Source: a virus. Taken from it: a stretch of 64,000 bases of DNA. Positions 1 to 64,000 of the stretch are shown here, in pieces (position 1 is the first letter of the stretch; each line of letters starts with the position of its first letter). Under the pieces are notes generated by a model. It saw only the letters and a list, made by a program, of their open reading frames with translations, did no database searches and was not told the DNA's origin. The position numbers and the translations under genes were made by a program. The DNA lies in the IMG/VR virus record IMGVR_UViG_3300045391_005044; one strand, written 5' to 3'.

Positions 1-348
1 CAGGGTGCCAACAATGAGGAGGACAATCATGCTGATCGTGGATGGAGGAGAAGGCGTCAGAAAGCTATCGACTCCATAGTGCATGACTACAAGTGCGAAG
101 CAGAGAAGTTCAACAAGGGTGTCTATTCTCACATCGACAGCATCATCAACCAGATGGGCGGTAAGGCGAAGTTGGGCTTCGACAACTACGCCACGGGAGC
201 CGCCAAGATGATTGAGGAATACGTAAAGGCGGGCAATACGGTAGAGATCCTTACGGTGTGCCAGCTGTACAACCAAGGCTTTATGCGGGAGGTGTTTGAG
301 ACGTTAAAGAAAAGCGAACAGGCGGAAAACATTCAGGATACTGAATAA
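1..348 (+). CDS. hypothetical protein, 5'-truncated by window edge
   Basis: The frame is open from nt 1 (QGANNEEDNHADRGW...) to TAA at 346-348. The tracked start at 79 is only an internal GTG. TAATG overlap with the next start at 348. Confidence 0.5.
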   Translation, partial: QGANNEEDNHADRGWRRRRQKAIDSIVHDYKCEAEKFNKGVYSHIDSIINQMGGKAKLGFDNYATGAAKMIEEYVKAGNTVEILTVCQLYNQGFMREVFETLKKSEQAENIQDTE

Positions 349-1292
349 TGTTCAAGCCCCACTACGGCATATGCAGCGAATGCAAAGAACAAAGGCTACT
401 GGTAGTTAAAAAATTACTCTGTAAAAAATGTAATCATGGAAGAAAAGAAATCAAAGACGATCCTAATTCCAAGCTGGAAGGACGTAGAGAAAGCAACAGG
501 AGAGGAAATATCGGAAAGCACAGGAATTCAAACGACGGAATGGTTGTCTCCAGAAGAGGCTGTAGAAAAGTATGGCAAGAACCAGATAAAAACATATCCT
601 CCAGCACTGAGCCACATTACTGGAGGAGTGGTTATAAAGCCTCGGTCTGGATCAGCGACCCAAGGCTGGGGCATTCTGGGACTGAACAAAAGAACTCCAT
701 CGGATTTCGAAGTAGCAATGGGAATGAGCATGGCAGCACAAAATCAAGACAGAACACTGGAAATAACCAGACCAGAAGGAGCAAAAAGCTGGATCATGGA
801 GCAGGAAATGGAGGAATGGAAAAATCTACAAAACAATCTCTTGGCCTCCAGCGCATCCCCTCTTCCCCCATGGATGCGAAAAGATTTTCTCCTCACCCCA
901 AAGGCTCTACGAAAAAAGAAGTTGCGCCAGGCAAAAAGAAAAAACCGTTACAGTACCGCAGGAAACCTACTGGCGAAGCGGAGGTCTTTAAGAAAATGTT
1001 TCAAGAGAGCCTACAAGCGCATCCAGAAGGTGTCCCATGTCGATGCTGTAAGCTCAGTTTGGGAACAGAACCCATGGCCCATTTCTTTTCCCATGTATTA
1101 CCAAAGAGCACATATCCCGAGTTCAGACTCAATCCCAGAAATATATGGATCGTCTGCTTCGAATGCCATGCAAGATGGGAGAACGGCGGTAGAAATAGCC
1201 CACAATTTAACGAAAAACGAAAGGCTGCCGATCAACTTCGGCAAGAGTCCAATTTACATAGATCCAAGCCAAGTATAAACACTCAAGAGTAA
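348..1292 (+). CDS. NinG/HNH-like zinc-finger nuclease-family protein
   Basis: N-terminal CxxC..CxxC ribbon (CSECKEQ...CKKCN). K/R/S-rich linker ending KKKKPLQYRRKPTGEAEVFKKMF. C-terminal Cys/His block PCRCC..HFFSHVLPKSTYPEFRLNPRNIWIVCFECHARWENG. This architecture resembles lambda NinG and phage HNH proteins. Confidence 0.5.
   Translation: MFKPHYGICSECKEQRLLVVKKLLCKKCNHGRKEIKDDPNSKLEGRRESNRRGNIGKHRNSNDGMVVSRRGCRKVWQEPDKNISSSTEPHYWRSGYKASVWISDPRLGHSGTEQKNSIGFRSSNGNEHGSTKSRQNTGNNQTRRSKKLDHGAGNGGMEKSTKQSLGLQRIPSSPMDAKRFSPHPKGSTKKEVAPGKKKKPLQYRRKPTGEAEVFKKMFQESLQAHPEGVPCRCCKLSLGTEPMAHFFSHVLPKSTYPEFRLNPRNIWIVCFECHARWENGGRNSPQFNEKRKAADQLRQESNLHRSKPSINTQE
436..1278 (+). other. fully overlapping +1-frame ORF (280 codons) inside the NinG/HNH-like gene; coding status unresolved
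   Basis: ATG-initiated and stop-free for 843 nt. Between ~440 and ~830 this frame has G-first codon periodicity and balanced composition (KTILIPSWKDVEKATGEEISE...), while the annotated frame is low-complexity there. Confidence 0.3.
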
Positions 1293-1343
1293 GGAAAGCC
1301 AATGCCTTTTTCAAGTAGGTCGTAACCCATAAACTCAATTTTT

Positions 1344-1571
1344 ATGAAGCAAATTGTTGCATCAATTTTGACGTTTATTTTGAATGCACTGCTCTTTTGC
1401 GTGTCATTCGTGCTATACCACTTCGAGCCCGTCAGGGATCGCGTTAAGGGTATCATGAACCACGTATCTGGCCAGGTGAGCAAAATTGTATACAGCGCGA
1501 AAGCGTGGATGTATGCAGAGAGAGCTCGCCTGCGCGTGTATATGTGGGATAGTCCACTTTCTATTCAATAA
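1344..1571 (+). CDS. small membrane protein, hypothetical
   Basis: 75-aa ORF with an N-terminal hydrophobic helix (IVASILTFILNALLFCVSFVLY). Followed directly by a strong terminator. Confidence 0.4.
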   Translation: MKQIVASILTFILNALLFCVSFVLYHFEPVRDRVKGIMNHVSGQVSKIVYSAKAWMYAERARLRVYMWDSPLSIQ

Positions 1572-1591
1572 TAAACATGTCGAAAATCCGG

Positions 1592-1626
1592 ACCATCCCC
1601 AGAATATTTTGGGGATGGTTTATTTA
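1592..1626 (+). terminator. rho-independent terminator
   Basis: 10-bp stem ACCATCCCCA / TGGGGATGGT with an 8-nt loop, followed by TTATTT. Lies 20 nt after the stop at 1571. Confidence 0.55.
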
Positions 1627-1627
1627 C

Positions 1628-1755
1628 GGGGAGATGGCGGAATGGTAGACGCGTCGATTCACTTAGGTGTGATAGGCAGGAGAAGCTTAATCGCAAAAGA
1701 GCAATACTTGATCAAGTAACTCAATCCTATGCAGGTTCGAATCCTGCTCTTCCCG
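1628..1755 (+). tRNA. tRNA-like gene, 128 nt, Leu-type D arm, non-canonical or insert-containing central region
   Basis: Acceptor GGGGAGA/TCTTCCC (7 bp, one G-U). D arm TGGCGGAATGGTAGACGCG as in bacterial tRNA-Leu. T arm GCAGG-TTCGAAT-CCTGC. 77 nt lie between the D and T arms. CTTAGGT (possible UAG anticodon loop) is present, but I could not form a canonical 5-bp stem by hand. Confidence 0.5.
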
Positions 1756-1770
1756 CTTAAAACAAACAGC

Positions 1771-2346
1771 ATGAAAATTTACAGTCCACTCACCCTTCGC
1801 CTCGCCGACAACAACCAACTGATGGTTGAGGCTTACACCATGCCTGAACCAATTAACAACGCCAATATGTACAATGGATTAGAACGCATACGGCATGAAA
1901 GCGAATACAACAAAGTATGGAAAAAATGGCTCGCCTCCAAAATAGAGCTGCCGGTAAATGAGGGGAGTAAAGATGAATTTGAAAAGGTAGCCAAAAAATA
2001 CATCATCAATGAATTAAGCAAGCAGGCAAAAGAACCTACTGAATCCGGAATCATATTCTTTTTGTTAAAAGGCATCGACGTCTCCGAACTGGCTGACCGC
2101 ATCGATGTTAGAGATGGATGTTCAGAAGGCGTCAACTGCACAGCACACAAAACAGGTAAATGCATCGGCACAATTGTGAAAAGAGCTCACCTCCTACCCG
2201 AGAAGAAAGAGGGGCAGGATCAATATAGCCTCTGGAATGATTTGTTGCAGCTCTTGTACGATAATGATTTTGAACAGCACACCTATTCTGATAAAACTAT
2301 TATTGAGTTGTTAAGAGCAAAATTTACTATAACCAAAAACCCATGA
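1771..2346 (+). CDS. hypothetical protein, paralog of 13229..13747
   Basis: The tracked ORF start at 1729 lies in the T arm of the tRNA-like gene, so the first plausible ATG is 1771 (MKIYSPLTLRLADNNQLMV). Shares blocks with 13229..13747: RLADNQLMV, SKIELPxxEGSK, SELADRI, LPEKxEGQD. Confidence 0.6.
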   Translation: MKIYSPLTLRLADNNQLMVEAYTMPEPINNANMYNGLERIRHESEYNKVWKKWLASKIELPVNEGSKDEFEKVAKKYIINELSKQAKEPTESGIIFFLLKGIDVSELADRIDVRDGCSEGVNCTAHKTGKCIGTIVKRAHLLPEKKEGQDQYSLWNDLLQLLYDNDFEQHTYSDKTIIELLRAKFTITKNP

Positions 2347-2840
2347 ACGACATATTCTGGAAAGAGCAAACCATCGACGAAGCGAAGACCTTCCTGCAAG
2401 AAAAGGCTTCCAAAGGGGTTATGTGTCCATGCTGCCATCGGTACACGAAAATTTACGAGCGCAAACTCACCAGCTCTATGGCATATGGACTCATAAGGTT
2501 GTACCTGTACGCAGAAAAAACGAATAAAATAGGTCATTACCTACATATAGAAAACATCTTCAAGGACATGGATATTACGTCTTCCATTCGGGGAGATTTT
2601 CCAAAATTGAGATTCTGGGGACTTATAGAGCCTTCTCCGGTGGAGGAAGGCCCTCATGTCCAGAATGGGGAATACCGGATAACTGAGCGCGGATTTCTAT
2701 TTGTTATGGGTTCGATTTCTGTTTACAATAGCGTATGGATCTACAACAACAAGATGATCGATAAAAGCAAAAATATGGTAAACATACACCAGGCCCTCAA
2801 AAATAAGTTCAACTACCAAGAACTCATGTCCTATGCCTAA
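2343..2840 (+). CDS. hypothetical protein with CxCC-type zinc motif, possible DNA-binding protein
   Basis: ATGA overlap with the upstream stop. Motif GVMCPCCHRYTKIYERKL followed by a helix-rich region. No family recognised. Confidence 0.5.
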   Translation: MNDIFWKEQTIDEAKTFLQEKASKGVMCPCCHRYTKIYERKLTSSMAYGLIRLYLYAEKTNKIGHYLHIENIFKDMDITSSIRGDFPKLRFWGLIEPSPVEEGPHVQNGEYRITERGFLFVMGSISVYNSVWIYNNKMIDKSKNMVNIHQALKNKFNYQELMSYA

Positions 2841-2909
2841 ATTCGTAATAGACTTCATGCTGTTCCGCGATCGGAAGGATCCGTACTCAATACTTGCTGG
2901 TGTAATTGG

Positions 2910-3458
2910 ATGGGCCACCTTAGTTCTTATTGCCTCCGTGTTTTCAACATTTTACTACCTATGGTGATAACGATAAATACTGACGCCTCGTTCAGCAACA
3001 AGCACCGCATAGGAGCCTTCGCCTGCTGGGTGGTGAGCAACAGATTCAAAATAAAGTTCGGCGGCATGCTCAAAAAGAAATGCGAGTCCCCAACTCACGC
3101 AGAGTGCATGGCCATCATCAATGCCCTGCATATGGTATTCCTCAATGACATGACCGGAGTGAAAATGATCATCGTCAATACCGACTCCATGAATTCCAAG
3201 CACATATTTGAAAACGACACACAGGCTATAAAGAGATACCGACTGAAGTCCTATTCTCAGCAGTTCTATGGCAGGTTCGTAAAGATGAAGATGGATGCTT
3301 TCCGGCATAACCAGAAGGTAGAGTTCCAATTCAGACACGTGAAGGCCCACCAGGATACCGACACCCCGCGCACATACATCAACGACTGGTGTGATTGCGA
3401 GGCAAAGAGGCACATGGGGCATGCTCTTGATCAATTTAAAGAAAAACAACCAACATGA
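2910..3458 (+). CDS. RNase H-like protein (RNase HI fold)
   Basis: DEDD-type pattern: ITINTDASF, ECMAIINAL, IVNTDS, HVKAHQDTD..NDWCDCEAK. An alternative start is at 2961 (MVITINTDAS). Confidence 0.55.
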   Translation: MGHLSSYCLRVFNILLPMVITINTDASFSNKHRIGAFACWVVSNRFKIKFGGMLKKKCESPTHAECMAIINALHMVFLNDMTGVKMIIVNTDSMNSKHIFENDTQAIKRYRLKSYSQQFYGRFVKMKMDAFRHNQKVEFQFRHVKAHQDTDTPRTYINDWCDCEAKRHMGHALDQFKEKQPT

Positions 3459-4114
3459 CAACAGAAGAGATAAGAGCCGTGATCGGCAAGGTGAAGTTCC
3501 TGGACTTCCAGATAGATGTGGAGGTGAGCCACATCATGAAGACGGTATTGGACCCTTCAGCTGAACTCACATTTCACATCAGGCACTGGGGGCCAAACAA
3601 TGAAACGAGAAGGGGGCGCAGCCTTATGACATTCATCAGCGTACAGCGAGTGTGTCCAGTAGACGAAGGAGAGATTTTGGCATCTTGCTATAGAGCCTTT
3701 ATGGAGAAGCTCAGACACGAAGCGTCGGAGATATTCGAGTATGATGGGAAAAGGGTTTTCAACGAGCACTTCGGGCCAGACATGACTGCCAGGTTCCCAA
3801 TGATCAGTGAAATGGTTAAAACTGAAGAAGTCAAAACAACGATAAGAGGCTTTAAGATCATTGAATTTCAAGACGCGAGAGGCAACGAATGTAACATTCA
3901 AAAGTCTTCGGCAGCTATGGAGGATCGCATATGGATCGGGTCCAAAGAAATAGACCTCATGCATTTCAAAGCCGGTCAGGGATGGAAACAAGTGGATTTG
4001 ATTCATACCGAAGAAGAGCACTATGTGGCCAACAACCGAATGGAGCTCAATCAGGAGCAAGTAAGAGCTATTCTTCCTGCCCTACAAAAATTTGCACAAA
4101 CTGGTGATCTATGA
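3455..4114 (+). CDS. hypothetical protein
   Basis: 219-aa ORF with ATGA coupling at both ends. No motif recognised. Confidence 0.6.
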   Translation: MTTEEIRAVIGKVKFLDFQIDVEVSHIMKTVLDPSAELTFHIRHWGPNNETRRGRSLMTFISVQRVCPVDEGEILASCYRAFMEKLRHEASEIFEYDGKRVFNEHFGPDMTARFPMISEMVKTEEVKTTIRGFKIIEFQDARGNECNIQKSSAAMEDRIWIGSKEIDLMHFKAGQGWKQVDLIHTEEEHYVANNRMELNQEQVRAILPALQKFAQTGDL

Positions 4115-4506
4115 AAACATCAACAACAAAAGAAGGAAACCGACTTATAGCCTCGTACATGGGCCTTGAGTTTAATGAAGATAGTCAGACTTTTGCATAC
4201 ATCGAATCAGACGTTTCCAGTTCTGATTACGGGGCCAGACTGCACGCAAAATCAGAATTTTTAGGCTATAGGACATCCTGGGACTGGCTAATGCTGGTGT
4301 GCAAAAAGATCATCGATTCCTACTATGACAACCGGCAAGAGATTTATGCGGGCTTGAACGAGATCGACCTCGAAAAGACATGGCAAGCGGTGGTTGAATT
4401 CATTGAATTCTGGAATGATCCGAAGCAACCAAAAACGATCTGGAGAAGCACCCCAGAATGGGTATTGCATTATTTCGCCACAAGAGGTCATAAAATACAG
4501 CTATGA
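4111..4506 (+). CDS. hypothetical protein
   Basis: 131-aa ORF with ATGA coupling at both ends. Confidence 0.6.
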   Translation: MKTSTTKEGNRLIASYMGLEFNEDSQTFAYIESDVSSSDYGARLHAKSEFLGYRTSWDWLMLVCKKIIDSYYDNRQEIYAGLNEIDLEKTWQAVVEFIEFWNDPKQPKTIWRSTPEWVLHYFATRGHKIQL

Positions 4507-4976
4507 AAACTACAGAGGCTATATTCCGGGCAACTCCCAAGAACAGCAAGCTCACCTGGCACAACATCTACGATCTGGAGCGCTTCCTCACCGAAAACGA
4601 GGGCATCGAGCTCACGATTACCATGAAGCAGACCTCAAAATTGTCGGAGAAAATACGGATGTTTAATTTCCTTTTTGGTCCCCTGCTTGAATGCGCCGTA
4701 ATTGGATATACCCGCGCCGGTTACGAGGGCATGGACAAGGTGAAGGCCCGGTATAAGCTTCAGGCCGAACTCGCCAAGGGGGAGATCTACAATGCCAAAA
4801 CCGGCAAGACGGAGATTTACCTGCTGGAACTGTCCGGTATGTCAAAGGCGAGATTGCTGCAGTTCATCCAGGATTGCATATTCTATCTGGAGGCGGAACT
4901 GCAGATGGAGGTCCCTGATAGCGACGCCTATAAGCTTAAAAAGCTCACCGGAAGGGAGATGAAAATCGTTAAGTAG
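4503..4976 (+). CDS. hypothetical protein
   Basis: 157-aa ORF with ATGA coupling upstream. Last gene before the tRNA cluster. Confidence 0.6.
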   Translation: MKTTEAIFRATPKNSKLTWHNIYDLERFLTENEGIELTITMKQTSKLSEKIRMFNFLFGPLLECAVIGYTRAGYEGMDKVKARYKLQAELAKGEIYNAKTGKTEIYLLELSGMSKARLLQFIQDCIFYLEAELQMEVPDSDAYKLKKLTGREMKIVK

Positions 4977-4988
4977 AATCATTCTAAA
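4974..4988. promoter_or_regulatory. palindromic box TAGAAT-c-ATTCTAAA (related to the R-box family)
   Basis: Perfect 6+1+6 palindrome 13 nt upstream of the -33 box of the tRNA promoter. The half-site TTCTAAA is shared with the boxes at 62758, 63024, 63272 and 51688. Confidence 0.35.
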
Positions 4989-5000
4989 TTATCGACAAAA

Positions 5001-5033
5001 TTTGTTTTTTATCCATTATTTATAGTACATTTG
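5001..5033 (+). promoter_or_regulatory. Bacteroidota-type promoter for the tRNA cluster
   Basis: TTTG (5001-5004), 21-nt spacer, TACATTTG (5026-5033), matching TTTG/TAnnTTTG. The extended motif AGTAyATTTGCATCAA is shared with the promoter at 19972. Confidence 0.45.
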
Positions 5034-5070
5034 CATCAACAAAAAACGTTCTTTAACACATTGATAAAAT

Positions 5071-5142
5071 GCCTCGGTAGCTCAGTTGGTAGAGCGCCGG
5101 ACTGAAGATCCGGTAGCGGTGGTTCGAATCCATCCCGAGGCA
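5071..5142 (+). tRNA. tRNA-Phe (anticodon GAA)
   Basis: Canonical cloverleaf. Acceptor GCCTCGG/CCGAGGC. D arm GCTC-AGTTGGTA-GAGC. Anticodon arm CCGGA-CTGAAGA-TCCGG. T arm GGTGG-TTCGAAT-CCATC. Discriminator A. No encoded CCA. Confidence 0.85.
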
Positions 5143-5147
5143 CAAAT

Positions 5148-5222
5148 GCCAATGTAAGCTCAAATGGTAGAGCTCGCCCCGAACTGGTGTGCGGGTTATG
5201 GGTTCGATTCCTGTTATTGGCG
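5148..5222 (+). tRNA. tRNA-like gene, 75 nt, irregular anticodon arm (isotype not assignable by eye)
   Basis: Acceptor GCCAATG/TATTGGC. D arm AGCT-CAAATGGTAG-AGCT. T arm ATGGG-TTCGATT-CCTGT. The central CCCG-AACTGGTGTG-CGGG gives only a 4-bp stem with a 10-nt loop. Candidate anticodons GGU or UGG need mismatches or a 1-nt deletion. Confidence 0.5.
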
Positions 5223-5228
5223 CAAAAT

Positions 5229-5344
5229 GGATAAGACGCACATTGGTAGTGCCGGAGTAATTACCGCCGAAGGCTTCAAAGCCTTCTGTATCTCAAAAGG
5301 ATGCATTGTTGGTCTTGGTGCGGGTTCGAATCCCGCCTTATCCA
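5229..5344 (+). tRNA. tRNA-like gene, 116 nt, with ~40 extra nt and a TCA-containing hairpin
   Basis: Acceptor GGATAAG/CTTATCC. D arm GCAC-ATTGGTA-GTGC. T arm GCGGG-TTCGAAT-CCCGC. The centre holds a perfect hairpin GAAGGC-TTCAAA-GCCTTC, readable as a 5-bp stem with an 8-nt loop CTTCAAAG, plus flanking extra sequence. Confidence 0.45.
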
Positions 5345-5345
5345 C

Positions 5346-5364
5346 ATGAGAATTTTAACAAACA
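5346..5364 (+). repeat. 19-nt direct repeat, left copy (ATGAGAATTTTAACAAACA)
   Basis: Identical to 5716-5734. This copy encodes only a 9-codon relic (MRILTNTHS*). Confidence 0.85.
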
Positions 5365-5374
5365 CGCATTCATA

Positions 5375-5719
5375 ATGGACACGAGAGCTGAACACATTTT
5401 CTTAGAAAATTTCTCAAGAGACACTTCATTCACTGGAAAAGAATCCGCTCTTTCTTTAATTTTCGGAGGCAATAAATACAGTCAATCTGAAATGAGAAAA
5501 AATTGGCAAGAGGGGATAAAACTTGGAATAGAAACTGGACTCAGGTGCGCCAGCTTGGAAGGACAAAAAATAGAAATAAACAGCAATGTTAAAAACCCAA
5601 AGCACAAAAAGTTTTTAGAAAAATTCTATGCACTGGCAGAAGAATATAAATGTGCCATACAGTATCATCCAGAATACGGAATATTTGTGGTAGACAGAGA
5701 TTATAACAACTACGAATGA
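5375..5719 (+). CDS. hypothetical protein (cassette bracketed by 19-nt direct repeats)
   Basis: The tracked ORF start at 5306 lies in the tRNA-like gene. The first ATG after it is 5375 (MDTRAEHIF...). The stop overlaps the next start (ATGA at 5716-5719). Confidence 0.5.
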   Translation: MDTRAEHIFLENFSRDTSFTGKESALSLIFGGNKYSQSEMRKNWQEGIKLGIETGLRCASLEGQKIEINSNVKNPKHKKFLEKFYALAEEYKCAIQYHPEYGIFVVDRDYNNYE

Positions 5720-5734
5720 GAATTTTAACAAACA
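5716..5734 (+). repeat. 19-nt direct repeat, right copy
   Basis: Identical to 5346-5364. Forms the true 5' end of the nuclease gene (MRILTNK...). Confidence 0.85.
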
Positions 5735-6762
5735 AGTACAACCTACCCGACACGCTCGCTAAAGCCTGTGCGGTGGACACGCATCGTGTGATGGGAGATT
5801 TGAGCTGCACTACACTGATCGATGCTCCCCAGATCCGCATCTTAAAACGCCTCCACAATTATGAGGAGGACGTTATCGACAACATGTATGCCCTGATGGG
5901 TACGGCGCTGCACCACATCCTGGAGCGGGCCAATATCGTCGAGGAGCGCAAGCGGGCCTTTATGCTCACCGCCGACTTCATCATGACGCAGGCCAAAAAT
6001 TCTAAGGAAACGCACCCCGACCAGTCCGAAAAGCTCACCAAGCTGGGGGATTACCTATTTAAGCTCATTCCTTTTTTCTTCCCGGAGGTGGAGAGCAAGT
6101 ACATCTTCGAAAAGACGCTGATGATCGAGATCGATGGCATGAAGATCTCCGGCACGTTCGACCTGTACGACAAGACCACTGGCATCCTGTACGACTACAA
6201 GTTTTGCTCCGTTTACAACTACATCTTCCCTGAGGCCAGGGACAAGTGGAAGCAGCAACTCAACATCTACGCCTATATGCTGGAACAGCATGGATATAAG
6301 GTCAATGGCATCCGGGTGGTGGCCTTCTTCCGGGACTATAATGTCCACAATTTTATGCGCAATAAGGACTACCCTACCCAGCAGGTGATGGAGATCCCCA
6401 TTGACATGCGCGAACTTCCGGAGATCGAAAGCTTCATTCGTAAGAGGGTACACCTGCACATGCAAGCCGAAGCCGGGATGATGCCTCCATGCAGCGGGAA
6501 GGAGCGATGGGCGAAGGCTGATCAGTTTGCCGTAAAGGTCAAGGAGGGCAAGAAGGTCAGCAAGCGAGCAAAGGCTCTATTCGACAGCCAGGACGAGGCC
6601 AATGGGTATGTGCTGGAGCACAGGCATAAGTTCGAAGACATGTTCGTTGAATTCCGCCCAGGGGAGTCGGTGCGCTGCGAGAAATTCTGCCCGGTATCAT
6701 CAATATGCCCACAGAGAAAGAAGGAACTTGAAGATCGTGAAAAACAAATACAAGAAATATGA
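5716..6762 (+). CDS. PD-(D/E)xK exonuclease, Cas4/RecB-like
   Basis: GTFDLYDKTTGILYDYKF (D...D/E-x-K core), QLNIYAYML (QxxxY), and C-terminal Cys cluster CEKFCPVSSIC plus upstream PPCSG, as in Cas4/AddB-type Fe-S nucleases. Confidence 0.65.
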   Translation: MRILTNKYNLPDTLAKACAVDTHRVMGDLSCTTLIDAPQIRILKRLHNYEEDVIDNMYALMGTALHHILERANIVEERKRAFMLTADFIMTQAKNSKETHPDQSEKLTKLGDYLFKLIPFFFPEVESKYIFEKTLMIEIDGMKISGTFDLYDKTTGILYDYKFCSVYNYIFPEARDKWKQQLNIYAYMLEQHGYKVNGIRVVAFFRDYNVHNFMRNKDYPTQQVMEIPIDMRELPEIESFIRKRVHLHMQAEAGMMPPCSGKERWAKADQFAVKVKEGKKVSKRAKALFDSQDEANGYVLEHRHKFEDMFVEFRPGESVRCEKFCPVSSICPQRKKELEDREKQIQEI

Positions 6763-6989
6763 AAAAACTAATTTTACTGACGGCTGTTATAGCCTCTCTG
6801 TCGTCCTGCGAGACGAAAAATGTCGACATATCATCCACTGACACATCAATATCCGGAAGAGAGATCAAAATTTACACCTTCGATAGCTGTGAATACGTTG
6901 GCTTCGTTATCGGATCACAGTACGATTTCTGGGCTCACAAGGGTAACTGTAAATTCTGCAAGGAGAGAAATAAAACCCAGCAGCCATGA
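6759..6989 (+). CDS. small lipoprotein
   Basis: MKKLILLTAVIASLSSC has a signal peptide with lipobox LSSC. ATGA coupling at both ends. Confidence 0.5.
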   Translation: MKKLILLTAVIASLSSCETKNVDISSTDTSISGREIKIYTFDSCEYVGFVIGSQYDFWAHKGNCKFCKERNKTQQP

Positions 6990-7636
6990 ACAACATCCTT
7001 TTTTTAGACATCGAAACGGTAGCTGAAAAACCGAGCTACGACTATCTGGACGATCGCTGGAAGGCTCTATGGCAAAAGAAATCTGGTGTTGATTCAAATT
7101 TATGGTCAGCATCTTATAAAGCAAAAGCCGCTTTGTACCCTGAATTCGCAAAAATAGTTTGCGTATCTGTTGGCAAGTTGGTTCCTGACGGATCGTTCGT
7201 AACGGAGTCCTTTGCCTCGTACGATGAATTAGAAATACTCACCCTATTCCGCATGCTTCTGGAAGAAGAGAAGTTTCAAATCCTATGCGCTCACAACGGC
7301 AAAGCATTCGATTTTCCGTTCATTGCGAAGCGCCTGACAAAATATGGGCAGAAAGTTCCAAGAATATTGAGCCAGGCAGGTAAAAAGCCATGGGAGATCA
7401 CCAACATAGATACCATGGAAATGTGGAACATGGGCGTATTCGGATCAAAAACATCTCTGGATACCTTGTGTGCATTCTTCAACATCCCGAGTCCAAAAGA
7501 CGAGATTGATGGCGGAGATGTTCACGGTCTGTATTACGGCGATGACCCATTCAGTAACATTAAAATAGCCACCTACTGCGAGAAAGACGTGAAAGCACTT
7601 TACGAAGTTTACAAACGAATAAATTCAAAACTATGA
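6986..7636 (+). CDS. DnaQ/PolB-exonuclease-like 3'-5' exonuclease (RNase H fold)
   Basis: Exo motifs LFLDIETV (ExoI), CAHNGKAFDFPF (ExoII), YCEKDVKALYEVY (ExoIII). Confidence 0.65.
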   Translation: MNNILFLDIETVAEKPSYDYLDDRWKALWQKKSGVDSNLWSASYKAKAALYPEFAKIVCVSVGKLVPDGSFVTESFASYDELEILTLFRMLLEEEKFQILCAHNGKAFDFPFIAKRLTKYGQKVPRILSQAGKKPWEITNIDTMEMWNMGVFGSKTSLDTLCAFFNIPSPKDEIDGGDVHGLYYGDDPFSNIKIATYCEKDVKALYEVYKRINSKL

Positions 7637-8994
7637 TAAATCAATCTGAAGGTCTTAAATTCCTGAGACTTGCGCTCGAAAATTTCAAAAACATTGACCA
7701 GAAGGTCATCGAAATCGGTGGTCAATCCTTCTTTGTGATGGGCAAAAATGGCGCCGGCAAATCTTCCCTGATCCAGGCACTGATGTCCCCGATGGACACC
7801 AAAATAGTGCCTTCTGCCCCAATCAAAAAAGGGGAGGAGCGATCTACCATCTCCGTAACTATCGGAGGTACCGTGAAGGGCGAGCCCAAGCAGTATACCA
7901 TCGACATGTACTTCACGCCCAAGAATCAGTCCGGCAGGATCGTGGTCACCGACCAGAATGGTGAGAACGTGAAGAGCCCGGCCACCTTCCTGAAGTCACA
8001 GATCGGCAACGTATCGTTCGATGTGATGAGATGGATGCAGGACACGAAGGCAAAGAAGCTGGAGACCATAAAAAATCTAACCGGCTGCGGCATGCAGATC
8101 GATCTTATCAATAAGGAGATCAAGGAGACGTCAGAGAAGCGCAAAACGAAGAAGGATCGCGCTGAAGAGCTGGAGGCTATATTAAACAACCACCAGTACA
8201 CCCAGGAGCAGATCGACCGGTACTCCAACCCAAGGGATGTGGAAGCCATTCAGGCGGAACTGTCTGCTATTTCTGCCAACCAGAAAATCTACGATGATTT
8301 TAACATGAAAGTGGAAGGATTGAAAAATCAGATGACAATGATGTACAATCAGGCTTCAAATCACCAAAACGAGGCAGAAAGAAAAAAAGCAGAGATTGTC
8401 AGGCTGCAGGCTGAAGTTCAAGCACATGAGGACAAAATGACTGAAATTCAACAGGGAATAAACGAGTTAGACACCAAATTGTTCACTGGTCAAAACTGGC
8501 TCAATAGCAATCATCGCCCAGTAAGCGACGAGGTAGTATCTAAGCTAAACGAAGCTACTACCCACAATCTGCACTGCGCAAATATCTCCGGTCTTGCCGA
8601 GAAGCAGCGCGAGATGCTCAAATTTAAGGAGGAAGTGCTGCAGGCAGACAATGCCATCAAAAAGCTGGAGGACGACCGATCAACTCTGATCTCCAAGTCG
8701 CAGCTTCCAATCAAGGACCTCACCTTCACGGATGATGAGATTTTCTTAAATGGCATCCCGCTGGAGGAAGGGCAGGTAAATACCGCTAAATTGTTTGAGG
8801 TGGGCGTTGACGTGGCTATAGCCCTCAATCCGGGGCTGAAGACCATATTCCTTCACGATGGCTCGTTATTCGATAAGGACAACCTACGTGTGATCGTCGA
8901 TAAGATCGAATCCAGGGGCTACCAAGCGATCATTGAGGTCGTAGCGGAGAATGACGATGTAGAGGTTAAATTTACAGAGGAGGAATTAAAATAA
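7633..8994 (+). CDS. SMC/RecF/SbcC-like ATPase
   Basis: N-terminal Walker A GKNGAGKSS, long central coiled-coil (K/E/Q-rich), C-terminal Walker B-like TIFLHDGSLFD. Confidence 0.65.
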   Translation: MINQSEGLKFLRLALENFKNIDQKVIEIGGQSFFVMGKNGAGKSSLIQALMSPMDTKIVPSAPIKKGEERSTISVTIGGTVKGEPKQYTIDMYFTPKNQSGRIVVTDQNGENVKSPATFLKSQIGNVSFDVMRWMQDTKAKKLETIKNLTGCGMQIDLINKEIKETSEKRKTKKDRAEELEAILNNHQYTQEQIDRYSNPRDVEAIQAELSAISANQKIYDDFNMKVEGLKNQMTMMYNQASNHQNEAERKKAEIVRLQAEVQAHEDKMTEIQQGINELDTKLFTGQNWLNSNHRPVSDEVVSKLNEATTHNLHCANISGLAEKQREMLKFKEEVLQADNAIKKLEDDRSTLISKSQLPIKDLTFTDDEIFLNGIPLEEGQVNTAKLFEVGVDVAIALNPGLKTIFLHDGSLFDKDNLRVIVDKIESRGYQAIIEVVAENDDVEVKFTEEELK

Positions 8995-8998
8995 GGAA

Positions 8999-10021
8999 AT
9001 GTGGATTATACCAAATACTCACCCGCTGTACTCAGCCTTTGCCCAGGAATGCGTGGACTCGAAAGAGGCGTTGAAAGAGCATTTACCCGACTTGGTTGGA
9101 AGCAGCCAACAACCGCAGCTTATGTGGAAATCGAAGCCTTCATCATCTGGAACCTGGTTAAGCAGATGGAGCAGGGTGTACTGGATCCCGCACCTATTCA
9201 CTCGAACATTAAAACCTTCCCTTGGGAAATCCTTCGAGGAAAAATTGACTTCATATTTGGCGGATACCCCTGCCAGCCGTTTAGTGTCGCCGGTAAATTG
9301 GGAGGAACAGAAGACCCAAGGCATCTATGGCCTTACATCAAATCAGGAATCGAAACAATTAAACCTGTGGGATGCTTTTTTGAGAACGTCAGAAACCACC
9401 TTAACATCGGATACGAGCAAGTCAAAACAGAACTGGAAGAGCTTGGTTACCGAGTTGAGCAGGGAATCTATTCAGCGGAAGAAGTTGGCGCGCCTCACAA
9501 GAGAGACAGGTTGTTTATTCTCGCAATCTTGGCCGACACCTACACTAATGATTCAGGAAACGAGCTTGGAAATATTTCAAGCGAGAGCAAAGAGATTAAA
9601 AGAGAGGAACAACGGACGGAACGGAACCAAGCGCTCTGGCAACGGGGCAGGAATGAATCTAGGAGTTGCAGTAAACAAATGGAGCACTCCAGTTTCGCGG
9701 GATTACAGGAGTCCGGATATAGTAACGTCGGGGAATTTTCAGAGGAAGAAAGAAAAGGGCTGGACGATAGACCTAAACAGTCAGGTGATGAACTGGCCCA
9801 CTCCGGTTGCATCGGACGATGGCCGGAAAGTCACGAAAGCATCGAACCAAAATTCATTGATAAAGGCTACGTGTGGCCCTCTAAACCAGGACAAGAACAG
9901 TTCGGGTGGGAATATCCTCGTACTGAATCCCGCGTGGGTTTTACAGTTGATGGGTACAACTTTAGAGAAGACCTTTTGCGAATGGCAGGGAATGGAGTTG
10001 TTGAACAAACCGCAGAATTAG
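8999..10021 (+). other. fully overlapping +1-frame ORF (340 codons) in the C5-MTase gene; WPTP-repeat region; coding status unresolved
   Basis: ATG at 8999 interlocks with GTG at 9001 (ATGTGG). Stop-free for 1023 nt. nt 9530-9958 read SWPTPT..STPVSRDYRSPD..NWPTPVASDDG..LNPAWVLQLMG. Confidence 0.3.
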
Positions 10022-10065
10022 CATTTTTAGATTTATTGAAAAAACATTTATGGACATCCAATTAA
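9001..10065 (+). CDS. DNA (cytosine-5)-methyltransferase
   Basis: Motif I LSLCPGMRGLERG. Motif IV FGGYPCQPFSVAGK. Motif VI FFENVRN. Motif VIII GAPHKRDRLFILA. Motif X LLRMAGNGVVEQ. Needs the GTG start at 9001, because the first in-frame ATG would delete motif I. Confidence 0.85.
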   Translation: MDYTKYSPAVLSLCPGMRGLERGVERAFTRLGWKQPTTAAYVEIEAFIIWNLVKQMEQGVLDPAPIHSNIKTFPWEILRGKIDFIFGGYPCQPFSVAGKLGGTEDPRHLWPYIKSGIETIKPVGCFFENVRNHLNIGYEQVKTELEELGYRVEQGIYSAEEVGAPHKRDRLFILAILADTYTNDSGNELGNISSESKEIKREEQRTERNQALWQRGRNESRSCSKQMEHSSFAGLQESGYSNVGEFSEEERKGLDDRPKQSGDELAHSGCIGRWPESHESIEPKFIDKGYVWPSKPGQEQFGWEYPRTESRVGFTVDGYNFREDLLRMAGNGVVEQTAELAFLDLLKKHLWTSN

Positions 10066-11858
10066 TTGACGACAGGACCGTGAGGTTCCAAAAAAAGCTG
10101 TGGGCGGAGTCGGAGATCATCCTTGCCAAGTGCTTTGGCTTTGAGATAGACATTGACAGCGGGCGCATGCATGCCAACCTGGCCATGACCTCCAAAAAGT
10201 CTCTCTTCGAATTTATCCGCATAGCCTTCAAAAATTTCAGCGAGTCTCCCACAGAGACGGAGCGCCGGAACATGTTCTTTGGAGAAGTGCAGGGATGTTA
10301 CGATCAGATCGATTATCAGGCCGATCTCCAGATAAAGCCTCGTCTTCCGTATTACGACAGTTTTTACGATCACCAGAAGCAGGGATTGCGGGAAGTGTTT
10401 TACAAAAAACACAACTTTTTGGCCTACGAAATGGGTCTTGGAAAATCGTTGACAAGTGCTTCCATATCCAGAGTATTCCAAATACCACGAACAGTAATCG
10501 TGTGCCCGGCCGCCGTAAAGTGGAACTGGTATCGGGACCTGGTAAAGTTTGGGTATAACGAGCTTTACTTTACTATCCTTGACTCATCGAAGTACAAGAC
10601 CGTTCGTGCCTTCAACGAGCGCTTTGTGATCATCAACTACGACATGTTGCCGAACTTTGAAAAGGAGCTCTGTAAACTTCCGGTAGGCCACTTCATCTTG
10701 GATGAGGCTCACTATCTGAAGAACCACAATTCGGCCCGCTACAAGAACCTGAAGAAGGTAATCGACCAGCACACCGACCCGAGGATTACCTTTCTCTCTG
10801 GCACGCCAATCACCAACCGGGTGAATGACGTATTCGCCTACCTGAAACTCATCGGCCACGAGCTGGGGCAGTCCCATAAAAAGTTTCTTGACGAATACAC
10901 CATAAAGACCACCAACAGAGGAGGGGAGCGCGTAACTGGCGGAAGGAATCTGCAGGACCTGCACATAAAGCTCTCCAACTTCATGATCCGCAAGACCAAG
11001 GAGGAATGCCTGGATCTGCCTGGAAAGATCTTCATGTCCTACCGGTTTGAGATGGATGACTACCGCGATGAGTACAACAAGATCATCGAGGAGATGTCAA
11101 AAAACAAGGACATATCCTCCCTGACGGGCAACATACACTCTTTAAACATCATAACCTCCAAAGCCAAGATACATGGCATAAAGGAGCTTGCAGAGACGAT
11201 TCTGGAGACTGGAAAGAAAGTTGTCATCTTTGGTAGCTACAAGGAGCCTCTGAACGAGCTGGAGGCCTATTTTGGTAAGAAGTGCGTAAAGATCGATGGA
11301 TCTGTAGATTCCTGGATGCGCGATCAGCTGGTGCAGCGCTTCCATAACGATCCGGAGGTTACCGTGTTCCTTGGGAACATGAAAGCCGCAGGCGTAGGTA
11401 TAAACCTCACCAATGCATCGGATGTCATATACCTGAACTTCCCTCTGAGCCCTGCAGACCTGTACCAAAGCATGGACCGCCTTGACAGGATCGGGCAGGT
11501 ATCGTGTGTGAATGTACACTACACCTTCTGCGAGGACAGCATCGATGACGATATCTATGATCTGATCGTGGACAAGGAGAAGGACATTGTAGCGCTGATC
11601 GACCAGGGCAGGGAGGTTATGTTCCGGGAGAATATTGTGGAGACGCTGATGAAAAAGATTTTCAACAGGGGAAGTGAGGAGCAAATAATTGGTGAAATCG
11701 TTACACCGGAGTGGGAAAATGTTCCCGAAACGGTGAAGGCTACTATCTCTGTAGAGCCTTCTGTTGTTCCGAAAGAAGAGAACATTTTTGCCCAAAAGCT
11801 TCGGGAATCTGAATCTAAAGGCACATCAATTCAATCCCTAACCCCACCAGATCTGTAA
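10050..11858 (+). CDS. SNF2-family helicase / DNA-dependent ATPase
   Basis: LAYEMGLGKSLTS (motif I), ILDEAHYLKN (II), LSGTPITNR (III), and a C-terminal helicase domain with KAAGVGINLT and QSMDRLDRIGQ (VI). Confidence 0.85.
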   Translation: MDIQLIDDRTVRFQKKLWAESEIILAKCFGFEIDIDSGRMHANLAMTSKKSLFEFIRIAFKNFSESPTETERRNMFFGEVQGCYDQIDYQADLQIKPRLPYYDSFYDHQKQGLREVFYKKHNFLAYEMGLGKSLTSASISRVFQIPRTVIVCPAAVKWNWYRDLVKFGYNELYFTILDSSKYKTVRAFNERFVIINYDMLPNFEKELCKLPVGHFILDEAHYLKNHNSARYKNLKKVIDQHTDPRITFLSGTPITNRVNDVFAYLKLIGHELGQSHKKFLDEYTIKTTNRGGERVTGGRNLQDLHIKLSNFMIRKTKEECLDLPGKIFMSYRFEMDDYRDEYNKIIEEMSKNKDISSLTGNIHSLNIITSKAKIHGIKELAETILETGKKVVIFGSYKEPLNELEAYFGKKCVKIDGSVDSWMRDQLVQRFHNDPEVTVFLGNMKAAGVGINLTNASDVIYLNFPLSPADLYQSMDRLDRIGQVSCVNVHYTFCEDSIDDDIYDLIVDKEKDIVALIDQGREVMFRENIVETLMKKIFNRGSEEQIIGEIVTPEWENVPETVKATISVEPSVVPKEENIFAQKLRESESKGTSIQSLTPPDL

Positions 11859-11861
11859 CAT

Positions 11862-12245
11862 ATGGCCAAAAAATCATTGCTCAGTGAATCACCCTGGACG
11901 ATGAGCAGGAAGCAGTTTAGTGAGTTCATACCGGTAACCGAGCTTAACAGAAAGAACGCCATTGTGCAGGGCAGGATCATATACGTGATAAGTGAGATGG
12001 GTAAAGTGATCACATACCGGGGATTCAAGGTCATAGATCCTTGTTTTGACAAGGGAAGGTGGAGGATCGATCATCTTCCTTTTGCAAAGAATGTGCCAGG
12101 AAAAGCGTTCGAAACGTACATTTTTACTGGAGTGGATCGCAATGACTGGGCAAAAGACTGGAAGGCTATAATCGATAAAGGCATCAAAGAGAAGGAACTT
12201 TTTATAAAGCCTTCTGATCCAATAATTCAATACTTTAAAATTTAA
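11862..12245 (+). CDS. hypothetical protein
   Basis: 127-aa ORF, tightly packed after the SNF2 gene. Confidence 0.55.
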   Translation: MAKKSLLSESPWTMSRKQFSEFIPVTELNRKNAIVQGRIIYVISEMGKVITYRGFKVIDPCFDKGRWRIDHLPFAKNVPGKAFETYIFTGVDRNDWAKDWKAIIDKGIKEKELFIKPSDPIIQYFKI

Positions 12246-12250
12246 CAACC

Positions 12251-13078
12251 ATGACACTACAACAACTGATCGAGGAGATCAAAGCAGGGAAATTAACAGT
12301 CTCTTTTGAAATTGAGGGAATTATTGCGCACGAACTATCACTAGAAGAATGGGAATATATTCCAGGGAATAATAGGCTTGAAAAAGCCGCTCACCTCCTA
12401 TCGGAGCACGGGCCAAGAATTGATTGGGAAAAAGACAATTATTTTTTTTCCATAAAAACCCAAAAGCCAATCACATCCGACGACATTGAACCGGAGAATT
12501 ACAAAACAAATCTTAGCGATTTGAATAAAAAAGAAATAACCATACCAGCCGGAACCGTGAAGAAGGGAGATGTTGTGTCTATTTCCACGATACACAATAA
12601 AGCCCCAAATCCTTTGACGGCGGAGGAATCAAACGCTTACAAATATTTACAGGATAATTCTGAAAGAGGATTTTGGATCAAAGAACAATTGAAAGAGTTT
12701 GCCATTGGGTATGCGGTCAGAAAACACGAAGAACTATCATCCCAGCAGAACGCGGAGTTGAAGAAAGATAATGAATCGTTCCAGAAATTTAAAGAAAGAT
12801 GCAATGGCCTCGATCCTATAAAGGTAATCGAAGTCGCAGCGAAACATAGTTCTTTTGAACTAATACTGGAACACGTCATGCGCTCCATCGAGATCGAATC
12901 CCTTCGGAAGAAGTCAGCCGAAATGATGCGCATACTGGAACTATGGGAGGTTGCCACAAGAGGCGTTAATATTCCGGATGAGATGAATGATATTGAATTC
13001 TTTGCCGCAGACAAAGCAACGGATCAATTTTTCAAATCACTCACCGGCGACAAAGAGAAGGGAGTGAACAATGAGTAA
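12251..13078 (+). CDS. hypothetical protein
   Basis: 275-aa ORF. No motif recognised. Confidence 0.55.
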   Translation: MTLQQLIEEIKAGKLTVSFEIEGIIAHELSLEEWEYIPGNNRLEKAAHLLSEHGPRIDWEKDNYFFSIKTQKPITSDDIEPENYKTNLSDLNKKEITIPAGTVKKGDVVSISTIHNKAPNPLTAEESNAYKYLQDNSERGFWIKEQLKEFAIGYAVRKHEELSSQQNAELKKDNESFQKFKERCNGLDPIKVIEVAAKHSSFELILEHVMRSIEIESLRKKSAEMMRILELWEVATRGVNIPDEMNDIEFFAADKATDQFFKSLTGDKEKGVNNE

Positions 13079-13232
13079 GGTTATTCACTTGTATCGAAAC
13101 AAACACCTTGTCCATTGTGGAAGAAAAAACAAATTCAAAACAGGCAAATCGACTGACATAAAAAACGTGACATGCAAGACTTGCCTAAAGGTTACGAAAT
13201 CACCAATGTTTAAAATAGAATACTCAATATGA
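13071..13232 (+). CDS. small (53 aa) basic zinc-ribbon-like protein, not in ORF track
   Basis: ATG at 13071 overlaps the upstream stop by 8 nt. Its TGA overlaps the next ATG (ATGA at 13229-13232). HCG...CKTC pattern. It fills an otherwise empty 150-nt gap. Confidence 0.4.
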   Translation: MSKVIHLYRNKHLVHCGRKNKFKTGKSTDIKNVTCKTCLKVTKSPMFKIEYSI

Positions 13233-13747
13233 CCCTACATCCACCCATTCAAATCCGCCTCGCCGACAACCAACTGATGGTTTCGGTTTATACGAAAGAG
13301 AAGCCAGATCCTGATAAATATTCTGATCCAATGGATTTAGCTGATGATTTTATTGAATGGGAAAATTCCAAAATAGAGCTGCCTATTAGTGAGGGGAGTA
13401 AAGAGGCTTTCGAAGATGCAATATTCCCGATAGGTAGGCGCATAATGGAGAAAGAGGATATTACCTGGAGCCAATGTAAAGAGAGAGGATTTGACATCTC
13501 CGAGCTGGCAGATAGGATTTCATGGATCTACGAGTGCGACATGAAAGATCATTGTGATCCTAAAAATTGGCAATTGTGTTCAGAATGCACAATGGAAAGG
13601 AAGGTTGTCACCTTCCTACCAGAGAAGGAAGAGGGGCAGGATGAGTTGTGGAAACAGTTAATTCAGATGGCAAACGACACTGAATGGACAGAAGAACAAA
13701 GGGTTGAGCAATTAAATAAAGTATTCACAATTAACAAAAAGAAGTAA
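13229..13747 (+). CDS. hypothetical protein, paralog of 1771..2346
   Basis: Shares protein blocks and near-identical DNA blocks (cgcctcgccgacaac..caactgatggtt, tccaaaatagagctgcc, gaagaggggcaggat) with 1771..2346. Confidence 0.6.
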   Translation: MTLHPPIQIRLADNQLMVSVYTKEKPDPDKYSDPMDLADDFIEWENSKIELPISEGSKEAFEDAIFPIGRRIMEKEDITWSQCKERGFDISELADRISWIYECDMKDHCDPKNWQLCSECTMERKVVTFLPEKEEGQDELWKQLIQMANDTEWTEEQRVEQLNKVFTINKKK

Positions 13748-13748
13748 G

Positions 13749-14078
13749 ATGGAAATAAGAATACAAATCGATTGCGAGACAATACAGGAGTTTGAGGCAC
13801 ATTTGCATATGTTGCAGGTTCAGATTCAAGATAAGGCAAAGCAATTAAATCTTGACCCCTTAAAAGATGAATTCGATAGCGATGTCGAAAAAGATCTTTA
13901 TGATGATAATTGCTATGGAACGCATTACGTCACTATACAAAACGATGGCGACACGGAAGAAGCTCAAAGACATTTTTTGAATTTCATTGATAGCGAAGAG
14001 CATGGAGAAAATCCAGATGCAGAATTCTTATGGGACTTTTGCTTTTTAAAACGTGAAATTTTACCACCTAAATATTAA
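13749..14078 (+). CDS. hypothetical acidic protein
   Basis: 109-aa D/E-rich ORF, 1 nt after the upstream stop. Confidence 0.5.
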   Translation: MEIRIQIDCETIQEFEAHLHMLQVQIQDKAKQLNLDPLKDEFDSDVEKDLYDDNCYGTHYVTIQNDGDTEEAQRHFLNFIDSEEHGENPDAEFLWDFCFLKREILPPKY

Positions 14079-14081
14079 CCC

Positions 14082-14684
14082 ATGACTAACAACAAAACAC
14101 CGCTGGAAGAAGCGGCAGAGAAACAACTTAAAGAAAGTTTTTCAGGAATAGTTTATCCTTTCATTGGAAGCTCTATGCTTACAAACACAGATGAGCCAGA
14201 AGCTATTGAAAAGAACACGCAAATCTGCTTAGATTTAGCAGTTAAATTCGCAACTTCGGAACCCGTTCGCCAATACTGGCAACAACAGAACCGGGTGGAT
14301 GTGGATAAAGCCGTTGAATCCATCATATATTCTTTGGATAATCGAAATGGTTTTGAGTTCAACAATGTGGATGAAGACATTTTGACTGAAATAAAACAGG
14401 AAATGTCAAGCATCATAAATTCACACCTGCAACAACGACAGGGGGATGGGTGGATAAGCACAAATGATGGTTATCCTGTTTTGCCGCCCGGTCACAAGCT
14501 AAAACCATATTACGTAAACGTATCAATTGATAAACAGGACGACGTGATACTTTTGGCTGAATGGTCAACTATTGAAAATGCTTTTGTATACTTCGGAACA
14601 AAAATAACAAAGAGTGTTACACATTACATGGAGCCCGTATTTCCCCAACCACCAAAGCAGAAGGAGGGGGAAGGTGAGAAATGA
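14082..14684 (+). CDS. hypothetical protein
   Basis: 200-aa ORF in a tightly packed stretch. Confidence 0.55.
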   Translation: MTNNKTPLEEAAEKQLKESFSGIVYPFIGSSMLTNTDEPEAIEKNTQICLDLAVKFATSEPVRQYWQQQNRVDVDKAVESIIYSLDNRNGFEFNNVDEDILTEIKQEMSSIINSHLQQRQGDGWISTNDGYPVLPPGHKLKPYYVNVSIDKQDDVILLAEWSTIENAFVYFGTKITKSVTHYMEPVFPQPPKQKEGEGEK

Positions 14685-14901
14685 AGATATACAATGGGGC
14701 AATGTTTATTGGTACCAGGTATCAATGTTTGTAAAAGGAGAAGACGAATCAAGGCAAGCAAAAGACGTTCGTTTGCCAGCAAGAGCGGTAGGAACAGATA
14801 ATTATACGGACTCAACCACAATCCAATACTTAAATCCTTCGTCGGCTCAAATAGAATATCTGATAGTAAAGAACAGTAGATTGTTTGATAGTCCATTATG
14901 A
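14674..14901 (+). CDS. hypothetical small protein (start uncertain: GTG 14674 or ATG 14725)
   Basis: The only open frame filling the 14685-14897 gap. Its stop overlaps the next ATG (ATGA at 14898-14901). Confidence 0.3.
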   Translation: MRNEDIQWGNVYWYQVSMFVKGEDESRQAKDVRLPARAVGTDNYTDSTTIQYLNPSSAQIEYLIVKNSRLFDSPL

Positions 14902-15053
14902 AACCAACTAACCCCAAACCCCTCCGCGTCCGCTGCACCGATTGCAAACAGCAATTCGTTCTACCCTCTCCCGAATGTAACGGCATAGGACAGCCTTACA
15001 GGTGTAGTGAGTGCGGGAAGAGATTGATAATTAATAAAAACCAAAAACAGTAA
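14898..15053 (+). CDS. small (51 aa) zinc-ribbon protein, not in ORF track
   Basis: MKPTNPKPLRVRCTDCKQQF...YRCSECGKRL has two CxxC pairs. ATGA overlap upstream, and the next ATG follows 3 nt after its stop. Confidence 0.45.
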   Translation: MKPTNPKPLRVRCTDCKQQFVLPSPECNGIGQPYRCSECGKRLIINKNQKQ

Positions 15054-15056
15054 ATT

Positions 15057-15392
15057 ATGATTCCTGAATACATGATAGACTTTGCAAAGCAATTGGAGAT
15101 TTACATTAACTCTGATTACTACAAAGATCAAATTTCAATTGGCGCATTCTCAACCCGGTTTAGAAAATTCTTTTTAGAAAATGAAAGAGCAAAAGACCTG
15201 CTGTTTATGATTGATGTTCTTAACGGCGAAACGGAAGAGAAAAATAAATGCCTGGATCTGCTCGAAAGTATATCAAATGGTTTTCAGTGGCGTATAGATA
15301 ATGAGCCTGAAACAATTGATAAAGGCGACTTTGATATGATGCTTGAAGTAAATGATTGCTTGCGTGAAAACGGACGGCTAAAAGAAGAATAA
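15057..15392 (+). CDS. hypothetical protein
   Basis: 111-aa ORF. Confidence 0.5.
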   Translation: MIPEYMIDFAKQLEIYINSDYYKDQISIGAFSTRFRKFFLENERAKDLLFMIDVLNGETEEKNKCLDLLESISNGFQWRIDNEPETIDKGDFDMMLEVNDCLRENGRLKEE

Positions 15393-15431
15393 TAAACACA
15401 AAACCCCTCCCGAGGGTATCGGGGAGAGAAT

Positions 15432-16568
15432 ATGAAAATACGTATTGATAGAGAATTGTTTCTGGCAAAGCTCCAGAAAGCAATAAAATTCGTTCCCAGC
15501 AAGGCAATGCTTCCGGCATTCCTCAATTTTAAACTCACCGTGCGCGATGGCGTTATGGAGATCATCGGTAGCGATCAGAACAACCAGGTGAAAGTGTACT
15601 GCCCCGTTTCTTCTAAGGACACCGGATCCGTGTGCCTTCCGGCAAAGCTCCTTCTGAAGACCATCTCCCTATTCCGGGAGAATGAGGTGCAGATCACACA
15701 GAAAAACGAAAAGAAGGTTGAGCTGAAGTGCGGCAAGTCCAAGTACAACATCGGCATTGACTGCATGCCGGATGACTACCCGGTTATGGAAGTGCGCAAT
15801 ATCACCTCCGACATCAACATGAACCAGTTCTTCCTCAACTCTGCCGTAAAGATAGCCGAGAAGTTCGTCGATGAGGACTGCAAATATGCCAACCTCATAG
15901 GCATAAAGATCGAGGAGGTAGGAAACAGGATCATCTTCACCGGGGCTCACCAGGTAGGCATGAGCAGGGTATCGATAAAGCCTATCTCAAACACCCGGTG
16001 GGGCATAATCGTTCTGCTGGCTGAAACTGCCAACAAGGTCATGACGCTCCTCGAAGACCAGGGAGAGATCACCGTAGCCCACAACGTAGAAAAGATAAAG
16101 TTCATAGCCGGCTCAGGCTCCGACATGTTCGAAGTGTCGGCGGTGACATCGGCAGTGAAGTTCCCAAACACAGAAACCTTCTTTTCCTCCAGGCCCGACA
16201 AGTTCGTTGTCATAAACACCGAAGAGTTCAAGACCGCCGTTAAGCGCCTCATGCTATATTCATCCAGCGAAGAATCCACATTCTTCACCATGTCTTCGGA
16301 TGGCGGCACGGACCTTACCCTGGTGTCGTCCGACAACAACCTGGACAGAGATGGGGAAGAGATCATGACCATCGTGAACAATGGCGGCATATCCTTCAAC
16401 AAGAGCTTCAGTTCGGATACCATGCTGCAGATCCTGAACAATATCGATGAGCAGGAGTTCCTGTTCATGATTCCAGAAGAAACAAACATGCCATACCCGA
16501 TAGTGCCAAAGATCGACGAGGGCAGAGAAGAGATGCTAAGCTTTCTTATAACCGGTCACAGATCCTGA
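15432..16568 (+). CDS. DNA polymerase III beta (sliding clamp)-like protein
   Basis: 378 aa. The N-terminus MKIRIDRELFLAKLQKAIKFVPSKAMLPAFLNFKLTV..MEIIGSDQN follows the DnaN pattern (MKF.I.R..L...L....V..R...PIL..V......L.L.ATD). Length fits three clamp domains. Confidence 0.6.
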   Translation: MKIRIDRELFLAKLQKAIKFVPSKAMLPAFLNFKLTVRDGVMEIIGSDQNNQVKVYCPVSSKDTGSVCLPAKLLLKTISLFRENEVQITQKNEKKVELKCGKSKYNIGIDCMPDDYPVMEVRNITSDINMNQFFLNSAVKIAEKFVDEDCKYANLIGIKIEEVGNRIIFTGAHQVGMSRVSIKPISNTRWGIIVLLAETANKVMTLLEDQGEITVAHNVEKIKFIAGSGSDMFEVSAVTSAVKFPNTETFFSSRPDKFVVINTEEFKTAVKRLMLYSSSEESTFFTMSSDGGTDLTLVSSDNNLDRDGEEIMTIVNNGGISFNKSFSSDTMLQILNNIDEQEFLFMIPEETNMPYPIVPKIDEGREEMLSFLITGHRS

Positions 16569-16569
16569 C

Positions 16570-17295
16570 ATGGACAACAAAATACTACATGGGGACTGCC
16601 TAAACATCATGAAGGATATAGCCTCTCGTTCCGTCAGGATGATATTTGTTGACTTCCCATATGGATCAACGAACGCAAGGTGGGATATGCCAATAGATCT
16701 TATAAAATGGTGGAAGGAAGCGGAAAGAGTGCTTTTCGACAATGGCGTTGTTGTCGCTACGGCCCAGGTTCCATTCGGAATTCATCTTGGTGCATCAAGA
16801 CTAAAATATTTGAGGTATGAATGGATATGGGAAAAGACAAACGCCACCGGACATTTAAATGCAAGAAGAATGCCAATGAAAGCTCACGAAAATGCTCTTG
16901 TGTTTTACAAAAAACTCCCAATTTATAATCCACAAAAAACAACCGGACACGAGCGAAAAGTATCTCTTAAAAAGCACCAGGTATCTTCAAAAAAAACAGA
17001 AATATATGGTAATTTTGAATTTGAGGGATATGACTCCACTGAGCGTTTTCCAAGAAGCGTATTAAAATTCCCATCGGATAAGCAAAAGACAATGCTACAT
17101 CCAACCCAAAAACCAGTCTCCCTGGTAGAATACTTCATAAAGACATACTCCAACGAAGGCGATACTATTTTGGATCCATGCGCCGGATCGGGAACAACTG
17201 GCGTGGCAGCTAAAAATACAGGTAGAAAGTTCATCTTGATTGAAAAAGATGAGCATTATTTTGAAATTTGTAAAAAAAGAATAGCTGATATATGA
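16570..17295 (+). CDS. DNA N6-adenine/N4-cytosine methyltransferase (beta class)
   Basis: Motif IV variant IFVDFPYG near the N-terminus, HPTQKP, and motif I ILDPCAGSGTTGVAA near the C-terminus. Confidence 0.8.
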   Translation: MDNKILHGDCLNIMKDIASRSVRMIFVDFPYGSTNARWDMPIDLIKWWKEAERVLFDNGVVVATAQVPFGIHLGASRLKYLRYEWIWEKTNATGHLNARRMPMKAHENALVFYKKLPIYNPQKTTGHERKVSLKKHQVSSKKTEIYGNFEFEGYDSTERFPRSVLKFPSDKQKTMLHPTQKPVSLVEYFIKTYSNEGDTILDPCAGSGTTGVAAKNTGRKFILIEKDEHYFEICKKRIADI

Positions 17296-19304
17296 TCATA
17301 TCCCTCTACGAAAACACCTTCTCGAAAGAATACGTCAATGTGCAGGCTCCGGAGCTCATGCAGGCCATACTCATGGGCAAGTGGCAGCAGGATGTGGAGT
17401 ACCTGCGCTCCCTTGACGAGAAGATCTACAAAACAGAAAAAACGAAGCTATACGCCTGCACTTGGTCTGGCACCTTCACCGAACGAATTGACAAAGGCTT
17501 GGAGCTATACTCCGGCCTTGTATGTCTGGACATCGACAATCTCAACCCATCGTCGATTGACCACATGAAATCGAGCCTTTCCCAGGATGAGTATGTAAAG
17601 TACGCCTTTACATCTCCTTCAGGGAAGGGCATAAAAATTGTCGTCCAGGTAAACACCGGGCCGGATGATCACCTTAGCGCCTTCCTGCACCTGCAGCGCA
17701 CCTTCGAAGAGAAGTACTGCTTCAAGGTTGATGACTCCGGGAAGAACATCTCCCGCCTGTGTTACGTGTCATGGGACGACCGGGCAATAATTAAGGAGTC
17801 CCAAATATTCCAGGTGGACACAAAGTACGGCAAGGTGGGCACCTACGTCATGCCGGCAGGCCTGGCAAATGGAACAGCCGTAAACGACAACAAACGGATT
17901 TTTGACCTGTGCCTGAAATGGGTGAACAGAACGAAGCAATACGTCTCCGGGCAGCGCAACGTGTATGTGCATGCCGTAGCATGTGCCCTCAACCGGTGCG
18001 GGATGAACATGAGCGATGCGGAGTTCCTGCTCTGTAATGAGTTCAACGACCTGGAGCAGAAGGAGGTCATGATGTGCTGCAAGTCGGCCTACTTTCGCAA
18101 TGCCGGGGAGCACGGCAGTGTAGAAGTGAAAGATATCGGAGGACTGGAAGACTTCATTGCCCCTCCGTACATTGCCAACTATACGGATGATGTTGTGAAG
18201 AACGATCTCATGCGCATCACGGGCATGCTGTTCCACCACAATGTTCCCAAGCAGGAGATACAGGACCTGGTGGTAAAGATCGCAAAGTATTACAAGTCGG
18301 AGGGCATGATAGACTTTGACCGGGCTACACTGAAGGATCTCATGAATGAGGCGGTGAGGGTGCTGAACCAGAATATAGCCTCTGCGTCGGAGAAGAACGC
18401 CCTGGAATACGAAACTGCCGAAGATATGGGCATGAGCCTGCTGATGTCTGCCGCTGGAGCTGATGCCATAAAAACGGGCATCCGGTCGATCGACGAGGCT
18501 ATCATGGGCGGCATGGTGCCTGGCACATTCCTGGGCATCATTGGCTTCGGTGGTACATTCAAGAGTATCCTGTCCATGTACATTGCTTATATCAACGCCA
18601 TGAACGGCGTTCCGTCTCTGTATTTCAATGGTGAGATGTCCAAGTTGCAGTACTATGAGAGGCTTGCCCTGATGACGCTTAACATCATCTGGAGGAAGGC
18701 TGTAGAGACCGGAGAGATACACTCCGGAAACATATCGGAGATAATCGCCCGGATGATGGAGAAGGTAAAGCGGAACCTGATCGTTTATAACGGCTCCAGC
18801 TTCAACGAGGCCAACATCATATCCACCATTGAAAAGGTGGAGGCCAAAGAGGGGAAGAAGATACGCCTGGTGCTGATCGATGGCATCACACAGATGGATG
18901 CCAAGGGCCGGGAGGAGATCCCTGCTGCCATCATGAACTCCGGCATATGCAAGGAGGTGGCCAAGAAGACCAATACCGTTGTTTTGGGTCTGCTGCACGT
19001 ATCCGGACCGGTAGACAAGACCCACCGGGATACCGGGGAGAAAGTTCGGGGAGGACAGAAGATCATAGCAAACATGGATGGATATTTTTCTACCTCCCTG
19101 CTGATCGACCGGGAGAAAACGGAGGCCCTGGAGAATGATTCCGATATAGCCTTCCTGGAGGGGAAGATGTACCTTCGCTACACAGACAAGAGGAGCGGCT
19201 TTGGCGTCACCAGTGTGATCGTCGATGTGCAGGATAACCTACACCTGCGGGAGGAGATTTGTGATCCCAATAGTTATGAAGTAAAAATAAATAAGAGACG
19301 ATGA
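17292..19304 (+). CDS. primase-helicase fusion (BT4734/VirE-N-like primase domain + DnaB/RecA-like ATPase)
   Basis: N-terminal WSGTF..YSGLVCLDIDNL..FTSPSGKGIKIVVQV..NISRLCYVSWD. C-terminal Walker A GIIGFGGTFKS and Walker B IRLVLIDGITQMD. Confidence 0.7.
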   Translation: MIISLYENTFSKEYVNVQAPELMQAILMGKWQQDVEYLRSLDEKIYKTEKTKLYACTWSGTFTERIDKGLELYSGLVCLDIDNLNPSSIDHMKSSLSQDEYVKYAFTSPSGKGIKIVVQVNTGPDDHLSAFLHLQRTFEEKYCFKVDDSGKNISRLCYVSWDDRAIIKESQIFQVDTKYGKVGTYVMPAGLANGTAVNDNKRIFDLCLKWVNRTKQYVSGQRNVYVHAVACALNRCGMNMSDAEFLLCNEFNDLEQKEVMMCCKSAYFRNAGEHGSVEVKDIGGLEDFIAPPYIANYTDDVVKNDLMRITGMLFHHNVPKQEIQDLVVKIAKYYKSEGMIDFDRATLKDLMNEAVRVLNQNIASASEKNALEYETAEDMGMSLLMSAAGADAIKTGIRSIDEAIMGGMVPGTFLGIIGFGGTFKSILSMYIAYINAMNGVPSLYFNGEMSKLQYYERLALMTLNIIWRKAVETGEIHSGNISEIIARMMEKVKRNLIVYNGSSFNEANIISTIEKVEAKEGKKIRLVLIDGITQMDAKGREEIPAAIMNSGICKEVAKKTNTVVLGLLHVSGPVDKTHRDTGEKVRGGQKIIANMDGYFSTSLLIDREKTEALENDSDIAFLEGKMYLRYTDKRSGFGVTSVIVDVQDNLHLREEICDPNSYEVKINKRR

Positions 19305-19462
19305 AAAGAAGACTTCTAAAAACAAAATGGCTCTGGATAAAGCGCCACGAATGGCACGGAGGCAATATTTACACCAGATATACTCACGCAATATATCGCT
19401 CATACGAATTCTTTTACCCTTGGGGTATAACCAGAGATTTTGTAGTAAAAAATGTAATTTAA
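19301..19462 (+). CDS. small (53 aa) basic aromatic-rich protein, not in ORF track
   Basis: ATGA overlap with the primase-helicase stop (19301-19304). Ends 4 nt before the next ATG. Sequence MKRRLLKTKWLWIKRHEWHGGNIY... Confidence 0.35.
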   Translation: MKRRLLKTKWLWIKRHEWHGGNIYTRYTHAIYRSYEFFYPWGITRDFVVKNVI

Positions 19463-19466
19463 GCCC

Positions 19467-19934
19467 ATGAAAAAACAACAAGACCTGTTCAGTACTGAAG
19501 AGTACAAAAAGACCTTTGTGAAAAACAAAAAAGTGAAGGAGGAGAGCATCCAGCTGCAGGTGTGCGACTACCTACGAAAGAACTACCCGAATGTAATTTT
19601 CACATGCGATCTGGCTTCCGGGTTGAAGCTTCCGATATGGATCGCTGCCAAGCACAAAAAGATGCGATCGTCGAGGGGGCTGCCGGACCTGTTTATTGCT
19701 CACGTCAGGTTAAAACTAAAATCAATGGGAGACAGTGAACATGAACATGTAACCGGCCTATTCATAGAGCTCAAAAAAGATTCGGCCAGGCTCAAAAACG
19801 GTGGTATCGCCAAGTCGGATCACCATGACGAGCAGGAGGCTATATTGTCCAGACTACGGCAGCAGGGATACAGAGCAGAATTTGCCTGTGGGTACGAAGA
19901 GGCCGTGAAGCTCATCGATGAGTACCTATCATAA
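19467..19934 (+). CDS. VRR-NUC-type PD-(D/E)xK nuclease
   Basis: QLQVCDYLRKNYP..., GLPDLFIAH and LFIELKK form the D...ExK pattern typical of the VRR-NUC domain. Confidence 0.6.
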   Translation: MKKQQDLFSTEEYKKTFVKNKKVKEESIQLQVCDYLRKNYPNVIFTCDLASGLKLPIWIAAKHKKMRSSRGLPDLFIAHVRLKLKSMGDSEHEHVTGLFIELKKDSARLKNGGIAKSDHHDEQEAILSRLRQQGYRAEFACGYEEAVKLIDEYLS

Positions 19935-19948
19935 ATTATTCGATATTT

Positions 19949-19979
19949 TTTGCAAAATTCCGAACAAAAAGTATATTTG
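19949..19979 (+). promoter_or_regulatory. Bacteroidota-type promoter
   Basis: TTTG (19949-19952), 19-nt spacer, TATATTTG (19972-19979). Shares AGTAyATTTGCATCAA with the promoter at 5026. Confidence 0.45.
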
Positions 19980-19997
19980 CATCAAATACTTCAACTT

Positions 19998-20288
19998 ATG
20001 AGCGCAAGCGATGTTCAATTTATCGGCATAAAGCGGATTACCCGCGACAAGGATCAGAAAAAAGTGGTACGCGATGAAACGATCCGGATCAAGGACATCA
20101 AAAGCTTTCGCCCATGGCACAAAACGGAGAAGGATGCCGAGATCCCTGGGGACATCACCCTTATTGTTTCTGACAGCATAGATCAGGAGGAAGTTACCGG
20201 TAAAGTTGACAAGGTGACTACCATACTGATCAGTGAGGGATACAAGTCCTTCGAGGAGCGCCTGGGGTCTGTTGTAGTTATCCGGTAA
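19998..20288 (+). CDS. hypothetical protein
   Basis: The tracked ORF start at 19950 lies inside the promoter. The first ATG downstream of the -7 box is 19998 (MSASDVQF...). Confidence 0.5.
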   Translation: MSASDVQFIGIKRITRDKDQKKVVRDETIRIKDIKSFRPWHKTEKDAEIPGDITLIVSDSIDQEEVTGKVDKVTTILISEGYKSFEERLGSVVVIR

Positions 20289-20704
20289 TGCCTCTCCTGG
20301 ACATATACCTGGGCAGCAAGGAGGTCAAGAAAATGCTGGTAGCTCGATCAGCAGAATTTGAGATTCCATTCCGGTATGTGTGTGAGGAGATAGGCGTAGA
20401 CTACATGCATTTCATGTCGAGCTACATAAATGCCATTGAAGCCACAAAGGACCCTATAACAGAGAAGCAGTTCGAGAAGATGCTAGAAATATTCGGGATA
20501 GAGGTAAGAACGGTGTTTGTGATCGACAAGGACTACAACGGGGAGGCGATGAGGCTGCACCTGAAGTCGAAGTATGACAGAGAGAAAATAGAAAAGAGAC
20601 TACGTAAACATGGAAAAGAGACGGGAATTATTACCGATATTGAACAAGGCGATCATAGCGTTGACGAACATGACCCCGGAGGCATCGAATTTGGAGTATC
20701 ATAA
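20288..20704 (+). CDS. hypothetical protein
   Basis: 138-aa ORF with TAATG coupling to the upstream gene. Confidence 0.5.
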   Translation: MPLLDIYLGSKEVKKMLVARSAEFEIPFRYVCEEIGVDYMHFMSSYINAIEATKDPITEKQFEKMLEIFGIEVRTVFVIDKDYNGEAMRLHLKSKYDREKIEKRLRKHGKETGIITDIEQGDHSVDEHDPGGIEFGVS

Positions 20705-20867
20705 TAATGATAAGCTGTCGAGGGCCCTGAAGCAGAAGATCGTAAAATTCAAGGCTGAAGAGCTCGCTGATCTTTTCAGTGCCGTGCAAGAAATTAGAGC
20801 AGACATAAATAAAGTAAAAATCACCAAAAAACAACAGAAAAATGAATCAACAGAGACAGTACACTGA
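20670..20867 (+). CDS. hypothetical small protein (start uncertain: 20610 or 20670)
   Basis: The only ORF covering the 20705-20841 gap. Overlaps both neighbours. Confidence 0.3.
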   Translation: MTPEASNLEYHNNDKLSRALKQKIVKFKAEELADLFSAVQEIRADINKVKITKKQQKNESTETVH

Positions 20868-21561
20868 AGTGACAGGTGGATCCAACAATGAGCGTTGGGA
20901 GCCACAAAAAAGCAACATGCCTATCGATCCTAATAATCCTCCCATGCTGGAAGGATATTACAAAAGGCAGAGGGAGCAAAATGGAGCGAATGGACCATTC
21001 CTGGTACACGAAATCGCAACAGTAAACCCAGACGGCAGTCTTGGAGAAGATCTGGACCTGTCGGGCGGAATGGCATTGGACAGCACAATGGAGCAGATCA
21101 GCATTGGATCATTTGTATGCATCCAGTATCTTGGCAAAAAGCCTTCAAAAACTCCAGGCCGTTCCTACCACAACTGGAAAGTGTTCAAGGACGACAATGC
21201 GATCCCATACCAGAAACTTGCCGGCATGGGGCAATCTCAAGCATCAACACAGGCTCCAGTTAATAAGCCGCAGCAGGGCAATACGCAAGGCAATTTTCAA
21301 CAAAACTCCGGGCAAAATCAAAACTGGAACAACAACCCCAATCACCAGGCAAATCAGCGCCAGCAGGTGAACAATCCTCAACAAAACACTGGCAATTTCA
21401 ATCAGAATTACCAGGGCCAAAACTTCAACCAGACTGGCCAAAATTTTGGCAACGGGCAAAATACCGGATACCAAAATACTGGAGCCCGACAGGGAATGAA
21501 CCAGGGCCAACAAAACAATGGGGTGCACGGCGATCCTTTTCAGGACGATTTGCCCTTTTGA
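20842..21561 (+). CDS. SSB-like protein with Q/N/G-rich linker and acidic DDLPF tip
   Basis: The C-terminal ...DPFQDDLPF matches the bacterial SSB tail (DDDIPF type). It is preceded by a ~110-aa Q/N/G-rich disordered linker. The N-terminal ~120 aa could be an OB fold, but I did not recognise it directly. Confidence 0.45.
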   Translation: MNQQRQYTEVTGGSNNERWEPQKSNMPIDPNNPPMLEGYYKRQREQNGANGPFLVHEIATVNPDGSLGEDLDLSGGMALDSTMEQISIGSFVCIQYLGKKPSKTPGRSYHNWKVFKDDNAIPYQKLAGMGQSQASTQAPVNKPQQGNTQGNFQQNSGQNQNWNNNPNHQANQRQQVNNPQQNTGNFNQNYQGQNFNQTGQNFGNGQNTGYQNTGARQGMNQGQQNNGVHGDPFQDDLPF

Positions 21562-21602
21562 TGTGTATCACGCAATAAAAACCATGGCGGTTTAAAAAGG
21601 TA

Positions 21603-21711
21603 GGAAGTGTATCTCAGCTGGTTAGAGGGTCCGCATCAGGAAACTGAAAAGAGCGGTAAGCGGCCGAATGAAAACAGGCTACATGCGCGGGTTCGACTCC
21701 CGCCACTTCCA
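21603..21711 (+). tRNA. tRNA-like gene, 109 nt, class-I type arms with a ~35-nt central insert
   Basis: Acceptor GGAAGTG/CACTTCC. D arm TCTC-AGCTGGTTA-GAGG. T arm GCGGG-TTCGACT-CCCGC. The centre has CCGC...GCGG enclosing a TCAG-GAAA-CTGA tetraloop hairpin. No canonical anticodon arm found by hand. Confidence 0.45.
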
Positions 21712-21726
21712 CAATTTCAAAATACT

Positions 21727-22176
21727 ATGCAACCAGTAAAATATCTGAAAATAGATTCTTTTGACACTGAGGACACGAACGCACTGTTCGAAGCAATGTG
21801 TGTCAATATCGCGCACCTAACTCCATTTGAAGGGAAATGCCGGATCCTGGATATATCAGGCAGCAAAGAAAAGATCGATGCTTATAAAGCCTCTCTGGCG
21901 GATGTTCTGAAGTTCGTGAAGAAGTATGACATAAAGTTCGACTTCAAGGTCACCTATGTGTCAACGAATCCGGCTGACGAAAAAAAAAAGCCGATTCCCA
22001 ATTTTTCGGCGGGCTTATCAGAAGATTACTCAAAGGTTTTCATGAGAGAGCAGGCCGAGGACATAAAGGATCCAGAATTGAAGGAAACATCCCGACCGGT
22101 CAAGCCAGTGATTGCCGATCCGCCTCCATCCATCAAGATGGACCTCAATAACCTGCCGGAACCACCGGCACTATAA
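21727..22176 (+). CDS. hypothetical protein
   Basis: The tracked ORF start at 21607 lies inside the tRNA-like gene. The first ATG after it is 21727 (MQPVKYLKIDSF...). Last gene of the rightward module. Confidence 0.5.
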   Translation: MQPVKYLKIDSFDTEDTNALFEAMCVNIAHLTPFEGKCRILDISGSKEKIDAYKASLADVLKFVKKYDIKFDFKVTYVSTNPADEKKKPIPNFSAGLSEDYSKVFMREQAEDIKDPELKETSRPVKPVIADPPPSIKMDLNNLPEPPAL

Positions 22177-22180
22177 AAAA

Positions 22181-22200
22181 AGGAGGGCTAATACCCTCCT
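22181..22200. terminator. bidirectional rho-independent terminator between convergent modules
   Basis: AGGAGGG-ctaata-CCCTCCT hairpin, with an A-run on the left and a T-rich tract on the right. Sits between the stops at 22176 (+) and 22188 (-). Confidence 0.55.
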
Positions 22201-22445
22201 CCTAATTTTGGTGCTTCTGCTCCTGGTGCAGATTTCGTATGGCAGAGCTTCCAGAGTTCCTTGAACCGATCAAAGGCTTTATCCAGGCCATCTTCATCTC
22301 CGTCAAAGTCGTAAACTTCCTTTTTGTACTGGTAATCAGTATTTTCGTACTTACCGGTGCCATTCTTTGTTTGGATGTCGTAGGAGATGATCACTCCATT
22401 GTCTGCCGGCTCCATTCTGAGACAGCTGTACTTCGTTGTTGCCAT
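22188..22445 (-). CDS. hypothetical protein
   Basis: 85-aa ORF, last gene of the leftward late module. Confidence 0.5.
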   Translation of the reverse strand: MATTKYSCLRMEPADNGVIISYDIQTKNGTGKYENTDYQYKKEVYDFDGDEDGLDKAFDRFKELWKLCHTKSAPGAEAPKLGGGY

Positions 22446-22464
22446 ATAGGTTATATTTTAAATA

Positions 22465-23232
22465 TTAAGGGAGCCAGGCGTTTATATCGGCTATAGCCTG
22501 GTTTAGGCTGGCGAGTGTTCCCTGGTTCCAGGTAGGCTTGTTCGATACATCCTGCAGTTCAATGTTGAATTTGCGATCGCCTGTTGCCAGAATCTCAATG
22601 ATGGTAATTGTTGGGTATGGATAGATCCATTCCCCTGGGTATGATCTTGGCTGACTGTCACCTTCTGCAACAGCTGTGTCGCCGGTTATTGTAAGCACAA
22701 GATCGTTTGCCGGCGAAGCTCCGCCAAGGTCGGTACCCAAAATGGTAATGGTATCACCCACCTGGTACCCGGTGCCTGCGGTTACAACGGTCACGGTATC
22801 ATACACGCCCGTCGCGTCCGTCACATCAAAAGTGGCACCTGTTCCTGATCCGCTGGTTGTTCCTGATACGCCGTTCCATGTTCCAGGGCCCGCAGATGTG
22901 CCTGCCTTGGAAAATGAACCATTAATGGTCAGGTCTTCTCCGTCTTCAAATTGGCCCACAACATCGTTGAGTTCAAATCCACCAGTTCCAATGAAACCTG
23001 CTATTGTTCCGGTTGCTCCGGATGTAACTCCAGTAACAGTGTCTCCGATAGATGCCGGAGAAGATATTGATGAATAAAACAGATCTGCATTGGAAGGCTT
23101 CTTGTTGAATTTCACAGGATATACGCCAACGATCTCACCCATAGGTATGAGTTCGGTGCTATTGCTTCCTGTTGGGTCTGGCGTGACCTCCATTGCGGTG
23201 GCTCCCAGAATTATGGTAACTGTTTTTGACAT
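22465..23232 (-). CDS. G/T/S-rich virion (fibre-like) protein
   Basis: 255 aa, rich in G/T/S/V beta-type repeats (GVTSGATGTIAGFIGTGG, SGTTSGSGTGATF). Lies in the fibre cluster. Confidence 0.4.
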   Translation of the reverse strand: MSKTVTIILGATAMEVTPDPTGSNSTELIPMGEIVGVYPVKFNKKPSNADLFYSSISSPASIGDTVTGVTSGATGTIAGFIGTGGFELNDVVGQFEDGEDLTINGSFSKAGTSAGPGTWNGVSGTTSGSGTGATFDVTDATGVYDTVTVVTAGTGYQVGDTITILGTDLGGASPANDLVLTITGDTAVAEGDSQPRSYPGEWIYPYPTITIIEILATGDRKFNIELQDVSNKPTWNQGTLASLNQAIADINAWLP

Positions 23233-23236
23233 AACG

Positions 23237-23244
23237 CAAATGTA
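23237..23244 (-). promoter_or_regulatory. -7 box TACATTTG 4 nt upstream of ATG (leaderless-type late promoter)
   Basis: The minus strand reads TACATTTG-cgtt-ATG for the gene starting at 23232. Confidence 0.35.
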
Positions 23245-23256
23245 GTGAATTTTCGA

Positions 23257-24198
23257 TTAAAATGGCCAAATGATCTCCTGACCAGTGTTATAAACAATGG
23301 AAGCGGATCCAGAAGTAGCTGTTTGGATCCGTACCAGTGCATTACCAGGAATAGATCCGGTAAGCTGTGTGGTTTGACCATCGTTGAGCTGCACAGTAAC
23401 CGTCAATGTAACAGAATTAGAATTTCCTATCTGCGGAATACTTATCCAGCTGCTCCCACCATTAGTACTGTATTGAAGAGTTGCTGTAGCTGATGAAGTG
23501 CCTGCAAGCAGCGGATTCGTTGATGTGCAGGAAATAGAATAGCATACAGTCTGAAATTTTGTCGTTGAAATTGTATAATTACTATTCAGTGTCCTGCTAA
23601 CGTTGTTGTTGATAGTTGGCGCCGCAATCGATATTGTATAGTTTGGAGCAGATCCTGTAATCGTAATTCCATTTCCAGCTGTAAAATTAGCATTACTTCC
23701 GTCTGCACCGGCAGGTCCAACTGGCCCCTGCGGTCCAGTTGCTCCGGTAGGCCCCGTCGAACCAGGCATTCCCTGCGGTCCCTGATCCCCTTGTGGACCA
23801 GTAGCACCGGTGGCACCCGTTGGGCCAGTAGGACCTTGTGGTCCAGGATTTGATGAAGCATAAGCTCGTAATATAGATAATGAGTCATTAAGTCCAGACA
23901 CGTCCGATGTTTTCAGGTTTACCGGACGCAGGATACCGTATTTGTCGGCTGCAATTACCCGGTAGTTCTCGGTTAAATAGGAACTCGTTGAATCTAGCGG
24001 AAAGATCCTGAAATACGTGGTGTCGAACTTTATGATCGTATCGAAAAAAGGATCTTCGAATCCTACCATCTGGTAAGAGTGGTGGATGTTTCCTGACCAC
24101 AGCGGATTATCGTTAACTAAGTACCAATCGGATGAAGTGATTTGCGCTCTGATCAGGGTAGTCAGGAGCATGAACGTAAGGACGATTTTTGTTTTCAT
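23257..24198 (-). CDS. collagen-like repeat protein with N-terminal signal-like peptide (fibre protein)
   Basis: 16 consecutive G-X-Y triplets ([49 protein letters not shown]). N-terminus [19 protein letters not shown]. Confidence 0.7.
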
Positions 24199-24205
24199 GA
24201 TTATT

Positions 24206-24406
24206 TTATTTTTGGATTTTCGATTTAATGCTCTCTACGGTGCTGCAGATAACGCCGTTTATTTTCGTGTCACCCGCTAAAAACAGCTTATACTCTCCGC
24301 TCAGTATGATGTGTAGGCTTAGGATATCGATCTCTTCTATTCCATCGAAAGAATACTCCTTGCCTTTGTACAATACCGTTCCGTTTTTCTTTTCTAGTTC
24401 TTGCAT
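24206..24406 (-). CDS. hypothetical small protein
   Basis: 66-aa ORF between two fibre genes. A chaperone role is possible but unsupported. Confidence 0.45.
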
Positions 24407-24410
24407 ATAA

Positions 24411-25442
24411 TCAATATTTTTTTCTGTTCATGATCGATGCTCCTTTTATAAACAGTGTATCGGATGCGCTACCAAGCTGTCCAGCAAATATGATGTAATT
24501 AATTACCGTTGGATCGATTGTAATGTTAGAGCCGTTGGAAGAGGATATAACCACCTCCTGCAAGTTGTTCGTTGTGGTGGAACCATATCCGTACAAATTG
24601 GTTGCACTTGTCATGTAATACGTACGCTGCCCGAACATATACAGGTTAGTAGAAGCTATACCCGTTACACCTCCTATTAATGTTGCTCCGGAAAGGCTAT
24701 TTACAGTATTGATATATACACGCACCGCCATAGTGCCAGCCGTGCCGGTCTTGTCAACTATACACTCCCATCTGAACGAGTCATTGATACCTAATGTATT
24801 AGCTGGAATTGTAAGAGGGTTTGCAAATGCTGTTGACGAGGTTGTTCCTGTTACACTCCCTATGTCAGTTCTTTGATCTATGATATAAGTAACACTTGCG
24901 CTGGTTATCTTTGACCAGGCAAGGGATGTTATCCATGATGGGTTTGCGTAGGAGCCTGCCAAGGCCACGAATGTGGATGCCGCGTTAGTGATGGTGAGGT
25001 ATGTTGAAGCGGCGGTAGAGGCGAGCAAATAGCCTAGGCCCGTTACATATGAAACCACAGCAGACCATACAGGGAACTTCGTAGTGCTGCCAGAGTCGGA
25101 AGTGGAGGTTGATTTGTTTGATGAGTCTTCTTTTGTATTCCACTGCGTTGAGTTTTTGAGTGTAGCTGATGTAACGAACTCATCTGTATTCGTTCCGGAG
25201 TTTACAGTAGCCTGTGATGCCTGATATGGAACCTCACTGTACGTATAAGATGTTCCGTTATCGTAGTAGTATCCTTTACCGTAATATGTGCCACCAAAAA
25301 GACCACCTACCCATTTTGTTCCTTGAGATGCAAGGACAATATAAGTCTGCCCAGGTGCAGTTCCAGCTGGGGGAAGCGCAGAGTAATTAGCAACTTCTAT
25401 TGGGGCTGTTCCGGTGCCTCCTTCTCCACCACCTAAAGGCAT
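24411..25442 (-). CDS. tail fibre-like protein
   Basis: 343 aa, S/T/G/N/Y-rich, in the fibre cluster. No catalytic motif. Confidence 0.4.
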   Translation of the reverse strand: MPLGGGEGGTGTAPIEVANYSALPPAGTAPGQTYIVLASQGTKWVGGLFGGTYYGKGYYYDNGTSYTYSEVPYQASQATVNSGTNTDEFVTSATLKNSTQWNTKEDSSNKSTSTSDSGSTTKFPVWSAVVSYVTGLGYLLASTAASTYLTITNAASTFVALAGSYANPSWITSLAWSKITSASVTYIIDQRTDIGSVTGTTSSTAFANPLTIPANTLGINDSFRWECIVDKTGTAGTMAVRVYINTVNSLSGATLIGGVTGIASTNLYMFGQRTYYMTSATNLYGYGSTTTNNLQEVVISSSNGSNITIDPTVINYIIFAGQLGSASDTLFIKGASIMNRKKY

Positions 25443-25443
25443 G

Positions 25444-27054
25444 TTATGCTAATTTTTCGATTGTTGTACGAACGTTGAGATTTCCCGAATACCTGTATCC
25501 TATACGATCTGTGCCATTTGTCCTTCCGATAATCACATTTGCCGAAGCCGCATCAGAAACGAGATTGTTAGCCACAGCACCCCCTATTGCAGTGTGAGAA
25601 AATGTTTGTTGTAATCCTGCTTCTGGAGTAAAAAACACTTCATGAGGCTTTGGAAGATTTACAATCTTAGATATAGTTTGACCAGTGTTATTTATCAGGA
25701 GAAAATTTCCAACATAATTAAGAGTTGTTGGTATTGTCAACACTCCAGCGGCAAAATCAGTAGACATATTTAATTCTCCTGGAAAATTTGAATATACCGT
25801 GCTTATTTTATTGTCAGAATAAGACAATGATCCGGAAATAGTAATTGTATAATCCTGTGAGAATGAAAGGCCTTCGTGAGCACCAGTTCCATCAAATGTA
25901 ACTTGAGACTGATTATTAAAATCAGAAGATACGAGTGACCCACTGTGCTTATTTGTAAAGTTAATTCCTCCACTTGATGAATTAAACACCTTAGATATTG
26001 TTCCTCTTTGATTTATGCAAGAGATTGATCCATAATAATCTTTGACTCCTCTTGCTTCATTATTACCCCACTGAAAGTTTTCAATGTTCACGTATATCTC
26101 ATTGAATCTTTTATCTGCTCGGTAAATAATTTGATCTCCAGAAAAACGAAACATTATAAAATCAGTTTCTTTTATATATCCAACATTTGAAGCCGTTTTT
26201 GGTAGCAATGTGTATGCAGCTGTATTAGTTGATGGATCTGATCCATCAACTGCTGTAGAGTTCACAAGTTGATAATGAAGTCCATTCCAAAACACAATAT
26301 CTCCATCAGCATATCCAGATTCATCTAAGGTATACCAAACTCCCAAAGGTTCTCCTACTGGAACACCAGTAATGTCTTCAACGCCAGAATAATCTCCATT
26401 TCCATCAAAATCAGGATTCAAAAAAATACCCTCTCCTTCCAATGATAGTTGATTTTCGGAATCTGCAAAAAGAATAAGTCCGAGATCAGCGCGATCTGTT
26501 ATTTTGTAATGATGTCCTGGAATAAACTCGCTTCCTGCAGCCATAGTTACAGCCTCTGCATAGGTTATTTCAATCAGTTCATTCTCTGGTACAGGAACCG
26601 GATTAAGCTGTAAAATAATATCATCAATTGACTCCAGCACTTCATATTCTACCAGTTCAGGATCACCGTCCTCCTGATAAAAGAAAATGGTGTTCCCGCC
26701 TGGGGTAACTTCTTTCAGGTTTTCAGAAATTCTTACAGCAACAAAAATGTAACTTTCATTTGACACATCAACGTTCCTGCGTCTAACGACTGTAAGCAAA
26801 AGGAGAGATGTTGATTTCGCTTTTACATCGGAAAATGAATCTGTAGTTTCATATTCCGTACTTCCAGCGATTCGAGAAGAAGGTGTATTGCCTTTCAGCT
26901 GCCTGGTAGTAAAGTAAAGGTCGCCTGACTGCCTGGCTCGGATGGGCGTTACAATGTCATTGACATCGAATCCAAACTCTTTTTCAGGAGAAAATGTATC
27001 TACTTTTACTCCGCTCGTTCTTTTGCTTATATTAAGGCTGATTAGCTGTCCCAT
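25444..27054 (-). CDS. tail fibre / receptor-binding-like protein
   Basis: 536 aa with beta-rich composition, directly upstream of the other fibre genes. Confidence 0.4.
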   Translation of the reverse strand: MGQLISLNISKRTSGVKVDTFSPEKEFGFDVNDIVTPIRARQSGDLYFTTRQLKGNTPSSRIAGSTEYETTDSFSDVKAKSTSLLLLTVVRRRNVDVSNESYIFVAVRISENLKEVTPGGNTIFFYQEDGDPELVEYEVLESIDDIILQLNPVPVPENELIEITYAEAVTMAAGSEFIPGHHYKITDRADLGLILFADSENQLSLEGEGIFLNPDFDGNGDYSGVEDITGVPVGEPLGVWYTLDESGYADGDIVFWNGLHYQLVNSTAVDGSDPSTNTAAYTLLPKTASNVGYIKETDFIMFRFSGDQIIYRADKRFNEIYVNIENFQWGNNEARGVKDYYGSISCINQRGTISKVFNSSSGGINFTNKHSGSLVSSDFNNQSQVTFDGTGAHEGLSFSQDYTITISGSLSYSDNKISTVYSNFPGELNMSTDFAAGVLTIPTTLNYVGNFLLINNTGQTISKIVNLPKPHEVFFTPEAGLQQTFSHTAIGGAVANNLVSDAASANVIIGRTNGTDRIGYRYSGNLNVRTTIEKLA

Positions 27055-27058
27055 TGTT

Positions 27059-27598
27059 TTATTTGTTTGATGCGATTTTTCTTATTACGTCGCCATTGTT
27101 TTTGGATCCGATTGATGTTCCTCTGTGGAAATTGAGTATAGTTCCAACAAATCCACCCAGGAGCCCGAAGGCAGTATAAAATATCTCCTTGTTTTCAGCC
27201 GGTACAGTTTTGTACACGATCATGATCAACATGATCACAAAAGCTATAACAAAGAAGGCATCTATGCAATATGCGATGTTTTTGGACATCCAGGAGGCTT
27301 TATCGCTAACCTGTATTTCCTTGTTCATATCCCTAGCGTTGGCTACGTCGGCAAGCTTTGCTTTTTCTCCTTCCAGTTCTATCCTCAGAGTCTCGTTGGC
27401 CACCTCTTCCGCCTGGATAGCTATTTTTTGAGATTCAAGGTCTGCGTTAATACGCAGCTTTTCGATATCAGCTTCAGCCTCTGCCACCTTTGTGGGATCA
27501 GCCTTGAACTTACTGATGATATTTCCTGCTGCATCCGCAATGCCGGCAATTCCACCTTTAACTAGGTCCTGTATGTTAGGCAGCTGTATTTTTGACAT
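27059..27598 (-). CDS. holin-like membrane protein
   Basis: N-terminal GGIAGIADAAGNIISKFKADP followed by a coiled-coil, then two or three C-terminal TM helices (IAYCIDAFFVIAFVIMLIMIVY, FYTAFGLLGGFVGTILNF). This layout resembles 3-TM holins of GTA/phage type. Confidence 0.45.
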   Translation of the reverse strand: MSKIQLPNIQDLVKGGIAGIADAAGNIISKFKADPTKVAEAEADIEKLRINADLESQKIAIQAEEVANETLRIELEGEKAKLADVANARDMNKEIQVSDKASWMSKNIAYCIDAFFVIAFVIMLIMIVYKTVPAENKEIFYTAFGLLGGFVGTILNFHRGTSIGSKNNGDVIRKIASNK

Positions 27599-28229
27599 CT
27601 TTCGATTCTATTAGTGTTCCTGTGAATTTTTTGCCGTATCTTTTTACAGCCTTCCTGATCACTGGTAGGATCTTTTTGAACTCCGGCTCTGGAGCTCCCA
27701 TACATCCGAGTGACCAATTGTTGACCTGTCCGGAACCATAAGTGTCAATATGGCTCATGATGTGCCAGTGGGTTCCAAAAATACGATCTTCCTGGTCCTG
27801 TACGTGGTCGATAACAAGATCCTTATCTCCATCTCTCCAGTAATCAACCGGTCCAACCTGGCGGAAGTACGGATATTTGGAAAATTCATCGAATGTATCA
27901 TGAAACTCCCACGCGCCAGGATATTGACCAGGCTTTATAACTGCAGTTCCAGTAACTCCATCAACGGTTACCGGTTCAAGGATAGATCCCTTCAGACCGG
28001 GCTTTGTTGTAGCCGGTATTGTGAGTATCACTCCAGCACCTCCTTCCACTTCCTGGTAGCAAATGTGCAACAGATCGGTGAAGTGGTTCGTAAATTCATC
28101 GGAAGTCCTCTCCCAGATGCAATTTACGTTATTTTCTCCCTCAAACCACTTATGTCCAAGTGCCTTTACTGAGTCCTTTATTTGGGCATAAGTACGAATC
28201 ATATTCCGATAAATTTGTGTTTTATCCAT
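27576..28229 (-). CDS. putative peptidoglycan hydrolase (endolysin candidate; H...SxGC motif)
   Basis: THWHIMSH...VNNWSLGCMG resembles the His/Cys catalytic motif of YkuD-like and other cell-wall enzymes. Flanked by two TM proteins. An alternative ATGA-coupled start is at 28202. Confidence 0.4.
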   Translation of the reverse strand: MDKTQIYRNMIRTYAQIKDSVKALGHKWFEGENNVNCIWERTSDEFTNHFTDLLHICYQEVEGGAGVILTIPATTKPGLKGSILEPVTVDGVTGTAVIKPGQYPGAWEFHDTFDEFSKYPYFRQVGPVDYWRDGDKDLVIDHVQDQEDRIFGTHWHIMSHIDTYGSGQVNNWSLGCMGAPEPEFKKILPVIRKAVKRYGKKFTGTLIESKDVKNTAA

Positions 28230-28420
28230 TCAATGAATGCTCCTACAATTGGCACGCTTATAAATAAGCCTCCGGCTATCTTAGCTTTCAGCTTTTTATC
28301 ACTATCTCTGTAGCTTTCAAGAGCCTTTACTCTTTTTACAATTCCAGGATTATCCGTTGCTGCATTCCCCAGCAAACATTCATGCACCTCGCGCAACATT
28401 TTTTCTTGCTCAACATTCAT
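28199..28420 (-). CDS. small single-TM protein (holin/antiholin/spanin-like)
   Basis: 73 aa with a C-terminal TM helix IAGGLFISVPIVGAFIEWI. Adjacent to the endolysin candidate. Confidence 0.35.
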   Translation of the reverse strand: MNVEQEKMLREVHECLLGNAATDNPGIVKRVKALESYRDSDKKLKAKIAGGLFISVPIVGAFIEWIKHKFIGI

Positions 28421-28421
28421 A

Positions 28422-29039
28422 TTAGCAACCGGTTTGATCTGAGTTGATAGTTACAGTGTCAGTAAAGCCTCCGTCGTCAGTATAGGCGGTTATTGTGCAG
28501 GTTCCTGTTCCCGTTTCGGTAACCAAGCCCGTGTTTATATCCACAGTTGCCACTGCAATGTTACTACTAAGCCATTTCACTTTTTTGTTTGACGCATTGG
28601 CAGGAAGAACAGTTGCAGTGAGTTGCACTGTAGTTCCGCTACAATGCATGGCAATAGGAGATGAGTTATCTATAGACATTCCGGTAACGGCTACGTTTTT
28701 CGTGCCGATCTCCACGGTTGTTGTCTTATTTCCGTTTGTATCAAATCCGGAAGTAGATGTTACAACGAATCCAGTCCCCATAAGGATTCCGAATTCATTA
28801 GACGTGATCATGCCACTGCTGAATGCGCAGGTAACACTATCAACTATTTTTTTCGCAATGTCGCAGGTGCAGCAGTCCGACAAATCACTGCTTGCATCGG
28901 AGTAGGCCCTCACCGATCCATCGGAATACATCAGAGATAGAATGTTGCTGTTCTCTGTGTTGATAAAAAGGGTAGCCTCGCCTGATGGAGGAGCGGTCAA
29001 TGTAGAAGCCGCCGCTACGATTATATTTGCTGTTGCCAT
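28422..29039 (-). CDS. Ig-like (Big_2-type) domain virion protein
   Basis: The C-terminal VTGMSID..TVQLTATVLPANASNKKVKWLSSNIAVATVDINTGLVTETGTGTCTITAYT matches the bacterial Ig-like group 2 pattern. It also has DCCTCD and ends in TGC. Confidence 0.6.
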   Translation of the reverse strand: MATANIIVAAASTLTAPPSGEATLFINTENSNILSLMYSDGSVRAYSDASSDLSDCCTCDIAKKIVDSVTCAFSSGMITSNEFGILMGTGFVVTSTSGFDTNGNKTTTVEIGTKNVAVTGMSIDNSSPIAMHCSGTTVQLTATVLPANASNKKVKWLSSNIAVATVDINTGLVTETGTGTCTITAYTDDGGFTDTVTINSDQTGC

Positions 29040-29040
29040 A

Positions 29041-29388
29041 TTATGCTGGTGGGTTTACTACGTTATACAAATCAGCAAATTCAGATTCCGTAACACAACC
29101 GAGAACCGCTCCGGTGGCATTGTTCACCAGCTTGATGTATCCATCGGCACACGTGAAAGTGTTTTTCTGGTACAACTCCGCATCGTATGGAGTCAGGCAC
29201 CCGGCATGGTTCCCCTTGTCGTCATAAATGGCAACAAGCCCAGGAGGGCAGCAACTGCACTTTGGATCATTACAGTCTCCATTGCATTCTTCGCACGGAG
29301 ATCCATGATGATGCATTTCGCCCATGCATTTGCCTTTCAAGAATTTGAGGTATTCTTTGGGATCGGTATATGAACTCTTTTCTGCCAT
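29041..29388 (-). CDS. Cys/His-rich small protein
   Basis: CMGEMHHHGSPCEECNGDCNDPKCSCCPPG cluster (9 Cys and 3 His in 30 aa). Confidence 0.5.
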   Translation of the reverse strand: MAEKSSYTDPKEYLKFLKGKCMGEMHHHGSPCEECNGDCNDPKCSCCPPGLVAIYDDKGNHAGCLTPYDAELYQKNTFTCADGYIKLVNNATGAVLGCVTESEFADLYNVVNPPA

Positions 29389-29399
29389 TACTGATTATT

Positions 29400-29774
29400 T
29401 TAATTACAACATGGATTACAGATTGAGCACAGTAAACGGACTTGCTCAATTATTTCGCTAATCTCAAAATCAGTAAGGCAGGGTTCTACTTCTTTGCGCA
29501 CACAGATGTGCTTATCCTTCAGTTCCAAAGTTAAAAAAGAATTTTTCTTCTTCAACATGGAAAAGCTAACTATTTGATTTTCAAAAGGAATCTTTTCTTT
29601 TTCGTATACCACTTTTTTCTCATTTCTCTCCAGTATTCGAATGTAAAAGTTTATGCGAAGTAGATTATAGAATGTCTCTTCGGTTCCGTTTCCATATACA
29701 GCCTCTCTTGTCCATTTAAGGGCAAGGTTACCGGAGCAGCATTTTGCTTCGCATATGATGTCGTGAAGGTTCAT
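29400..29774 (-). CDS. small protein with Cys-rich termini
   Basis: N-terminal CEAKCCSG and C-terminal CSICNPCCN. Confidence 0.5.
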   Translation of the reverse strand: MNLHDIICEAKCCSGNLALKWTREAVYGNGTEETFYNLLRINFYIRILERNEKKVVYEKEKIPFENQIVSFSMLKKKNSFLTLELKDKHICVRKEVEPCLTDFEISEIIEQVRLLCSICNPCCN

Positions 29775-30610
29775 TATATTTTTTGAACAAAAATAAGTGC
29801 GTAGTAAGGAGGTCTGTTTTCGTGGGCTTCTCCGGCGCCAGAATTATTGATCGTGATGCCTGTTCCTGAATTCCCGTTTGTGATACCAGTAAATGCAGAT
29901 TGCGTGCTTATACCGGTATTTGAAGAGTTCGTTGTAAGCATGCTCGCCGATGAGTCGGTTGTTCCTGAGTGGGAGTGTTCTCCAGCAATTCCTGATGATC
30001 CATTTGTAACCGGGCTGTTTGCTGCGGTTGCCCCCGTGCCTCCATCGTCAACCAGATCCACCAGTTCGGGAATAGCGTGGGAGTGATTTCCTGCTGAGTT
30101 CGTGGTGAACGTATGATTGTGAGCTGCAGTTGTACCTGAGTGGGTGTGTCCAGGGTCTGTTACCCCGTGGGTGTGTCCAGGGTCTGTTACCCCGTGGGTG
30201 TGTCCAGGGTCTGTTACGCTGTGGGTGTGTGATCCGTTTTGATTGGCTGTAAGAGCCACAGTGTTAAATCCGCCTGTGTCTCCAACTGCATATGTTCCGG
30301 TAGCCATAACTACAAAACGATCGATAAGATTTGGCGTGGTTATCATCTCTTCCGTTTCCGGATTTTCATGTGTTTTGCCGTCGCAAACGGCCCAACCTTC
30401 CCAGCACTTTGATCCCTTTCCGGTTACCAAGTCAAAATATTGAACGTCATTCGGGTTTTGTATCATCAAAATTGGATGACCGCAAAGCAAGAATTTCACC
30501 TGATTCGTAAGATCATCTATTTGGTTCTGAATTTGAGAAATTGTTCCTTCTGATCCAGTAGAAGATCCTTTGCAGCCACAGCTTTTTTTTCCACATTTAT
30601 TGCATCCCAT
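29774..30610 (-). CDS. tail-collar/fibre protein with seven HxH motifs
   Basis: GWAVCDG..TPNLIDRFVV..GG and the C-terminal NRPPYYALIFV are tail-collar-domain hallmarks. Motifs HTH x4, HNH and HSH x2. N-terminus MGCNKCGKKSCGCKG. Confidence 0.65.
   Translation of the reverse strand: MGCNKCGKKSCGCKGSSTGSEGTISQIQNQIDDLTNQVKFLLCGHPILMIQNPNDVQYFDLVTGKGSKCWEGWAVCDGKTHENPETEEMITTPNLIDRFVVMATGTYAVGDTGGFNTVALTANQNGSHTHSVTDPGHTHGVTDPGHTHGVTDPGHTHSGTTAAHNHTFTTNSAGNHSHAIPELVDLVDDGGTGATAANSPVTNGSSGIAGEHSHSGTTDSSASMLTTNSSNTGISTQSAFTGITNGNSGTGITINNSGAGEAHENRPPYYALIFVQKI
30140..30233. repeat. 27-nt tandem repeat, ~3.5 copies (encodes GHTHGVTDP units)
   Basis: gtgggtgtgtccagggtctgttacccc repeats at 30140, 30167 and 30194, with a partial copy at 30221. 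Confidence 0.85.
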
Positions 30611-30612
30611 TT

Positions 30613-31170
30613 TTATACTTTTATGAGGTTTTTTGTTCCGGTTATTATTTTAGCATTTGTTCCAGAAGTGATGCTCCCAGTTTCTACAGACAACAAATCG
30701 GTTGTCAATAGCCCAGAAAGATAAACCATTGACGATGCTGAAATTTTTTGATCTGTTGGTATTTTTATAAATTTTTCAGATAGGACAACATCCGCTCCAT
30801 TTTTCTTCACTTTAAAAGAAAATTCAAGTGCAGCGTCTCCACTATCAATATTTAATTCTACAAAAAGAAAGTAATTTCCGTTAACTGGAGGCGATCCAAC
30901 GCCAGTGGCGAAAAACCCTCCATTAGGAAGTGCAGAATTGCTTGGAATATAAAGCGGAACAGACAAAATAGATCCAGCTGGACCAGGATCTCCTTGTGGT
31001 CCCGGATCACCCTGAGGCCCCGGATCTCCTTGTGGTCCAGGTTCACCATCTTCGCCAGATGGTCCTGGCGGACCCACATCACCTGGTCTTCCAGGAGGTC
31101 CTACTGGACCTCGATCTCCTCTCCTTCCTTTTACAGAAGTGGCTTTATTACAACATTTATCTTTGCACAT
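30613..31170 (-). CDS. collagen-like repeat fibre protein
   Basis: 17 G-X-Y triplets ([52 protein letters not shown]). N-terminus MCKDKCCNK. Confidence 0.7.
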
Positions 31171-31182
31171 TTGGGTTGTATC

Positions 31183-31764
31183 TTAACAACAGCAACACTT
31201 GCACTGACCTTTCAGGTACTCAATAATATCGTTGGCTGAATCCAATAAATCACAATCAATGTGGTACTGCGCAGATTGCAGTAAGTTTTCGAGTTCTATA
31301 ATCTTTTTTTGCTTATCGTCTTTAAAGGCATCCTTTCCTACTTTTTTGCCCAGCTTGTCAATGCAGCAGGAAACGTTTTTGATGAAGACAAAAGACATCA
31401 TAACGCTTTTGGTATAAGATACTCCATTTTTATCCTTACCGGAAACGGTATAACGAATGGTGTATTTTCCACTTTCAATTCCACTATTAGCAGCATGCTG
31501 CCCGATCATTTCTGGAAAGATTTCAAATCCAAACTCCTTGTCGTTGGGCATGTCGGAGTACACTTTTATTTTGTACGGAGCAGCTGTTGCGGAATATGGA
31601 ATGGCTGGGGTATATATCTCCAAAAAAGCATCTTCAACATCCTTTATTTTTGGATTGTAAACCCCATATCCACCTTGGTTATCGGATGAATAGTTACCCG
31701 TGCAATCATAAACCACAAAGGAATTTTTAAGCTCAGAGGTAGATATTTTAAGGATGAGGCTCAT
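31183..31764 (-). CDS. virion protein ending in CKCCCC
   Basis: 193-aa ORF, first gene after a leaderless-type promoter. C-terminus GQCKCCCC. Confidence 0.5.
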
Positions 31765-31768
31765 ATCA

Positions 31769-31776
31769 CAAATGTA
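31769..31776 (-). promoter_or_regulatory. -7 box TACATTTG 4 nt upstream of ATG (leaderless-type late promoter)
   Basis: The minus strand reads TACATTTG-tgat-ATG for the gene starting at 31764. Confidence 0.35.
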
Positions 31777-31788
31777 TGAATTTTTTGA

Positions 31789-34539
31789 TTATTTCGATCG
31801 TTTTTTCTTCCTTCCGTATTTTTTGTAGTTCTTTTTAGCCGAATCTCCTTCATCAACCGAAGACTGGCCTGCGGCTTTGAGATCGCTACCGTATTTCTGA
31901 GCAGTAAGACTTTTTGCTGACTCCAGGCCGTCCTGATACAGCCTCGATAATGTCTGCGATCTCACTTCGTAGCTGTCGTTTTTGAAGTCTTCACTGTTGA
32001 TGTACGGCGTGGCCGCTATCAGCCGGAAAGTGCTGGCTTTGTCGATAAGGAATTCATGCTGTTCCGGCGTAAGTTCCACTGAAATGGCATTCCTGCCTTT
32101 CCCAAAGCTCTGTGTTTTGTCCACAGAACTTGGAAACATCTTCTCTCTTTCCTCTTTTTCTACTTCCCCGGCAGAATCAAGCAGTTTTTTGATAGGCCCA
32201 TCGATCACCTCCTTGGACTTGAACACCCCGAATTCTTCCTGCAGCGCCCGGCCAAGGTAATTATCGAAGAACATGTGATCTTTCTTCTTTAAAGCCTCTC
32301 CTTCACCAGCCAGGGAGTAGTACTTGTTTTTCATGTCCTTGCCTCCCTGAAACAGGAATTTATACCCGAGCATGTTGGCGACGTTTTCTCCAAAGGATTG
32401 ATCACGATCGTATGCCTGCTTTTTGTTTTCATCGGTGGACATCGATAACTTCTGCACCGTAGAAGGCTCTATGCCTCCAAGTGTAGAAGACAGTAGCGAA
32501 AGGGCGTATTTGTTCATCTTGTCATTGTCGGATTTCATTGCTTCCAGCAGCTGATTGGTTCCTGACAGGAACGTGAGATCAAGTGAAGATCCCAACAGAG
32601 ACAGACCTAGTTCTCCGGGGTGAGCCAGAGCTCTCGAAAATTTAACCTGATCCTTTTTCTCCTCTTCGGAGTATTTGTTGTATGTCCTGGCGTATGTTCC
32701 GAGCACTACTCCGAGAATACCCAAAGAGTTTAGATCGACGGTTCGATCTCCTTTTTGCCATTTACCGTCTCCACCTGTCATTATCCGTAGCATAGCACTC
32801 CAATTCACCCGGTTTGCCCCACCCAGCTGCTGCTCGATGACGTCCAGTGTTTTTCTCTTTTCGTCACCAAAGCCGGCTGTTATTGCTCCTGCAGCAATGG
32901 CCTGGAAAGCTACAGATCGGAGGTAATACCCAACCGCCGCATGAGCTATGCCATCAACAAGGATCTGTTGACGCTCATTGCCATTTTTAGCGTTCACCGC
33001 AAGAAATGTGGCCCTTCCGATTTCATATTCCGGTAGCAGGTATCTGGATGCCAATCTTACGATATTAATTGGCGTTTTTATAAACGGCGCCACCATTGTT
33101 ACTGCCCACGCAGATAGACCGGTTCTAACCTTAGCAACAAAAGGACTTGATCCGTCAGCAATGAGTTTTTTGTATCTCTCCCGAGGGTTGTAATTGAGCT
33201 TCTGCACCAATTTATTATCCGACCGGAAGGTTACTTCTTCTGCCAGCTTTGTGGCAACCTCTATGCTTTCCTGATCCGGATTTAGCATAAATAGCTCTTT
33301 TTCTGCCCCGGTAAGGCCTTTCTGCGTGGCGATATTCTCCAGTTCACTCCTCACGAAATTATCGTAGAAAAAGGCATCTGTGGCCCCCAGGGTCCTTTTT
33401 ATGAAGTCGGGTGTAACCTTTAGCGCCAAAGCTACGGCGTTGATCACCTTTTGCTTGCCGTGAGAGTCGATGAATTTTTTGTATGCCGTTACGGAATTCA
33501 GGTAGTCTGATGCTGGGAGGGTGCGGTCAAATTCCGTGCGCCCGTATCCCCAGGATTCCATTGAGTTTTTGAATGACTTGTCGGCATTCATAAGCCCGCC
33601 AATGAACCTGGCGCCGATCCTGCCAGACTTTGTTCCGTATTTTTTCTGGGTAACCGGATTTATCATTGCCGACAATACTCCAGAAACCAGATTTTTGGGC
33701 TGGCGTACAGCGAGATCAAATGCAGCTCCTGTCAAGTTTTTGAGAAGGGAGACCGGCGTCATTAGGTTCATTCGGATATTGTCCGCCAGGTCCCAGGCCC
33801 AGAATGATTTTTCACGCAGGTACTGCGCAAGCTTTGTTTGCGACCGGTTCACCTCAGATTTTGCTTTTTGCTGGCGAATAGCAAGGGCTTTTATCTTTTC
33901 GATAAGCTCCTTGTCCTGCTCCTTCGTCACTTTTCCATCCTGAGCGCCCTTGAGATCATCAATTTCTTTGTATAGAGACTGTATCTCCGAGTCAATCTTG
34001 TCATATTCCTTCATTGCTGACGAACTCTTTTTGATGAGATCTTTTATCTCGTCATTCATTGCAGGAATTCCAACGGCTTCAGCATACGCATCCATGACGT
34101 CATCATGTAAAAGCACGCCTTGGCTTTCAAATTTATCATACATTTTTTTAGCCACAGCCTTCTGCTGATCTTGAGTAAGACCAGTGAATTTGCCAACAGC
34201 TTTTTCTATCTTTCTTTGCTCTCTGAATGCTTCCTGTTCAATCTTTTTTTGTTCGGCTTTAGCTTCAACTGCTTGTTTTTTTTCCTCGTCAGTAAGCCTC
34301 TTTCTTTTGCCGCCAAAAGTATATGATTCATCCAAGATCCCCTTTTCTTTCATGGCAGACACGATCGGATCAACGAAGCTAGAAACTTCGAAATCAAGAT
34401 CCGGGTGTTTATCCTGTATCTCAGAAATTGCATACCTGAAAGATTTAGTGGCATTGCCGGTAAGCATAAATGATCTCTCCAGGGCTTCAATTCCGGTATT
34501 GTACGCTTCAGCACTATCTTTTATATCACACTTTTTCAT
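31789..34539 (-). CDS. large virion protein (916 aa), possible internal/ejection protein
   Basis: Long ORF with a K/E-rich coiled N-terminal third. Sits between the giant proteins and the fibre cluster. No enzymatic motif recognised. Confidence 0.4.
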   Translation of the reverse strand: MKKCDIKDSAEAYNTGIEALERSFMLTGNATKSFRYAISEIQDKHPDLDFEVSSFVDPIVSAMKEKGILDESYTFGGKRKRLTDEEKKQAVEAKAEQKKIEQEAFREQRKIEKAVGKFTGLTQDQQKAVAKKMYDKFESQGVLLHDDVMDAYAEAVGIPAMNDEIKDLIKKSSSAMKEYDKIDSEIQSLYKEIDDLKGAQDGKVTKEQDKELIEKIKALAIRQQKAKSEVNRSQTKLAQYLREKSFWAWDLADNIRMNLMTPVSLLKNLTGAAFDLAVRQPKNLVSGVLSAMINPVTQKKYGTKSGRIGARFIGGLMNADKSFKNSMESWGYGRTEFDRTLPASDYLNSVTAYKKFIDSHGKQKVINAVALALKVTPDFIKRTLGATDAFFYDNFVRSELENIATQKGLTGAEKELFMLNPDQESIEVATKLAEEVTFRSDNKLVQKLNYNPRERYKKLIADGSSPFVAKVRTGLSAWAVTMVAPFIKTPINIVRLASRYLLPEYEIGRATFLAVNAKNGNERQQILVDGIAHAAVGYYLRSVAFQAIAAGAITAGFGDEKRKTLDVIEQQLGGANRVNWSAMLRIMTGGDGKWQKGDRTVDLNSLGILGVVLGTYARTYNKYSEEEKKDQVKFSRALAHPGELGLSLLGSSLDLTFLSGTNQLLEAMKSDNDKMNKYALSLLSSTLGGIEPSTVQKLSMSTDENKKQAYDRDQSFGENVANMLGYKFLFQGGKDMKNKYYSLAGEGEALKKKDHMFFDNYLGRALQEEFGVFKSKEVIDGPIKKLLDSAGEVEKEEREKMFPSSVDKTQSFGKGRNAISVELTPEQHEFLIDKASTFRLIAATPYINSEDFKNDSYEVRSQTLSRLYQDGLESAKSLTAQKYGSDLKAAGQSSVDEGDSAKKNYKKYGRKKKRSK

Positions 34540-34542
34540 AGA

Positions 34543-37500
34543 TTAGCAATCTTTAAGGTCGTTTTTCAATGAAGCGAAAAGAGATGCAGCCTTGTTGGAC
34601 TTTTCTTCTCCAAGCACTGATTTTGATATTTCAGCTATTTTTTCATTCACGGCTTTTTGTAAATTCTGGCTCCATTCGGCTTGAATCTCTTCATTCGCGG
34701 ATTTTATTTGAGACTTTTCTTTTTCAGTAAGCGTTTCTTCCTGAATAGATTTCACCTTCTGATGTACAGCCTCTCTAGTAAGTGCTTCTGAGGAAGAAAC
34801 GGTTCCCAGTTCCTTATTCACAACATCCTGAAGAGACGCTTGCACACCCGCATTGTAACCGAAATCTGTAAATTTGGTGTACAACTTACCGGCGATCGAC
34901 ATCAACATGTCTGCTTCTGCTGGATTTATTCCTTCTCTTTCAGAAAGCTCGGCTATTCTTTTTGCCATGAATCCATAAGCAACTCCATTCACTATGTCAG
35001 GAAATATGCTTTTACCGTTTGCCATGTCCGTTGCCAATTCTACAAGGGAGCCCTCTTTTTGAAACTGATCAAGCTTTTTGGACACATACTCAGCCACTTT
35101 TTTCTTTTTTGTGACATTGTACATGACGTCTTCTTCAGAAACGCTTCCTCTCAGTTTTTTAAATTCAGGATCGTCTTCTATTCTCGCAATTGATTTTTTC
35201 TTTTTCTTTTCTCCATCAGAAAAATCAACACTTTCTGTAGATTTATTTTGTTCACCCGGTTTACTCTCTTCTGTTTCTTGAGTTGATTTTTTTTCGGGCT
35301 CACTCTTTTCTTTTTCAGCAGAAGGCTTTTTCTCCTTATCAACGGAAGGCGTTTTAGGCGTCTCCTCCTCTTTTTTCAAGGTGGCTTCAACTTCTTTTTC
35401 AAAAGTATCTTCATCAATAATTCCGGCATCCACCAGCTTTTGGTATTTTGGATTTTTGACCTTTATGTATGCAACCGCTTTTTTAACGGCTTTCGCCAAG
35501 TCATACCCTCCTTTATCAATGACCAGAACTGTAGCTTTTGATGTAAGATCAATGAGATCAGAAACAACCTTTGGAGTAACACCGGGAGCAGAGAAGGCTT
35601 TATTCATTTTGGTTCCATCTCCAAGTATTTTTTTCTTGACGTCCTCGAAAAACTGTTCAGCCTTTATTTTTGCCTCTTCCTTATCAAGATCAAATTTCCC
35701 ACCAAGCACCTGGGCAGCTTTTCTTTTGTATTCAGTATAAGTAGATCTCGATATTTTGTCCTCGTTGCGCATCTTATACGCGCGTTCTATCATACCCTTA
35801 AATTTTTTCTCTACCTTGTCCTTTTCGGACATCTTCTTCATAACCTCCAGATCGTCGTTTATTTTTTGAAGAGATGCCGGATCTTCTTTTTTTGTGTCGT
35901 CAGACTCTTCTTCAGATAGCTCCTGCTTAGTAGCGGCTTGTTTCTGCGGCTGTTCTTCTACAGCCTCTTCTTCTGAAACTTTCTCTGTCGGCTTTTTGTT
36001 GCGCATCCCCTCAAGAGCATCGTATTTGTCAGATTGAATGGGAAGCTCTGCACCGGTCTTTACGCTGGTGTATTTAGCAACATTTTTGTCATTCACTTCA
36101 ACATAGAAATCTTGACCGGCAACCCTCATCGTCTTTCGCTCCTCTGGCTTAATTTCCGGATTGACATTGTTTTCTTCTGTCGATGCGACCTCTTTTTCGT
36201 TCTCGTATTTATGGGTATCATTGAAGGCCTTATCGGCCTGCTCTTGAACCTGCTTGCTTACCTTTGATAATTCACCGCCTATACTCTGCTTCCACTCTCC
36301 GTTGTCAAACACCATATTCCTTTCCAGTCCTCCTTTTATTTGAGCCGGTAGAGACACTTTCATTTCAATGGGAGCACTTTCTTCCTTAGCAGGGGTTTCT
36401 ACGGACAATTCAACAGGCTTCCTGGCTTCAGTACTGTCGACTTCTGTCAGACCTTCCTGCTGCATTTTGTTGTCTTCATCGGTAGTTAATACTTCGGCTT
36501 CGTTGGTTTTTTTGACTTTTTCATCTTTTTGCTGTTTTTCGTTTAATATTTCCTCTTCAAGTCCATCCAGAATATCGTTGTCATCTACGTCTGGTATTCC
36601 GTTCAGAGCATTTTGTATACGCTCATCAATGCTGGCTACCTCTTCCTTTTTAATGGATTTGAAGTTGCTGTCCACTGACTTCTCCTCCTGCTCTTTGATC
36701 ATTTTGTTGATCATTTCAGGAAGAATATCGATCTGCTTTTCTACGGGAATGTTTTGATCCATTTTCTTTAAAGCCTCTGATGCGATAGTTATATTTTGCA
36801 TCACATCAGCTGCTTTTTGATCGGATATTTGCCCCGACTTAATCATGCTCTCCAAAGAGCCTATTACTTTATCCGGAGCATAGGCAGCCATGTATAAAGA
36901 TTGCTTGTCCAAAGAAGATCTTGTCTTTATGGAGCTTTTGCCACTTATTCCAAGTGTTGTAAGAGCCGTAATAATAGACGTTTCTATCATTTGCTCCCCA
37001 AGACTTTGCCTGGCGGATGACAGTTCACCGGATAATTCCTTTGAGGCATATTTATTGGCTACCTCGTCCAAAAGCTGTAAATTCTCCTGAGCTACTTCTG
37101 GAACAGTCTTCTTTATTATTTCTTTCGTGGTCTCGAGCAGCGCTTCTTTTCTCGTAGCACCGCTGGCAACCTTCTTTGAAAACTCAGCAATGTCGCCTTT
37201 TATTTTGCCAGGAGTGATCAGCTTTTCATTTGGAGACACTAATTCCAAAAGCGCCTGCTGTGTGGCCAGTGATCTTGAAAAGTTTACAGCTTCTCTTTCT
37301 GACATTCCAGCTTCTTTGGCTTCGTCATAGTAACCAGAAGCGCTCATTACGTATCCTGAAACAACAGATCCCATAGATGACGCGGCTTCACCGCTGAGAG
37401 CTGGTGCAGCGATCTCTCCCGTCCCCTTTGTCAGTGCGATCATAATTGCCATGTCGGTAGCTGTTCCGGCAACCTTTCCTGGAAGATACTTTAGGTTCCA

Positions 37501-39102
37501 ATTACCGTCTTCAAGGAGCGGTTTGTCAAGGCCTGTAGGGGCTGTAATATATTCATCGTTGAAGTCGTCAATATTTGACTTCGTTATGTCATATAGCTTG
37601 TCTGTCCATCCATACTCCGAATTAGAAGTAAGAGATTTTGGTATATACGACAGCTTTGATAATGTGTTTGTGATAGCTCTTGACACCGATTCACCAACTC
37701 CGAAATCGGTGACTTTTCCCTCAACAAAATCTTTTTCCTTTTGCTTTTTAGCCTTCTGCTCTATAAGCTTTTTGTATTCAGGAAGATCTTTAAATGCTTC
37801 TGGGTTTTTAGTAGCCAAATCATAATATTGAGAAGAAAGATCGTTGTAATTTTTTTGAACGTCTGACATCAGTTGAGTAGCATCCATGAAATCCTGATCC
37901 TGTTTTATCTCATCCTGTCTTTTTCTTTTTTGTTCAAATGACGTGGCGAGCTCATTTCTTTTAGCGAGTAGAGCCTCTGTTTCTTTTCTGTTGGAAGCAT
38001 TTGGAATTACCTGCCCTTGTTCGTTTTTAGGTAATTTATCAATTTGAGCTTGTATTGAGGCCAACTGATCGTAATCCTTTTGAATATCAGAGTTCAATGT
38101 ATTGAATTCTGACACCTTGTCTTTGTAGTAGTTATTTATATTGTTCTCGGCCATTTGATATTTAGCCTTGAACGCCTTTGTTTTCAATTCAAAAGCTTTG
38201 GATTGTAACTCGGCTTGGTATCTTTCCAGCGCGAGCTGATCCTCTGATGTGTCTTCCTTATCCTCCCCAGTTTTCTTGTCTTTTTCTACTGTTCCCCGAA
38301 GACTGGTTAGTTTCTCCTGGGTATAATTATACTCGTCTGGGTTTTTAGCCTTCAGATATTCCATGTAAAAATCGACAGTGGAATGCTTGTCTGAAATTGG
38401 AAGATTCATTGCAGCCCTCTTTGGAAGAAAATCCTTATCGTAGAAATCCGCCACATCCTTCAGTTCTTCTTCTTTTTTGTCATTAAGATACTGAATTGCT
38501 CCTCGCTGATCGTTGTCGCTCATGGTTAGCGAGTTCAGATACGGTATATTGGAATTATCTGTTTTTGTTGTGGTTGATATTGGGGTAGATCTTCTTTTGC
38601 CAAGAGGAGAAAACGTGGTGTATGAAGATGGCTGATCAATTTTCTTCCCGAAAATTTCATCTTCTGTTGGGATTGAAAGTTTCTGCTTTCCTTCCAGGTC
38701 AATTATCTGCTTCTCGTATTCCTGCTCTTCCTTAGAAAGAGGCTGTACCTTTGCTGGAGTATACGGAACAGATGGCTGCTCTCCAACAGGAGCCAGCGTA
38801 AATGGATTTACTCTTCCTGGAAGATCAAACTGACCTGCAGATGCCGATGGTGTAGCTGTTAATCCTGATGTTCCACCTGCCAAAACTGATGGTGCACTTG
38901 TATTTACGACTGCCGGATTTGAGGTAGATGGTGATGGACCTGCTACACTTTTTTTTTTAACGAGGTCTACCTGGTCGGCATACTCTGGATACTTCTGAAC
39001 CATTTTCGAGGCCAATTCAAAATCATCAACATCCTTGTAATCTGGATATTTTGCTTTTATGGCCTGAGCGAACTCTGTGTATGATTTTCTTCCTTCTGGC
39101 AT
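34543..39102 (-). CDS. giant virion protein (1519 aa), coiled-coil rich
   Basis: Uninterrupted 4.56-kb ORF with extensive K/E/Q heptad-like stretches and S/T/P linkers. Function unknown. Confidence 0.45.
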   Translation of the reverse strand: MPEGRKSYTEFAQAIKAKYPDYKDVDDFELASKMVQKYPEYADQVDLVKKKSVAGPSPSTSNPAVVNTSAPSVLAGGTSGLTATPSASAGQFDLPGRVNPFTLAPVGEQPSVPYTPAKVQPLSKEEQEYEKQIIDLEGKQKLSIPTEDEIFGKKIDQPSSYTTFSPLGKRRSTPISTTTKTDNSNIPYLNSLTMSDNDQRGAIQYLNDKKEEELKDVADFYDKDFLPKRAAMNLPISDKHSTVDFYMEYLKAKNPDEYNYTQEKLTSLRGTVEKDKKTGEDKEDTSEDQLALERYQAELQSKAFELKTKAFKAKYQMAENNINNYYKDKVSEFNTLNSDIQKDYDQLASIQAQIDKLPKNEQGQVIPNASNRKETEALLAKRNELATSFEQKRKRQDEIKQDQDFMDATQLMSDVQKNYNDLSSQYYDLATKNPEAFKDLPEYKKLIEQKAKKQKEKDFVEGKVTDFGVGESVSRAITNTLSKLSYIPKSLTSNSEYGWTDKLYDITKSNIDDFNDEYITAPTGLDKPLLEDGNWNLKYLPGKVAGTATDMAIMIALTKGTGEIAAPALSGEAASSMGSVVSGYVMSASGYYDEAKEAGMSEREAVNFSRSLATQQALLELVSPNEKLITPGKIKGDIAEFSKKVASGATRKEALLETTKEIIKKTVPEVAQENLQLLDEVANKYASKELSGELSSARQSLGEQMIETSIITALTTLGISGKSSIKTRSSLDKQSLYMAAYAPDKVIGSLESMIKSGQISDQKAADVMQNITIASEALKKMDQNIPVEKQIDILPEMINKMIKEQEEKSVDSNFKSIKKEEVASIDERIQNALNGIPDVDDNDILDGLEEEILNEKQQKDEKVKKTNEAEVLTTDEDNKMQQEGLTEVDSTEARKPVELSVETPAKEESAPIEMKVSLPAQIKGGLERNMVFDNGEWKQSIGGELSKVSKQVQEQADKAFNDTHKYENEKEVASTEENNVNPEIKPEERKTMRVAGQDFYVEVNDKNVAKYTSVKTGAELPIQSDKYDALEGMRNKKPTEKVSEEEAVEEQPQKQAATKQELSEEESDDTKKEDPASLQKINDDLEVMKKMSEKDKVEKKFKGMIERAYKMRNEDKISRSTYTEYKRKAAQVLGGKFDLDKEEAKIKAEQFFEDVKKKILGDGTKMNKAFSAPGVTPKVVSDLIDLTSKATVLVIDKGGYDLAKAVKKAVAYIKVKNPKYQKLVDAGIIDEDTFEKEVEATLKKEEETPKTPSVDKEKKPSAEKEKSEPEKKSTQETEESKPGEQNKSTESVDFSDGEKKKKKSIARIEDDPEFKKLRGSVSEEDVMYNVTKKKKVAEYVSKKLDQFQKEGSLVELATDMANGKSIFPDIVNGVAYGFMAKRIAELSEREGINPAEADMLMSIAGKLYTKFTDFGYNAGVQASLQDVVNKELGTVSSSEALTREAVHQKVKSIQEETLTEKEKSQIKSANEEIQAEWSQNLQKAVNEKIAEISKSVLGEEKSNKAASLFASLKNDLKDC

Positions 39103-39112
39103 ATGGTGTTAC

Positions 39113-40684
39113 TTAGAAAAGACCCAGCGGATCATTTTTCTTTTTAGATGATTTCTCTTCTTTAGGTGAAGGCTGAGATTTGCCAATGTTTTTGGCGTGA
39201 TCTTCAACCTCTTTTATCTTTTCATCAAAGCCCTTGCTTAGTTTGCCTTTTACGTCTGCAACAGGAACAACGATTGAAACCGGGTTTCTGTTTCCTTCTC
39301 CTTTTTCATCAGCAGTAGAAACTGAATTCACAACCGCTCCCGGTTCAAACCTTATATTGTGATTATTGTAGTACAGGCCTTTTTCTTTAAGGTCCTTTAC
39401 TTCCTGAGGAGTATAGAATTTCTTGTTGGCAACGTCATATGGCATTACACCAACATATTGAACCTCTCCTTTTATATTACCTGTTTCTTCTGAAAGGTTA
39501 TTCCCACTGAGATCTTTTGTCTTGCCAGAAAGAACAAACGTAAGAGGCTTTGACTGATCCTTTGCCTTCGTGTTATATCCAAACTCAGAGTGAGCTGACT
39601 CTACAGTTGAATTTCCACCTGGATCTGTTTTTGTAAAATTGAACGCCTTATCCGTTTCTGGAACCGAATCGGAGTAGTCGGTGTCGCCATAACCATCTCT
39701 TTTCTGAGATACAGAAACGTTGCTTTTCTTTCTCGTCCAGTTAGTATAGTTGTCCACATTCCTGTTGATGTAGTCGTCAGTGAAATAGTCGCTACCGTGG
39801 TACACCTGCTTGATCCTCTCCTTAATTCCCTGTTTTTGCTCTGGCGTTAGGCTTTCAATAGTGCCTTCGTATGCGGATACCAACTCTGGATTGCTGTCAT
39901 CGTAGTAGGCGTATCCTTTTTGATTAGCTACCATGTTCTTTACGGCATCGTTGTACACGTCACTAAAGTCTCGATCGAGCTTGTACTGTCGGTAATAATC
40001 ACCTACTTTTTTAAAGTCTGGGCTTGACGGGTTCATGGCACTGAGCAATTTTTTTTCAGACGCCTGAAAGCTTGGAGAAGGAACAAAATTGCCTGTCTTT
40101 ATTTCTTCATCAAACATTGCTTTTGTCTGCACAATGTCGTCTCCGTATTTCGCCAGATCCTGCATGGATTTGTTCCATTGCTGGAAATTGGTGTCTTTAT
40201 CCAACAGCTTGTTGGCGATCACCTGATCACCTCCTGCTTTTCGAAGTGCGCTTTTCCTGTAAGACTCCAGGCCCTCATAATATTGCTTGGTAAGCTCCGG
40301 ATTGATGTTTACCAGCTTGCTGGATGGAGCCTTATACATTTTGTTGAACTCATCCAGCTCCTTCACCTTATTCATCGCTGCTCGCTGAATGGCCGACTCT
40401 CTGGCATCAATCATGCCGAGTGGAACAAGTCCTCCACCTGGAGCAAAAAGAGTGAGCGATCCCACCTGACTTCCGCTATAGCCTCCGACTGCTACCTGGT
40501 TGTTAACGTCCGGATAATAGTCAGTTAACGGCAAAGGACCCGTGTTCGGCTTCTGGGTTTCTCTGTATATGGAAAGTTCTTCCGGAGAAAGGCTCGACGT
40601 TACGTCAAAAGAGTTTACGTTCAAGTCAGAAGGCGGCGCCTTTGATTGTATGTTGTTGAGTAATGATTTATCTCCGATTGCCAT
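39113..40684 (-). CDS. virion protein (523 aa), hypothetical
   Basis: Long ORF in the structural block. Confidence 0.5.
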   Translation of the reverse strand: MAIGDKSLLNNIQSKAPPSDLNVNSFDVTSSLSPEELSIYRETQKPNTGPLPLTDYYPDVNNQVAVGGYSGSQVGSLTLFAPGGGLVPLGMIDARESAIQRAAMNKVKELDEFNKMYKAPSSKLVNINPELTKQYYEGLESYRKSALRKAGGDQVIANKLLDKDTNFQQWNKSMQDLAKYGDDIVQTKAMFDEEIKTGNFVPSPSFQASEKKLLSAMNPSSPDFKKVGDYYRQYKLDRDFSDVYNDAVKNMVANQKGYAYYDDSNPELVSAYEGTIESLTPEQKQGIKERIKQVYHGSDYFTDDYINRNVDNYTNWTRKKSNVSVSQKRDGYGDTDYSDSVPETDKAFNFTKTDPGGNSTVESAHSEFGYNTKAKDQSKPLTFVLSGKTKDLSGNNLSEETGNIKGEVQYVGVMPYDVANKKFYTPQEVKDLKEKGLYYNNHNIRFEPGAVVNSVSTADEKGEGNRNPVSIVVPVADVKGKLSKGFDEKIKEVEDHAKNIGKSQPSPKEEKSSKKKNDPLGLF

Positions 40685-40686
40685 AT

Positions 40687-41493
40687 TTATGATATATTTC
40701 CCGGTAAAACTAAAGAGGCATCACCGATTGGAGATTGGTTCATGGTTCCAATGTTTTTCTGCAAATTAAGCAAATCAGTGTATATTCCTGGCTGGTATGA
40801 TCCGGGAGCAGATTGAGTAGATTGCGGTTGAGATTGAGCGGAAGGTTGGTTTCCAGACATGCCCCTTCCAATGCCTGCCAACAGGTTTTGATTAGCCTGC
40901 TGCTTCATTTTTGCCCATTCGGCTCTGTACTGCTGGCTTCTTGCCAATTGCAACTGCATTTTTTTTGCAGAGATCTGGTTCAGCATGTTTTCATACATTG
41001 CGTTATATTGGGTCTGTTGCTGCTGTCCTTGCGCAAGAACTGCGTTTTTTGAGTCACCTGCAGCTCTTTCTGACTGAAGGAGCCCTTGAATAGTTCCTCC
41101 TACATCTCCTCCGGTAGACTTCACAATTGCATCATTGGTGCCAGCATTTGTGGTATCAATGGCGCCCATGCCGGCAGCAAAATCTGCTCCAGTGTCGATC
41201 GATTTTCTCTTTTGTCCCAATTCAGCCAAAAATGCTGCCTGGTTTGGATCTACCAGGTCAGGAAACGCTTGATTTGCTTTCTTTTTTAGGTTTGCCGCCT
41301 GTATCTCTTGTAGAAGGCCAAGACCGGCAGAAAGTCCAGCTGTGGATCCCGATTTCCCACCTGATCCTCCCTTTTTGCTTACAGCTCCTCCCAATGCTTT
41401 ACCCGCAGTTGAGCCAACGGCACCCCCTATTCCCGGAAGAGCAATGTTACCGGCAATTCCACCTGCAACTCCTAATATGCTTGAAAGATCCAT
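40687..41493 (-). CDS. Gly-rich / Gln-rich virion protein
   Basis: N-terminal GGIAGNIALPGIGGAVGSTAGKALGGAVSKKGGSGGKSG and C-terminal Q-rich segment (QGQQQQTQ, SAQSQPQSTQS). Confidence 0.5.
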   Translation of the reverse strand: MDLSSILGVAGGIAGNIALPGIGGAVGSTAGKALGGAVSKKGGSGGKSGSTAGLSAGLGLLQEIQAANLKKKANQAFPDLVDPNQAAFLAELGQKRKSIDTGADFAAGMGAIDTTNAGTNDAIVKSTGGDVGGTIQGLLQSERAAGDSKNAVLAQGQQQQTQYNAMYENMLNQISAKKMQLQLARSQQYRAEWAKMKQQANQNLLAGIGRGMSGNQPSAQSQPQSTQSAPGSYQPGIYTDLLNLQKNIGTMNQSPIGDASLVLPGNIS

Positions 41494-41494
41494 T

Positions 41495-44400
41495 TTACTT
41501 AATTTTTTTGAATTCGACAGAAGAATCTATAACCTTGAACTCCGAGGCTAAATTATGGAAAATCTTGTAAATCAGCAAGCGCTGCTGGAATCTCGGGCGA
41601 TTGGACTGAACGTTGGCAAATATTCTCGGAACAAATCCTTCGAATCCCCTATAATCCTTCAAAAACAATACTCCCTGATCCGGATTAGACGGATCCAGCG
41701 AGCACTGAAGCTGGCCTCCCACAGACTTATAAAACTCCACTCTGGTAGGTTTTTGTCCTTGAGGAGAATTGATCCTCACTCTTATGAACTCTTTGTCCCA
41801 GAATTGATCTGGCGAGGCTCCAGTGAGTATCTCCATCTGCACTGGGAATCCATTTACGATATAGCCCTTTTCAAGGTCCCAGGTTTCCAGGCCACGATGC
41901 CCAAAAATCTGGTTGTGTCGAACGGTGAATCGATCGTACTTGAAGTCATTAGTGCCATACCACCTATTTTCTTTCTGCCCGAACATGAAAGTGTTGTCTA
42001 CGTCCTTTACTTCGTCATTGCTTTGAATGTGTAGCCAGTATTCCTTGTAGTGCTTGTTAAAAATAGCAGTCACATGCGTCTGGTACCCAGGCTTTACAAA
42101 AGCAATACCCTGCTTGAATACCCTGGTGTGATAATTTATTCTTCCGATGTCAACCATCTGGTTATCCATAAACCGGAAAACAGATTCGTTGTTAGCAAAG
42201 AATATAGCCTCTCTTCTGATCTCCGATCCGTCCTCCATTGTTAACGGGATGAATGCTTCGGCGGCGCTTCTCCACATCTCGTCAAACATGCCAACGTCCT
42301 TGTTCAGCCAGTACTGTGATCGCACAAATCCATCGGCAGCCATGTAGCCCAACTCGCCACCATTAAGATCAGAAAGGATCGACTTTTTGGTGATCAGCAG
42401 GCACGTTCCCGTATTCGTGAATGCATACAGGTTCTCTCCCTTTGCCGTTGTGGCGTCCCAGGCCCTCTTTATCTCACCCTGGTCGTCATCAATGTCAAAA
42501 GCATTGTTTGCCGGGAATGTTTTCAGTCCTGGCGCATTTTGAGTGTTTATGGCCCTTGGTAGCGACCACATGATCCTGGTACAGAATTCCGTTTTTTCCT
42601 CAAATCCAAATTGTGGCTTGGAAAAGAATTCGATCCTCGGCTCTACCGAATAATCTGGATTTATTTGCTGCTGGAAGCGAAATCCCCCCCACTTCCAGTA
42701 CGACTTCTCTGTTTCTGTGTAATCATCCACATAGTCCTGATAAATGCCGTTTTCGGTGATGCTTTTATCGTCGTCCCAACGGTTTGGCCTGATTACATAG
42801 TTTATCAGAGGGAAAAATTGATTAGGAGCAGAAGCAAGGTTATATGCTAGGTGGCACGCACTTCTGGACTCCACGGTGAACATGGTACACAGCTGGCGTA
42901 TGTACCCGAGCGTGAACCATTCTTTGTCTTGTATTACATTGAGAGCTGCCCCTGCTTTCCTGATAGTATAGTATCTTGGGTTGATTTTAAACTGCTTGAA
43001 AGGAAGTCCGATGCCAAATGCAAACTGCGTTTCGGCGGCATCATCCTTTGCGCTTCCCTGTTTATCGATCGGAGAGAAAATAGTTTCTCCTATGTACGTA
43101 TCGCCTCCGTATACCCTTATGGGCGCGGTTGAATCGTACTTTACAATAATGAGGCTGTCAGTCGGAGGCACGTAGTCAACATCATTAAAAATGATATTGA
43201 AAAATCTATTCCTTCCCTGAACATTTTCATGAGTATAGATACCCTTCACATCCCCTGCATAAGCACCAAGAGTCACAATATCCACCTTTATTGATGCTAT
43301 TTGAGCCGTTGTCTTAAATGTTACATTTATCCACTTCTCAATGACTCCATTTGGTTTTTTAATGTAAATGTATCTGTCTGTTCCGGAACCAAAAGATACG
43401 GAACTAAGTGCAGGTATAGCATCTTCGTAACGCTCGTCAACCAGGATGAATTTCTGACCCAACTCTCCGGTAGACCTTCCAATGATGGATTCCAGCTTTT
43501 GATAATGATTCGTCTGCTTATATTTTTGGATGTTCTGATCAGAAACATTTGCTCCCGTGCGTATGATGTTTACAATGTAAACGGGTTCTGTCCAATTTTT
43601 AAGGCCTTCGTCTTCAAAATCAGAATCTGAATTCCCTCCGGTAGTTCCACTTCCGTAAAGATTCTGAGGCATCTCAATTTCAATGTAGGTACCCCTTCCT
43701 TCAGAAATCCTTCTCACCACGGAAATGTCAATGATCCTGTTTCCTTTGTTCGGATCTCCATTGAATGTGTTCGGGCTTTGGCTTATGTTCCTGAATTTAT
43801 CATATGCGATGTAGTTGTATCCGTCTCCTCCGGTCACGCCCATGGCTGGGTCCTCTGATGGATTTATTTGAATATTAGCATCCGATTCATGATCCTTTAA
43901 CATTCTCACGTAAGAGATCATGTCTATGCAGCGATCCCTTTCCGGGTTTGTAAGCGAAAACCGATCTTCAGCTGAATACCACTCTGAAAAAAATCCGAGA
44001 GGAGATACAAATTGAAGTTGATAATTCTGTGGATTATCAATGATGTCATTCACCGTATCACTCGACACGATGCCGTTTTCGATGTCAGGAGAAAAAAAGT
44101 GAATTTTATTGAGCTCTTTACCACCGAGGCTGTCGCTGGTTATGAATCGAAAAGCCCCTTTTGTAAGGGCGTAATATCCAAGGCCCTGACAAACTACTCT
44201 CTTTGCGGAATTCGTTCTTACTACTGAAAATGCTTTTGCCCATTTTGGGAATCCAGACACACCTCCAAGCATGAGTCCCATGGAATGGTATACCGGTCCA
44301 AATCCGGCCGGCCGGTAATTATATTGGTTTTCTGGAAGAGGATTTCCTATGGAGATCAACTTCTCTTTTGCGACCTTTGTATTTGCGACATAATTGTGAC

Positions 44401-46030
44401 CTGTTACATCCGAATCATTTTGCCTAACCGGTGTAAATGGCTGATAAGAGACGGACACTGCGGTGCCAAGCGCAGCTACATTTGCCCCGTGATTTTCTAT
44501 TTCCTCATCGGTTTCGTCACAATCATCTTTTACGGCTGTTTTTGTTTTTGTTCCAGTCAGCCCCAGAACTTTACCACTTTGAACTATGTTCTTAAAGTCG
44601 CAGTAATTCTTCTTGAAAGTCGCAGAATCCAAGTCGAAAACCTCGTACGTTGACCCAACATCTCCATCTGCGTTTGTGGTAGCGGCTTTAACAATAGGCC
44701 CAACAGAATAGTCACTTGTCTCTGATGATATAGGATCCCTCCGGTTTGGAAACTGATAGTTCTTCAGAGTTGGGACTTGCTGAACGAATCCTTTTGTGCC
44801 AACTCCATCATACAAGTTAACTCCAAACCCGTACTTTTCGCCACGCATGTAGCTTCTTTTGTACACGTGATTCCACGGATCATTGTAGCCTTCTTTGCCG
44901 ATCTCGTCAACGACTGGGAATCCTTCTTTTTCACCAACCTTGCCAAAGGTAAGATCAGCTTCCTTCGAAGCTACTGACACATTCATAAGCACCAGGCGGC
45001 GATCAAAATACCTGATCGCTTTTGCTCTTTCTACTTCAACGAGTTCTCTTGTTTCGTCTGTTTCGGAAAGAACAATTTCCAGATTGGATTCAGCCGGATC
45101 GATGTAATCCCTCACGCTTATTTCCTGATTTGCAACATCAATTCTTGCTACAATTTTACCAGGAGGAGTGTATTCTATGCCTGCGCCCTGATTGTATTCT
45201 ATGCGCTTTATTTCAATGAAATCGTAATTGTAAATATTGGTTACCCGGAATCTTATTTTGGGGGCGAATGCTGTTTTAGATGAAGGCGCTGGCTGGCCTC
45301 CATACGTTTTCACCCATGGATAATAGTCGCTTTCGCTTGATAAAGCCTGCATAACAGGGATCATTGGCGTAGCTTGCGACCAATTAGTTCTATCTCCAGC
45401 CTCTGAAGCATACCTGATTTGATACTGATAGTGTCCAACAGGTAATCCGCCGCCGCCACCCACGTTTATCAATTCGATAAAAACTGGAATATCCAGCGGA
45501 GACTGCAGGTTGATCTGATACAAAAGCGGATCGAAATTTGCAAAGTATTTTGTTGGGTCAGCAATAAGCGAATCCACCATGTCCTGAATGCTGAATATAT
45601 AGGGAGGAACCCGGTTGTCGGTGATCATTATCTCCCCGCCTATGCACGCTTGATTTTTGTCCCACTGAAGAGGGAAGTCCACCCGGAGTTCAAAATTTAC
45701 CGATTCCAGAACGATCACTCCATTCACCCTTACTATACCAGGGAAGGCAGGATTTACTGGAGCCCAGAATTCTATAATGTCTTCGTTTACCGATTCGGAC
45801 CCGATACACTTGTATCCGGTTTGTCCACCTGTGTTTGGATATAATATCTCCTCACCTCTTATTTTTTCAAAAGATCCTGTATTGCCATCGTTGGAGTTTG
45901 GTCTCCCATTCCTGCCATCTATGTATGTACCGTTGCTCTCTGCAGAACAAATGATCTCCTTGTCGGAGTCATAGTCGGCTCCTTTACCATACGTGTTTAT
46001 GTGCCATGGCTGATGTTCTTGTATTGGCAT
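41495..46030 (-). CDS. giant structural protein (1511 aa), tail/nozzle candidate
   Basis: Uninterrupted 4.5-kb ORF directly downstream of adaptor-sized genes. Beta-rich composition. No motif recognised. Confidence 0.45.
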   Translation of the reverse strand: MPIQEHQPWHINTYGKGADYDSDKEIICSAESNGTYIDGRNGRPNSNDGNTGSFEKIRGEEILYPNTGGQTGYKCIGSESVNEDIIEFWAPVNPAFPGIVRVNGVIVLESVNFELRVDFPLQWDKNQACIGGEIMITDNRVPPYIFSIQDMVDSLIADPTKYFANFDPLLYQINLQSPLDIPVFIELINVGGGGGLPVGHYQYQIRYASEAGDRTNWSQATPMIPVMQALSSESDYYPWVKTYGGQPAPSSKTAFAPKIRFRVTNIYNYDFIEIKRIEYNQGAGIEYTPPGKIVARIDVANQEISVRDYIDPAESNLEIVLSETDETRELVEVERAKAIRYFDRRLVLMNVSVASKEADLTFGKVGEKEGFPVVDEIGKEGYNDPWNHVYKRSYMRGEKYGFGVNLYDGVGTKGFVQQVPTLKNYQFPNRRDPISSETSDYSVGPIVKAATTNADGDVGSTYEVFDLDSATFKKNYCDFKNIVQSGKVLGLTGTKTKTAVKDDCDETDEEIENHGANVAALGTAVSVSYQPFTPVRQNDSDVTGHNYVANTKVAKEKLISIGNPLPENQYNYRPAGFGPVYHSMGLMLGGVSGFPKWAKAFSVVRTNSAKRVVCQGLGYYALTKGAFRFITSDSLGGKELNKIHFFSPDIENGIVSSDTVNDIIDNPQNYQLQFVSPLGFFSEWYSAEDRFSLTNPERDRCIDMISYVRMLKDHESDANIQINPSEDPAMGVTGGDGYNYIAYDKFRNISQSPNTFNGDPNKGNRIIDISVVRRISEGRGTYIEIEMPQNLYGSGTTGGNSDSDFEDEGLKNWTEPVYIVNIIRTGANVSDQNIQKYKQTNHYQKLESIIGRSTGELGQKFILVDERYEDAIPALSSVSFGSGTDRYIYIKKPNGVIEKWINVTFKTTAQIASIKVDIVTLGAYAGDVKGIYTHENVQGRNRFFNIIFNDVDYVPPTDSLIIVKYDSTAPIRVYGGDTYIGETIFSPIDKQGSAKDDAAETQFAFGIGLPFKQFKINPRYYTIRKAGAALNVIQDKEWFTLGYIRQLCTMFTVESRSACHLAYNLASAPNQFFPLINYVIRPNRWDDDKSITENGIYQDYVDDYTETEKSYWKWGGFRFQQQINPDYSVEPRIEFFSKPQFGFEEKTEFCTRIMWSLPRAINTQNAPGLKTFPANNAFDIDDDQGEIKRAWDATTAKGENLYAFTNTGTCLLITKKSILSDLNGGELGYMAADGFVRSQYWLNKDVGMFDEMWRSAAEAFIPLTMEDGSEIRREAIFFANNESVFRFMDNQMVDIGRINYHTRVFKQGIAFVKPGYQTHVTAIFNKHYKEYWLHIQSNDEVKDVDNTFMFGQKENRWYGTNDFKYDRFTVRHNQIFGHRGLETWDLEKGYIVNGFPVQMEILTGASPDQFWDKEFIRVRINSPQGQKPTRVEFYKSVGGQLQCSLDPSNPDQGVLFLKDYRGFEGFVPRIFANVQSNRPRFQQRLLIYKIFHNLASEFKVIDSSVEFKKIK

Positions 46031-46042
46031 AAAAAATATTTT

Positions 46043-46846
46043 TTAGAATCCAGATCCAAACGCCGGCTTGCTCAAATACTCACAAAGCTCCCTGCGCTGA
46101 GATTCATTCATGCTTCTGATGCGGTACTCGGCTTTTGCCCAAGATCCTTCATATGGCTTATTGAGTCTTGAATTGGTGATGTTGTACAGCGCCTGCCATC
46201 TGCGAGGGTCGGAATCTTTTGCTATTTTGTAGCGCAGTATATATTCCATCGTGTAGTCTTCAACGGCTGTCCTGGCAAAAACAGGAATAAGAAGAGCATC
46301 ACCAATTGCAGCTCCGGTTCCATTGTAGTGTATATGTACTTTTGTTCCAGCATTCCTGCAGCTTGACGAGAACATCATTTTGCCCATCTGAATATTGTAA
46401 AACAACCTTCTCTCAAGACTCGCATTGCCCTGCTGGCGAATCAAACTCTTATCTCCGTAAGTATTACCGTAATACGCACTGTCATAAAATGGATCTCCCT
46501 TGTTATCTCCCTTGTTATTGGCTATATATCCCTGTCCGGTGGTGTAATAGTTTTTTTTGTACCAAACCTTGTGGCTGTCTTGGTATGAACACTGGTCACC
46601 TGTAAACATGTACACGTTTTTCACGTTGAAGCATCCGGAAGGAAGATCGATGGTGAGATTTTCTACTGGAAAATCTATGTCCTGTCTCAATTCTTGAAAA
46701 AACGTGTCGATCGCGAGTTCTTCTATAGCCTTCTGAACTATCGACGCGTAGAATCCCCTCGGTAGGGATTTGTAGTCCTTGTCATCTACAAGCGCAGTCA
46801 CAATGGACAGTATTTCATTTATGGATACGTAGGACTCTACTGTCAT
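46043..46846 (-). CDS. structural protein, hypothetical (head-tail region)
   Basis: 267-aa ORF, ATGA-coupled to the upstream gene. Confidence 0.5.
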   Translation of the reverse strand: MTVESYVSINEILSIVTALVDDKDYKSLPRGFYASIVQKAIEELAIDTFFQELRQDIDFPVENLTIDLPSGCFNVKNVYMFTGDQCSYQDSHKVWYKKNYYTTGQGYIANNKGDNKGDPFYDSAYYGNTYGDKSLIRQQGNASLERRLFYNIQMGKMMFSSSCRNAGTKVHIHYNGTGAAIGDALLIPVFARTAVEDYTMEYILRYKIAKDSDPRRWQALYNITNSRLNKPYEGSWAKAEYRIRSMNESQRRELCEYLSKPAFGSGF

Positions 46847-47559
46847 TGCTGCTGAGTGTTTTGATCGTTAACAGATGCTATTTTTGGGATATTTGATGAT
46901 TCTGCGGTGTTGGATCCATCATTCACCGTGTCTGTCTGGCTATTGAACAAGAACGAGAACCTGGCAAGGTCAACAACTCTTCTTTTCAGAGATTCAAGCA
47001 GTTCCTGCGGAAAATGGAATGGAGCATCAATGTCGATCTTCTCCAGTGGATCAATGGTCATGTATATTCCGATCTCCACATGCTTAATTGGTACAGCCTC
47101 TATTCCTACTAGGCGGATGATCTCGCTGGCCCGGTACCAATATGGGTTTTTTGGAGAAGGCTGCGTGTATTTGTTGAGTTCAAGCCACTGCAGTTCTCCA
47201 GGGGAGGTCCTGTGAATAGTTTTTCTCCTCAGCTCCTCAGAACACTCATCATTCTCATTTTGATAAACAATGTACTCTACGCCGTCATCATTGTCAAAAT
47301 CAAAAATGTTGGCCGGCAATTCAAAATACTTTCTTCCTTTTGGCATTATTGTGCCGTCCGATGTGATCACCGGAACGTTGTAAAATGGAGTCAGGAATGC
47401 TCCGGAGTCTCTTTTAGCGATGTGCTGACCCAGCATCGTGTTGGCAACTATGATGGTCCAATACGCGGCCTGCGCCCGACTCACGTCTTTGTCGTCGTAA
47501 GTCTGTTTTATGGTGGTGAGTATTTCGTCTGTGACGATCCTTAGTGTATCCGCAGCCAT
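46843..47559 (-). CDS. structural protein, hypothetical (head-tail region)
   Basis: 238-aa ORF with TAATG coupling upstream. Confidence 0.5.
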   Translation of the reverse strand: MAADTLRIVTDEILTTIKQTYDDKDVSRAQAAYWTIIVANTMLGQHIAKRDSGAFLTPFYNVPVITSDGTIMPKGRKYFELPANIFDFDNDDGVEYIVYQNENDECSEELRRKTIHRTSPGELQWLELNKYTQPSPKNPYWYRASEIIRLVGIEAVPIKHVEIGIYMTIDPLEKIDIDAPFHFPQELLESLKRRVVDLARFSFLFNSQTDTVNDGSNTAESSNIPKIASVNDQNTQQQ

Positions 47560-48314
47560 TATCGTATAAGGTTAACTAGTCTTGTGATATTCCTGTCAGA
47601 AACAGCGTACAGCGTAGTGTTGTCTCCTTGCTTTTCTGAAATAGCGTTTAACGCGATCTCTGTTATCAACTCAGTTAACGATGCCGGGAATTCAATTGAA
47701 TCGGTTATTTGTGATACCTGTGTCGGGTATTTAAGGTATGCTATAGCCACCAGTTCGTTTGGAATCTCTGGTCTTATTTCTATTTCTCCTGCTGTTGCGT
47801 ATGAACTTGAAGAATAGTCCGCGTGATCCAGGTAAGCGTACTCCGAAAGCTCGCCCTTGAGGGTATTATTTCCAGGCATGAATGCGTTCTTTCTATTTTG
47901 ATTCCATTGCTCAAAATTGAGCCTCTTTGCAGAGTTGTCGGATGACAAAAAAGAAAGATCTTTTCTCAGCGCAGAAGTATCTGGATTGGGAAGGGGAACC
48001 CCGGCAACGCCTTTGTTCACGGTAGGCTTTGGATATACACCGAATATGGTCCAGAATGGATGACCAACGTCTGCTTCATCATAATGAACTCTTGAATATT
48101 TGCTTGCCTGCCAGATTTTTATTTTAGTAAGTTCTCTGAGAGATTCAGGAGTGAGTTTGTTTTCAGCAAATGCGGCATTCAGCCAGGTAATGATCACCTC
48201 CATTGCAGAGGCTATAGCAAATTTAAAATCCTGATCAAAAGTATACCTGTCGGAGCCCTCTGCATCGAGATCCGCTTTCATTCTGTTCACTACCGTTTGA
48301 ACTAAAATAGGCAT
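47559..48314 (-). CDS. structural protein, hypothetical
   Basis: The tracked start at 48359 would place a terminator hairpin inside the ORF. ATG at 48314 (MPILVQTVVNRMKADL) sits 4 nt after a -7 box. Confidence 0.5.
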   Translation of the reverse strand: MPILVQTVVNRMKADLDAEGSDRYTFDQDFKFAIASAMEVIITWLNAAFAENKLTPESLRELTKIKIWQASKYSRVHYDEADVGHPFWTIFGVYPKPTVNKGVAGVPLPNPDTSALRKDLSFLSSDNSAKRLNFEQWNQNRKNAFMPGNNTLKGELSEYAYLDHADYSSSSYATAGEIEIRPEIPNELVAIAYLKYPTQVSQITDSIEFPASLTELITEIALNAISEKQGDNTTLYAVSDRNITRLVNLIR

Positions 48315-48318
48315 GAGA

Positions 48319-48326
48319 CAAATATA
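48319..48326 (-). promoter_or_regulatory. -7 box TATATTTG 4 nt upstream of ATG (leaderless-type late promoter)
   Basis: The minus strand reads TATATTTG-tctc-ATG. TATATTTGTCTC is shared with the promoter at 51712. Confidence 0.4.
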
Positions 48327-48327
48327 C

Positions 48328-48360
48328 AAAAAAATGACCCTCTTTTTCGGGAGGGTCATT
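48328..48360 (-). terminator. rho-independent terminator
   Basis: 10-bp stem AATGACCCTC/GAGGGTCATT with an 8-nt loop, followed on the minus strand by a T-run. Lies 3 nt after the stop of 48364..49119. Confidence 0.55.
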
Positions 48361-48363
48361 TTT

Positions 48364-49119
48364 TTATTTCGATGTTTTCAGGAGTTTTTCCTTCATGTTT
48401 TCTTCGAGAATGCTCTGGCTTTTTATGCCCTCGCTTTCCATCTCTTTTTTTGCCATTGCAATGGCCAGGTAATGCCTCATCACCTGGGGATCATCAGATG
48501 GGGTGACGTTGTAGTCTTTGCACATCTTGATGATTGAAGGGAGGTCATAATTCGCCAGCTGAACGGCCATTGCAGACAATTTACGCATCAGTAGCATGTC
48601 GGCATTTGCCGCCTCCGTTGAGGATTCATAGAATTGGATCCTGTAGCCGGTGTGATTGCGCAGCCACTCGATCTCTTTTTTGCTGTGGCTCTTATATTTT
48701 GAGAAGGGAGCAACAAATTGATGCTTTCCCTGAATGATCTTTCTTGTAGCCTCGTATTCAAAGAATATGAGTTTTTTATTGTGAGGTAGTTTTACCCTGC
48801 GACCTTTACGAACATCGTCACAAATCACCCTTCCGGCGCATGGAGAGTAAAAAATGACTCCTGTTTCATCAAAATCTTCAATTGGAATTTCTTCCTCGAC
48901 AAGGCCATCTTCAAATTCGGTTTCTTTTTCTTTTGCGGCCCTTAAAAACAGAGCAAATTGCTCTGGCGACATGCCGCTGGCAACTGACTGTTGTTGCAAT
49001 GGTGAATTTTGCGATAATGATTCAACCTGCTTCTGAAGGGCGCCAATAACCCTGTACAGTTCGTCAATAGATGGTGATGATGGTGTTGATTTTTCTTGTT
49101 CTCCGGATTCAAATGCCAT
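48364..49119 (-). CDS. hypothetical protein downstream of the capsid gene
   Basis: 251-aa ORF between two terminators. Confidence 0.5.
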   Translation of the reverse strand: MAFESGEQEKSTPSSPSIDELYRVIGALQKQVESLSQNSPLQQQSVASGMSPEQFALFLRAAKEKETEFEDGLVEEEIPIEDFDETGVIFYSPCAGRVICDDVRKGRRVKLPHNKKLIFFEYEATRKIIQGKHQFVAPFSKYKSHSKKEIEWLRNHTGYRIQFYESSTEAANADMLLMRKLSAMAVQLANYDLPSIIKMCKDYNVTPSDDPQVMRHYLAIAMAKKEMESEGIKSQSILEENMKEKLLKTSK

Positions 49120-49140
49120 GATTTCAGTTTTTATTTGTTA

Positions 49141-49178
49141 AAAAAAAATAGAGAGGAGACAACCACTTGTCTCCTCTC
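49141..49178 (-). terminator. strong rho-independent terminator after the capsid gene
   Basis: 12-bp stem GAGAGGAGACAA/TTGTCTCCTCTC with loop CCAC, followed on the minus strand by T8. Lies 8 nt after the stop at 49186. Confidence 0.65.
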
Positions 49179-49185
49179 CTTTGGA

Positions 49186-50460
49186 TTATTGTACGTCAAG
49201 ATAGAACGATCCGATTGGGTTGTTGAAACGCATCGAAAGATTTGCTTCAACATATCCATCCTGGAAGTTTTCGCGAGTTCCCATCGTTCCGCGGTCCAAA
49301 GTGGATCCGATGAACATTTCAGGCAGACCTTTCATTTTCACTGGGGCAACCGATTCCTGATCTACAACCAAGATACGACGCTTCCAGTCTTTCGGGAAGC
49401 AAGATGCTTCCTTGAATAACTCGCAAGGCACCGGAACGAAGTTCATTGTACCCATCTGGTACTCCTTCAGTTTCAGGTTTGCGATCTCGTCGCTTGGAGC
49501 GTAGCGAGTTCCAGGATCTTTAAACACCTGCGCCAGGATGTGCAGCATTTCGTCGGTTCCATAAATGAAGCGGGTTGCTCCCACTTTTTTATAGTTCGTT
49601 GCGAATGCCAGCTGTTCGAAGGCTGTTCTGAGACCAGCCACGGTAGGGTTGGCTGTCATAGAGCCTGCTGCTACCATTGTAGGCCAGATTCCACCCATTG
49701 CTTTGGCAATGCTACCATCGCTCAGTCGGAACTCCCCGCGTGTGCCATTGAAGTAAGAAACGAAGAGGTCGGTGCGGATTTGGCGCATCTTCTCGTCACG
49801 GTCCTTCTGCAGGTAGTTGGTGGTACCCAAGTTTTGGTGCTTCAGTCGCTCAATTCTCGCCCAGCGCCATGCACGCAGGAACTGCTGGATGAAGTTGTAG
49901 CGAGTAATAGTCTCCAAACGCTCGTAGTTGGCAAAGAAGTCACGACCATCGGCATCAATGGTGGACTGGATCGCGAAGATGTCGCCTACTGCGATCGCAG
50001 GAAGACCAGCGCTTGTTTGAGATTCCACTGTAACGTTGAGACCAGCAATCGAGCGGATAACGGCAGGCGTTCCGTTCGGATACGTGATGATCAAATCTAC
50101 GGTGATGTGGCTTATTGAAGCAGCAGTCATTGGAATAACCTGAGTAGCAGGTACGCCGGCAACAGCTGGAGCGGCAGCAACGATTGCTGTGGATTCCAGA
50201 GCTGTACGTCCAAAGGTAAACTCCAGGTATTCGAATTCGTCGCTCAGTACTTCTTCGAAGTCTTTTTCGAAAAGCACTTTCAGTGCGTTGTATTGTTCTG
50301 GTGCTGCATCAAAGATGGCTTCTTTGATGGCTTTGCGGATCAGGATTGTTTCCTGAGCGCTGTAACCAGAGATCTGCGAGTATTGAGATCCCTGTGGATT
50401 GGTGTTGAGGTTACCAAACGGCGCGTTACCGACGCCGGGGGTATATGCTCTTTCTGACAT
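49186..50460 (-). CDS. major capsid protein (candidate)
   Basis: 424 aa, immediately after the scaffold-like gene and before a strong terminator. G/C-ending codon bias suggests high expression. No sequence motif recognised directly. Confidence 0.55.
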   Translation of the reverse strand: MSERAYTPGVGNAPFGNLNTNPQGSQYSQISGYSAQETILIRKAIKEAIFDAAPEQYNALKVLFEKDFEEVLSDEFEYLEFTFGRTALESTAIVAAAPAVAGVPATQVIPMTAASISHITVDLIITYPNGTPAVIRSIAGLNVTVESQTSAGLPAIAVGDIFAIQSTIDADGRDFFANYERLETITRYNFIQQFLRAWRWARIERLKHQNLGTTNYLQKDRDEKMRQIRTDLFVSYFNGTRGEFRLSDGSIAKAMGGIWPTMVAAGSMTANPTVAGLRTAFEQLAFATNYKKVGATRFIYGTDEMLHILAQVFKDPGTRYAPSDEIANLKLKEYQMGTMNFVPVPCELFKEASCFPKDWKRRILVVDQESVAPVKMKGLPEMFIGSTLDRGTMGTRENFQDGYVEANLSMRFNNPIGSFYLDVQ

Positions 50461-50473
50461 ATGGGTTTAATTT

Positions 50474-51670
50474 TTAATAAGTTGATGATTTTTTGAATGT
50501 TCCTAAATCAGCAATCAATTTTTTGGTTTCTTCGGATACAGTTTCAGGAACCCCTCTGTGTTGTTTTGTAGGATTCGGCCTGTCTGCTCCTCTTGATACC
50601 ATGTCTTCATTAACCCGGCTCTCAGTAATTTTTGATGCAACCCCCATCACTCTCTGAAGTTCCGTTTCACCATATTTGGCCAGCATAAGCATCTTGGCTG
50701 CTTCAGGCTTAACTGTACCATCTTGGTTGAAAAACAATCCCAATACTCCTTGTGGCCCACCTTCCAATTCACGTCCTGCTTCCTGCAGATCTACGTCTTC
50801 CATGTCGGGGAAGGCCTGTTTGAGGTGGCTCACGGAATCACTGACTGACTTTTTAATGCTTTCCAGTTTTAGCTGGGCATTTTTTTCTGCAGCAACACGC
50901 TGACCATCCTTGGTCTGTTTTTCTACATTAAACTTATCAACGGCTGATGACATTGCGATCTCCAGGGCTGCCGATTTGGTTTCTTCAGTGAAATCCTCAT
51001 CGGTGAATTTGCCTGGGAAGTAATGGTTCACCAACTCTTTAATATCTTGTTTCTCTGCCGGCTTCGAATAATCGAATTTTGGCTTGGAGGTGAAATGTTT
51101 TGTGTAGTCTTCACCTGCAGCATAAGATCTGATTCCATCCAACAGATCATCCGGCAACTCGGAGAGGAAATTTTTGTATTCTTCCGTTTTTTTCTGTGCT
51201 TCTTCGTATTTTTGGGCATCAGCCCTCATTTTCGATACAGATTCAAAGAACTTTGGCATGTCCTGAATTGATTTCAGGTTTTGCCCAAATTTTTTATTTA
51301 CAGCCTCTACCAGTTGATCTGGGTTTTCGATCGTCACTTCTGCGGCGGAAGCTGCTTTTTGTGATTTATCAAACCCGAATTTACTTTTCTTTTCGGTAGA
51401 AGCGTTTTCGGCAATTTTTTCTTCTTTTTCCTTTGCAGGAACCTCTTTTTCTTTGCTTTCGGGCACTGCTTGTTCGCCCTCTTTATTTTCTTCCTTCTGA
51501 ATCTGCTTTTCTGGTTCCTTTTGCGATTCACCTTGTTCTGTTTCCTGCTTTGCGGCTTCCATTTTTTGCAACCCAGCGAGTGTTTCTGGTTTTACCAGGC
51601 CAGCCAGTGCTCCTGCTGCCCCTAAAAGTTCAGGTTGTTCAGCTGGTATTTCGATTACTTCATCAGACAT
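50474..51670 (-). CDS. scaffolding protein (candidate)
   Basis: 398 aa, highly E/K-rich and helical, located between the portal and capsid genes. Confidence 0.5.
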   Translation of the reverse strand: MSDEVIEIPAEQPELLGAAGALAGLVKPETLAGLQKMEAAKQETEQGESQKEPEKQIQKEENKEGEQAVPESKEKEVPAKEKEEKIAENASTEKKSKFGFDKSQKAASAAEVTIENPDQLVEAVNKKFGQNLKSIQDMPKFFESVSKMRADAQKYEEAQKKTEEYKNFLSELPDDLLDGIRSYAAGEDYTKHFTSKPKFDYSKPAEKQDIKELVNHYFPGKFTDEDFTEETKSAALEIAMSSAVDKFNVEKQTKDGQRVAAEKNAQLKLESIKKSVSDSVSHLKQAFPDMEDVDLQEAGRELEGGPQGVLGLFFNQDGTVKPEAAKMLMLAKYGETELQRVMGVASKITESRVNEDMVSRGADRPNPTKQHRGVPETVSEETKKLIADLGTFKKSSTY

Positions 51671-51687
51671 CAGTATATTATTTTTAA

Positions 51688-51719
51688 TTAGACTAATTCT
51701 AAATAACGAGACAAATATA
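51688..51719 (-). promoter_or_regulatory. late promoter -7 box (TATATTTG, 51712-51719) followed by an R-box (51688-51706)
   Basis: The minus strand reads TATATTTGTCTCGTTATTTAGAATTAGTCTAA. The box differs by 1 nt from the copies at 63024-63042 and 63272-63294. Lies 41 nt upstream of the scaffold ATG. Confidence 0.45.
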
Positions 51720-51721
51720 TA

Positions 51722-54007
51722 CTAAGCATTTTGATTTTGCAAATTTTGAGTGTTTTTGATAATCTCATTTTGCGCAATCGGGTTCTGAGGAGCTATTTTC
51801 CCCAGCTGTTTAACGAACTCTTTCTTGAGATCATGCTGCCTGTTTTGCATATCCATTACATCAGCCCTTGCCTGTTGCTCATGTGCCTGGTACTGTTGCA
51901 TTGCTCCTTCTTTTTCTACCTGGCTTGCCAGATCGGCTTCTTTTTTTGCCTGTTCTTTGGCCTGCATGCGGGCAAGTTCTTCTTTCTGCTTGGCGTTTTC
52001 TCGTATTGCATAAGCAATATAATCCGGAGTGGATCTTCCATATAAATTTGCGTACTGTTTCTGATCAATAATCTGCATCTGAAGGAATGCGGAAAGCATT
52101 TGATTACCAGCATTGATGAGCATTTCCTCTGAATTTTCACGTTTTATGAAGCAACGGAAGTCTTCCGGAAGCATGTCTCTGGATATCCTTATGGTCCTTA
52201 CGCCTTCGTCTCCAACGGCAATAGCAAGATTTCTTTCGCTGTCGCAGTATATCCTTTTTCCAATCGTGCACATGCTTTGATAGCATTGTTCTTCAATTCT
52301 GGTTATGGCATGATAAAACGGCTCCTGCATGAGCGATCCGCGTTGTATAAGGAGCTGCGTTACTCCAACAAGCTGGTCTGATCCTGTCGATTCTCCTTTT
52401 AAAGCCTCGTTTACGCCAGTGATCTCCTGCAGGCTATTTTTCATGGCATCCATGATGTTGAAGAGTACCATCGTTCCCTGCTTCACTGTTGTATCATATG
52501 CCCCGATGGCGTTCTGTATTCCCCTGCCTTTAGCATTGATGAATATTGGCTTGGACTGATTTATGCTGTTCAGTACTTCTTCCTTGTTCATAACCATGGA
52601 ATCATCAATTACGGTTCCTGATCCCCTGGAATTGTTGAGCTGATTTTCTGTTATGGACATGATCCTGTTGATGAATCGCTGCGGGCTTATGGCGTCGTCT
52701 ACCGGGCTCAATATCTCGCCATCTACGTATCCCCAGCAATAACACTTGTATGGATATTCTACGCTGTTAAATTCAATATTGTTCGCTTCCTGGTATGGTG
52801 CAATCCCATAATCAAGTACAATGTCAGGAAGGTTTTTCACGGCAAGGTCTGACGATGAGGTGACGATCTCCTGCGGTATGAAATGACAGGTTCGCATAAC
52901 ATCTACATACAACTTCCTTTTCATTTTCCCATTCAATATTTTCTGTGCTCGCTGTGATTTATTTTCAATCAGGTCTTTGTCGGTATATCTCGGCTTGTCT
53001 TCTCCTGGATACACAAAATTGATCCGGGTGAAGTAATCGTACCCATACTCATCTTTCACATATCCATATTCGTAAGTCTCTCCGTCTTTCCAGTAAACCT
53101 GAAACACTGGTACTTTTCCGGAGTTGCTGTACTGCGTGTTCTGATGGTTAGCTGTGCCCGTGATGCCGGTTTGAAACACCATCTTTCTGTATTGATCGGC
53201 GTATGACTGTATTGCCCTGCGCTGATCATCCGTAAGATCCGGATACGCCTCATAAATCTCTGAAGCCTCCATATACACAACCTCTCCCATGAACCCTGCG
53301 TCTTTCAAGTCATATCTTTTTGCGCTTCGATCAAAGAAGAAATTTTCAGATTGCACTACATAAAATTCCTGGTGGCCACCATATTCAAAAGTTTTCTTAA
53401 CTCCCAATCCGGTCAAGGCAAGATTTTCTGCGAGTGGCATTTGGGTGTTTGAAAATTCATTTCTTTCGGAAATGTATTTTAAAAGGTCGTTCATGGTGTT
53501 CACGTACCGGTCAACGTACAGATTTGAGAATATAGCCTCTGTTTCTGCGTCGCTATCGCCGATCGCTTTCTTTTTTTTCAGGTCTTCTCCGAAAGGGTTT
53601 CCTTCTTCGTTTGCAATCTTACTGTACCAAAGTTGCTCGGCCAGATGCTGCTCTCTCCGGTTTATTGCGTGCGGAGAAACGGACTTCACGTCGAAGTTTA
53701 TGCTCATGCGTATCGCGTTACCTCGATACTGCTCAACCATTGGGCGGATGAGGTTTCTCACCACCTTTATCCTGTTCCTGTTCTGGTTGGTTTCGTCCTT
53801 GAAGAATGATTCGGTATCTTCCTGCAGGATCCACTGATTGCCCTTATAGAAATTTTTGTTGAGGCGCACTTTCTCTACAAATTCATTTTGATAGAGATTG
53901 TTTGCCTGCCCAACGCAGAAGCGTCCGAATTTAAGGTGATATTCCTGATCCTTGTTATTTTCAAGGATGCTTGGCCTGGGCTGTCCGTTTGATATAAGAA
54001 AAAACAT
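51722..54007 (-). CDS. portal protein (candidate)
   Basis: 761 aa, between the terminase region and scaffold/capsid. The N-terminal NKNFYKGNQW...RNLIRPMVEQYRGN region is portal-like. Confidence 0.55.
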   Translation of the reverse strand: MFFLISNGQPRPSILENNKDQEYHLKFGRFCVGQANNLYQNEFVEKVRLNKNFYKGNQWILQEDTESFFKDETNQNRNRIKVVRNLIRPMVEQYRGNAIRMSINFDVKSVSPHAINRREQHLAEQLWYSKIANEEGNPFGEDLKKKKAIGDSDAETEAIFSNLYVDRYVNTMNDLLKYISERNEFSNTQMPLAENLALTGLGVKKTFEYGGHQEFYVVQSENFFFDRSAKRYDLKDAGFMGEVVYMEASEIYEAYPDLTDDQRRAIQSYADQYRKMVFQTGITGTANHQNTQYSNSGKVPVFQVYWKDGETYEYGYVKDEYGYDYFTRINFVYPGEDKPRYTDKDLIENKSQRAQKILNGKMKRKLYVDVMRTCHFIPQEIVTSSSDLAVKNLPDIVLDYGIAPYQEANNIEFNSVEYPYKCYCWGYVDGEILSPVDDAISPQRFINRIMSITENQLNNSRGSGTVIDDSMVMNKEEVLNSINQSKPIFINAKGRGIQNAIGAYDTTVKQGTMVLFNIMDAMKNSLQEITGVNEALKGESTGSDQLVGVTQLLIQRGSLMQEPFYHAITRIEEQCYQSMCTIGKRIYCDSERNLAIAVGDEGVRTIRISRDMLPEDFRCFIKRENSEEMLINAGNQMLSAFLQMQIIDQKQYANLYGRSTPDYIAYAIRENAKQKEELARMQAKEQAKKEADLASQVEKEGAMQQYQAHEQQARADVMDMQNRQHDLKKEFVKQLGKIAPQNPIAQNEIIKNTQNLQNQNA

Positions 54008-54633
54008 TATTTACGGTCCTTTTTTTGTTGGTGATACTTATCGATCGCTTTTGTAGAAATCTCTTCTCCCTTCTTGTTCTCGGTGATCCCAAATCCTTCT
54101 TCCAGCTGCTTTATGAGCATAGGGAATGCTTCAGATATTGTCTTTGTGCTGCTCACGTACTGACTGCGGGCGGTATAGTCCGTTTGCATGTTTCCTTCCT
54201 TGTCGGCGTACAAAAATGCGCTATCCACATCTATCTCAATCAGCTTCAAGTAATTTTTCATGATAGACTGCACGCCTCTTTTTGCAAGCATTCTTGCATT
54301 GGGGGAGTACGACTCCATTTTCTTTATAGCCTCTTTCACGGTGTCGTGAATCTCGAAGCTGGCATATCTTGCCTTGGTTTCCTTATCGTCTTTGAAAACT
54401 ATTGAGGCAGCGGTGGTGTACCGCATGCTTTGTGGAATGTCCGGATCTATGGGTGATGATGGATTACCGATCAGCCAGGCGAAGTGAAGTTCTTTGTCGG
54501 TAAGTATTTTTAGTTCCGGCTCCTCCTGCAGTTCCGGATACATTTTTTTGAGAGACTTTCCATTCCTTGGACCAAATAGAGTGATCTCTTCAATGTTGAA
54601 GACTATTTTATCGGTATTGGTTTTTTCTTCCAT
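54007..54633 (-). CDS. hypothetical protein between terminase and portal
   Basis: 208-aa ORF overlapping both neighbours. Confidence 0.5.
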   Translation of the reverse strand: MEEKTNTDKIVFNIEEITLFGPRNGKSLKKMYPELQEEPELKILTDKELHFAWLIGNPSSPIDPDIPQSMRYTTAASIVFKDDKETKARYASFEIHDTVKEAIKKMESYSPNARMLAKRGVQSIMKNYLKLIEIDVDSAFLYADKEGNMQTDYTARSQYVSSTKTISEAFPMLIKQLEEGFGITENKKGEEISTKAIDKYHQQKKDRK

Positions 54634-57001
54634 TTGGTCTTTCTATTACCGGAATTCTCACCAGGTTGTAATCTTTGTCGTATCCCATCTTGAATTTTAC
54701 CTCCGGGCGCTTTTTCGCTTCTTCTACGACATTTACAGGCACAAGTTCAGGGAAGCATAGTTCTGCACAAATATATGAAAAAACGAGAGCGAACAGAACG
54801 TCATCCTTAAAATACTTCTTGTTCATCGGCCCCCAGATCTCATTACCCCTGTCGGAGATCGTACACACGAAAGTTTTGAACTGTTCGAAGATCACCTCAA
54901 AATAGAAGTTATCACCGAATGCCGCTGTCATCTCGTACATTCGGTTTATGATCATAGTGTTCCTGGTGCCCTTATTGTCTATGCCTATACCCTCGTTCTT
55001 TGCGCTCTGGTTTTGAAAAGAGAACGGCAGCTGGTAGTTGAGCACAAACTCATTTCCGTAGCCTTTGGCGTTCTTATACTGGGTATATGATGTTCCCCGG
55101 TTGCTCTCCACGAGATCCTTCACGCCGCGCTTTGTTTCCTCTACGTCATAGTATATTCCAAGCAGGAGTGTCTGCAGGAAAACTTCCGGGTAGTCTTTTG
55201 TCCGGTAGTTGAGTATAGCCGCTGGTGCTTTGTAGTACTTGTCCCAGATGCAGGAGGCCATGTTTGACAAGCCGGTATCTGTGTCGATCGGATCCGTGCC
55301 CTGGAAGTACCTGTTCTTCCATCCGTGCTTGGGGTGCATGAATATTGTCACCGATGCACGGGCATCAATATCTTCCGTTGGCACGAAGTTGGCCCCGATT
55401 ATTTTGTAGGGAACATCGGAATTTTCATCTGCCGGCGCACCGTAATCGTATATCGGTTCAAAGTATCCGGACTGGTGCAATTCAAAATTTTTGTTAAATT
55501 TTGCTTCATTGATTCTTTTGAGAGCGTTTTCGATGTAATCATCATCAAAAAGGGTCTTCGCGCGGGTGCGGAACACGTCCGACAGGGATGACGGATAGGA
55601 TTGGTGGAATTCGGTAATGTGTCTCTTCGCATCCGGATCCTGCTTGTCTTCTCCTTTGGCGTACGCTACCCTTTTCTCGTTGTCAAAGTCTTCCTGGCGG
55701 ATACCTGGTCTGCAGGTCCAATCGAAGAATATCGGTATGATGCTGGATGAGTAGTCTCCTTTATCCCAGGCTGTTTTTATAGCCATGAATTCGGTCTCAA
55801 AGGCTTTACCTCCTTTTTCCATCTCACCACCGGTACCCCAGAACCATAGCCGGCGTTTTACTTCCAGTTTTTTTGTTTTTGGGTTGTACCAGCGCATTGT
55901 TGGCCTGGCGTTTCCGATCATGATACCAAGGATGTTGATGTTACCAGCCTCATCGATCTTCACCTTTTGTGGTGCACCACCGGCAATGGCTGTCCTTTTG
56001 GGTGCCACGACCATGATTTTAGAGCCTACCCCGTCTTTTGTGCCTTTTTCTGGCTTGTTGCCGAGCTTGAAGAGGTTGTCACGTTCATTGAGGACGTTGG
56101 GCTTCATCCACCACGGCAGCTCGGAGAATACGAATTTGAGCTTATCCTCGAAGATCTCCTGCGCTTTTTCGACGTCTTCTGTGATGAACTTCATGAAGTG
56201 ATTGGTCTTGAACACTGCATCGCGTACGTCGAGGGCCATGAGGGTTGTTGTCGCTGCGATCTGGCGTCCTTTGGCAATACCGCAGGAGTATCCGCAGTCA
56301 TCCAGGTAGGCCATAACCTCGTGCACCGGTCGGGCTATGTACTTTATGCGACCCGATTCATCATCGCCTTCTTTGTAGTACACGTATTTGTTGAGGAAGT
56401 ACAGGGCGTTTTCGTCACAGCGCAGTAGTTCCTGCAGCTTGAACTCTTCTCTTTCATCTTCGTCTTCAAAGTCAGTGTAGCTGCTTTTTTCTGACAGCCA
56501 TGTGTATGCTTGCTGGCAGTACAGTGCGAACTTCCGGAAGTTGGTTTTATTCTTGAAGCCGTAGTTGTTGATGGAGTTTACCCACTCCACAAAAGCCGGT
56601 TCATGTTCTGTTGTGGACTTCGGCGCCCAGTCTTCTCTGGTTATTGGCTCCGATCGTCCTTCAAAAACGAGTCCGTGTAGCTTTCGTCGCTCTTCCAGCT
56701 CTTCATCGGTGAGGACTTCAACTTTCGATCCGCCGTGATCACCGATAACGATGTCTACTCTTTTGTCGATCTCCCGGTTTTTGTCTGTGGCAAATGTGAG
56801 CTTGTGCTCGTTGATCTTGTCTTCTTTTAGAGCCTTCTCTGCCGGGGCAGTTTCTCTCTCCTGGATATAGCCTCTCTGTTTGAGTAGGGCGAGGTTATCA
56901 GGGCCGATCTCTACCTGCTGTAGATAGAGGTCGTAGAGGAAGTCGAGGTGATTCTCCCGGATGATCTTACTGCCTTCTCTGCCGTTGTATCTTTTTTCCA
57001 T
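54608..57001 (-). CDS. terL: terminase large subunit
   Basis: Walker A-like GIAKGRQIAATTT, Walker B-like KVKIDEAGN, large size, adjacent to the portal. The start is moved to ATG 57001 (MEKRYNGREG), 2 nt after the upstream stop. The tracked start at 57070 overlaps the upstream gene by 65 nt. Confidence 0.7.
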   Translation of the reverse strand: MEKRYNGREGSKIIRENHLDFLYDLYLQQVEIGPDNLALLKQRGYIQERETAPAEKALKEDKINEHKLTFATDKNREIDKRVDIVIGDHGGSKVEVLTDEELEERRKLHGLVFEGRSEPITREDWAPKSTTEHEPAFVEWVNSINNYGFKNKTNFRKFALYCQQAYTWLSEKSSYTDFEDEDEREEFKLQELLRCDENALYFLNKYVYYKEGDDESGRIKYIARPVHEVMAYLDDCGYSCGIAKGRQIAATTTLMALDVRDAVFKTNHFMKFITEDVEKAQEIFEDKLKFVFSELPWWMKPNVLNERDNLFKLGNKPEKGTKDGVGSKIMVVAPKRTAIAGGAPQKVKIDEAGNINILGIMIGNARPTMRWYNPKTKKLEVKRRLWFWGTGGEMEKGGKAFETEFMAIKTAWDKGDYSSSIIPIFFDWTCRPGIRQEDFDNEKRVAYAKGEDKQDPDAKRHITEFHQSYPSSLSDVFRTRAKTLFDDDYIENALKRINEAKFNKNFELHQSGYFEPIYDYGAPADENSDVPYKIIGANFVPTEDIDARASVTIFMHPKHGWKNRYFQGTDPIDTDTGLSNMASCIWDKYYKAPAAILNYRTKDYPEVFLQTLLLGIYYDVEETKRGVKDLVESNRGTSYTQYKNAKGYGNEFVLNYQLPFSFQNQSAKNEGIGIDNKGTRNTMIINRMYEMTAAFGDNFYFEVIFEQFKTFVCTISDRGNEIWGPMNKKYFKDDVLFALVFSYICAELCFPELVPVNVVEEAKKRPEVKFKMGYDKDYNLVRIPVIERPNGRKNQYR

Positions 57002-57005
57002 ACGG

Positions 57006-57269
57006 TTACCAGCGTTTGTCGGGGCAGTCGTTGAGTAACTGGCGCACTTTTGCGGACAGCAGGCATCCACAGAGGTTACATCCCATTCCTTTTATTTCTT
57101 CGGTAAGTCCTGAAGGTAGTAATTTCTTGAATAAGTGGTCTGGCCGCGCGTGTGGACACGCGGCGCAGACCTTTGCTCTTTCTTTGGCAAGAGTTTCGAA
57201 TGACTCGGAAGGGAAGGTCACATTTTTGAATCCAGAAACAATAGCTCTGAAGTTGGTCCAGGTTGACAT
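57006..57269 (-). CDS. small Cys-rich zinc-binding protein, first gene of the late operon
   Basis: CAACPHARPDH...GCNLCGCLLSAKVRQLLNDCPDKRW. A TerS role is not supported by sequence. Confidence 0.5.
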   Translation of the reverse strand: MSTWTNFRAIVSGFKNVTFPSESFETLAKERAKVCAACPHARPDHLFKKLLPSGLTEEIKGMGCNLCGCLLSAKVRQLLNDCPDKRW

Positions 57270-57274
57270 AGTGA

Positions 57275-57282
57275 CAAAGATA
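57275..57282 (-). promoter_or_regulatory. -7 box TATCTTTG 5 nt upstream of ATG (leaderless-type late promoter)
   Basis: The minus strand reads TATCTTTG-tcact-ATG for the gene starting at 57269. Confidence 0.4.
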
Positions 57283-57371
57283 AAAATTTTATTTTGATGA
57301 ATGAATCAGTAATCGGATTATCGGGCATCCGTGTGAGTTACCTATTTATGTTCCCATAAAAAAGCATACTA

Positions 57372-58016
57372 CTACAAAAAATAAGAATTAGCAAGCCTTT
57401 TGGAGACAAACCCATCTTTAGACACAAAGAGCTCATTATTCCAACGAAGTGCATTTGAAAGCCAGGGCTTGTCATTTATATTACCAAAATTTCTGTAGTT
57501 ATGGAATTTTTGAACGAGTCCAACATCAACAAGCCTTTTCATTATTCTTCCAGCACCGGACAAGGAAGTAGCAAATATTTTTGCTATTTTTTTGATTGAG
57601 ATTGAGAAGCCAAGACTTTCACAGATTTGTATCTCCTTAACATTATAACGTTTGCGCATTCTAATGGTTTTGGGAGATACGTAGTTACCCAAATTTTTGT
57701 CGTCTTGCATCTTCTGCACGTACTCAAACCTGCTCCTGGTCACTTTCAGAATCAGGAGCTGTAATTCTTCTTGTATTTGCTTATAGCCTTTATTTTTGGC
57801 GTCGAAATCCATCCTTACGCCTTTTTTACTGATCTCGTATATCTTTCCGATCGACACGAAGGAAAGGTTACCATCCCTATCCACACACCATCCGTCCTTC
57901 AAGAACATCTTAACGTACCTACCACAGGCTGTACGAGAAAGCCCAGACTTCTTAGCCAGATTTTTGATGGACCAGTTATAGTAACAGGAGTTGGAGTAAA
58001 GATTCTTGAAATGCAT
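57372..58016 (-). CDS. HTH DNA-binding protein (regulator candidate)
   Basis: LAKKSGLSRTACGRYVKMFLKDGW is helix-turn-helix-like. The tracked start at 58091 is TTG and abuts a terminator. The first ATG is 58016 (MHFKNLYS). Confidence 0.45.
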   Translation of the reverse strand: MHFKNLYSNSCYYNWSIKNLAKKSGLSRTACGRYVKMFLKDGWCVDRDGNLSFVSIGKIYEISKKGVRMDFDAKNKGYKQIQEELQLLILKVTRSRFEYVQKMQDDKNLGNYVSPKTIRMRKRYNVKEIQICESLGFSISIKKIAKIFATSLSGAGRIMKRLVDVGLVQKFHNYRNFGNINDKPWLSNALRWNNELFVSKDGFVSKRLANSYFL

Positions 58017-58083
58017 GAACACAGCGAGCTTTTTGATCTCACCGTGAGCGGCTGCGCAGGATAGTATTTCAACGTTTAGTTTC

Positions 58084-58121
58084 AAAAACAAAAAAGCCGA
58101 AGGCGTATGCGGCGCCTTCGG
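58084..58121 (-). terminator. rho-independent terminator (minus-strand orientation)
   Basis: 9-bp GC-rich stem CCGAAGGCG/CGCCTTCGG with a 7-nt loop, followed on the minus strand by CTTTTTTGTTTTTG. Confidence 0.5.
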
Positions 58122-58248
58122 ACTCTTTTAATGTTGTCGCCGCCTCAGCAGCAAAGCGACAGCAATGTCTTTGCGTAATACCGCATATATTACTTCTTGG
58201 CAAATGTAGAAACTTTTTCCCAAAAACAAACATTTCCTGAAAAATATT

Positions 58249-58277
58249 TTTGTGCCGGGGAAATTTTTCTATATTTG
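58249..58277 (+). promoter_or_regulatory. Bacteroidota-type promoter
   Basis: TTTG (58249-58252), 17-nt spacer, TATATTTG (58270-58277), 30 nt upstream of the ATG at 58308. Confidence 0.45.
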
Positions 58278-58307
58278 TGATCTAAATCAACAACAAAGAC
58301 ATTTATC

Positions 58308-58577
58308 ATGAGCGCAATAGCCAAACCTTATGTACACTTTACGAACTCTACTACTCCGAGCCAGTATGTATCCGTAGAGCACGTTCTTTCTGTAGACGCC
58401 CTGGACATCCCTGCGGTGCCGAACCAGCCCAGCTCAACGGCTAAGTACCAGATCGTAGTTACCTATCAGGATCCGGACAACAAAGCCCGCACATCGATCA
58501 TCAACTTTTTAACAAGCGCAGCCCGCAACACCAGTCTTGGTAATTTCAAGACGGCGATGTCTGCGCCGATCGCATAA
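58308..58577 (+). CDS. hypothetical protein
   Basis: 89-aa ORF downstream of the promoter. Confidence 0.5.
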   Translation: MSAIAKPYVHFTNSTTPSQYVSVEHVLSVDALDIPAVPNQPSSTAKYQIVVTYQDPDNKARTSIINFLTSAARNTSLGNFKTAMSAPIA

Positions 58578-58609
58578 TAAAAACATTTTTGCTCCTGACA
58601 CAGCAAACA

Positions 58610-58732
58610 ATGAAAATAGGATTCTCAGCAGCAATGATGGGGACCTTCAAAAGACTTCTAAAGCCTGTGTGTCAGCGGGCAGTAAGAGGTCTTTTGTTTT
58701 TTGTAGAAAACCCTTTAAACCCTGAAATATGA
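58610..58732 (+). CDS. very small (40 aa) ORF, not in ORF track
   Basis: MKIGFSAAMMGTFKRLLKPVCQRAVRGLLFFVENPLNPEI. Its stop overlaps the next ATG (ATGA at 58729-58732). Confidence 0.3.
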   Translation: MKIGFSAAMMGTFKRLLKPVCQRAVRGLLFFVENPLNPEI

Positions 58733-59046
58733 ATAACGAACAACGACTGACAGCTGATCAAAAATTATCCTTCGCCAAAATCATCATGCTATTGCTGGCT
58801 ACGGCACTGGTGTTCATGATATATTACTACGATAAGCAGCGCGATCGAGCTGACGACCTGCAGGCTAAAAAAGACCTGGCCGACTCCACGCTTCAGAAGG
58901 AAAAGAAGATGTTCTGCCAAAAGATGAACGACACGCTCGATCAGTACTACCTGATAAACAAAAAGGATCTGGAGCTGCAGGCCGTGATCCACATCGACAC
59001 AAATTCTCTCGACACAATAACCCTTAAAAATAAAACAGAAAAATGA
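58729..59046 (+). CDS. single-pass membrane protein, hypothetical
   Basis: TM helix FAKIIMLLLATALVFMIYYY followed by a coiled region. Confidence 0.5.
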   Translation: MNNEQRLTADQKLSFAKIIMLLLATALVFMIYYYDKQRDRADDLQAKKDLADSTLQKEKKMFCQKMNDTLDQYYLINKKDLELQAVIHIDTNSLDTITLKNKTEK

Positions 59047-59960
59047 GTACAGAATCAGGATTGCCTGGGCATTCCATCAATGAAGGATACCCATACAACG
59101 AGATCGTAACGCGTGGTGCTATGCCAAACCGGCTGGCGTTCGGCGTAAACGAAAAAGGACAAATCTTAGTCAACTGGAACCCGGAAGTGTTCCAGGTAGA
59201 AGATGCTCCGGAAGCACTGAAGGACTTCTTCATCCACCGGCTGGCGGACTACCACGAAGCGTTGAATACCGCTGAGGGGCAGATCGAGGACATCCTCAAC
59301 GAGATGCCATTCATCCCTGAGGAGTTCGACTTTGAGCTGATCGTGAAGCCAGAGGACATCAGTGACAGTCCGGTAAGGCTATACCAGTCCAAACATTGCC
59401 CGGAGTATTCGCTGTACCGCCCGCTGGGTGATCCGAATGACCTCAACTGGGATCCTGCGCAGTGGGTGATCCTCAAGAAGGAGAGCGACAACACATTTAA
59501 GCCGATACCAGTTAATATCCCGTGCCACCGTATAGCCTATGCGTTGTTCTATGCGCTTGGCATCCGCATTCGCCCGGATATGAGCAAGGTGATGCATGAG
59601 GCGAGCACATCGGCGCCAGTGAGGGAGGAGGAGCAAAAAGTTGTAAACATTACGAGTGATGAAAACGGCAATTATTATCCAGGATTGGGTACAGTGGCTA
59701 TAAAGGAAAGCATTCCTGGTGAAGATTGGCCTGTTCCACCTGCTGATAAAATAACGACTCCTGGACAAGTATACTTCGACGTATCGTATTCCCGTCCTGG
59801 TCAGCACCCGGTGGTGAAATTTGAGAGGATCGCGGCTGAGGACGAAAAGGACGCCATCACCAAGGCCAAGTTCATGGTGGAGACCGATCCGAATAGCGGT
59901 GATCAGGTTCACACGGCAGAGTTCGAGCATTTCAAGGCAATTCAAATCCCAACATTCTGA
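59043..59960 (+). CDS. hypothetical protein
   Basis: 305-aa ORF with ATGA coupling upstream. Confidence 0.55.
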   Translation: MSTESGLPGHSINEGYPYNEIVTRGAMPNRLAFGVNEKGQILVNWNPEVFQVEDAPEALKDFFIHRLADYHEALNTAEGQIEDILNEMPFIPEEFDFELIVKPEDISDSPVRLYQSKHCPEYSLYRPLGDPNDLNWDPAQWVILKKESDNTFKPIPVNIPCHRIAYALFYALGIRIRPDMSKVMHEASTSAPVREEEQKVVNITSDENGNYYPGLGTVAIKESIPGEDWPVPPADKITTPGQVYFDVSYSRPGQHPVVKFERIAAEDEKDAITKAKFMVETDPNSGDQVHTAEFEHFKAIQIPTF

Positions 59961-59963
59961 GCC

Positions 59964-60335
59964 ATGCTAAAAGAAAGAAATCCAACGGAGGAAGAGAGCA
60001 ATTTACTCGCTTCCTCCAGCCTGTTAGCTGCACTGAAGCTGAGATACCCCAAAGACACATCTCTGGTGGAAATAAACGAAAACGGATCAGTAAAAAATTG
60101 GTATGTTATCGGACCGGAAGGAATAATTGAAAGCAAACCCGGATCGGGTCAGTGTTTTTGCCATCCAGGAGCCCACAGGCATTCTGAATTATGGAGAGGT
60201 GATCACATAAGAGCCCAAACCGAATTAGAAGGCTATAAACTGTTGGTGAAGAGCCTGAGTGTAAGGATGATGATCATCGTTATTTTTACGGCGATTATGG
60301 CTACATGCCTTGCTGTTTCGTTAGTTGTAAAGTAA
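59964..60335 (+). CDS. hypothetical protein with C-terminal TM helix
   Basis: 123 aa. C-terminus MMIIVIFTAIMATCLAVSLVV. Confidence 0.5.
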   Translation: MLKERNPTEEESNLLASSSLLAALKLRYPKDTSLVEINENGSVKNWYVIGPEGIIESKPGSGQCFCHPGAHRHSELWRGDHIRAQTELEGYKLLVKSLSVRMMIIVIFTAIMATCLAVSLVVK

Positions 60336-60371
60336 ATTGCCTTGGGAGGGCATCGTAAAACCCAAAAAAAA

Positions 60372-60665
60372 ATGGAACCATCAAACAATAATCCAACACG
60401 TCCAGGAATCGGAAACTCACGGAGAGAAGAATCAGAACAACCTAAGCTAACATTTGGACAGAAAGCTGTAGGAGCGAACTTCAACCCGTCGAATGACTCT
60501 GCGGTAGATCGCATAAAAGCGATTTATGCCAATGCGATCGATGAGATCAACCGCCTGCGTAACGAAACGGAGTCAGGGGAAGTAAAAAGAATGGCATCAT
60601 TAGCCATCACTGAAACTCAAGCGGCTCAAATGTGGGCCGTAAAGGCGATTACCTGGAAGGATTAA
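60372..60665 (+). CDS. hypothetical protein (conserved phage small-protein pattern)
   Basis: The tracked start at 60342 is TTG; the ATG is at 60372. The FNPS..V..IK...A..ID...R..SLAIT..E.A.MWAVKA pattern recurs in small phage proteins of unknown function. Confidence 0.5.
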   Translation: MEPSNNNPTRPGIGNSRREESEQPKLTFGQKAVGANFNPSNDSAVDRIKAIYANAIDEINRLRNETESGEVKRMASLAITETQAAQMWAVKAITWKD

Positions 60666-60667
60666 CC

Positions 60668-60862
60668 ATGAACACTTGTTCCTATTGCGGTCGGCCGGTC
60701 CACGAATCAGCGGATGTCGTGTGTGACTGGCCACCGCATGCGGATAGCCACAAAAAAATGATGAGGTACCAAAAGGATACCTCATTTTTAGTTTCTGTAA
60801 AGCCTGGTGGGCGGATGCCGGTGCTGTTATGCGAGCTGTACCGCGCTATCGTTGGTGTCTGA
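60668..60862 (+). CDS. small CxxC protein (3' end uncertain)
   Basis: MNTCSYCGRPVHESADVVCDWPPH. A terminator hairpin lies inside the ORF ~75 nt before its stop. Confidence 0.35.
   Translation: MNTCSYCGRPVHESADVVCDWPPHADSHKKMMRYQKDTSFLVSVKPGGRMPVLLCELYRAIVGV
60761..60789. terminator. bidirectional terminator between convergent small-gene arms
   Basis: ATGAGGTA-ccaaaagga-TACCTCAT, flanked by A7 upstream and T5 downstream. Confidence 0.5.
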
Positions 60863-61055
60863 TTTCTATTTTTTGAAGACGCAGGAATATTATTTTCAAA
60901 ACGTGAGGGATTTGATCTCTTATCAGGTTCCATTGGTTTTCAGTATAGCCTGTTTCAGCTCTGTATCCTTTTTCGACGACAGATCTCAGTTCTTCGGCTT
61001 TATCTTCAAGCCTTTTTTTCTCAGCTGCCACTAGCCAGTATGTTTTTGATCCCAT
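60846..61055 (-). CDS. hypothetical small protein
   Basis: 69-aa ORF, last gene of the leftward arm. Confidence 0.4.
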   Translation of the reverse strand: MGSKTYWLVAAEKKRLEDKAEELRSVVEKGYRAETGYTENQWNLIRDQIPHVLKIIFLRLQKIEIRHQR

Positions 61056-61082
61056 TATTTTTATTTTATATAAATATGAAAA

Positions 61083-61214
61083 TTAGACATTGTGTTTTGA
61101 AGGTGAAGTCCTTTCATGGATAGAGCCTCGTCTTTGGAAAGCTCCGGGAAGAAACCTGTTCCCTTCTTTTGTAGATGTGTACCAGCTGCCTGGCTTTGGT
61201 GCTTCTTTTTTCAT
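61083..61214 (-). CDS. very small (43 aa) ORF, not in ORF track
   Basis: MKKEAPKPGSWYTSTKEGNRFLPGAFQRRGSIHERTSPSKHNV. Fills the 61056-61227 gap. Confidence 0.25.
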   Translation of the reverse strand: MKKEAPKPGSWYTSTKEGNRFLPGAFQRRGSIHERTSPSKHNV

Positions 61215-61227
61215 ATATGCGTCAGAT

Positions 61228-61590
61228 TTATTCAATTTCTATGAGTAGTTTATTCGGGTAGTCATTTTTTTGATCTACCTTTACTTCAAGCGTTACGCCA
61301 TCAATGGTGTAAAGTTTTGGAGGCAACGATTCGGATGTAGGAACTTGAACTGTGCCAAGAAACTCCCTGTACAGCAAATCATAGGAATACAGATCCAGCT
61401 TCAGAACAGAAGGCTCCATGCCTCTGTCTTTAGCATGATTTATTGCTGCATTTATGAGTTGAAATATATGCGTCATATCCTGTCTTCTGATTTTTTGATG
61501 TGCCAGATGGCACATCTGGTTTAACAATTTCATTTTCTCCGGATCATTCAGGAATTCGGGAGTTGCGTTTACGTGTATGATCTCTACCAT
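61228..61590 (-). CDS. hypothetical protein
   Basis: 120-aa ORF overlapping the upstream gene by 7 nt. Confidence 0.5.
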   Translation of the reverse strand: MVEIIHVNATPEFLNDPEKMKLLNQMCHLAHQKIRRQDMTHIFQLINAAINHAKDRGMEPSVLKLDLYSYDLLYREFLGTVQVPTSESLPPKLYTIDGVTLEVKVDQKNDYPNKLLIEIE

Positions 61591-61898
61591 GGAGGGTTAT
61601 TTTCGCACAACCTGGAGTAGTGCTGGGCTACGTCAATATATTGCTGAGTGTCCGGATGTTTGAAAGATATGTCCGTGGTGGTTATTGTCATCCACATTCG
61701 AAGTCCTCCACCTATGATCCTCATTACCTTGTTTTCTCCATTTTCGCCGAGCTTACACTCAATAACCGGACGATGATCTCCAGGAGTGTTACTCGAAAAT
61801 TGCAGCCAAGATCCGTCACTGGAATGACACCAAAGGCTATACCCAAACTCAGCCATCCACTCGGTGGCTTCTTCTTTGAATGTTTTTTTTGTTGTCAT
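61584..61898 (-). CDS. hypothetical protein
   Basis: 104-aa ORF. Confidence 0.5.
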   Translation of the reverse strand: MTTKKTFKEEATEWMAEFGYSLWCHSSDGSWLQFSSNTPGDHRPVIECKLGENGENKVMRIIGGGLRMWMTITTTDISFKHPDTQQYIDVAQHYSRLCENNPPW

Positions 61899-61910
61899 AT
61901 ACTCTGGTTT

Positions 61911-62183
61911 TTAATTTACTATCCTACTATGTGGCTTCACCGCCTTAGACTCCACTCTCTGATGAAAATCATCCCTGTGAGCATCATGACGAGCATTATT
62001 TCTGAGTTCTTCCGGAATCGTCTTCAGCCACTCTTCAATGAGAAGATTTGTAACCTTCCCGTCCAGAGCACGAGCTTTTCGACCAACCGGAATGTCCAGA
62101 TCAACAAGAAGCCGATCGTGAATCTGAGCCCTCATCTTAAAGCCCAGCCGCATAAGGGCTATATCAATCTCTTTTAATGTCAT
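61911..62183 (-). CDS. hypothetical protein
   Basis: ATG at 62183 is ATGA-coupled to the upstream stop. The tracked start at 62195 is less likely. Confidence 0.5.
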   Translation of the reverse strand: MTLKEIDIALMRLGFKMRAQIHDRLLVDLDIPVGRKARALDGKVTNLLIEEWLKTIPEELRNNARHDAHRDDFHQRVESKAVKPHSRIVN

Positions 62184-62440
62184 GACAACCTCCATACCCT
62201 AACCCCACCTTCAACACTCTTGCAGCGAAAATCCCACTTCCCTCCAGTGTACCTGCTTTTGTAATAAGCAACCAAGGAACAAACGCTCACCATGTGTTTG
62301 CTATAATGCTTCCCTTCTGGTTTTGGAACAAGCACACTATCTCCTGGCTCCATCTGAGGAAGAGCATCATACAAATCGCTCTTTCCCTTCTTGGCTTGCC
62401 CGCGTGGGATAGGAATCCCTTTTTCAATTTTCAGTGTCAT
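62180..62440 (-). CDS. hypothetical protein
   Basis: ATG at 62440 (MTLKIEKGIPIPRG...) is ATGA-coupled to the XRE gene stop. Confidence 0.5.
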   Translation of the reverse strand: MTLKIEKGIPIPRGQAKKGKSDLYDALPQMEPGDSVLVPKPEGKHYSKHMVSVCSLVAYYKSRYTGGKWDFRCKSVEGGVRVWRLS

Positions 62441-62664
62441 ATGGAACCTCCCAATTTTACCACACACTCGCCAGGAACAATCATCACCTGATGGATCCCC
62501 AATATCACAAGAGCCTTCTCCAGGTCATCGATCTTCATCCGGGCATCCCCAGCCTCCCAACGCTGCACATTCCTCTCCGAGGTGCCCATCCTGCCTCCGA
62601 AATCCTTCTGAGTCATGCCCAGCTGCTTCCTCCTTAGTATCATGTAATTTAGTAAACCCGACAT
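62437..62664 (-). CDS. XRE-family (Cro/CI-type) HTH transcriptional regulator
   Basis: LRRKQLGMTQKDFGGRMGTSERNVQRWEAG is a classic HTH_3 pattern. First gene of the leftward operon, next to the control region. Confidence 0.7.
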   Translation of the reverse strand: MSGLLNYMILRRKQLGMTQKDFGGRMGTSERNVQRWEAGDARMKIDDLEKALVILGIHQVMIVPGECVVKLGGSI

Positions 62665-62703
62665 ATTTTTTGTTTTAACCGGCGGTTTGAGTTATATTTT
62701 CGT

Positions 62704-62735
62704 CAAATATAGTCGCTAATCCGCCAATATGCAAA
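62704..62735 (-). promoter_or_regulatory. Bacteroidota-type promoter for the leftward XRE operon
   Basis: On the minus strand: TTTG (62732-62735), 20-nt spacer, TATATTTG (62704-62711), ~40 nt upstream of the ATG at 62664. Confidence 0.45.
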
Positions 62736-62757
62736 TCCAAAACTGTTAAAAACTGTA

Positions 62758-62776
62758 ATTTAGAACCGTTCTAAAT
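62758..62776. promoter_or_regulatory. R-box 1: palindrome ATTTAGAAC-c-GTTCTAAAT
   Basis: Perfect 9+1+9 inverted repeat just upstream of the leftward promoter. Confidence 0.5.
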
Positions 62777-62779
62777 AAG

Positions 62780-63020
62780 GTTTCCCGTAAAATCTACCCG
62801 GTACCTGGGTCCCAAACATCCCCTCCGGGTCTTTATAGAGGAAAGTCTGCCGTCCAGAGATCGTGGTATAGCCTGGTCTTTGTTTTGATGCGGGAAATCG
62901 ACCACATTGAAGCCGTGGAGGGATCTGGATGCATGGATCGCAGTGCAGGGATTCGAAGGATTCGTATGGGTGGGGTATAGTTACCATCAAACCTCCCCTC
63001 CGGGGTCGGTAAATCGGAAG
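62780..63020. other. GC-rich, repeat-containing non-coding segment (possible structured RNA or protein-binding region)
   Basis: Noticeably more G+C-rich than its AT-rich flanks. Two ~19-nt direct repeats CAAAC(A/C)TCCCCTCCGGG(G)TC at 62813-62831 and 62988-63007. Several complementary segments, e.g. TTTCCCG at 62782-62788 with CGGGAAA at 62891-62897. Only ATG-less or implausible ORFs. Confidence 0.35.
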
Positions 63021-63023
63021 TGC

Positions 63024-63042
63024 TATTTAGAATCAGTCTAAA
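63024..63042. promoter_or_regulatory. R-box 2: TATTTAGAATCAGTCTAAA
   Basis: Arms TTTAGA/TCTAAA around ATCAG. Its 19 nt are identical to 63274-63292. Confidence 0.5.
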
Positions 63043-63271
63043 CAAGGGGCCGATTTATTCTATTAGGCCATTGTTTGAGCTTTATCCGGCGCTCATTATG
63101 CCTAGCTAATACATTGACACACAGCGTATTGATTTTATATACAGCGTGTGACCGATCTGCACCGATAGGGTAGGGGAGAGGTGTTGCATTGCCAGTGTTT
63201 ACGCAGTGTGCAGCATGGTGCCACATTGTCTACTTAACATAATGATCATTATAAGACATATCCGGGCGTTC

Positions 63272-63294
63272 TTATTTAGAATCAGTCTAAATAA
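63272..63294. promoter_or_regulatory. R-box 3: TTATTTAGA-atcag-TCTAAATAA
   Basis: 9-nt inverted arms. The core is identical to R-box 2. Confidence 0.5.
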
Positions 63295-63373
63295 TATTGA
63301 GGCAAATGTTAATTTTAACATATTCCACGAACTAATACACATGTATCTTTCGGCAATTGCTACAATTTATAGC

Positions 63374-63386
63374 GATTCTAAATAAG
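63374..63386. promoter_or_regulatory. R-box half-site GATTCTAAATAAG
   Basis: Matches the right arm of R-boxes 1 and 3. No left arm. Confidence 0.3.
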
Positions 63387-63540
63387 CGACTAACTTATTG
63401 ATTATCAGTCATTTAACTATCATCATTTTGATAAAATAGCCGACAACAAACGCTTACTAATGCTTAAATGCACTTGCTATTTGCAAAAGCCCGATTGGTG
63501 CCTTATCTTTACTCCAGTTCCTTCAAACAACGCATCAAAG

Positions 63541-63627
63541 CACACTGCGAAACGCACACGGCACACTTTCTTTCACGCCGCATGCGGGACGCGGCACTGC
63601 ACACTGTTTGTTGGATATGTGACACAC
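63541..63627. repeat. cluster of five CACAC(T/G) iterons around a CCGCATGCGG palindrome
   Basis: CACAC at 63541, 63555, 63562, 63600 and 63623. Palindrome at 63578-63587. Non-coding, GC-rich. Confidence 0.45.
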
Positions 63628-63827
63628 GTTCTATAGTAGGGCGCAGGCTGCCCCGGTAAATAAGGCTGAACTCTGTAACCGCACCAAAAGTGCGAACAAA
63701 AAGGCGCTGACACTGGATTATACGTCCAAGCCTTAGCAGTTAACGTATATGCACCGTCTTGGCGGGGCAGGCCCACAGTGAAATATGTTCGTGTGAGGCT
63801 GTAATACCAATCTTAATCTTACTAAAA

Positions 63828-64000
63828 ATGCAAAAAACAATATCATGTGTTACCGGCCTCCTGCTTCAGGATAGGTTACTGGTATATAAGGATGACTATG
63901 ACCTTATTGTTATGTGGCTTGTTCTTGTTGGTGCTCTGCTTGGTATAGCCCTTCTGCTGATACGCAGGCAGGCTATAAAAAACAGGGAGTTTCAACGGGA
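63828..64000 (+). CDS. membrane protein, 3'-truncated by window edge
   Basis: ATG at 63828, open to the window end. Contains TM helix IVMWLVLVGALLGIALLLI. Confidence 0.4.
   Translation, partial: MQKTISCVTGLLLQDRLLVYKDDYDLIVMWLVLVGALLGIALLLIRRQAIKNREFQR

Follow-up and report, generated by a model that had tools for sequence, protein, structure and literature searches.

A phage gene for an HNH-like nuclease, lying in a 64,000-nucleotide stretch of viral DNA (IMG/VR record IMGVR_UViG_3300045391_005044; the whole stretch is called the window below), is best explained as the carrier of a conserved second gene, nested in the +1 frame of the expanded linker between its zinc ribbon and its HNH-like domain. 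The variant appears to be new and belongs to a kind of arrangement that has recently been described. Our sequence comparisons indicate that the locus probably holds two overlapping genes on the same strand, with the +1 gene started internally, and we infer from them that both proteins are made. The frame-0 ORF is a real gene in its own right. The features are collected in Table 1.

Table 1. Features of the nuclease locus, in window coordinates.
Feature	Position	Strand	Details
Zinc ribbon-linker-HNH-like nuclease gene, frame 0	348..1292	+	314 aa; homolog P0001, E = 2e-42
Zinc ribbon, frame 0	372..431	+	Cys9, Cys12, Cys25, Cys28; MFKPHYGICSEC...CKKC
Expanded linker	435..935	+	Low complexity in frame 0, R/S/N/G/K-rich; coding-like part of the +1 ORF
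Nested +1 ORF	436..1278	+	280 aa; public protein P0002, "hypothetical protein" (JGI)
ATG of the +1 ORF	436..438	+	Arises from frame-0 codons AAT-CAT-GGA (N-H-G), just past the zinc ribbon
+1 peptide SPEEAVEKYG	547..576	+	By-eye likeness to DPDYFFRKYG / NPEYFLQKYC of relatives
+1 motif LPPWMRKDF	862..888	+	Relatives: LPPWMKQN, FPNWMYKN, FPNWFRR, WWIKQA
+1 basic helical segment RKKKLRQAKRKNRYSTAGNLLAKRRSLRKCFKRAYKRIQK	910..1029	+	Best-conserved +1 block in all 8 sequences
Heptamer A AAA AAG, +1 register	912..918	+	Candidate site of a -1 slip that would lead from +1 to frame 0
Junction KKKKPLQYRRKPTGEAEVF (frame 0; KKxKPLQYRRKPTGEAEVF)	936..989	+	Synonymous change suppressed
Second heptamer A AAA AAC	939-945	+	Near the junction
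HNH-like nuclease domain, frame 0	1038..1259	+	CRCC...FSHVLPK..YPEFRL..RNIWIVCFECHARWE

Both frames are open, and the two ORFs lie exactly where a sequence-only reading of this DNA had placed them (348..1292 and 436..1278), the nested one spanning 89% of its host gene. That reading had described the +1 frame as open across the whole gene; this holds for a stop-free run of 290 codons (406 to 1278) and does not extend to the entire gene, since a +1 stop falls in the first 58 nt, the nearest one upstream of the run being the TAG at 403-405. The +2 frame of the same gene contains 19 stops. Composition-matched shuffling, the comparison proposed together with the sequence-only reading, yielded no equally long +1 ORF: when dinucleotides were preserved, a stop-free run of 290 codons in any frame appeared in 0 of 20,000 shuffles, and the second-longest frame never exceeded 140 codons. 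Permutation of the frame-0 codons gave P < 2e-4 for the openness of +1, and shuffling of synonymous codons in frame 0 gave P = 0.0004 for the window gene. The +1 openness of the window gene thus exceeds chance, which is excluded by the three shuffles. A full-length alternative frame was found in 2 of the 46 long ORFs of the window, namely the nuclease gene and a methylase gene (8999..10065).

Could the open +1 frame be a by-product of a purine-rich, T-poor sequence whose linker lacks hydrophobic codons, and hence encode no second protein? The T content is only 19%, and few +1 stops are expected after synonymous shuffling, both in the HNH core (0.5-2.2) and in the window linker (1.7, P = 0.07). 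However, for the full ORF this explanation is rejected by all three kinds of shuffle (dinucleotide, codon, synonymous), both in the window and in six independent relatives; the synonymous shuffles alone gave P = 0.0000-0.0072 in all seven of these long-linker sequences. It also leaves unexplained the amino acid conservation specific to +1, the coding-like +1 codon score and the layout of the relative L015, which are described below. We therefore regard it as highly improbable, and composition as the cause of the open +1 frame, to which the sequence-only reading had drawn attention, is ruled out by the shuffles. For the HNH core alone, the +1 openness is weakly significant (P = 0.03-0.47 per sequence by synonymous shuffling; about 0.03 in a Fisher combination by hand of sequences that are non-independent).

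Assembly or sequencing indels are another conceivable source of apparent frame switches, and homopolymer A-runs do exist in the gene, but no support for such errors was found. The gene is identical across three independent assemblies (JGI, Logan) and is therefore not an assembly error. The same architecture recurs in seven diverged relatives, and indel errors would not keep both frames open. The probability of this explanation is practically negligible.

The zinc-ribbon N-terminus and HNH-like C-terminus that had been read from frame 0 were confirmed, the former by its conservation in all relatives, short ones included, and the latter by a match of frame-0 residues 231-304 to phrog_144 (HNH endonuclease; E = 2.1e-7). 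Four more HNH PHROGs match frame 0 with E = 0.008-0.37. The Pfam HNH family (PF01844) gave E = 0.045 and 14.3 bits, below its 21.4-bit cut-off, and the HNH membership of frame 0 therefore stands at the PHROG level only. The epithet "NinG-like" describes a resemblance of domain order only, as Pfam NinG (PF05766) had no frame-0 match at E <= 1. A PDB profile search with frame 0 returned no relative by sequence, and Megablast of window positions 1-3000 against the INPHARED phages returned no match. The pattern CRCC...FSH...C..CH is invariant across four relatives. Nucleotide differences among relatives concentrate at frame-0 third codon positions both in the zinc ribbon and in the HNH part, so frame 0 is the selected frame in these two. 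The frame-0 centre is, as had been proposed, a low-complexity string of hydrophilic character, rich in R, S, N, G and K. The frame-0 product is missing from the public gene-call collection, in which the +1 ORF alone is recorded.

Members of this family have either short or long linkers. The short relatives L009 and L010 are 137-148 aa long, and L008 reaches 227 aa with a duplicated zinc ribbon; the layout of the short group is MFKPHxGIC...C..CN, a KKEKK linker of ~20 aa, (E/K)PTGE..F and the Cys/His core. The long-linker clade, with linkers of 70-190 aa, consists of the window, L001, L003, L004, L013, L014, L015 and L016. It is small (8 loci in 3-4 subclades), its linker sequences vary among subclades, and L005-L007 are identical to the window sequence. 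In the window, the linker amounts to a 165-codon segment absent from the short relatives, with frame 0 open throughout. A +1 ORF homologous to that of the window is present in seven relatives, all with expanded linkers; the short-linker relatives contain 7-13 +1 stops and give no synonymous-shuffle signal. The +1 ORFs of the long-linker clade begin at an ATG that directly follows the zinc ribbon and end no more than about 25 nt from the frame-0 stop, with two exceptions: that of L003 stops 65 nt early, and that of L001 restarts past a duplicated segment, L001 resembling a short-type N-terminal piece joined to a long-type copy. In L015, the +1 ORF is preceded by AT-rich intergenic DNA without a zinc ribbon, and the nuclease frame lacks an ATG and is interrupted by a TGA in place of a conserved glycine. 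A single relative was found in IMG/VR, and profile and word-index searches added no further members. No flanking direct repeats marking an insertion were found, and Rfam reported no intron family within the window.

To compare selection on the frames, the linker DNA of a pair of relatives was aligned, the number of differences was kept, the differences were placed at random, and amino acid similarity was scored in each frame. In three pairs of relatives, whose linkers share 50-73% nucleotide identity, +1 similarity lies 3-5 SD over these random-substitution nulls: 217 observed versus 123±18 for L013-L001, 93 versus 11±18 for L013-L004, and 119 versus 47±18 for L004-L001 (85 versus 29±18 in a repeat run). 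Frames 0 and +2 are at the null in both pairs that contain L004 and weakly over it in L013-L001 (P = 0.03-0.04); for L014-L016, both frames exceed the null. The protein alignment of L004 with L001 gave z = 10.6 in +1 versus z = 1.5 in frame 0, and the indels between the two are all multiples of 3. Over a 22-residue +1 block (QLQEMKKCKEDPDYFFRKYGTV versus ELEELKKCRENPEYFLQKYCVV), the frame-0 codon changes comprise 14 non-synonymous and 0 synonymous ones. These comparisons show the +1 amino acid sequence of the linker to evolve in sister lineages as expected under purifying selection. Conditional on the +1 codons, the linker is free of frame-0 stops beyond expectation (P < 2e-4 in the window, then 0.018, 0.032 and 0.014), so it is still read in frame 0, where just its openness and hydrophilic character are kept. 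At the junction, the same codon is used in 75-78% of identical aligned residues versus 45-56% elsewhere in the gene, and this region coincides with the best-conserved +1 peptide, RYSTAGNLLAKRRSLRK.

For the window itself, +1 selection is weakly supported, at the level of motifs, because the window has no diverged close relative, L005-L007 being identical to it. In DNA alignments of the window linker with relatives, frames 0 and +1 are at the null; a +2 outlier in the comparison with L003 was set aside since the alignment contains gaps of lengths not divisible by three. A profile built from the +1 linkers of the relatives picks out LPPWMRKDF...KALRKKK of the window with P = 0.0015 against shuffles, and the frame-0 profile gave P = 0.076.

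For the predicted +1 protein, an exhaustive HMMER search of 1.84 billion representative proteins found no homologs outside the locus family, and nothing for residues 1-142 of the window +1 linker. Comparison with Pfam, PHROGs and NCBIfam gave no significant match and no nuclease family; a match of the +1 ORF to DUF7857 (E = 0.025-0.06) was taken as chance. AlphaFold2 modelled the +1 protein with a mean pLDDT of 41 from the single sequence and 51 with a six-sequence alignment. With the six sequences, helices were confident only for residues 114-204, that is, for the PPWM motif and the basic segment (pLDDT 66-93); the C-terminal 80 residues, which lie over the nuclease core, look disordered in the model. 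The N-terminal +1 modules of L001 and L004 match phrog_5989 (terminase large subunit; E = 1.6e-4 and 3e-4), and a +1 linker motif of ~20 aa in L001, L004 and L013 resembles KLQELLRCDENALYFLNKY at the N-terminus of the window's own TerL (54608-57001). The corresponding likeness in the window's own +1 frame (SPEEAVEKYG) is not significant. As a guess based on the terminase-like motif of some relatives, the +1 protein might act with the nuclease or in DNA packaging.

The same motif could be taken to mean that the linker is a relic, in which foreign coding DNA, such as a terminase fragment, was inserted out of frame and the +1 frame is no longer translated, and the difference in linker sequence among subclades would agree with this. 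A relic, however, would gain +1 stops and shed its +1 amino acid conservation, yet +1 is stop-free in every lineage, and it is constrained among L013, L004 and L001 at the divergence given above. We consider a relic quite unlikely.

Codon usage was scored as a log-likelihood trained on 45 window genes, which chose the true frame in 97% of 90-nt windows. In bits per codon, normal genes of the window reach 0.31±0.09 when read in frame, and their +1 frames -0.63±0.17 (maximum -0.29). In the nuclease gene, the log-likelihood favours +1 in all windows from 378 to 770, in agreement with the earlier description of the central stretch as coding-like in +1. Per codon, the linker scores 0.00 in frame 0 and 0.16 in +1, and the HNH part -0.24 in frame 0 and 0.03 in +1. 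Over linker and HNH part in all seven sequences, +1 scores range from -0.19 to +0.19 with frame 0 at about 0; upstream of the +1 ATG, +1 scores as off-frame in most relatives. Both frames thus fall between coding and off-frame scores, as dual coding predicts.

Since the best coding frame runs 0/+1/0, a single protein made through two programmed frameshifts, with the zinc ribbon from frame 0, the middle from +1 and the HNH part from frame 0, must be weighed, and A-runs and slippery heptamers do occur near both junctions of the window. Both frames, however, are open beyond their own segments, which this model does not need. The position of the heptamers is not conserved, and near the distal junction they are absent from L004 and L001. 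The short members of the family work with no middle domain at all, L015 has the +1 ORF alone behind intergenic DNA, and we know of no precedent for two shifts in opposite directions within one gene. The analogous chimera of the methylase gene also scores below the single frame, as detailed below. Such a double frameshift is very unlikely.

The methylase gene provides the second case that the sequence-only reading had pointed to, and here too a full-length alternative frame was found. Its two full-length frames, A and B, occupy 9001..10065 and 8999..10021. Over its full length, frame A has matches to PF00145 and to the methylase of a Synechococcus phage, and frame B matches an unannotated full-length alternative ORF of the same Synechococcus phage gene (E = 3e-20) as well as phrog_1008. 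An A/B/A chimera reached 89 bits against PF00145 versus 98.8 for frame A alone and was rejected. The nuclease and methylase cases together argue for overlapping genes rather than frameshift chimeras. Of the two mechanisms that the sequence-only reading had offered, frameshifting or overprinting, overprinting thus fits the evidence and frameshifting in the form of a 0/+1/0 chimera is unsupported. This C5-methylase instance is conserved as far as the Synechococcus phage.

Internal initiation at ATG 436 is the most likely and simplest reading of the sequence, because the phage makes little use of Shine-Dalgarno signals and has A-rich leaders, because of the layout of L015, and because gene callers prefer the +1 ORF, which they took in six lineages. 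A Shine-Dalgarno-like core precedes only 5 of 46 phage genes, and A makes up 44% of the upstream regions; ATG 436 has an A-rich, G-poor context that resembles the start contexts typical of the phage. A +1 ATG stands at the equivalent position in L004, L001 and L003, the three relatives read as DNA, and derives from the frame-0 codons N-(H/N/D)-(G/E).

It can also be imagined that translation of +1 starts at ATG 436 and that some ribosomes then slip by -1 at 912-918, so that the +1 module is joined to the HNH domain in a fusion made beside other products. In the window, this dnaX-type heptamer lies 45 nt before RRKPTGE and has the right register, heptamers adjoin the junction in L003 and L015 as well, both with T TTA AAA(AAG) at the homologous place, and the HNH frame of L015 lacks an ATG of its own. 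Against this, a site of this kind is missing near the junction of L004 and L001, such heptamers are expected by chance in lysine-rich, A-rich sequence, and the L015 nuclease frame, which also has a stop, may be decaying. We judge this slip unlikely. The tRNA-like gene at 1628-1755 was considered as a frameshift-suppressor tRNA; under its intron model, ARAGORN identifies it as a tRNA-Met with a normal 7-nt loop, and the idea was therefore dropped.

Returning to two overlapping genes, the following course of events would account for the locus. The ancestral frame-0 gene would have encoded a small phage nuclease made of a zinc ribbon, a short basic linker and an HNH-like domain, and in one clade the linker would have grown to 70-190 residues. 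As a tether between two domains, the frame-0 linker may need only openness and hydrophilicity, and this tolerance would make a second, +1-encoded protein possible. Its translation would start independently at the ATG made by the conserved N-(H/N/D)-(G/E) codons, in a host system without Shine-Dalgarno use, and would stop close to where the nuclease gene ends. Function would reside in a variable N-terminal module of the +1 protein, in its conserved (L/F)P(P/N)W(M/F) motif and in a helix of strongly basic character.

Several known systems resemble this locus in part. The classic embedded +1 pair is that of the spanin genes Rz and Rz1 of phage lambda, which is short and unrelated to the present one: Rz1 lies complete in the +1 frame of Rz on the same strand, and both are translated and act together. 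The Rz1 product is a short lipoprotein that bears a signal sequence, and its gene sits within one for a structured protein. The nested ORF described here differs in its 280 codons, in lying mainly in a disordered linker and in having no lipobox. Phage HNH endonucleases (phrog_144; PF01844) and the lambda NinG/Rap-like nucleases are like the frame-0 product in their zinc ribbon, basic linker and Cys/His-rich C-terminal domain, and to our knowledge no nested ORF has been reported in known HNH/NinG-like members. As far as we know, tailed phages rarely have long genes that overlap on one strand. In the overprinting of small viruses such as phiX174, a new frame arises over an older gene and one frame is often disordered (PMC8227390). 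The atypical composition of both frames is shared with such cases. Unlike these, the present overlap lies on a tailed-phage contig of roughly 72 kb, with no tight size limit, and seems to have been enabled by linker expansion rather than genome compression.

The closest known case is the ShiLan type of out-of-frame insertion: the ShiLan domain and related out-of-frame HNH insertion elements reside in mycobacteriophage DNA methylases, and the hidden ORF of ShiLan, which stays within the insertion and has its stop codon in the last 4 nt, can be recognised as an HNH homing endonuclease (Arsenault, Gosselin and Gogarten 2025, PMC11855218). Here as there, an extra segment in a phage enzyme gene is stop-free in the host frame, forms a poorly structured loop, has no splicing motifs and hides in another frame a second ORF with an internal start. 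The differences are that the host gene of ShiLan is a methylase, whereas here it is the HNH-like nuclease itself, that the +1 product matches no nuclease or other family, and that the +1 ORF continues through the catalytic domain of the host to the end of the gene. One could speculate that phage nuclease and methylase genes accommodate "translationally transparent" cassettes, genes sitting in tolerant loops or linkers, which would produce a protein of their own from a different frame and need no splicing because they are stop-free in the host frame, and of which the nuclease and C5-methylase cases of the window would be examples; as a generalisation, this is tentative and rather unlikely. If it is true, the cargo of the cassette here is a basic protein and not an endonuclease, and the terminase-like motif in some lineages would be a hint that the HNH nuclease is connected with DNA packaging.

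Annotation pipelines forbid long same-strand overlaps. In the window phage and five further lineages, the callers retained the +1 ORF as a "hypothetical protein" and left out the nuclease, and in one lineage they did the reverse; with one frame kept per locus, one member of each protein pair is therefore absent from public catalogues. The eight loci, together with short relatives that are free of the overlap, form a clean comparative case and present a disordered linker as a place able to house a second gene. This locus, the methylase gene and ShiLan together suggest that hidden frames in phage DNA-enzyme genes may be common enough for systematic screening.

The C5-methylase gene of the window (8999-10065) was found to contain two overlapping frames, each of them full-length. 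The same pair of frames is present in Synechococcus phage Yong-M2-251 (OM868082.1), and the frame-B proteins of the window and of this phage align with an E value of 3e-20. We also considered a chimeric product that would switch from frame A to frame B and back to frame A, and its match to PF00145 was no better. A synonymous-shuffle screen (92 tests) returned two other long alternative frames, both +2-frame open runs exceeding expectation with P = 0.003 over 300 shuffles, one of 133 codons at 10050-11858 and one of 108 codons at 20842-21561. Given the 92 tests, these runs may be due to chance.

Features discussed in this part, with their locations
Feature	Location	Strand	Details
Methylase frame A	window 9001..10065		PF00145 match, E = 5e-28
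Methylase frame B	window 8999..10021		340 aa; WPTP..D motifs; phrog_1008 match, E = 2e-10
Yong-M2-251 methylase pair, annotated CDS	L012 966..2105
Yong-M2-251 methylase pair, unannotated ORF	L012 973..2088
tRNA match with long internal insertion	window 1628-1755		128 nt; Rfam
tRNA match with long internal insertion	window 21603-21711		109 nt; Rfam
Terminase large subunit family protein	window 54608-57001	-	797 aa; phrog_5989 match, E = 4.7e-8

The two tRNA matches were missed by ARAGORN at default settings; in intron mode with a low threshold, the program called a tRNA-Met(cat) and a tRNA-Thr(cgt) whose inserts measure 43 nt and 18 nt, respectively, and whose extra arms are long. A weak second tRNA-Phe-like copy (5148-5222) follows the tRNA-Phe at 5071-5143.

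At the nuclease locus (348-1292), as in four relatives with an expanded linker (L004, L013, L014 and L016), the public gene calls (JGI, Logan) list the +1 ORF, labelled 'hypothetical protein', and leave out the HNH nuclease ORF, whereas in the relative L001 the public calls are the other way round. The string GTAAAAAATGTAAT lies just 5' of the +1 ATG (420-435, ATG at 436) and recurs at ~19445-19460, 5' of a gene that starts at 19467. The phrog_5989-matching terminase protein contains KLQELLRCDENALYFLNKY, which is like the motif found in the +1 linkers of L001, L013 and L004.

In the relative L015 (region 1-620), AT-rich intergenic DNA lies immediately 5' of the +1 ORF (69..548), and a zinc ribbon is absent. 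The HNH frame of L015 lacks an ATG, and a TGA occupies precisely the position of the glycine that is conserved in SLGTEP. Possible reasons are that the nuclease gene is decaying, that there is an error, or that the TGA is recoded. The L001 region 10001-10834 looks composite, beginning with the N-terminus of a short-type nuclease (zinc ribbon, ~30-aa linker and KPIQYRKKRTGEGEVFQKILEERGPTSQISG) and continuing with a second CKIGN segment that has a long linker and an HNH domain. This arrangement suggests that paralogous nuclease genes recombined or that one invaded another.

Follow-up and report, generated by a model that had tools for sequence, protein, structure and literature searches.

A tRNA-like gene with a replaced anticodon region in an uncultivated phage: a candidate non-decoding RNA

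The gene that begins at position 5229 of the window (by which we mean the whole 64,000-nucleotide stretch of viral DNA analyzed here) is best read as specifying a non-decoding RNA derived from a tRNA, one that would be matured by tRNA-processing enzymes and would likely act as a processing or stability signal. We advance this reading tentatively, at somewhat less than an even chance; its main rival is that the gene is a young pseudogene. The gene almost certainly reads neither stop codons nor any other codon, because two stable hairpins occupy the place of the anticodon arm. The initial annotation had reported a tRNA-like gene of 116 nucleotides at this site, and the sequence features that it described are present there; its further proposal, that the central hairpin displays an opal-reading UCA anticodon, did not survive our analysis.

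The acceptor, D and T arms had been called canonical, and their stems and loops are indeed intact (Table 1), but position 8 is an A instead of the near-invariant U8 of tRNAs. All seven pairs of the acceptor stem are Watson–Crick and are followed by an unpaired discriminator A (position 73) at 5344, and the D arm, with a 4-bp stem and a 7-nucleotide loop, is preceded by A8 and C9. We scanned both strands of the 64-kb window for an acceptor stem with seven of seven pairs, a T arm with five of five pairs and a TTCRA loop, and a D arm containing GG. The matches were tRNA-type genes only, and the shell of the 5229 element is therefore no chance match. The body is, as had been observed, too long: the center measures 67 nucleotides, as against about 23 expected in a tRNA. 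Folding of the whole element compared with shuffled sequences gave z = -3.36.

Table 1. Positions of the tRNA-type genes of the window, of the parts of the 5229 element and of features nearby
Feature	Start	End	Strand	Remarks
Sister element, 128 nt	1628	1755	+	Leu-type D arm; 78-nt center; Rfam tRNA 37.9 bits
Bacteroidota-type promoter-like motif, TTTG-N21-TACATTTG	5001	5033	+	38 nt upstream of tRNA-Phe
Canonical tRNA-Phe(GAA)	5071	5143	+	ARAGORN; Rfam tRNA 75.7 bits; first gene of cluster
75-nt tRNA-like gene	5148	5222	+	Rfam tRNA 32.8 bits, anticodon arm skipped; no ARAGORN call
tRNA-like gene, 116 nt (the 5229 element)	5229	5344	+	First acceptor base to discriminator A; CCA not encoded
Acceptor stem, 5' strand, GGAUAAG	5229	5235	+	Pairs with 5337-5343
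D arm, GCAC-AUUGGUA-GUGC	5238	5252	+	A14, G18, G19 and A21 present
Weak hairpin, CGG-AGUAAUUA-CCG	5253	5266	+	At expected start of anticodon arm; pair probabilities 0.53-0.64
Hairpin H2, GAAGGC(U)-UCAA-(A)GCCUUC	5269	5286	+	Pair probabilities 0.84-0.99
Hairpin H3, UGUAUCU-CAAAA-GGAUGCA	5287	5305	+	Abuts H2 directly; pair probabilities 0.79-0.99
14-nt tail, UUGUUGGUCUUGGU	5306	5319	+	Unpaired in MFE fold
T arm, GCGGG-UUCGAAU-CCCGC	5320	5336	+	5-bp stem; UUCRANY-type loop
Acceptor stem, 3' strand, CUUAUCC	5337	5343	+	Pairs with 5229-5235
19-nt direct repeat, first copy	5346	5364	+	100% match to 5716-5734; relic exonuclease gene start
19-nt direct repeat, second copy	5716	5734	+	Actual start of PD-(D/E)XK exonuclease gene
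Sister element, 109 nt	21603	21711	+	Rfam tRNA 41.9 bits

The perfect hairpin described at the middle of the element is H2, which as DNA reads GAAGGC-TTCAAA-GCCTTC and contains the CUUCAAA(G) on which the UCA proposal was based. Pair probabilities, computed with the tRNA shell imposed on the fold, are high for H2 and likewise for H3, the stronger of the two flanking hairpins that had been noted; the CGG/CCG hairpin on the 5' side is weak. Depending on register, the loop of H2 has 6 or 8 nucleotides, and in the energy minimum, which has a 7-bp stem, it has 4; it never has 7. H3 read with 5 bp does have a 7-nucleotide loop, UCAAAAG, with C at the position of U33. Taken together as a 40-nucleotide double hairpin, H2 and H3 gave z = -4.84, with none of 200 shuffles folding as well, a stability beyond chance that fits a center selected to fold on its own and leave the shell undisturbed. 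In a fold about 1 kcal/mol above the minimum, the tail pairs with 5263-5268 (ACCGCC) and so encloses H2 and H3 in a Y-shaped domain. The center has no antisense target in the phage; its sole match in the window is one 12-mer, which chance would predict. The H2 18-mer (GAAGGCTTCAAAGCCTTC) had at least 119 matches in IMG/VR, nearly all of them in one conserved gut-phage coding locus or in other coding contexts, and we rejected it as a recurrent RNA motif.

RNA models, to which the initial annotation had looked for classification, gave a divided answer. ARAGORN in default mode made no call for the element, and Rfam at the gathering cut-off with default filters left it unmatched; with lax filters, a search of 5225-5348 returned tRNA (RF00005) from end to end at 32.4 bits (gathering 29, E = 1.4e-05), with a 58-nucleotide local insertion replacing the anticodon arm. 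Same-clan competition gave no tRNA-Sec match above the tRNA score, and no Rfam family besides tRNA matched the center at E <= 10. When introns were allowed, ARAGORN produced a model for the 5229 element, as tRNA-Arg(UCU) with a 24-nucleotide intron, and for the elements at 1628 and 21603 too, with "introns" of the 5229, 1628 and 21603 models placed at positions 30/31, 33/34 and 35/36. These models, and the report of unexplained tRNA introns in Lak phages of Prevotella, also Bacteroidota (PMC6784885), speak for a tRNA from which an extra 24-45 nucleotides are excised by a bacterial or phage activity to leave a decoding molecule, like the introns reported for the Lak megaphages. We nevertheless consider this very improbable and reject the intron model of the 5229 element on the strength of a deletion search and of the weakness of the ARAGORN model. 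The search, exhaustive for single deletions that would create a 5-bp anticodon stem with a 7-nucleotide loop, U33 and R37, gave no solution in 5229, 1628, 21603, L015 or L003. The Arg(UCU) model appears forced: its stem has an A-C mismatch and two G-U pairs, and it clashes with hairpins of pair probability about 0.98. Moreover, a group I intron would not fit into so short an insert, and neither a splicing endonuclease nor an RNA ligase was found among the approximately 30 window ORFs scanned with Pfam or PHROGs. On inspection of the folds we saw no 3-4-3 bulge-helix-bulge.

CUUCAAA is the anticodon loop of tRNA-Sec and of opal suppressors, and 8-nucleotide anticodon loops occur in +1 frameshift suppressors. 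Both precedents favor the view that the gene functions as it stands, with H2 presenting UCA as an opal suppressor or, in its 8-nucleotide loop, UCAA as a quadruplet (+1) decoder. This view is largely refuted, and the probability left to it is close to negligible. In the intact element there is no 5-bp anticodon stem with a 7-nucleotide loop, U33 and a purine at 37 placed 1 nucleotide past the D arm; H2 begins 16 nucleotides past the D arm instead of the expected 1 and is then followed by 33 nucleotides before the T stem, and its preferred fold has the wrong geometry. The heptamer in a hairpin is what the element has in common with tRNA-Sec and the UGA suppressors, whereas it differs from them in loop size, in the displacement of the hairpin and in proportions: it combines a 7/5 acceptor/T branch with a D stem of 4 bp and a D loop of 7 nucleotides, as opposed to the 13-bp branch (8/5 in bacteria), 6-bp D stem, 4-nucleotide D loop and long variable arm of tRNA-Sec (general background; PMC5389517). 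In addition, the genome has no need for UGA decoding. Its coding fraction in the standard code (code 11) is 92.6%, and 17 of 68 ORFs end in TGA, mostly inside ATGA overlaps, as do 15 of 40 in the early block around the element. A search for ORFs requiring in-frame TGA readthrough, suggested earlier as a check, found no interrupted ORF in the window, and the single in-frame ORF pair spanning a TGA is fused in none of six homologues. TGA is an ordinary stop here, and we rejected recoding of TGA or TAG. We also rejected quadruplet decoding for an element of a relative (L055 7702), for which ARAGORN gives "gatg" yet builds a poor anticodon stem.

The 5229 element lies in tandem with two other tRNA-type genes, on the strand of the early genes and 4-6 nucleotides from its neighbors. 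The motif at 5001-5033 is likely, judging from its sequence, to be the promoter of this three-gene cluster; it conforms to what we take to be the Bacteroidota-type consensus, and the window contains 10 instances of TTTG-N17-23-TAnnTTTG where 2.07 would be expected (about 5-fold enrichment), a number reached in 0 of 100 shuffles. The degenerate middle gene (5148-5222) also has an intact shell, and its anticodon loop lacks U33 in both registers. On the other side, the relic start of the exonuclease gene lies 1 nucleotide beyond the discriminator-plus-C of the 5229 element; this repeat copy now opens a 9-codon uORF, the end of which forms TAATG with the start of a 114-aa ORF. A link between this ORF and the 5229 element is unlikely: bracketed by the 19-nucleotide duplication and with many homologues elsewhere, in unrelated contigs, it seems to have been inserted later. 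The cluster site is an insertion hot-spot, associated with an IS1595 transposase, a GIY-YIG gene, a kinase gene and the 114-aa cassette with its duplication.

How such a gene might work can be sketched as follows. The shell would have been kept as the part that maturation enzymes recognize (the acceptor/T-arm helix, the D-loop/T-loop elbow and the discriminator), and the anticodon arm and variable region would have been exchanged for a pair of 7-bp hairpins that abut each other and form a module of their own. Transcription from the 5001-5033 promoter would place the RNA in a tricistronic precursor, together with tRNA-Phe(GAA) and the 75-nucleotide tRNA-like RNA, possibly continuing into the downstream ORFs. 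RNase P would cut the 5' end, a 3' processing activity would cut past the discriminator, and CCA would be added, giving, if expressed, a stable RNA of about 119 nucleotides. Such a product could not pair with codons, and its selected function would therefore lie in the shell. Most probably it would serve as a punctuation signal for processing or stability, freeing the downstream message just before its start codon, and the mimic, once released, may in addition bind a factor that recognizes tRNAs.

The initial annotation counted three of the five tRNA-type genes of the window as carrying central insertions and saw in this a lineage-specific feature. Three are indeed oversized, and with the gene at 5148-5222 the non-canonical genes come to four of the five. 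In the 21603 element, the "anticodon" helix is capped by UCAG-GAAA-CUGA and the variable region has 27 nucleotides; the Rfam tRNA alignments skip 41 nucleotides of the center at 1628 and 27 at 21603, plus long extra inserts. Both elements are followed by an ORF start 15 nucleotides past the discriminator; many relatives show no start codon so close downstream, the nearest ORF lying more than 50 nucleotides away. Related phages carry at least 12 further non-canonical tRNA-like genes at the cluster hot-spot, and Rfam independently recognizes elements of L073, L055 and L076 as tRNA with the anticodon region skipped. A hand census of the window and of relatives with an exonuclease 36-61% identical, which favors elements with intact T arms, comprised 17 T-arm-containing elements, of which about 13 retain all seven acceptor pairs, G-U pairs included; a canonical anticodon loop occurred only in tRNA-Phe(GAA), in three genomes, which is the one decoding tRNA that the clade has retained throughout. 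More distant phages recovered with the same probe have canonical tRNAs only. These observations support the reading of oversized tRNA-like genes as a trait of the lineage and not an isolated accident.

A conserved counterpart in related phages was found for the 21603 element (in L076 and L077) but not for the 5229 element. The window copy at 21603 and L076 8333 are 68% identical, with five compensated stem pairs (four in the acceptor stem and one in the T stem), and 96.9% of cells are paired, versus 43-53% with the partners slid. For the 5229 element, a 24-mer covering the T arm and acceptor and two patterns anchored in the D arm and the T arm had 0 matches in IMG/VR; two-anchor patterns gave 0 matches and then one irrelevant Lysinibacillus site in GTDB genomes; and blastn against INPHARED returned only a 21-nucleotide T-arm match in Porphyromonas phages (E = 0.3) and matches to tRNA-Phe. 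Since no homologue was found, covariation does not bear on this element or its center. In the two relatives that are closest (exonuclease 76% and 80% identical), the cluster position carries no tRNA-type gene, so the element is dispensable.

These last results bring the pseudogene explanation to the fore: a tRNA gene, acquired along with the cluster at a hot-spot of recombination, would have been inactivated by a single central insertion or replacement, its shell undecayed for want of time and its RNA without function. We judge this unlikely, though of the alternatives it deserves the most weight. Besides the want of a homologue showing conservation and the absence of the cluster from the closest relatives at a site prone to insertion, it can call on A8 in place of U8 and on a seemingly graded series of decay among relatives, where acceptor stems are broken in L073 (4/7), L074 (5/7) and the tRNA-Phe of L008 (5/7), apparently through decay, and a minihelix-only remnant occurs. 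Against it, four independent non-canonical genes of the one genome keep perfect acceptor, D and T stems, and damage is confined to the anticodon or variable region; random sequence folds far less well than the inserted module; the sister family at 21603 has kept its stems through five compensatory changes; and a promoter motif lies directly upstream. In favor of a non-decoding RNA we count the intact shell with a replaced center, the stability of H2/H3, the promoter motif, the early-strand tandem position, the ORF starts close behind the 5229, 1628 and 21603 elements, the census of relatives with its Rfam calls, the compensatory changes, and the restriction of more distant phages to canonical tRNAs. 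On the other side of the ledger are the missing homologue, the missing cluster, the broken acceptor stems, the bias of the census toward T arms, a start-codon spacing that is not general, and A8.

Alternatively, the released RNA might act in trans as a decoy, binding a host factor that recognizes the acceptor end or elbow, such as a defense toxin that modifies or cleaves tRNAs, and so protecting the real tRNAs of phage and host, tRNA-Phe included. Such a role seems improbable. The elements are accessory, diversify fast and cluster with accessory genes, as is typical of counter-defense loci; the retention of tRNA-Phe(GAA) as sole decoding tRNA would fit as well; and phage tRNAs have been proposed to counter tRNA-targeting defenses, evading them through changes in the anticodon loop (PMC10264068). 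A decoy for an anticodon nuclease would, however, be expected to retain an anticodon-like loop, and the Pfam and PHROG scans of about 30 ORFs revealed no RNA-repair or tRNA-related enzymes and no partner protein.

The tRNA genes of phages are usually explained by codon supply and, more recently, by escape from tRNA-cleaving defenses. Here a little-known, uncultivated phage group keeps the tRNA shell and discards the anticodon, repeatedly and in different ways. If the RNAs are made and selected, tRNA-shaped RNAs would serve phage infection in a second way, outside translation, either by acting as processing signals of early transcripts or by mimicking tRNA toward host factors. As a long shot, one may imagine that environmental phages of Bacteroidota, a lineage with a distant relationship to the crAss-like phages, have remodeled their tRNA genes. 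The products would be a diversifying family of mimics that do not decode, in which the acceptor/T/D shell is conserved and variable hairpin modules take the place of the anticodon arm; they would serve either as trans-acting sponges for tRNA-recognizing host immunity or as substrates of an undescribed protein-dependent excision pathway in bacteria. Standard annotation pipelines miss such genes or label them intron-containing or suppressor tRNAs, and mislabeled ones can seed wrong inferences of stop-codon recoding; the present case illustrates how recoding can be excluded.

Finally, we compared the element with known systems. With a canonical tRNA (RF00005) it shares the 7-bp acceptor stem, the discriminator, a D arm with G18G19, the UUCGAAU T loop and a tandem arrangement with a real tRNA, and it departs from one in having no anticodon arm at 27-43, in its center and total length, and in A8. 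A literature search for elements of this kind yielded no description beyond the introns of Lak phages. The oversized Lak tRNAs, likewise from Bacteroidota phages, missed by finders in bacterial mode and endowed with an extra segment in the anticodon region, contain "enigmatic introns" whose removal gives a typed tRNA and whose excision points are defined by intron-less copies (Devoto et al. 2019, PMC6784885); in contrast, no single excision restores the cloverleaf of the 5229 element, and no insert-free copy of it is known. A T-arm/acceptor-like module is also common to tmRNA and the bacterial Y-RNA-like YrlA. However, the 3:70 pair of the 5229 element is A-U and not the G-U of tmRNA, it has no tag ORF, and it scores 13 bits against the tmRNA model, with the T arm only; YrlA ends in a Ro-binding stem and not an acceptor stem, and its model gives 13-14 bits (cut-off 69). 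Species 1 and 2 of phage T4 (rnaC and rnaD) are stable non-tRNA RNAs of about 120-140 nucleotides from a tRNA cluster, with no known function. They bear no sequence relationship to the 5229 element and serve as a lead only, but they too lie among phage tRNA genes, and their paired termini are processed like those of tRNAs in T4. Plant mitochondrial t-elements, mascRNA/MALAT1 and the tRNA-miRNA chimeras of herpesviruses are tRNA-like processing signals. These are eukaryotic or organellar, whereas processing of the 5229 element is a prediction and many related elements do not adjoin an ORF start; the likeness is that of a tRNA-shaped, non-decoding module within a longer transcript, adjoining a functional unit, for which a shell recognized by RNase P and RNase Z suffices.

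The 5229 element, a 116-nt tRNA-like gene, comes last in a tandem cluster of three tRNA-type genes, with gaps of 4 and 6 nt between them. Its acceptor stem, D arm and T arm (together, the shell), described as canonical in the initial annotation, are all present in the sequence, except that position 8 is an A. The shell is no chance match, because a purpose-written shell scanner run over both strands of the window found tRNA-type genes only. The body is too long, as had been noticed: the centre, which replaces the anticodon arm and variable region, spans 67 nt and contains the expected perfect hairpin GAAGGC-TTCAAA-GCCTTC, flanked by a weak 5' CGG/CCG hairpin (pair probability 0.53-0.64) and a strong 3' one. 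In the unconstrained MFE fold (-41.7 kcal/mol, z = -3.36) the shell forms along with three hairpins in the centre. With the shell constrained, the ensemble is dominated by two directly abutting hairpins, H2 and H3 (pair probabilities ~0.8-0.99), both of which are closed into a Y-shaped domain in an alternative fold 1 kcal/mol higher. By itself the 40-nt double hairpin has a z of -4.84, and 0 of 200 shuffles fold equally well. Default runs of the tRNA finders that had been proposed as a check miss the element: ARAGORN with introns disallowed called only tRNA-Phe in the window, and Rfam called 5071, 5148, 1628 and 21603. With lax filters, however, the Rfam tRNA model matched 5229-5344 end to end (32.4 bits, against a cut-off of 29), with a 58-nt local insertion where the anticodon arm belongs. 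That the element is tRNA-derived is secure.

Features of the 5229 element, its surroundings and its counterparts (window positions, except for the L-numbered loci, which are from related phages)
Feature	Position	Size	Description
Promoter motif	5001-5033		TTTG-N21-TACATTTG
Other promoter-motif sites, among the 10	19949-19979; 58249-58277(+); 58201-58230(-); 51712-51743(-); 23237-23270(-)		
tRNA-Phe(GAA)	5071-5143		first gene of cluster
tRNA-like gene	5148-5222	75 nt	second gene of cluster; perfect shell
5229 element	5229-5344 (+)	116 nt	
5229 acceptor stem			GGATAAG/CTTATCC; 7/7 Watson-Crick
5229 D arm			GCAC-ATTGGTA-GTGC
5229 T arm			GCGGG-TTCGAAT-CCCGC
5229 3' end			discriminator A; CCA not encoded
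H2	5269-5286 (element 41-58)		GAAGGCU-UCAA-AGCCUUC
H3	5287-5305 (element 59-77)		UGUAUCU-CAAAA-GGAUGCA
1628 element	1628-1755	128 nt	
21603 element	21603-21711	109 nt	
L003	9251	94 nt	centre expanded
L008	8401	77 nt	canonical anticodon arm absent
L015	11213-11318	105 nt	clean cloverleaf but 39-nt "anticodon loop"
L055	7647-7688	~42 nt	acceptor + T arm only
L055	7702	95 nt	anticodon stem weak
L055	7829	148 nt	centre very long
L058	6380	~92 nt	unrecognisable D arm
L073	7591	84 nt	D arm Phe-type; anticodon stem perfect; 19-nt loop
L074		~72 nt	anticodon arm short; acceptor 5/7
L076/L077	8333 (L076 8333-8437; L077 8236-8339)	~104-105 nt	homologue of 21603
L198		~104 nt	7-bp stem; 17-nt loop

The initial annotation had proposed that the GAAGGC-TTCAAA-GCCTTC hairpin (H2) presents a UCA (opal-reading) anticodon. 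The CUUCAAA heptamer is present, but the hairpin is unusable as an anticodon arm: H2 starts 16 nt past the D arm, leaves 33 nt before the T stem, and has a loop of 6 or 8 nt, which shrinks to 4 nt in the preferred fold. The proportions of tRNA-Sec are absent from the body. The element fails every structural test for tRNA-Sec and the tests of tmRNA and YrlA identity, as well as the anticodon-arm test that defines a tRNA. Nor has the genome any use for a UGA reader. No ORF was found to need in-frame TGA readthrough; TGA is a normal stop in the window, where a standard-code greedy ORF set covers 92.6% of the sequence. Of the 68 ORFs, 17 terminate in TGA, 15 of them among the 40 of the early block to which 5229 belongs, and the majority of these TGAs lie within ATGA start/stop overlaps. 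Reading TGA as sense merged no genuine gene pair in the window. The sole in-frame pair, 59043-59960 (305 aa) and 59964-60335 (123 aa), is split by one TGA and one codon; the fusion is absent from all six homologues of the first ORF, and because these all end at the same place we do not regard it as read-through. The suppressor hypothesis was set aside on these grounds, and we give almost no credence to a suppressor or quadruplet decoder.

It is also very unlikely that the element is a spliced tRNA, even though ARAGORN, when allowed introns, returns models. The model for 5229 is a tRNA-Arg(UCU) whose "intron" lies at 30/31; its stem has an A-C mismatch as well as two G-U pairs, and it clashes with H2/H3, inside which the bases it uses lie (pair probability ~0.98). 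Every product of removing one contiguous segment from the centre was checked for a 5-bp stem carrying a 7-nt loop, with U33 and purine 37, and for a variable region of normal or long size; this gave 0 solutions for 5229, 1628, 21603 and the L015 and L003 elements. Among ~30 ORFs scanned (Pfam, PHROG), none encoded an RNA ligase, splicing endonuclease, CCA enzyme or synthetase. The inability of 5229 to decode, as it stands or after simple excision, is secure.

The window covers the greater part of a ~72-kb phage genome and encodes a P22-like portal, a primase-helicase with a BT4734-like N-terminal domain, an SNF2 helicase, a DNA polymerase III beta clamp, DNA methylases and a PD-(D/E)XK exonuclease. 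No close relative was found among isolated phages (DNA searches matched tRNA-Phe only), and the best protein match of the portal was a crAss-like phage, at 27% identity across 19% of its length. Contigs of identical sequence are present in three metagenomes. The motif TTTG-N17-23-TAnnTTTG, which we take to be the Bacteroidota housekeeping promoter, occurs at 10 sites against 2.07 expected, ~5-fold enriched over shuffles. Because most copies lie in sense orientation in intergenic gaps, and because of the BT4734-like primase domain, the sequence suggests a Bacteroidota host.

One copy of the motif lies upstream of the cluster. The second gene of the cluster lacks U33 in both possible registers of its anticodon loop (CGAACUG or CCGAACU); the latter places GAA at the anticodon position, like the adjacent tRNA-Phe. 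Downstream, ATGAGAATTTTAACAAAC begins 1 nt past the discriminator-plus-C of 5229. These 19 nt form a direct repeat (5346-5364 and 5716-5734) that flanks a 114-aa ORF (5375-5719), whose stop codon shares an ATGA with the start of the exonuclease gene. That gene truly begins at the copy at 5716; the copy at 5346 opens a 9-codon uORF ending in TAATG on the start of the 114-aa ORF. The 114-aa protein has no Pfam match and ~75 homologues (53-69% identity) in unrelated contigs of up to 171 kb. The ORF looks like a mobile cassette that duplicated its target on insertion; the tRNA-like gene likely abutted the exonuclease start beforehand. At the sister elements 1628 and 21603, ORFs start exactly 15 nt past the discriminators, at 1771 and 21727; one gene caller placed the former start within the tRNA-like gene, at 1729. 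A 9-bp hairpin, CCATCCCCA...TGGGGATGG, followed by TTTATTT (1594-1626), ends 1 nt short of the 5' end of 1628; it is not among the terminator scan results and may be either an intrinsic terminator abutting the gene or a leader structure.

Related loci were retrieved through the neighbouring exonuclease. In the two closest relatives (76% and 80% identity) the flanking genes are just ~90-100 nt apart, and no tRNA-type gene lies between them. In more distant members of the clade (36-61%) the interval holds many such genes, the only canonical one being tRNA-Phe(GAA), in three genomes; in L072, L074 and L076/L077 this interval, which runs from the 157-aa gene to the exonuclease, carries, depending on the relative, an IS1595-family transposase, a GIY-YIG homing endonuclease or a DNMK-family kinase. 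The interval is thus a recombination and insertion hot-spot. Non-canonical elements recur within it, and the same probe found ~45 ordinary tRNAs and no such elements in more remote phages, which bears out the earlier suggestion that oversized tRNA-likes are a lineage feature. Rfam scores three of the tabulated relatives as tRNA with the anticodon region skipped. The cleanest case of loop expansion in the clade is L015 11213; it has a 5-bp anticodon stem (GUGUG/CACAC), a 5-nt variable loop and intact acceptor, D and T arms, and its 39-nt loop holds helices of its own. The minihelix-like L055 7647 (7-bp acceptor and T arm, 19-nt A/U-rich linker, no D or anticodon arm) stands in tandem with two further non-canonical tRNA-likes. 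In 13 of 14 tRNA-type elements (window, L003, L008, L015, L055, L058, L073, L076) a C directly follows the discriminator, and in 11 of them an A comes next; none encodes CCA, and C-A may be a common 3'-processing context.

Are these elements maintained or decaying? The 21603 element and L076 8333 are homologous (68% identity; 109 and 105 nt) and differ at four acceptor pairs and one T-stem pair, all fully compensated; 96.9% of stem cells are paired, against 43-53% with partners slid. These five compensatory changes mean that structure is under selection in at least one family of oversized tRNA-like RNAs. Their expanded loops are A-rich on the 3' side (AAAAGA/AAAAG), and CAUGC precedes both T stems; the exonucleases of the phages are 54% identical, and the elements lie at different genome positions. 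Decay is clearly also under way in the hot-spot: acceptor stems are mismatched in L073, L074 and the L008 tRNA-Phe, in a census that rests on an intact T arm. The main rival explanation, that 5229 is a young pseudogene made by a single insertion at the hot-spot, is unlikely in our judgement, and a dedicated decoy seems rather improbable. No homologue of 5229 emerged when IMG/VR and GTDB genomes were scanned for patterns and isolated phages were searched with BLAST, so covariation says nothing on H2 and H3. At least 119 viral contigs (IMG/VR loci L079-L197) contain the H2 18-mer GAAGGCTTCAAAGCCTTC, as coding sequence only, almost all of them one highly conserved human-gut-phage coding locus unrelated to the tRNA-like gene. 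The centre matches no Rfam family and has no complementary target in the phage.

Common to 5229 and the majority of its relatives are the acceptor/T helix, the elbow and the discriminator context, and the codon-reading part varies freely. The shared features are those recognised by RNase P, 3' processing enzymes and the CCA-adding enzyme. We tentatively favour a non-decoding tRNA-like RNA that would be transcribed together with tRNA-Phe from their own promoter and matured by the host tRNA machinery, by cleavages that would also set the 5' end of the downstream message; the RNA might have an extra role in trans as a tRNA mimic. The recurrence of anticodon-less tRNA shells across the clade merits attention at the RNA level. 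The nearest functional analogues would be processing signals with the shape of a tRNA and, in the T4 tRNA cluster, stable RNAs that are likewise unexplained. The closest published parallel is in the Lak megaphages, which infect Bacteroidota and carry tRNAs with "enigmatic introns" (PMC6784885); whereas no single excision makes a typed tRNA of 5229, in the Lak tRNAs excision does so.

Follow-up and report, generated by a model that had tools for sequence, protein, structure and literature searches.

The methyltransferase gene at positions 8,999 to 10,065 of IMG/VR record IMGVR_UViG_3300045391_005044 (the window: the whole 64,000-nucleotide stretch of viral DNA that was analysed) probably encodes a two-subunit C5 methyltransferase from two same-strand ORFs that overlap almost completely. 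The frame under selection changed twice along the gene, from frame A over motifs I–VIII to frame B between the first WPTP and motif IX, and then back to frame A at motif X. The principle of two subunits or of an embedded frame is already known from M.EcoHK31I, M.AquI and some annotated phage CDSs. What is new here is the near-complete overlap of 1 kb with a shared start, conserved across many phage relatives.

Two open frames in one methyltransferase gene

The original prediction described two interlocking ORFs, and their coordinates, lengths and ATGTGG start (8999-9004) matched the ORF listing, in which frame A (GTG-9001..10065, + strand, 354 aa) and frame B (ATG-8999..10021, + strand, 340 aa, +1 frame relative to A) were both stop-free. 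The third forward frame contained ~40 stops across the gene. The features of the locus are given below; motifs I to VIII and X of frame A and the WPTP, WSTP and LNPAWVLQLMG elements of frame B were read from the sequence.

8999..10021, + strand: ORF B, proposed beta subunit, 340 aa, +1 frame of A
8999..9003, + strand: interlocked starts AUGUG; ATG 8999-9001 opens B, GTG 9001-9003 opens A
8999..9529, + strand: leader of frame B (residues 1-177), sharing its nucleotides with the catalytic domain; stop-free, fast-evolving sequence
9001..10065, + strand: ORF A, proposed alpha subunit, with catalytic large domain, predicted disordered linker and C-terminal motif X helix
9031-9069, + strand: frame A motif I, LSLCPGMRGLERG
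9121-9135, + strand: frame A motif II, YVEIE
9259-9285, + strand: frame A motif IV, GGYPCQPFS (PCQ)
9376-9390, + strand: frame A motif VI, FFENV (ENV)
9493-9525, + strand: frame A motif VIII, PHKRDRLFILA
9526..9873, + strand: frame A low-complexity linker (E/R/S/G), overprinted on the frame B variable region
9530..9922, + strand: frame B variable region, probably for target recognition; WxTPxAxD repeats located at 9530, 9680 and 9794
9530-9541, + strand: frame B WPTP
9680-9691, + strand: frame B WSTP
9794-9805, + strand: frame B WPTP
9874..10047, + strand: frame A C-terminal block, conserved in frame A across full-length homologs
9874-9921, + strand: part of this block, WPSKPGQEQFGWEYPR
9928-9963, + strand: part of this block, SRVGFTVDGYNF
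Within 9874..10047, + strand: part of this block, REDLLRMAGNGVVEQTAELAF, which contains motif X GNGVV
9923-9955, + strand: frame B LNPAWVLQLMG, motif IX equivalent
9988-10002, + strand: frame A motif X, GNGVV, conserved in homologs

Among 45 other ORFs within the window, the stop density in the +1 frame was 0.055 per codon and the longest open +1 runs did not exceed 114 codons, compared with 339 codons in the methyltransferase gene. When synonymous codons were drawn with the genome codon usage (5000 resamples per segment), 9.05 frame B stops were expected over the 176 N-terminal codons of frame A and 8.33 frame A stops over the 142 middle codons of frame B. None was observed in either segment, and 0 of the 5000 resamples was stop-free in each. 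Chance was ruled out as the cause of the two open frames, because neither the control ORFs nor the synonymous resampling ever matched this double openness; the crude estimate of ~1e-7 given earlier was, if anything, conservative. Another odd gene, at 348-1292, formed an exception among the +1-frame controls.

Frame A has the AdoMet-binding motif I and the catalytic motifs IV, VI and VIII of a C5 methyltransferase, and its large domain is closed by the motif X (GNxV) helix, which AlphaFold modelled with pLDDT >90 (residues 321-353). The reading of motifs I, IV, VI, VIII and X in the original prediction was supported by Pfam (PF00145, E 5.3e-28, 98.8 bits, above the gathering cut-off); TIGR00675 gave 73.4 bits, under its curated cut-off of 100.65. 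The best Foldseek matches of the frame A model were M.HhaI and M.HaeIII. A PDB sequence search with the gene recovered the catalytic core only, with the M.HhaI match spanning frame A residues 83-175. The pLDDT of the frame A model was also >90 for residues 1-180 and fell to <50 for residues 183-290, and the models suggest a catalytic domain, a disordered linker of ~110 aa and a confident C-terminal helix. The centre of frame A had been called low-complexity, which was borne out by this low pLDDT and by a gappy, unconserved family alignment; the linker stays open but is not conserved as protein. The frame A polypeptide holds no variable or target-recognition region with motif IX between motifs VIII and X. 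The C5 methyltransferase family thus fits the locus, but not as a single chain, because the conserved sequence between motifs VIII and X lies in frame B.

Gene callers and annotators mostly listed frame A alone. The gene had no blastn matches in 50,697 phage genomes. One database protein (P0001), which was called independently, was identical to frame A from M17 on; it represents a shortened frame A call whose start falls inside motif I. An A-B-A chimera used as database query mainly returned full-length frame A proteins, which indicates that frame A is open family-wide.

At E<=1e-3, frame B matched 180 database proteins, all without a Pfam domain, and its profile recovered 24,663 cluster representatives. 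It also matched phrog_1008 'DNA methyltransferase' (E 2e-10), and no match was found in Pfam or NCBIfam. In support of the original proposal, the centre of frame B is a conserved and selected reading with WxTP repeats and LNPxWVxxLMG, in which L309, P311, W313, L317, M318 and G319 were invariant among 67 frame B proteins. The proposal that LADT of frame A and WPTP of frame B are written in identical nucleotides was also confirmed. All-versus-all BLASTP at E<1e-3 gave 1042 pairs for the frame B middles and 595 for the frame A middles; in tblastn the mid-B peptide of the window found 18 loci and the mid-A peptide 1 locus. The leader of frame B showed an identity of 0.389, barely over the 0.345 of the third frame. 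AlphaFold modelled frame B alone with low confidence (mean pLDDT 60.5, pTM 0.28).

The middle of frame B is probably a target-recognition module. Its homology to the recognition regions of single-chain methyltransferases and actinophage beta proteins is weak. A single WPTP unit was aligned by hhalign (E 1.5e-3, probability 17%), and BLASTP of frame B against Moonbeam gp69 also gave a weak match (E 0.068). When plasmids were searched with the frame B middle by tblastn, only two Paenibacillus records were found.

Conservation of the layout and the frame under selection

The comparative set comprised 80 independent IMG/VR loci, on contigs from different metagenomes. The original prediction depended on homologs of frame B and on the absence of stops in relatives, and both were found: besides the 180 matching proteins, frame B crossed the catalytic domain without a stop in 79 of the 80 loci, and the third frame had 5-14 stops there. 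Both frames were open nearly full-length in ~74 of the 80 loci. The same two-frame layout occurred in two cultured phages, Synechococcus phage Yong-M2-251 and Phage C75C1. In nearly all loci, the frame B WPTP overlapped I-[LM]-A-[DNHY]-[ST], where motif VIII ends.

Three relatives (L039, L018, and L078) carried motif X in frame B, where the LNPxWVxxLMG motif was followed in the same frame by RxDRxRxxGNGVVP. The closure of frame A differed among them: in L039 it followed motif VIII, and the middle held 22 stops; in L018 it came late in the middle, which held 2 stops; in L078 a short linker and a WPARPGQ block preceded it. Frame B was open across the whole leader and kept its ATG start in all three. 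These variants argue for two polypeptides.

Mismatch fractions were tallied at frame A codon positions 1/2/3, where position 3 of frame B corresponds to position 1 of frame A. In the N-terminal region (motifs I-VIII) the fractions were 0.199/0.129/0.341, with the wobble at A position 3. In the middle region they were 0.325/0.134/0.135, with the wobble at B position 3 and none at A position 3, and over LNP..LMG they were 0.29/0.074/0.044, which again marked frame B as selected. The tail past the frame B stop (0.097/0.072/0.499) showed pure frame A coding. Codon-usage log-odds were similar for the two frames in the middle; the substitution periodicity did separate them. Synonymous change in frame A was suppressed where frame B overlaps, at 0.344 compared with 0.566 in the non-overlapped tail, and 140 of 150 pairs differed in that direction. 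The gene's own tail served as the reference for this rate, and neighbouring genes were not syntenic across loci.

Initiation and the alternatives to two full-length chains

The sequence upstream of 8999 is an A-rich leader with no Shine-Dalgarno sequence, and a GGAG/GAGG core preceded only 3 of 47 ORFs within the window. ATGTGG(A/G)T was kept in 65 of 81 loci, while GTGTGGAT occurred in 5 and ATGACATGGAT in 5, with two ATGs 5 nt apart. In nearly all loci the ATG of frame B was interlocked with the start of frame A or lay 2-7 nt away. AUGUG sites are able to initiate both frames in E. coli (PMC9841429).

Here, we propose that one ribosome-entry site with AUGUG would launch both chains, with AUG used for beta (frame B) and GUG for alpha (frame A). 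Alpha would contribute motifs I-VIII, a disordered linker of ~110 aa that seems constrained only to remain free of stops, and, to complete the large domain, the motif X helix. Beta would supply the small domain, which comprises the variable WxTP-repeat region (probably for recognition) and motif IX (LNPxWVxxLMG), behind a leader of 177 aa whose main constraint would likewise be to stay open. From the sequence evidence we infer that both chains are made and associate with each other, and they might assemble into an active enzyme as in M.EcoHK31I. Ambiguous initiation may set the alpha/beta ratio. The output of alpha from AUGUG is uncertain because GUG is a weak start codon, and it may be weaker still in a host that makes no use of Shine-Dalgarno sequences. 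Beta would be obliged to start at the 5' end, since the host appears to lack Shine-Dalgarno-driven internal initiation.

An alternative is that there are two subunits but beta starts internally, for example at a second ATGTGG at 9122-9127 (M42, 'LMWKSKP'), and that the first part of the leader is untranslated. We consider this unlikely, although M42/W43 was nearly invariant among frame B proteins and the amino acid sequence of the leader was weakly conserved. In annotated phages that infect Firmicutes and Actinobacteria, beta as a rule starts internally (compare also M.EcoHK31I, Likha gp52, and P0093 gp47). The phages Likha, P0093, CloudWang3, and Sebastisaurus, in which beta starts internally, infect hosts that use Shine-Dalgarno sequences. 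However, the beta frame was shut just upstream of the internal start in three of these four (Likha, P0093, and CloudWang3), and the same three had a purine-rich, Shine-Dalgarno-like stretch ahead of it; Sebastisaurus was weak on both counts. In the window, the 41 codons upstream of M42 are stop-free in frame B, and the genes give no sign of Shine-Dalgarno use by which an internal start could be driven. M42 itself is a by-product of alpha motif II (Y-V-E = TAT GTG GAA). Moreover, nothing else is known to constrain the two bases before a GTG start, and yet the 5' ATG was kept in ~75 of 81 loci.

Programmed frameshifting, +1 near 9529 and -1 near 9955, would instead yield a single A-B-A chain, perhaps beside unshifted products. 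Such a chain would restore the canonical order of motifs I-VIII, variable region, IX and X, which is also found in single-frame relatives (Moonbeam gp69, for example). These places coincide exactly with the changes of the selected frame from A to B and back to A, and taken by itself the periodicity is explained just as well by an A-B-A chimera. Nevertheless, we regard frameshifting as quite improbable. The A-to-B junction reads ATC-N-TGG, in which the skipped base N varies (T, A or C) and forms no slippery sequence, and re-pairing from AUC would be non-cognate. Of 57 B tails, a single one contained the X_XXY_YYZ heptamer. The low efficiencies of two successive shifts would be multiplied, and a fused A-B chain would truncate the strand of motif VIII, because WPTP overlaps the last residues of that strand. 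Frameshifting requires neither that frame B be open over 176 upstream codons, nor a frame B ATG, nor an open frame A in the middle of the gene, yet all three are conserved. Among the mechanisms listed in the original prediction, dual coding is favoured by the evidence, and no slippery site for programmed +1/-1 frameshifting was found at either junction. The chimera put forward for a Pfam search scored 91.3 bits, no gain over frame A alone (98.8).

It is very improbable that expression is limited to frame A, as a complete enzyme whose variable region is degenerate, and that frame B is an untranslated relic of an ancestral frame or is open through composition. Annotators mostly list A, and in the middle of the gene the two frames have similar codon-usage scores, both of which would agree with this reading. 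However, the wobble in the middle falls at B position 3, and A position 3 is as conserved as A position 2 there; such a pattern implies translation-level selection on frame B and is unobtainable otherwise. The frame B motifs were also invariant across 67 diverged proteins, and the probability of a stop-free segment by resampling was below 2e-4 per segment, with the openness recurring in 80 loci. The chance that two compensating assembly indels split one ordinary ORF is negligible, since the same architecture occurred in 80 independent contigs, two cultured phages and annotated embedded CDS pairs, and the independently called P0001 agrees with frame A from M17. The comparative data also led us to reject sequencing error, a pseudogene and openness driven by composition.

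Returning to the two-subunit reading, the locus may further belong to a large unrecognised class of phage C5 methyltransferases that are obligately dual-coded at full length from a single AUGUG in mRNAs lacking Shine-Dalgarno sequences; we hold this to be a serious possibility, though short of probable. Since one AUGUG would launch both frames in such a class, the choice of start codon would fix the subunit stoichiometry. The recognition module would then be able to diversify, as seen in the varying numbers of WxTP repeats, inside what resembles 'junk' low-complexity sequence in frame A.

If both chains are made, a single stretch of ~1 kb of DNA would use two frames to encode both structural domains of one enzyme, and this arrangement would be conserved over a very large phage gene family (the 24,663 cluster representatives matching the frame B profile). 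Thousands of 'methyltransferases with low-complexity centres' and 'hypothetical proteins' would then be halves of one enzyme, and few same-strand gene overlaps conserved in dsDNA phages would be longer than this one. Annotation would be mended accordingly: frame A entries carry a spurious variable region and some are truncated, and frame B entries are called hypothetical. For research on overlapping genes, the family would provide a comparative data set with an internal control, in which the selected frame switches twice in one gene. Ambiguous AUGUG initiation would be tied to the co-expression of two subunits where Shine-Dalgarno-driven internal starts are unavailable. The frame B module would be the part to study or swap for the specificity of phage anti-restriction methyltransferases.

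Comparison with known systems

The closest architectural parallel considered was M.EcoHK31I of E. coli (YGGCCR), a heterodimeric C5 methyltransferase in which beta lies inside the alpha gene in a different frame. Its alpha subunit has motifs I-VIII and X, beta has motif IX, both are needed for activity, and the predicted recognition domain has been assigned to alpha (PMC2836561, PMC3404938). The window and the 80 loci likewise have, within alpha, a same-strand ORF in another frame, and the motif positions and selected frames of the window show the same division of I-VIII plus X and IX. There are four differences. The putative beta of the window spans 340 of the 354 codons of alpha and is not a shorter embedded ORF; in M.EcoHK31I, beta is said to have been described by Lee et al. 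in 1995 as 176 aa long against 309 aa for alpha. It starts at an AUGUG interlocked with the alpha start and not internally. The conserved variable region of the window is in beta, and its counterpart in alpha is a predicted disordered spacer. Finally, the enzyme of the window is a phage orphan in a replication module and not part of a restriction-modification system; the two were compared by architecture.

In M.AquI, alpha carries motifs I-VIII together with a portion of the variable region, and beta carries the rest of the variable region and motifs IX-X (PMC3404938). It resembles the window as a C5 methyltransferase split in or beside the variable region into two polypeptides. This motif distribution was found in L039, L018, L078, CloudWang3 gp91/gp90, and Sebastisaurus gp34/gp35, with beta in the +1 frame. 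Unlike M.AquI, the window keeps motif X on alpha, and motifs IX and X thus lie on separate chains. Alpha and beta overlap by ~1 kb in the window but by 179 nt in CloudWang3 and by 32 nt in Sebastisaurus.

In prfB, dnaX, and the phage tail chaperone G/GT, two frames of one locus also feed a functional product. These systems have a conserved slippery site and an alternative frame that is shut upstream; neither is true of the window, where no conserved slippery site was found and the alternative frame is open upstream. The single-chain enzyme gp69 of Mycobacterium phage Moonbeam resembles the window in its catalytic core (33% identity, E 1e-32), in its xPTPxAxD repeats, in the L(N/H)PxF/WxEWxMGWPxGW motif, and in GNGVVP. 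However, its repeats and motifs IX and X are in the frame of the core, and its +1 frame has stops.

The start resembles the AUGUG/GUGUG sites of ambiguous initiation, in which two canonical starts two bases apart give products from overlapping frames; Kohl et al. (2022) showed this in E. coli on native sites and reporters, mostly for short alternative ORFs (PMC9841429). Compared with those cases, the frames of the window are long, conserved, and predicted to be functionally linked, and its host apparently makes no use of Shine-Dalgarno sequences.

In Paenibacillus phage Likha (LIKHA_51/52) and in Streptococcus phage P0093 (gp46/gp47), a second 'DNA methyltransferase' CDS is annotated in the +1 frame, wholly inside the methyltransferase gene. 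Likha gp52 shares the WxTP repeats and LNPDWVECLMGFPIGWT with the window, and Likha gp51 shares the low-complexity middle and the C-terminal ...LGNAV block; the variable region of the P0093 beta is of a different type. In Likha and P0093, beta begins 151-184 nt into alpha, a purine-rich stretch precedes its start, and the beta frame is shut upstream, whereas in the clade of the window this frame runs open as far as the 5' end, where the start is shared.

Two open frames in one methyltransferase gene

The C5 methyltransferase gene comprised two ORFs whose coordinates, lengths and start codons were identical to those of the original prediction. They overlapped almost totally (1,020/1,065 nt), and their start codons interlocked in ATGTGG. 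Motifs I, IV, VI, VIII and X were all located in frame A, as predicted, and at 9530-9955 frame B read WPTP, WSTP, WPTP and LNPAWVLQLMG. The third forward frame contained ~40 stops over the gene.

Methyltransferase ORFs and neighbouring genes
9001..10065 (+), frame A ORF, 354 aa, GTG start
8999..10021 (+), frame B ORF, 340 aa, ATG start, +1 of frame A
5716-6762, PD-(D/E)XK nuclease, same module
6986-7636, 3'-5' exonuclease, same module
7633-8994, AAA/SMC-like ATPase, upstream of the methyltransferase gene
10050-11858, SNF2 helicase, downstream of the methyltransferase gene

Forty-five other ORFs in the window had 0.055 stops per codon in their +1 frames, and their longest open +1 run was 114 codons (the 348-1292 gene apart), compared with 339 here. 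Synonymous-codon resampling predicted 9.05 stops in frame B over the 176 N-terminal frame A codons and, over the 142 frame B codons of the middle (the stretch of the frame A linker and frame B variable region), 8.33 stops in frame A; zero-stop resamples were 0/5000 in each test. The open double frame was thus far from chance, as had been claimed.

The gene was located within a replication and recombination module. No restriction endonuclease was evident, so the most probable role is that of an orphan methyltransferase of the phage, which would protect phage DNA from host restriction. The ATPase, methyltransferase and helicase genes were tightly packed and are probably co-transcribed: the ATPase ORF stopped 5 nt ahead of the AUGUG, at 8994, and the helicase ORF, with its ATG at 10050, shared its first 16 nt with the 3' end of the frame A ORF (10050-10065). 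A second gene with an abnormally open +1 frame was found at 348..1292 (+; 314 aa). Its product was Cys-rich at the N-terminus and of low complexity (R/S/N/G) in the middle, and the C-terminus was weakly HNH-like (PF01844, E 0.045). The gene was overlapped by a 280-aa +1 ORF (436-1278, +), the longest open +1 run being 290 codons. In its sole IMG/VR relative (L088, 40% identity) the +1 frame was open for ~190 codons. Judged from these reading frames, the phage may carry a second dual-coded gene at this position.

Conservation and selection of the two frames

A database search with a hypothetical chimera (frame A to ~9529, frame B to ~9958, then frame A) matched thousands of proteins. The full-length matches aligned throughout in frame A, with a gappy, low-complexity centre and a conserved C-terminal block, WPARPGQxQxEWExPR...GYNFREDLLRMAGNGVVEQTAELAF. 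The best match, P0001 (338 aa, JGI; the public call identical to the window gene), was identical to frame A from M17 on. It started at 9049, inside motif I (MRGLERG...), so that LSLCPG was missing from the AdoMet loop; given the GTG/ATG interlock, this start was probably mis-called.

Among 80 related loci fetched from IMG/VR, frame B was stop-free over the catalytic domain in 79, where the third frame had 5-14 stops, and the middle was stop-free in frame B in all 69 loci in which it could be delimited. Both frames were open nearly end to end in ~74/80 loci, whereas within-gene synonymous shuffling predicted 3.2 stops per locus (mean P(0) 0.02). The cultured Synechococcus phage Yong-M2-251 and Phage C75C1 had the identical layout at 33-45% core identity, their frame B finishing in perfect LNPLFVEWLMGWPPGWT and LNPNWVEQLMGLPTGWT motifs. 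At E<=1e-3, a frame B profile matched 24,663 cluster representatives, of which 2,441 were also matched at E<=1e-30; the majority of matches began at profile position 1. By these matches, the two-frame arrangement is a conserved feature of a very large family of uncultured phages.

The compensating indel errors considered in the original prediction were ruled out by the recurrence of the layout in the 80 loci and two cultured phages. In one relative only (L038, IMGVR_UViG_3300002137_000205), the double start was destroyed: positions 2999-3004 read ATGTAG, in which frame B codon 2 is a stop and GTA is no frame A start. This copy may be inactivated.

In tblastn searches with the window's middle peptides, that of frame B matched 18 loci (best E 3e-17), every one of them in the +1 frame, and that of frame A matched one. 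All-vs-all BLASTP of the middles gave 1042 significant pairs for frame B vs 595 for frame A. The decisive test was substitution periodicity, in which the selected frame changed from A to B and back to A.

Mismatch fractions at frame A codon positions 1/2/3 in blastn-aligned pairs
Motifs I-VIII: 0.199/0.129/0.341, wobble in frame A
Middle: 0.325/0.134/0.135, wobble at A1 = B3, frame B coded
LNP..LMG: 0.29/0.074/0.044, frame B
LMG to frame B stop: 0.205/0.06/0.23, both frames
After frame B stop: 0.097/0.072/0.499, pure frame A

Periodicity and the motifs at 9530-9955 supported the central prediction, a fully open second frame carrying the "missing" variable region. At the junction, frame A I-[LM]-A-[DNHY]-[ST] was overlain by frame B W-P-[TS]-P; the fourth frame A residue, which varied among D, N, H and Y with xAC codons throughout, started at the synonymous third base of a frame B proline codon. 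Synonymous change in frame A was suppressed under the overlap (pooled 0.344 vs 0.566 in the tail of the gene beyond the overlap), a direction held in 140/150 pairs. Over the catalytic domain, amino-acid identity was 0.555 in frame A, 0.389 in frame B and 0.345 in the third frame. Since frame B barely exceeded the third frame, its leader over this domain is mostly a by-product of frame A and the constraint to stay open; its motifs PAS and LKTS were simply PCQ and ENV read in +1.

The AlphaFold model of frame A (alignment of 65 sequences) had a confident Rossmann-type domain (residues 1-180, pLDDT ~90 or higher) matching M.HhaI and M.HaeIII (Foldseek), a disordered stretch (183-290, pLDDT <50), a WPSKPGQ... 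segment of moderate confidence and a confident C-terminal helix (321-353). Such a model would be expected if frame A encoded the large domain (I-VIII and X) plus a spacer. Frame B alone was modelled poorly (mean pLDDT 60.5, with a few confident helices); it may need alpha and DNA in order to fold.

A probable shared start for two chains

The likeliest mechanism, to which we give somewhat better than even chances, is a two-subunit enzyme made from both frames through an ambiguous AUGUG start. Alpha, translated from frame A, would be the large domain, with motifs I-VIII and X joined by the spacer; beta, translated from frame B, would supply the variable region and motif IX. The AUG would start beta and the GUG alpha, and AUGUG sites can initiate both frames in E. 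coli (PMC9841429). Without Shine-Dalgarno-driven internal initiation, we infer that the beta start would be forced to that of alpha, and therefore that frame B must stay open across the catalytic domain.

A GGAG/GAGG core preceded only 3 of 47 window ORFs, which is at random expectation (0.088), and the 20 nt before their start codons were 71% A+T, against 55.6% for the genome. Their leaders were A-rich, as is typical of Bacteroidota. These features fit a phage with a host of Bacteroidota type, and sequences from a Bacteroidota MAG and from a Dyadobacter chromosome were among the frame B homologs.

The same enzyme with beta starting internally was considered improbable. Methyltransferase CDS pairs with beta in +1 are already annotated, embedded in Likha (51/52) and P0093 (gp46/47) and partially overlapping in CloudWang3 (gp91/90) and Sebastisaurus (34/35). 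The internal beta start followed a purine-rich stretch in three of the four, and the beta frame was closed just upstream in these (Likha, P0093, CloudWang3); in Sebastisaurus the stretch was weak and the frame open for ~310 nt further upstream. These are phages of Shine-Dalgarno-using hosts, and the contrast with the window's genes, which show essentially no such usage, favoured two polypeptides over frameshifting.

The embedded gp47 of Streptococcus phage P0093 (L087) had a C-terminus of another type, ...WMSWGMMSNGKCLT...ECSLSDILE, without WPTP or LNP motifs; thus, +1-frame beta chains may also occur in further lineages of C5 methyltransferases whose variable regions are unrelated. In the single-frame methyltransferase of Mycobacterium phage Moonbeam (gp69; L083, 589-1692), the +1 frame directly past motif VIII read ...SSSLPTPRGSAERTSYG...SPSLEQAIE, and frame A was low-complexity opposite the SSSLPTPRGSAERTSYG stretch, until it reached an LLPTPSAAD of its own. 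Actinophage enzymes may have a partial two-frame arrangement or the relic of one.

Programmed frameshifting, which would join the A and B segments into one chain, was less favoured than dual coding, another of the mechanisms originally proposed. Periodicity alone is compatible with either. However, no slippery site was found at the frame junctions, either at the A-to-B junction across loci or in 57 distinct B tails: the skipped base after ATC/ATT was inconstant (T, A or C), and a -1 heptamer occurred in only one tail. Frameshifting needs neither an open frame B over 176 upstream codons nor an open frame A through the middle, and yet both were open. The frame B start was conserved, ATGTGG(A/G)T being present in 65/81 loci, GTGTGGAT in 5 and ATGACATGGAT, giving two ATGs 5 nt apart, in 5 more. 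We know of no other reason for the two bases preceding the GTG to be conserved.

Three relatives (L039, L018 and L078) also argued against frameshifting. In these, motif X (RxDRxRxxGNGVVP) followed LNPxWVExLMGxPxGWT in frame B, and yet all kept the stop-free frame B leader with its ATG. Frame A closed early in all three. In L039 it did so directly behind motif VIII and had 22 stops in the middle; in L018 it had 2 stops, late in the middle; in L078 a short linker and the WPARPGQ block preceded the closure. From these layouts, the frame A middle appeared to be held open only where frame A has to extend to motif X, and the frame B leader always.

Comparison with known split methyltransferases

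M.EcoHK31I is a natural heterodimer whose beta chain is encoded inside the alpha gene in another frame, with motifs I-VIII and X on alpha and IX on beta, and its activity needs both (PMC2836561; PMC3404938); in M.AquI, alpha carries I-VIII and beta IX-X (PMC3404938). In motif distribution, the window gene matched the former, and some of its relatives the latter. PHROG 1008 ("DNA methyltransferase") matched residues 80-290 of frame B and, with a later part of its profile, residues 316-347 of frame A, so it appeared to be built from beta-type proteins carrying motif X. None of the papers in the literature searched described the full-length form with a shared start. Two-subunit dual coding is a known but obscure principle, of which the proposed enzyme would be a new form. 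In contrast to M.EcoHK31I and M.AquI, the overlap in the window gene was near total (1,020/1,065 nt), the two starts were interlocked, a conserved variable-region sequence lay on beta opposite a disordered spacer on alpha, and the arrangement was conserved through a very large uncultured phage family.
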